Part shown: positions 1-11,074 of the stretch, in pieces
Position numbering within the stretch: position 1 is the first letter of the stretch
Layout: every line of letters starts with the position of its first letter
Assembly: GCA_049599895.1 (NCBI GenBank)
Contig: JBMYPC010000104.1
Span: forward strand, 1 to 11,074
Direction of reading: 5' to 3'
DNA from: Bacteriovoracaceae bacterium
GTDB taxonomy: Bacteria; Bdellovibrionota; Bacteriovoracia; Bacteriovoracales; Bacteriovoracaceae
DNA: 11,074 bases
Translations under genes and position numbers: made by a program
The notes under the pieces: model-generated
The model's database searches: none
The model's input: the letters and a program-made list of their open reading frames with translations, nothing else
Told to the model about the DNA's origin: nothing

Positions 1-187
1 TTTCCCATTTAAATTTTTTAATATATTTTTCCATCTCTTGAAAGATATTTTGAAACTTCCCAAGGACAAAACAAGGATCGTTTCTATAAAAGAAAAGATA
101 ATCTTCCTCAACCTGGCGTAGGAGGACATCTTCAAGGGCCAAATTTTGGAATATATCTCGATAAGGGGATACAAAGTATTTAATCAA
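1..187 (-). CDS. lplA: Lipoate-protein ligase A, N-terminal part (runs off the left edge of the window)
   Basis: Not in the ORF track. Hand translation from TTG at 187 gives MIKYFVSPYRDIFQNLALEDVLLRQVEEDYLFFYRNDPCFVLGKFQNIFQEMEKYIKKFKWE..., matching the LplA N-terminal pattern (NLAxE-x-LL ... LFxYxNxPxxVxGxxQN...E). SD-like TAAGG lies 6 nt upstream, and the start is 15 nt after the mtgA stop. Confidence 0.85.
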   Translation of the reverse strand, partial: MIKYFVSPYRDIFQNLALEDVLLRQVEEDYLFFYRNDPCFVLGKFQNIFQEMEKYIKKFKWE

Positions 188-202
188 TTTAGGCCTTAAA
201 AA

Positions 203-1156
203 CTATTCAATATTAAATTCATTTTGAAAACCAGATTCATCTTCAATTAGGGCATCATCATCATACGTAAGCTCATCATCAACCAACATGTCTCGATCTA
301 TTTTCAAGTTTGCTTCGATAGTTTTGCCATCAATAAATTTTCGAGGCCATTTTTGCTTAAGGCTTGCCGAGCCCCTTTCTCTCTTTTTTTCCCAATTTAA
401 ATGCCGTGACATCTCTCTTTTCAGTTGTTCAGAATTAAGTTTCTTAGCAAGTTTGAGCTTTCCCATAATTTTTGCCACTTGCTCCTTAGCAAAGGGAGTC
501 AGTTCTTTTTGACGAAAAGATTGAGAGTATTTCATGGGATTAGGTAAAAGCATGGCAAGAAAGGCCGCTTCTTTATAAGTTAAATCTCGATAGTTCTTTT
601 TAAAATAATACTGGGAGGCTTTTTGAACACTATAAAGACCATCTCCCAAATGAAGAATATTAAAGTAAACTTCAAGAATCTTTTCTTTAGAAAGCTCACG
701 CTCGAGATGTTTCACAATAATGACTTCTTTAAATTTTCGAAGATAACTTCTTTCATTTGATAAAAAGAGGTTCTTAACAACTTGTTGAGATATCGTTGAT
801 GCCCCTCTTAGTTTTTTGCCCTTAAAAAGGCTCTCTTCAATAGACTTTTTAACTTGAGAAAGATCGACTCCCTCATGCTGAAAGAAGGCCCAATCTTCAC
901 TTAAGACAATCATATCTTTGACAGTTTTTGGATAGTTTCTCAATTCAACCCAATTCTTAGGTCTTTTTTTATTAATATTAAAACGAACTGAGCCCGTGCT
1001 TCCTTTTTTAGTTGAAGGTTTTATCTTCTCAATGTGGACGAAGCCATTTTTGAGGGCCTGAATTTCATTTCGCGGAATAATGGGCCATACATACACAGCA
1101 AGTGAAAAAACAAAAAGAACGCAGAATGTGATGACACCAATAATCGCTTTTTTCAT
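203..1156 (-). CDS. mtgA: Monofunctional biosynthetic peptidoglycan transglycosylase (GT51) with N-terminal membrane anchor and acidic C-terminal extension
   Basis: GT51 motifs present in order: EDWAFFQHEGVD (EDxxFxxHxG, catalytic Glu), RGASTISQQVVKNLFL, RKFKE, KEKILEVYFN. N-terminal hydrophobic helix; no transpeptidase domain. Confidence 0.93.
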   Translation of the reverse strand: MKKAIIGVITFCVLFVFSLAVYVWPIIPRNEIQALKNGFVHIEKIKPSTKKGSTGSVRFNINKKRPKNWVELRNYPKTVKDMIVLSEDWAFFQHEGVDLSQVKKSIEESLFKGKKLRGASTISQQVVKNLFLSNERSYLRKFKEVIIVKHLERELSKEKILEVYFNILHLGDGLYSVQKASQYYFKKNYRDLTYKEAAFLAMLLPNPMKYSQSFRQKELTPFAKEQVAKIMGKLKLAKKLNSEQLKREMSRHLNWEKKRERGSASLKQKWPRKFIDGKTIEANLKIDRDMLVDDELTYDDDALIEDESGFQNEFNIE

Positions 1157-1157
1157 G

Positions 1158-1185
1158 AATGACCTTAATTTCCTTCGAGGTCATT
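1158..1185. promoter_or_regulatory. Perfect inverted repeat AATGACCT-N12-AGGTCATT, candidate operator over the mtgA -10/TSS
   Basis: Arms at 1158-1165 and 1178-1185 are exact reverse complements. One arm overlaps the -10 hexamer and the other the ribosome-binding region. Confidence 0.45.
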
Positions 1186-1211
1186 ATAGCTGTCCCATTA
1201 AAAAATGTCTA
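1183..1211 (-). promoter_or_regulatory. Sigma70-type promoter for mtgA-lplA
   Basis: Minus strand reads TAGACA (1211-1206), 17 bp, TATAAT (1188-1183). Predicted start near 1176, about 20 nt before the mtgA ATG, with SD-like AAGGA/TAAGG in the leader. Confidence 0.7.
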
Positions 1212-1254
1212 AATTGACCAACTAAACAAGAGATAACTCACCAAATATAAAGGA

Positions 1255-1273
1255 CTGTCTAGGAATTAGACAG
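1255..1273. repeat. Perfect inverted repeat CTGTCTA-N5-TAGACAG in the mtgA upstream region
   Basis: Arms at 1255-1261 and 1267-1273. The half-site TGTCTA recurs at 1206-1211, the predicted -35. Confidence 0.4.
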
Positions 1274-1282
1274 ATCGAAGTT

Positions 1283-1312
1283 TTAAGAGAACGCCAACTC
1301 ATGGTCGCTCTT
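1283..1312 (-). terminator. Weak hairpin just downstream of the nuclease gene, possible terminator
   Basis: Minus-strand GAGCG-A-CCA / loop / UGG-CGUUC stem about 10 nt after the stop at 1323. The U-tract is poor. Confidence 0.25.
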
Positions 1313-1322
1313 TGAAAGTTTT

Positions 1323-2342
1323 TTAAAGCTTCTTTAAAGAGCAATTAATTTTATAGCTATTAGTCGTAAACTCATTCATCGGCTTAATTCTAATTTGAAA
1401 ACTCCAATTCTTTGACAAGATATGAAATGAACTCGTACCGATACCGTCTTCAATTAAAAGATCCGAAAAATCATCTTTTAACTTTGCGTACTCAAGAGCG
1501 TAAGCCGAGTCGAATTCGTATTCATTTTGATAGAGACAATTTAATTGAACCACTTCTGGGTTATCAAATCCTTGCAAAATCAAAAGAGTCTCTCGAAATT
1601 GCTCTGCATTTTCAGTAAATAATTGAGAAACAATACTATAAAGCCTTCTCGCTAAGCGCTGATAATGATCACGAATAATTTCTTTTGCTGGCACCTCTTG
1701 ATTTCCAGGCAGACGACTTCCAATGGTTTCATCCCAAGCTTTATCAAAACCTCCTGTAAAGTTGAGTCCATAAAGTTGGTAAAGCTCTAAGGCCATCTGC
1801 TCAAAGCTTTGATCAATAAAAAGATTAAATTCTTCTTGAATGCTTTTGGAAACTGAATGGTCAAAATACTTTTCAATAAAACTTTTTGCTCCAGCACTTT
1901 TAGTATTAATGAAACTATTCTTTCGACACATTTTGAGACTCAAATAAAGACTTTGATCATCTCTATCATTAACAGAAAGAATGATGTCGGCTTCTCCTGA
2001 AGCTGAATTACGGTTTGCTCCAACCTTCTTACCACTGACAACAATGGACTCTGGTTTGGGCCAATTTTTAAATATTTCTTTTTCTTCGAGGCTTTGAACA
2101 AATTTTTTGCTCAGCCCCATAATCTTTGAAACGAGATCTGGATAGTTCTTTAAAATCCAAGACTGATAATGACGCAACTGTTCAACAACATGAGGATGTT
2201 GCGTGTTCTCAAAGGAACTTTGAAGGCCATAGAAACAAGCCACTTCGTAAGCAACTAAATATTCGAAGAGATTTCCCCTCATCTCATTCAACAAACTTTC
2301 GCTTTGCTGAGAGCGGTCAAATTCCCAACCATCTTTTCTCAA
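1323..2342 (-). CDS. PD-(D/E)XK-fold endonuclease, distantly HaeIII restriction-endonuclease-like (orphan, no adjacent methyltransferase)
   Basis: N-terminal helix motif RGNLFEY (E27), GEADIIL (D119) and LSLK (S135-x-K137) form the E...D...SxK variant active site. C-terminal WSFQIRIKP...SYKINCS resembles the HaeIII-family WQFSFRIHN...LKFDIQ segment as recalled from memory. TTG start at 2342 with upstream AAGG; alternative ATG at 2282. The CDS itself is near certain; the family call is by eye. Confidence 0.65.
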   Translation of the reverse strand: MRKDGWEFDRSQQSESLLNEMRGNLFEYLVAYEVACFYGLQSSFENTQHPHVVEQLRHYQSWILKNYPDLVSKIMGLSKKFVQSLEEKEIFKNWPKPESIVVSGKKVGANRNSASGEADIILSVNDRDDQSLYLSLKMCRKNSFINTKSAGAKSFIEKYFDHSVSKSIQEEFNLFIDQSFEQMALELYQLYGLNFTGGFDKAWDETIGSRLPGNQEVPAKEIIRDHYQRLARRLYSIVSQLFTENAEQFRETLLILQGFDNPEVVQLNCLYQNEYEFDSAYALEYAKLKDDFSDLLIEDGIGTSSFHILSKNWSFQIRIKPMNEFTTNSYKINCSLKKL

Positions 2343-2432
2343 ATTCTTCTACCTTTGTCCTACCGATTTTTATTTTCAAATAGTGAACGTGCTTTTAATA
2401 TAAGGCGATATTAATTTAAAACAAAGTTGTTC

Positions 2433-3446
2433 ATGCCTAAGTTTCACGACTTTCCGCAGATTCTGGCAAGTGTTAATGATCTCTCTGAGCCTCAAATTCA
2501 AGACATTCTAAACTTTTCCCTAAAATTAAAGAACCCTCAATTTAGAACCGAAATTCAAAAGCAATATAAAGATGCCGAACTTCTTTCAATCGCTCATCTT
2601 TTTTTTGAGAACTCTACCCGAACCCTTTATTCCTTTTATCAAGCAGCAAAATTATTGGGTCTGAACCCAGTCAATATCCCTGTTGCCAATTCAAGCCTCA
2701 CCAAAGGAGAGGCCATTGATGAAACTCTTATGACATTTGCGGCACAAGGTTTTTGCCTCTCTATCATAAGAACATCAGATGATCATTTCTTTGATAAAGT
2801 AAAAAAACTCCCCATCCCTCTTTTAAATGCTGGAAATGGTCAAACAGAACATCCGACACAGGCCCTTTTAGACCTCTTAACTTTACTCGATATCTCAAAT
2901 GGAAATTTTGAAAGCCTTAAAAATAAAAAAATTGCTTTCGTGGGAGATTTGAAACATTCAAGAGTTGCAAAATCTCATTTTCGTCTTCTGCCGAAGTTTG
3001 CAATGAAAGTTATCGCCATTGCACCTGAAGAATTCATGGTGAGCCAAAACGAAAAAGAAGCTTTTGCAAGCTCAGTTGAATACACTCAAAACTTTCACTC
3101 CCAAATAAAAGATCTCGACTATCTTTATATGCTAAGAGTCCAAAATGAACGACACAATAAAGATGCCGACATCTCATTTAGTTTAGATCAATACATCAAG
3201 TCTTATGGCCTTAAGCACTCCGACTTAAAAGAAAACCCGAATCTCTTCGTTTTTCATCCAGGACCAGCAAATATTGGAGTTGAAATAACTCAAGAAGTTG
3301 CTGATTCAAAGAATTACCAAGCCTATCTTCAAGTTGAAAATTCTACTTTTTTAAGAGCCGCTCTTATTCACTATGCAATCAACAGTTTTGAATATTCTTT
3401 TAACCCCTTTAGAAACCCCATTCTAAAAACAAGGAAGTCAATATGA
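2433..3446 (+). CDS. pyrB: Aspartate carbamoyltransferase catalytic subunit
   Basis: FFENSTRT (carbamoyl-phosphate binding), SSLTKGE, HPTQALLD, VGDLKHSRVAKS, LRVQNER, HPGP. ATG at 2433 preferred; the track starts at TTG 2427. Stop overlaps the next start (ATGA at 3443-3446). Confidence 0.96.
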   Translation: MPKFHDFPQILASVNDLSEPQIQDILNFSLKLKNPQFRTEIQKQYKDAELLSIAHLFFENSTRTLYSFYQAAKLLGLNPVNIPVANSSLTKGEAIDETLMTFAAQGFCLSIIRTSDDHFFDKVKKLPIPLLNAGNGQTEHPTQALLDLLTLLDISNGNFESLKNKKIAFVGDLKHSRVAKSHFRLLPKFAMKVIAIAPEEFMVSQNEKEAFASSVEYTQNFHSQIKDLDYLYMLRVQNERHNKDADISFSLDQYIKSYGLKHSDLKENPNLFVFHPGPANIGVEITQEVADSKNYQAYLQVENSTFLRAALIHYAINSFEYSFNPFRNPILKTRKSI

Positions 3447-6400
3447 ACCCACATTTAAATGAAGCCAAGTTTTATGAAAACCTTAAGCAAACCGAAATTT
3501 ATCTTCATTTCAAAGATGGTTCTATTTTTGAGGGAACAATTAATAAACCCAAAGATCACCCTCTTTTAAAAGAAGGAATATGGGCCGAAGCGGCTTTCAC
3601 AACGGCAATGTCAGGCTACCAAGAAACCATGACCGATCCGTCCTATCTTGGGCAACATCTTATATTTGCCACCAGCCATGTGGGAAATTACGACTCTGAT
3701 CCAAAACAGATGCAATCAGAGAGAGTTCACGCTTGTTCAATCATTGCTTCACATTTTTCTTATAATGAATTTCTCTCCCAAACAGATAAACCTCTCATCA
3801 CTTTAAATGATACAAGAAACCTCATTCAATTTTTAACCTCTACTGATTGCTCGCATATAAGTGTTCTTAAAACAGACAAAACTCCATTAAAAAAAGAAGA
3901 GTTTAATCTTGAGAAGGTGCATTGTAGTGATCTTAAAAGAGTTGGCCAAGAGTCAGCACAGACCCTCATTGGAGGGAAATCCCCCATCGTTCTGATAAAC
4001 TATGGTGTTAAAAAGGCCATCACAAACTATCTTAAAGAACTTGATTTGCCACTTGTCACTCTCCCCCATACGGCAAGCTTTGAAGAAATCACAAACTATA
4101 AGCCTCGAATGGTTTTTCTCTCAAATGGTCCAGGAGATCCAAGAAATTACACTGAGCAAGTTCAGGTCATCAAAAAAATCATTGAAGAAACTGACATCCC
4201 TCTTAGAGGAATATGTTTAGGTCACCAGCTCCTTGGCCTTGCCATGGGCGCAGAAGTCTATAAGCTTCCTTTTGGTCAACGAGGGATTAATCATCCTGTC
4301 TACAACCTTGAGCTCGACAAGGTTCTCATCACCTCACAAAACCATGGTTATTCTGTAACTGAAGAATCATTGAAAAATATCGGTGCTGTTGGAAAAACCC
4401 AAGAAGAAATTCTTGTTACAGAAAAATCATTATTTGATAAATCGGTTGAGGCCATGGCCTCAAAGGACCTAAGAATTAAATCAGTTCAATACCATCCAGA
4501 ATCAAATCCAGGTCCAACAGATGCGTTTCCTTTTTTCAAAGAAGTCAAAGACTACCTTGAATCAAGTCTTGAAAAAAACTGTGTTGTGAATCACAAACTT
4601 CCTTCACAAGAGCTCAACAAAAAAATTCCCTATAAAAAGATTCTACTCATTGGAAGTGGGCCTATCAAAATCGGACAAGCCTCAGAGTTTGACTACTCTG
4701 GAACACAAGCTTGTAAGGCCTTAGGCAGTATTGGAATTGATGTTGTCCTTCTCAATTCCAATCCAGCGACAATTATGACCGATCCCAATATGGCCTATCG
4801 AACATATATTGAACCCATTACCCAAGAAACCATTGTTAAAATCATTCAAAAAGAAAAAGTCGATGCCATTCTCTCCACAATGGGGGGGCAAACGGCGCTC
4901 AACATTTGTATCGAACTTGAAAAGAATGGAATCCTTGAAAGAGAAGGGGTTCAGCTTTTAGGGGCCAAAGTTGATACTATAGAAAGAACTGAAGATAGAG
5001 AGCTCTTTGCCAAAGAGCTGGCCGGTCTTGGTTTTCAAACAGGAAAACGTTTTACAGCGAATGATGAAAATGAGGCCACTCAACTTGCAAAAGCCCAAGT
5101 GGGATACCCTCTTATTATTAGAAGAGACTTTGCTCTAGGGGGTAAAGGAGCGGCTCTCGTTCACAACATTGATGAACTCAAAGACGTTTTAAGTGGAGAT
5201 TTCAAATATCCGATAACTCTTGAAAAAAGTTTACTCGGCTGGAAAGAAGTTGAGCTTGAGATCATGGTCGACAGTGAAAAACAAGGTGTTGTGATCTGTT
5301 CAATTGAAAATGTCGATCCTTGTGGAATCCACACAGGGGACTCAATCACGGTTGCACCAGCCCAGACAATCTCTGATCGCTGTCTGCAGAAGATGCGTGA
5401 TATCTCTTTAACAGTTGCTAAACATATGGGAGTTGTTGCTGGTGGCGCGAACGTTCAGTTTGCCATCAACCCTTTAAATGAAGATGATATTGTCGTTATT
5501 GAAATGAACCCGAGAGTTTCAAGGTCATCAGCACTTGCCTCTAAGGCAACCGGTTACCCGATTGCAAAGATTTCGGCCCTTTTAGCGGTTGGTTACACCC
5601 TTAAAGAAATTCTTAATGACATTACAAAGGTTTCACCAGTGGCCTTCGAGCCGACTCTCGATTATGTTGCGGTAAAAATCCCCATTTTTCCTTTTCAAAA
5701 ATTTCCTTTCTCTTCAAAGACTCTTGGACCTCAGATGCGCTCAGTAGGTGAAGTCCTCGCACTTGGGGGAAGTTTTACGGAAGCCTTTTTAAAAGCTTTA
5801 CGCTCATTAGAAATAGGTCTTGAAATTCCAAGCCTTAAGCAACTTAAAACGACTCCTTTTCATCTCGAGCTCGATTATCTCAAAGAAAGACTTTCTGGAA
5901 GTTTTGAGCTTTCGCTCCTCACGGCCCTTGAGGGACTTCGTAAAGGCTTAAGCTCCTCCGAGATTCATCAGATCTCTGGAATTACAAAATGGTTCGTAGA
6001 CCAAATGGATCATCTCAAAAACTTCGAAGGAAAGATTCAAACGGCATGGAATAGTGATGAGTCTCATAAAAATGAGGATATCCTAAGAGAAGCGAAAAGC
6101 TTGGGTCTGACAGACAAGGCCATCGCCTTTCTCGTCAATAGCTCCCAAGCCCAAATCTTTAAAAACCGAAAAGATCTCGATATCTTTCCAACTTACAAAG
6201 CTGTTGATACCTGTTCAGGGGAATTTCATGCAGTGACCCCCTACTTTTATTCAACATTCAAATCTGTGAATGAATCGATTTCATTTAATAAAACTGATCC
6301 CAATAAAGAGTCTTACGTTATTCTTGGATCAGGACCAAACCGGATCGGACAAGGAATTGAATTTGACTACTCATGTGTAAAAGCGTGTCAAAGACTTTCA

Positions 6401-7936
6401 GAAAAGAAAAAAAATTCGATCATGATCAACTCAAACCCTGAAACGGTATCCACTGATTATGATATTTCAAACCGACTCTACCTTTCACCACTTTACTCTG
6501 AAGATCTTTTCGACATCTTCCTCAATGAAAGACCTAATGGAATTGTGACTTCATTTAGTGGTCAAACAGGTATCAAAGTCAGGCATCACTTAGAAGAAGG
6601 CTTTAGAAAAGAAACCTATGGCCTCCCTTTTCTTGGGGCCAACCTTAAGACACTTGATTTAACGGAAGACCGTGCCCAGTTTGATAGTGTCATCTCAGAG
6701 CTTGACCTTGATAAAACAAAGTCTGTTGAAGTTAGTGGTTACAAAAAACTAGTGGGAGCAATGCTCGACATTGGTATGCCAGTCATTATTAGACCAAGTT
6801 ACGTCATCGGCGGAGAAAGTATGTTCATTTTTTATGGCCATGATGAAATTGAAAAACTTCCTCCTCATTACCAAGAGCAGTTAAAGCAATCAAAAACAAC
6901 ATTTCAAATTGAAAACTATCTTGAAAATGCTATCGAATATGATGTGGACCTTGTTCGGGATAAGTCAGGAAACTGTGTTTTTACAATTTGTGAGCATATC
7001 GAGCACGCAGGGGTACATTCGGGAGACTCAGGAATGGTAACCCCACCAGTCGTTCTTACATCAAATACCTACAAACGCATGAAAAAGATCTCTATTGAAA
7101 TTGCGAATCGCCTTGAAATTGTAGGTCCAATCAACTTTCAATTTGCAGTAAAAGAAGATCGAATCTATTGCATTGAGGCCAACCCAAGAGGTTCGAGAAC
7201 TCTCCCATTTCTCTCTAAAGCCTATCATGTGTCACTTCCTTCTTTTGCCATGGATGCTCTTCTCGGTGAAGAAGTTCCTAACTTTGATCTTGAACAACTA
7301 AATTACTTTGCCGTTAAACAATCAACCTTCCCATTTGATCGTTTTGTTCAAGATAATATTATTCTTGGACCTAAAATGCGATCTACTGGCGAGACTATGG
7401 GTGTAGACTTCGGTAAAGAAGAAGCAATCTTAAAGTCTCTACTTGGCAACTATCCTAAACTGAATAAAGTTGGAAAGATTTTGATCAGCCTCACTGACAA
7501 ACATAAAGGAATCCTAATTCCCTACCTCAAAAGATGTACTCAGCTTGGCTATGAGTTTGTGGCCACCAGTGGAACTTATCAATACATCAAAAAACAAGGA
7601 ATTCCATGTGAGTTAGCACTTAAGATCCAGGAAGATAGTGATGACAATTCACTGAATCAGAACTCACGGTCTATACTTGAAGTCTTAAAAGATGAAAACC
7701 TCATTATGGTTTTCAATACTCCTATGAATCAAGGTGAGTCTAAATCCGATGGTGAATATATTCGAAACAATGCCATTCAGTACGCTGTGCCTTGCTTTAC
7801 GAGACCTGAAAACATTAAGGCCGTACTTGAGTCAATTATTGGTGTGTCTGAAGACATCTCACCACTATCACTACAAGAGCTAGCAAGCAAAGCAGCAAAA
7901 ACTGAAAGTTTTGTTGAAACAAATAGAATTTCTTAA
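3443..7936 (+). CDS. carB: Carbamoyl-phosphate synthetase, fused small (glutaminase, CarA) and large (CarB) subunits in one 1497-aa polypeptide
   Basis: CarA part (about 3443-4560): TTAMSGYQETMTDPSY, LSNGPGDP, GICLGHQ (C258), SQNHGY, QYHPE (H351/E353). CarB part from about 4634: KKILLIGSGPIKIGQASEFDYSG, GIHTGDS, IEMNPRVSRSSALASKATG, second ATP-grasp LGSGPNRIGQGIEFDY...GVHSGDS...IEANPRGSRT, and a C-terminal MGS-like domain (FVATSGT...NTP...DGEYIR). No stop between the two parts. Confidence 0.97.
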   Translation: MNPHLNEAKFYENLKQTEIYLHFKDGSIFEGTINKPKDHPLLKEGIWAEAAFTTAMSGYQETMTDPSYLGQHLIFATSHVGNYDSDPKQMQSERVHACSIIASHFSYNEFLSQTDKPLITLNDTRNLIQFLTSTDCSHISVLKTDKTPLKKEEFNLEKVHCSDLKRVGQESAQTLIGGKSPIVLINYGVKKAITNYLKELDLPLVTLPHTASFEEITNYKPRMVFLSNGPGDPRNYTEQVQVIKKIIEETDIPLRGICLGHQLLGLAMGAEVYKLPFGQRGINHPVYNLELDKVLITSQNHGYSVTEESLKNIGAVGKTQEEILVTEKSLFDKSVEAMASKDLRIKSVQYHPESNPGPTDAFPFFKEVKDYLESSLEKNCVVNHKLPSQELNKKIPYKKILLIGSGPIKIGQASEFDYSGTQACKALGSIGIDVVLLNSNPATIMTDPNMAYRTYIEPITQETIVKIIQKEKVDAILSTMGGQTALNICIELEKNGILEREGVQLLGAKVDTIERTEDRELFAKELAGLGFQTGKRFTANDENEATQLAKAQVGYPLIIRRDFALGGKGAALVHNIDELKDVLSGDFKYPITLEKSLLGWKEVELEIMVDSEKQGVVICSIENVDPCGIHTGDSITVAPAQTISDRCLQKMRDISLTVAKHMGVVAGGANVQFAINPLNEDDIVVIEMNPRVSRSSALASKATGYPIAKISALLAVGYTLKEILNDITKVSPVAFEPTLDYVAVKIPIFPFQKFPFSSKTLGPQMRSVGEVLALGGSFTEAFLKALRSLEIGLEIPSLKQLKTTPFHLELDYLKERLSGSFELSLLTALEGLRKGLSSSEIHQISGITKWFVDQMDHLKNFEGKIQTAWNSDESHKNEDILREAKSLGLTDKAIAFLVNSSQAQIFKNRKDLDIFPTYKAVDTCSGEFHAVTPYFYSTFKSVNESISFNKTDPNKESYVILGSGPNRIGQGIEFDYSCVKACQRLSEKKKNSIMINSNPETVSTDYDISNRLYLSPLYSEDLFDIFLNERPNGIVTSFSGQTGIKVRHHLEEGFRKETYGLPFLGANLKTLDLTEDRAQFDSVISELDLDKTKSVEVSGYKKLVGAMLDIGMPVIIRPSYVIGGESMFIFYGHDEIEKLPPHYQEQLKQSKTTFQIENYLENAIEYDVDLVRDKSGNCVFTICEHIEHAGVHSGDSGMVTPPVVLTSNTYKRMKKISIEIANRLEIVGPINFQFAVKEDRIYCIEANPRGSRTLPFLSKAYHVSLPSFAMDALLGEEVPNFDLEQLNYFAVKQSTFPFDRFVQDNIILGPKMRSTGETMGVDFGKEEAILKSLLGNYPKLNKVGKILISLTDKHKGILIPYLKRCTQLGYEFVATSGTYQYIKKQGIPCELALKIQEDSDDNSLNQNSRSILEVLKDENLIMVFNTPMNQGESKSDGEYIRNNAIQYAVPCFTRPENIKAVLESIIGVSEDISPLSLQELASKAAKTESFVETNRIS

Positions 7937-7956
7937 AAAACTTTAAAGAAGGCCTT

Positions 7957-8670
7957 ATGAGTAAGTTAGATCAAATTATCGTCGCCTTAGATAACATGAC
8001 TGAAAATGAGGCCTTGAGCTTCGTTGAGGAAAATCACCATACTCTTAAGTTTTATAAAGTCGGGATGGAGCTTTTTTATAAATCTGGCCGAGACTTTTTA
8101 AAGAAGCTTAGTGAAAACTATCAAGTCCGAATCTTTCTTGACCTCAAGCTTTACGATATTCCTAATACTGTTTCCAAGGCCATTAGTACTTTTGAGGGTC
8201 TCAATATCGAATTTCTCACCATTCATACATCTGGTGGACGTGAAATGCTTGAAAAAGCACAAATCGCGGCAAGTAAGGCCATACCAAATTGTAAGTTATT
8301 AGGAGTTACGGTCTTAACCTCTTTTTCTCCCGCGAGTTTTAAAGAAACCTTAGGCACAGATTTTGAAGATGGTATTTCAAATCTCTATAAAACTTCTCTT
8401 TCAGCAAATATCCCAGGGATTGTTTGCTCAACTCAAGATATCCAAAAACTTAAGGCCCAAAACCATGGCAATCACCCCCTTTTTGTGTGTCCTGGAATCA
8501 GATTTGAAGATGAAATTCAATCGGGACAAATTTCAGACCAAAAACGAGTTGCTTCGCCTAAAGAAGCATTTAAGATAGGAGCTGATTATCTCGTTATTGG
8601 ACGTTCTCTTACAAGTGTCGAAAGTAATCTACGAACAAAGAGGATTGAGGAAATTTCTCTGATCAAATAG
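7957..8670 (+). CDS. pyrF: Orotidine-5'-phosphate decarboxylase
   Basis: IVALD, YKVG, FLDLKLYDIPNTV (DxKxxD), GVTVLTS, VCPGIR, DQKRV, GADYLVIGR. Starts 20 nt after the CPS stop with SD-like AAGAAGG. Confidence 0.97.
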   Translation: MSKLDQIIVALDNMTENEALSFVEENHHTLKFYKVGMELFYKSGRDFLKKLSENYQVRIFLDLKLYDIPNTVSKAISTFEGLNIEFLTIHTSGGREMLEKAQIAASKAIPNCKLLGVTVLTSFSPASFKETLGTDFEDGISNLYKTSLSANIPGIVCSTQDIQKLKAQNHGNHPLFVCPGIRFEDEIQSGQISDQKRVASPKEAFKIGADYLVIGRSLTSVESNLRTKRIEEISLIK

Positions 8671-8706
8671 TTCCCCTTTTAATCTTCTGGTATTGCTTAA
8701 GGAAAA

Positions 8707-8715
8707 TGGTAAAAT
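8707..8715 (+). promoter_or_regulatory. Extended -10 promoter element (TGnTAAAAT) predicting a leaderless transcript for the OMP gene
   Basis: TG-G-TAAAAT at 8707-8715, then 6 nt, then ATG at 8722. No SD at a usable spacing. Confidence 0.5.
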
Positions 8716-8721
8716 AAACCT

Positions 8722-9627
8722 ATGTTAAGGTTTAAACTCTTAATTCTTTTTATTCTCAATATTTTTTGTCTGCAGACTTTTGCGAAAGGTCCAATTAAGG
8801 CCATTATCACCACACCCAATGCCATTATTTATTCAGACACCGCTCTTAAGTCTCCAATTGGAAAAGTCTCATTTGGAAAAATTATATATGTTGGAAAAAT
8901 TAAGAGGCGCTTTGGTGACATCTCCACAGTTGTTGTCTCTGGCAAGCTCGCCTATATCAAAACCGAAGACTATACAGAATTTGAGACCTGGAATAAGCAA
9001 ACTAAAAATGGTGAAGTTGAAAGGCTGAGGGCCACTGAACACGATATTGATAAAATTCTCATCAAAGACATTGATCGACTAAGCGAGAATAACTATCTCG
9101 TCCTAACAGGGGGAAGATATTCTCTTGGTACAGAATGGGATGTTATCTCTGAAGAATTTGGAGATGGGAGTGGTAATGGTCTCTTTAACGGTAAAGCACT
9201 ATTTGAACACAGACCAGAGATTCACAAATTTAGCTGGGGTGTGGGAATAGGACAATACCTTTCAAATCAAACCTCCCTATCCCTATCAATCACAACCCTA
9301 GAATTAATGCTTTATTATTCTTTTCTCAATGCTTGGGATTTTCTCTCACTTGATTTTCAAGTTGGAACATTAATGACTGCAGCGTTCACCTTAGAAACGA
9401 GTCTTCAAGATCGTTATTCAGGGAGTCTATTTGGCTATATTTATGGCCTTCAGATGCGACTTCTGCCACGATCTAAGATTGGCGCAGTTCTTGGAGTCCA
9501 ATATCAATTAGTGAACATTAGCGGTCTTGATGCAATCGTCATTAATGAATCGACTAACAGACGGGCCACTCTTGAGTCGTTTAGTGGGGCCCAGTTTTTT
9601 ATGGGTTTAAGCTATAAGTTTAATTGA
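8722..9627 (+). CDS. Secreted outer-membrane protein: signal peptide, N-terminal SH3b-like domain, C-terminal small beta-barrel
   Basis: Signal peptide MLRFKLLILFILNIFCLQTFA. SH3b-like segment NAIIYSD...IGKVSFGKIIYV...GKLAYIK. Amphipathic Gly/aromatic beta-strands (FSWGVGIGQY, FGYIYGLQMR, IGAVLGVQYQ) and a terminal beta-signal-like FFMGLSYKF(N). Confidence 0.7.
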   Translation: MLRFKLLILFILNIFCLQTFAKGPIKAIITTPNAIIYSDTALKSPIGKVSFGKIIYVGKIKRRFGDISTVVVSGKLAYIKTEDYTEFETWNKQTKNGEVERLRATEHDIDKILIKDIDRLSENNYLVLTGGRYSLGTEWDVISEEFGDGSGNGLFNGKALFEHRPEIHKFSWGVGIGQYLSNQTSLSLSITTLELMLYYSFLNAWDFLSLDFQVGTLMTAAFTLETSLQDRYSGSLFGYIYGLQMRLLPRSKIGAVLGVQYQLVNISGLDAIVINESTNRRATLESFSGAQFFMGLSYKFN

Positions 9628-10888
9628 TCTCAATGACATCACTTTCTTTATTTTTTGAATTCTTCTCTTTGGCCTTGTTCAAATAATAATCAACTTTCTT
9701 TTTATCACTTTCAAACTGGTCATATTCTCTCAGCTTAACTCTGCGTTTCAACTCTTTAATCCTTTCTTCTTTTTCCTTTCTCTCCTTAAGTTCAATTGAA
9801 TCTGAGAGATTTTCATCTCTTAGAGAAAAAGTTGTTTGATAATGCTTTAAAGAATAGCGATATAAAGGACGTAAAAGATTCGTATTATCCTTTCCTCGTT
9901 CCAGAAACTGAATCATCTCTTTCATAAACTCTTTTCTTTTTTGATCTAAGCTCCATGCGGAATAAAGATACAGCATTCCAACTTGATCAACTTTTTCTCG
10001 AAACTCTAAATTACGAAATTCAGAATAAATCCCTATCGACTTCTCCTTATTTTCAGGTGTGTATGTTAAAGAATTAAGAACCACAAGTCTTAAAGAATCA
10101 GAAAGAGGCTTATTCTTATTGGCCCATAAATAAAACTTATGAATCACACCATTCTCAAAAAAATGAACTTCTTCTTGCCGATAATTAGAATTTAAATGAG
10201 GCCTTTCAATTAAATAAAAGTCTTTATTCGTAACATAGTGATAGTTTAAAGTATCTTCTCCAAAGTACTTATGCCTCACCTTAAGAATATAAAGCTTATA
10301 GACGAGTTCTCGTGCATCCAATTTGGTAATCACATTAAGATAATTGAAAAATGAGGTCTGTTTTGCCTTTTCAACGGTTTTTGGAATATCAATATTTAAT
10401 GTAAAAAGATCTTTCCAAATTAAGTTTAAACCTTTGCTAAGAATATAGTTTTTGAAATACGGAAGCTCAAAAACCCAATCTTTTGCCAAATTGAGATTAA
10501 TCTTTTCTGAACCACCTGGATAGGACTTCAAATAGATCTTTTTATCACTGGCCTGTATCAAAAGACCCGGTCTGTCTTTAAGATCTAAAAACATGAAATG
10601 CGGGGCCAGTCGAAATAAGGGATTTCGTATTGGAGTATCGTAGCTGAAATCTTCAAAGGACATGAGATCCCAATTATCATTATCAGACTCCATATTCGAT
10701 TCATTAAGCTCAAAAGAGCTTCCCTTGTAAAACCTCTCATCAAATTTAGGAATATCGACATAGGAATTTGAAAGCCCCTCAGTAATGGCCAAGTAATACG
10801 AGTGATATGGTAAGACAATAATCCCCAGAGCAAGCAGCCCCGAGAGAACTGCAAAACTGGTAAAAACAAACAAGATCTTTTTTTTCAT
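9620..10888 (-). CDS. Hypothetical membrane-anchored protein with a charged, coiled-coil-like C-terminus
   Basis: 422-aa open frame. MKKK followed by a long hydrophobic helix; Lys/Glu/Arg-rich C-terminus (ELKERKEKEERIKELKRR). No family motif recognised. Confidence 0.75.
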   Translation of the reverse strand: MKKKILFVFTSFAVLSGLLALGIIVLPYHSYYLAITEGLSNSYVDIPKFDERFYKGSSFELNESNMESDNDNWDLMSFEDFSYDTPIRNPLFRLAPHFMFLDLKDRPGLLIQASDKKIYLKSYPGGSEKINLNLAKDWVFELPYFKNYILSKGLNLIWKDLFTLNIDIPKTVEKAKQTSFFNYLNVITKLDARELVYKLYILKVRHKYFGEDTLNYHYVTNKDFYLIERPHLNSNYRQEEVHFFENGVIHKFYLWANKNKPLSDSLRLVVLNSLTYTPENKEKSIGIYSEFRNLEFREKVDQVGMLYLYSAWSLDQKRKEFMKEMIQFLERGKDNTNLLRPLYRYSLKHYQTTFSLRDENLSDSIELKERKEKEERIKELKRRVKLREYDQFESDKKKVDYYLNKAKEKNSKNKESDVIEIN

Positions 10889-10920
10889 AGCTTAAGCTTA
10901 TTATACAGCTCATAAGCTAT
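10887..10920 (-). promoter_or_regulatory. TATAAT -10 element (10905-10900) bracketed by the inverted repeat ATAGCTTA-N18-TAAGCTAT
   Basis: Perfect TATAAT on the minus strand 11 nt before the ATG at 10888, and a possible -35 TGGAAA 18 bp upstream. IR arms at 10887-10894 and 10913-10920; 10-bp palindrome AGCTTAAGCT at 10889-10898. Confidence 0.5.
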
Positions 10921-11035
10921 AGATTTCCAGTGTCTTATGGTCCAAGTTAGAAAACCTGACCCGATCAATCGGTCATAATTATCCATAAACCAAACAAAGA
11001 CTAATATCTTATCCTAAATAGACGATAAGAGTTGT

Positions 11036-11074
11036 ATGAAAACTTTAAAAATACTTTTGACTCTTTTCATTTTT
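11036..11074 (+). CDS. Start of a probable secreted protein (runs off the right edge)
   Basis: ATG at 11036 gives MKTLKILLTLFIF..., a signal-peptide-like start that is open to the window end. AAGAG lies upstream. Only 13 codons are visible. Confidence 0.55.
   Translation, partial: MKTLKILLTLFIF

Follow-up and report, generated by a model that had tools for sequence, protein, structure and literature searches.

GGCC enrichment by an outer-base substitution bias in the Bacteriovoracaceae and a candidate nuclease for a proposed 5-methylcytosine-directed mismatch repair

Methyl-directed choice of the strand to be repaired has so far been regarded as a peculiarity of Dam and MutH. The MutL of E. 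coli carries no endonuclease motifs, and we know of no one-off bias at GATC in its Dam/MutH system that is comparable in strength to the one described here. The Dcm/Vsr pair is reportedly accompanied by a T-to-C bias through which the site of the methylase becomes more frequent and its one-off variant scarcer (Bhagwat and McClelland 1992). Type II systems such as HaeIII, HinP1I and MspI have four-base GC palindromes as their targets. According to Elhai (2015, PMC4390886), MutH is confined to a gamma-proteobacterial group, and the HIP1 and alternate HIP sequences of cyanobacteria are over-represented GC-rich palindromes, tied to an orphan C5 methylase, with one-off variants at the first and the last base; a 5mC-directed analogue of MutH is postulated there as the ratchet.

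The window studied here (the whole stretch of DNA analysed, 11,074 nt) belongs to a member of the Bacteriovoracaceae, a family of predators, and carries, at 1323..2342 on the minus strand, a previously unannotated core gene of this family that encodes an orphan nuclease of the PD-(D/E)xK type (339 aa). Like Dam/MutH repair, the family has an orphan core methylase and an orphan restriction-enzyme-like nuclease, has kept MutS and has a MutL without endonuclease motifs; unlike it, the methylase is a C5-cytosine and not an N6-adenine enzyme, the word is GGCC instead of GATC, the nuclease has a HinP1I/MspI-like fold without a PF02976 match, and a strong one-off substitution bias is present. The T-to-C bias, which raises the number of presumed methylase sites at the expense of their one-off variant, recalls Dcm/Vsr, but the nuclease is unrelated to Vsr, Vsr (PF03852) is absent from the genome of the window (G000) and from 145 of 151 genomes of the class, and the enriched base (the outer C) is apparently not the methylated one. 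The nuclease shares its fold and the catalytic pattern E..D..SxK with the cutters of four-base GC palindromes in the HaeIII/HinP1I/MspI group, whereas it differs from type II restriction-modification in being core, vertically inherited and usually unlinked to a methylase, with its presumed site enriched and not avoided. Compared with the HIP sequences, the over-represented palindrome and the outer-base one-off bias are alike, and the pairing with a methylase is a candidate likeness that depends on a predicted specificity; the word is, however, a 4-mer found every 350 bases instead of a 5- to 8-mer, the phylum is another one, and the nicking enzyme, hypothetical in cyanobacteria, has in the Bacteriovoracaceae a candidate gene and a matching loss in MutL. 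Earlier accounts of GGCC methylation, methylomes or loss of MutL motifs in Bacteriovorax, Halobacteriovorax or the Bdellovibrionota were not found in openly accessible article texts.

GGCC occurs exactly 52 times in the window, between 137 and 10790, which is the number that the sequence-only reading had estimated by hand. Base composition predicts about 13 sites at a G+C content of 37.1%; the excess claimed by that reading stands, with its figures of about 12 sites at about 36% slightly amended. Its counts for the scarce palindromes of the same composition, CCGG (4) and GCGC (7), were correct, and CGCG also occurs 4 times. With frames read, 49 sites are borne by ORFs, 36 of them in the Ala frame (xxG GCC), in which a change at either outer base is as a rule synonymous. 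Three are located in pyrB (2427..3446, plus strand), the divergent neighbour of the nuclease gene, and 22, with 17 in the Ala frame, in a fused ORF (3443..7936, plus strand) which we take to be carA-carB from its translation and motifs. Another five lie in pyrF (7957..8670, plus strand), where Lys/Glu codons before GCC end in G in 4/4 cases. Over all plus-strand genes such codons end in G 13 times, precisely where the sequence-only reading had placed them, and in A 4 times, against 101 and 249 for Lys/Glu overall (Fisher p 4e-5). The non-coding sites that it had reported were also found, at 192..195 in the spacer between a transglycosylase gene and lplA, and at 7951..7954 in the spacer ahead of pyrF.

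The excess survives a second-order Markov model (O/E 1.67 in the window, the top of 256 tetramers) and synonymous codon shuffling within genes, which in 1000 rounds on the seven ORFs of the window gave 23.1 +/- 3.7 sites and never more than 36, where the actual sequence has 49. The window overstates the genome-wide effect because, when the genome is cut into 172 non-overlapping tiles of 11 kb, it is the GGCC-richest of them (the next has 51 sites; mean 30.8, sd 8.5); a local feature is ruled out, since the window is the top tile of an effect that spans the genome. Contigs from two runs, one of them possibly the window's own source, are identical to the window throughout the long matching pieces listed, which counters an assembly artefact; run X2 yielded no substitutions.

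In the whole genome GGCC is found at 8,951 sites, about one per 350 bases, and is the highest tetramer (O/E 1.43, second-order Markov), while AGCC/GGCT is the lowest (0.73), the depletion of a one-off variant that the sequence-only reading had thought worth looking for. Its 2,894 ORFs hold 8,163 sites against 4,550 +/- 71 in 10 codon shuffles. A two-strand test was used in place of a codon-pair-preserving null, as the latter absorbs a codon-junction signal by construction, and at synonymous sites the GGC[C/T] bias was 0.72 observed vs 0.44 expected on the sense strand and 0.65 vs 0.26 on the antisense strand. It is present in intergenic DNA (DGGCC:DGGCT 603:539; control 1565:2769) and even (0.71-0.78) when genes are sorted into ten bins by an expression proxy based on codons. 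A bias that acts on both strands, extends to intergenic DNA and varies little with the expression bin rules out translation or codon-pair selection, and the earlier view of a DNA-level process, with protein constraint not the cause, is upheld. Outer positions gave 5087/7037 = 0.72 vs 0.32 and 2888/4400 = 0.66 vs 0.24, and inner positions 0.33 vs 0.37-0.40 and 0.38 vs 0.34. Ala codons following ATG or TGG end in C 937 times and in T 100 times with the shares of A and G undiminished, revealing no recruitment by transversion. The bias is a one-way T-to-C change that affects the outer base alone, turning GGCT/AGCC into GGCC on either strand; because it is confined to that base, two-stranded and free of transversion recruitment, it argues for a repair bias and not for selection of the site. 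Co-occurrence of genes, described below, suggests a link with methylation.

Substitution flux between close genomes, another comparison that had been proposed, runs in the same direction. Between G008 and G019 (121 genes) the loss ratio at the outer base was 0.23 (0.16-0.33) and the gain ratio 2.27 (1.52-3.38), so that, under the equilibrium which these estimates presuppose, the outer C, compared with control contexts, is lost about 4-5 times more slowly and gained at about 2.3 times the rate. Seven other pairs pooled gave an outer loss of 0.07 vs 0.39 and a gain of 0.57 vs 0.24. Inner loss was raised in G008/G019 (ratio 1.83, 1.31-2.68), whereas the pooled pairs showed no such rise (0.52 vs 0.49, n 66). 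These rates show that in the Bacteriovoracaceae T-to-C changes become fixed at the final position of GGC[C/T], and with them A-to-G at the first position on the other strand.

The GGCC bias is genome-wide and family-wide in the Bacteriovoracaceae and absent from the other families sampled, with median odds ratios of 12 and 0.9, respectively. The odds ratio exceeds 2 in 78/80 nuclease loci, 28/29 mutL loci (the family sample besides the nuclease loci) and 1/20 outgroup stretches, and the whole-genome TGGCCC/TGGCTC ratio has a median of 1.62 over 36 family genomes. On little data G026 seemed an exception, but 51 kb gave 126/208 = 0.61 vs 0.33. Three genomes that are 91-95% complete, G136, G101 and G114, have no nuclease match, yet keep the bias (0.77 vs 0.25, 0.66 vs 0.23 and 0.65 vs 0.35), and in G114 the inner position is depleted (0.28 vs 0.39-0.47). 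In G051, from the sister family and with diverged copies of nuclease and methyltransferase, no tetramer is more depleted than GGCC (O/E 0.27), which also singles out GGCC as the word concerned.

Searches of Pfam (none over cut-off), PHROGs, NCBIfam and PDB sequences gave no credible family for the nuclease. Pfam RE_HaeIII (PF09556) matches 0/120 of its members and 0/61 genomes over the curated cut-off, and Atlas language-model features are HaeIII-like (0.97 to RE_HaeIII clusters, 216/256 shared). Its structure model (pLDDT 92.6) compares best with HinP1I (Z 9.6, rmsd 3.6, 206 aligned) and MspI (Z 8.5, rmsd 4.9, 213 aligned), the next Z being 5.8. Foldseek against the PDB returned nothing at E 0.001 (best HinP1I, 2.4e-3), and the structure matches among viral proteins are uncharacterised proteins. 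Residues E27, E117, D119 and K137 are invariant in 120/120 members, and E27, D119 and K137 are probably catalytic. The gene was detected in 148/151 class genomes, in 35/35 of the family and in 0/165 other genomes of the phylum. It is single-copy and vertically inherited, a C5 methylase lies within 3 kb in 1/80 loci, and no relatives were found in plasmids or viral contigs. The nuclease is a candidate MutH analogue, with GGCC as its predicted target.

The orphan C5-methyltransferase (G000:C94:4373-5488) has the same range, with matches in 151/151 class genomes (144 at E <1e-79) and, at E 1e-60, in 35/35 family genomes and 0/165 others of the phylum. Its catalytic motifs are intact in 18/18; the alignment to M.HaeIII extends to the conserved motifs only, with the target-recognition region not aligned, and its specificity is presumably GGCC. 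The nuclease and methyltransferase genes adjoin in G037 and G054, and the distances of nuclease, methyltransferase and MutL correlate (rho 0.80-0.89, over non-independent pairs). Extra methylase copies reside on mobile elements. A 360-aa gene beside such copies is unrelated to the nuclease and gave no usable Pfam or Atlas match. No methylase relatives were found in viral contigs, and phage matches are distant (<=37% among the matches listed, 20 of 147).

MutL lacks DQHAxxE, ACH and CPHGR in 33/33 class proteins parsed, as does a 34th (G114) judged by eye, and the DQHAAHER of an outgroup MutL (G165) aligns with NSEVLFLS of G000; the N-terminal part of MutL is kept in 61/61 and MutS in 5/5. MutH (PF02976) was found neither in G000 nor in five further genomes and in 1/61 class genomes, beside a Dam-like gene, with E. 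coli as a positive control. Among outgroup controls 7/20 MutL tails are also without the motifs, and 5/5 of those tested carry MutH over the cut-off. A scan of 2,894 ORFs for Dam motifs gave no Dam-like protein, and GATC has an O/E of 0.96. All co-occurrence of nuclease, methyltransferase and altered MutL falls within one clade and is a single evolutionary event, not many.

On balance we favour an independently evolved mismatch repair directed by 5mC in GGCC, with the specificities of the enzymes predicted and the GGCC excess as its by-product. An ancestral GGCC restriction-modification pair would have been domesticated; the methyltransferase would mark GGCC, probably on the inner C, and the nuclease would nick the unmethylated strand, standing in for the nicking activity lost by MutL, as MutH does with Dam. 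At an outer mismatch the word GGCC is present on a single strand, the one open to methylation, which would serve as template regardless of which strand is new. Losses of GGCC would be reverted and gains fixed because only that strand is methylatable, and at the inner base any gain would be offset by deamination of 5mC. The three genomes without a nuclease match would need assembly gaps or recent loss. We give an even chance to the fuller statement that the Bacteriovoracaceae independently invented methyl-directed mismatch repair from a domesticated GGCC pair, with a 5mC mark, a HinP1I/HaeIII-like nickase replacing both MutH and the MutL nuclease, and a genome rewritten towards its own signal.

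If true, the MutH analogue directed by 5mC that has been proposed for the HIP sequences of cyanobacteria would have an actual example, with a testable candidate enzyme named for a mechanism hitherto only postulated, and a core gene that an entire class carries without annotation would gain a function. A second origin, from another restriction system and with a cytosine mark, would mean that the solution evolves repeatedly. A search rule can be suggested as well: a MutL without the motifs and no MutH point to an unknown nickase. Even without a role in repair, a family-wide bias drives codon-pair usage and would mislead analyses of selection and codon optimality.

It is unlikely that the nuclease is instead a Vsr-like very-short-patch enzyme nicking T:G in GGCC, possibly for a methylase of the outer C, with strand choice in general mismatch repair made otherwise or decayed. 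A bias of transitions only, strongly towards C, is the pattern expected of short-patch repair, and the scarcity of Vsr itself in the class means that another enzyme must guard 5mC. Loss of the MutL motifs in exactly this clade, without MutH, would be left unaccounted for, however; the raised loss in G008/G019 and the depletion in G114 concern the inner and not the outer C, and one mobile methylase copy adjoins an ordinary Vsr (one of the 6/151 found). The bias retained in the three genomes without a nuclease match, which all have the methylase, would instead suit a methyltransferase acting alone, which binds or methylates GGCC and shields the GGCC-reading strand of a mismatch, the nuclease being a restriction enzyme or unrelated; extra methylases on mobile elements would also make sense in a host that cleaves DNA at sites lacking methylation. 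We consider this decidedly improbable, as G051 has the methylase yet avoids GGCC, the MutL loss is again unexplained, and mobile restriction systems are not known to be single-copy, vertically inherited and usually unlinked in the manner of this nuclease.

The same enzymes could act mainly on recombination heteroduplexes instead of replication errors, with methylated GGCC converting unmethylated GGCT (biased gene conversion). The summed rate of loss and gain is unchanged (0.99 vs 1.02), with loss down and gain up, as it would be if mismatches, whatever their source, were resolved with a bias. In two closed chromosomes, however, the bias grows the farther a stretch lies from the origin (rho 0.74 and 0.67; 20 stretches each), which points to replication timing, although gene content may confound this, and we regard gene conversion as very improbable. 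Least credible of all is selection of GGCC as a protein-binding or chromosome-organising site: its density is somewhat greater towards the terminus, but the silent inner-base and transversion routes are unused and the gaps are geometric (CV 1.02; 5.8% above 1 kb vs 5.9% expected). Of the two causes offered by the sequence-only reading, repair bias thus fits and a binding site does not.

Finally, the bias disappears in G000 where the word follows a C (0.29-0.36) but does not do so in G018, and a pyrB motif lies <=3 kb from the nuclease in 38/80 related loci.

Direct counting verified that GGCC is over-represented in the window, as the sequence-only reading had claimed, with 52 occurrences where about 13 (about 12 in that reading) are expected at 37.1% G+C, next to four CCGG and seven GCGC. 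Its tally of Lys/Glu codons preceding GCC (13 G-ending, 4 A-ending) was exact. The excess survives both null models: under a second-order Markov model no tetramer has a higher observed/expected ratio (O/E) than GGCC, either in the window (1.67) or across the 3.27-Mb genome (1.43), while synonymous shuffling yields 23 copies in the window and 4,550 in the genome against 49 and 8,163 observed. Concerning one-off variants, depletion was found for AGCC/GGCT, the lowest tetramer O/E genome-wide (0.73), but not for GGTC/GACC (1.00). GGCC spacing is random, with a mean of one per 353 bases, and the window is the richest in GGCC of 172 tiles, so the effect is smaller elsewhere in the genome. CTAG is rare in the window (O/E 0.34) and not across the genome (0.95). 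Additionally, the strongest pentamer depletion in the whole genome, ranked by z, falls on TTGAC/GTCAA (O/E 0.65), with relatives and outgroups alike (0.69-0.75); the probable reason is that the -35 promoter word is avoided.

At silent sites the response is confined to the outer bases of GGCC, its first G and last C. Specifically, C occupies 5087 of 7037 G|GC[C/T] sites (control, the same choice in other contexts, 0.32) and G occupies 2888 of 4400 NN[G/A]|GCC sites (control 0.24); at the inner bases GG[C/T]|C stands at 0.33 vs. controls of 0.37-0.40 and xG[G/A]|CC at 0.38 vs. 0.34. Following Met or Trp, Ala is encoded 937 times by GCC and 100 times by GCT, with GCA and GCG at their usual share, and an unbiased context scan ranked GGC_ first among motifs on each strand (z 49 and 74). 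The bias is also present in intergenic DNA, is level across an expression proxy, is reduced (0.42-0.53) on mobile-looking and ribosomal-protein contigs, and in the host genome is abolished by a C preceding the site. Substitution flux within genome pairs gives the direction: in the pair G008/G019, with rates computed assuming equilibrium, outer C-to-T proceeds at 0.23 (0.16-0.33) times the control rate, outer T-to-C at 2.27 (1.52-3.38) times and inner C-to-T at 1.83 (1.31-2.68) times, and seven further pairs repeated the outer result and not the inner one. Settling about nine in ten outer transition mismatches towards GGCC would give slower loss, faster gain and an unchanged sum. The pattern is one of biased substitution rather than of selection for either a site or a protein; the proposal of a DNA-level process in place of protein constraint stands in this narrower form, and selection for a site falls away.

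A candidate enzyme lies within the window, the 339-aa ORF at 1323-2342 (minus strand). A profile search found no Pfam family for it; Atlas groups it by features with HaeIII-family clusters (0.97), and its model (pLDDT 92.6) is nearest to HinP1I (Z 9.6) and MspI (Z 8.5), followed by a structure at 5.8. Residues E27, E117, D119 and K137 are invariant in 120/120 sequences. This nuclease is single-copy in 148/151 genomes of the class Bacteriovoracia and was found in 0/165 genomes of other families of the phylum. The host genome has two C5 methylases, one adjoining a convergent nuclease-like gene (locus L001:1270-3533) and the other an orphan amid housekeeping genes (G000:C94:4373-5488). The orphan is matched in all 151 class genomes, strongly in 144, and in 0/165 other-family genomes at E 1e-60. 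Nuclease and methylase genes are adjacent in genomes G037 and G054 and frequently less than 30 kb apart in the class, resembling a split restriction-modification pair. An ApaLI-like nuclease with an amino-methylase interrupted by a contig end is also encoded by the host (L004:802-1881). In mobile-looking islands (L163:7115-9315, L164:5909-8102, L169:7151-9353) a near copy of the core methylase converges on a 360-aa gene that belongs to no known family; further copies occur in a GGCC-poor element (L167) and, in genome G030, beside Vsr and an integrase-like gene (L360:1306-2953). Window positions 3443-7936 form one 1497-aa ORF, which by its motifs appears to be a fusion of the small and large carbamoyl-phosphate synthase subunits.

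Relatives of the protein and locus carry the names Bacteriovoracaceae and Halobacteriovorax. The median outer odds ratio is 12 across the 80 nuclease loci, of which 78 exceed 2; 10 across 29 mutL loci, of which 28 do; and 0.88 across 20 stretches belonging to other families, of which one does. Two closed chromosomes (G018:C1, G001:C1) show the bias in 20/20 stretches each, climbing from origin to terminus; the nuclease and methylase genes are located there close to the point where G+C skew switches.

The class retains MutS and the N-terminal part of MutL. Family MutL tails match PF08676 weakly (18/35, best E 1.3e-7), whereas 160/165 other-family tails match, mostly far more strongly. The endonuclease motifs are present in outgroup G165 and in 0/33 class MutL proteins parsed from 34 loci, the remaining one being read by eye. 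MutH occurs in 1/66 class genomes tested and Vsr in 6/151. In a set of 20 outgroup tails, many picked because they scored low, DQHA is present in 13 and missing from seven; all five of these seven searched carry MutH, so motif loss accompanies a separate nickase within the phylum. The window nuclease is the only candidate nickase found in Bacteriovoracaceae. In two other families of the phylum (G154, G212, G254, G278, G290), MutL without endonuclease motifs (tails L231-L234, L239) accompanies a MutH-like gene that stands alone and encodes about 230 aa (L270-L274), possibly Dam/MutH-type repair outside gamma-proteobacteria.

We consider it probable that the nuclease and methylase pair causes the GGCC bias, and lean slightly towards its acting in mismatch repair. 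The methylase would mark GGCC at the inner C, and the nuclease, controlled by MutS/MutL, would nick the unmethylated strand; at an outer mismatch only the GGCC-reading strand would be methylatable and would win. Such a system would operate similarly to Dam/MutH but is not a member, MutH being absent, and the footprint is Vsr-like, but without Vsr. It agrees with the ratchet that PMC4390886 postulates for cyanobacterial palindromes via a hypothetical 5mC-directed MutH analogue; under-representation is usual for short palindromes, as described in PMC3077040. A literature search outside subscription journals found no account of such a system.

Genomes with altered gene content bear on this reading. 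G051 (sister family, 0.9 Mb; loci L083-L086, L171-L173) has retained diverged versions of the methylase and of the nuclease, the latter shortened to 261 aa, and opposite to the family pattern GGCC is its most depleted tetramer (O/E 0.27 in 140 kb); eight of the 15 surviving sites encode Trp-Pro, where no synonymous change could remove GGCC. This depletion is only suggestive, because G051 carries another restriction system as well. A search of G114 found no nuclease, pyrB or MutH. The outer bias of this genome is weaker (0.57 vs. 0.35), and depletion at its inner positions (0.28 and 0.32) is compatible with 5mC left unrepaired at the inner C. Two genomes speak against the reading: G136 and G101 have ordinary bias yet no nuclease match in their fragmented assemblies (100 and 190 contigs). 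The pyrimidine operon of G101 and G136 (L180, L181) is arranged differently, beside a uvrB-like gene.
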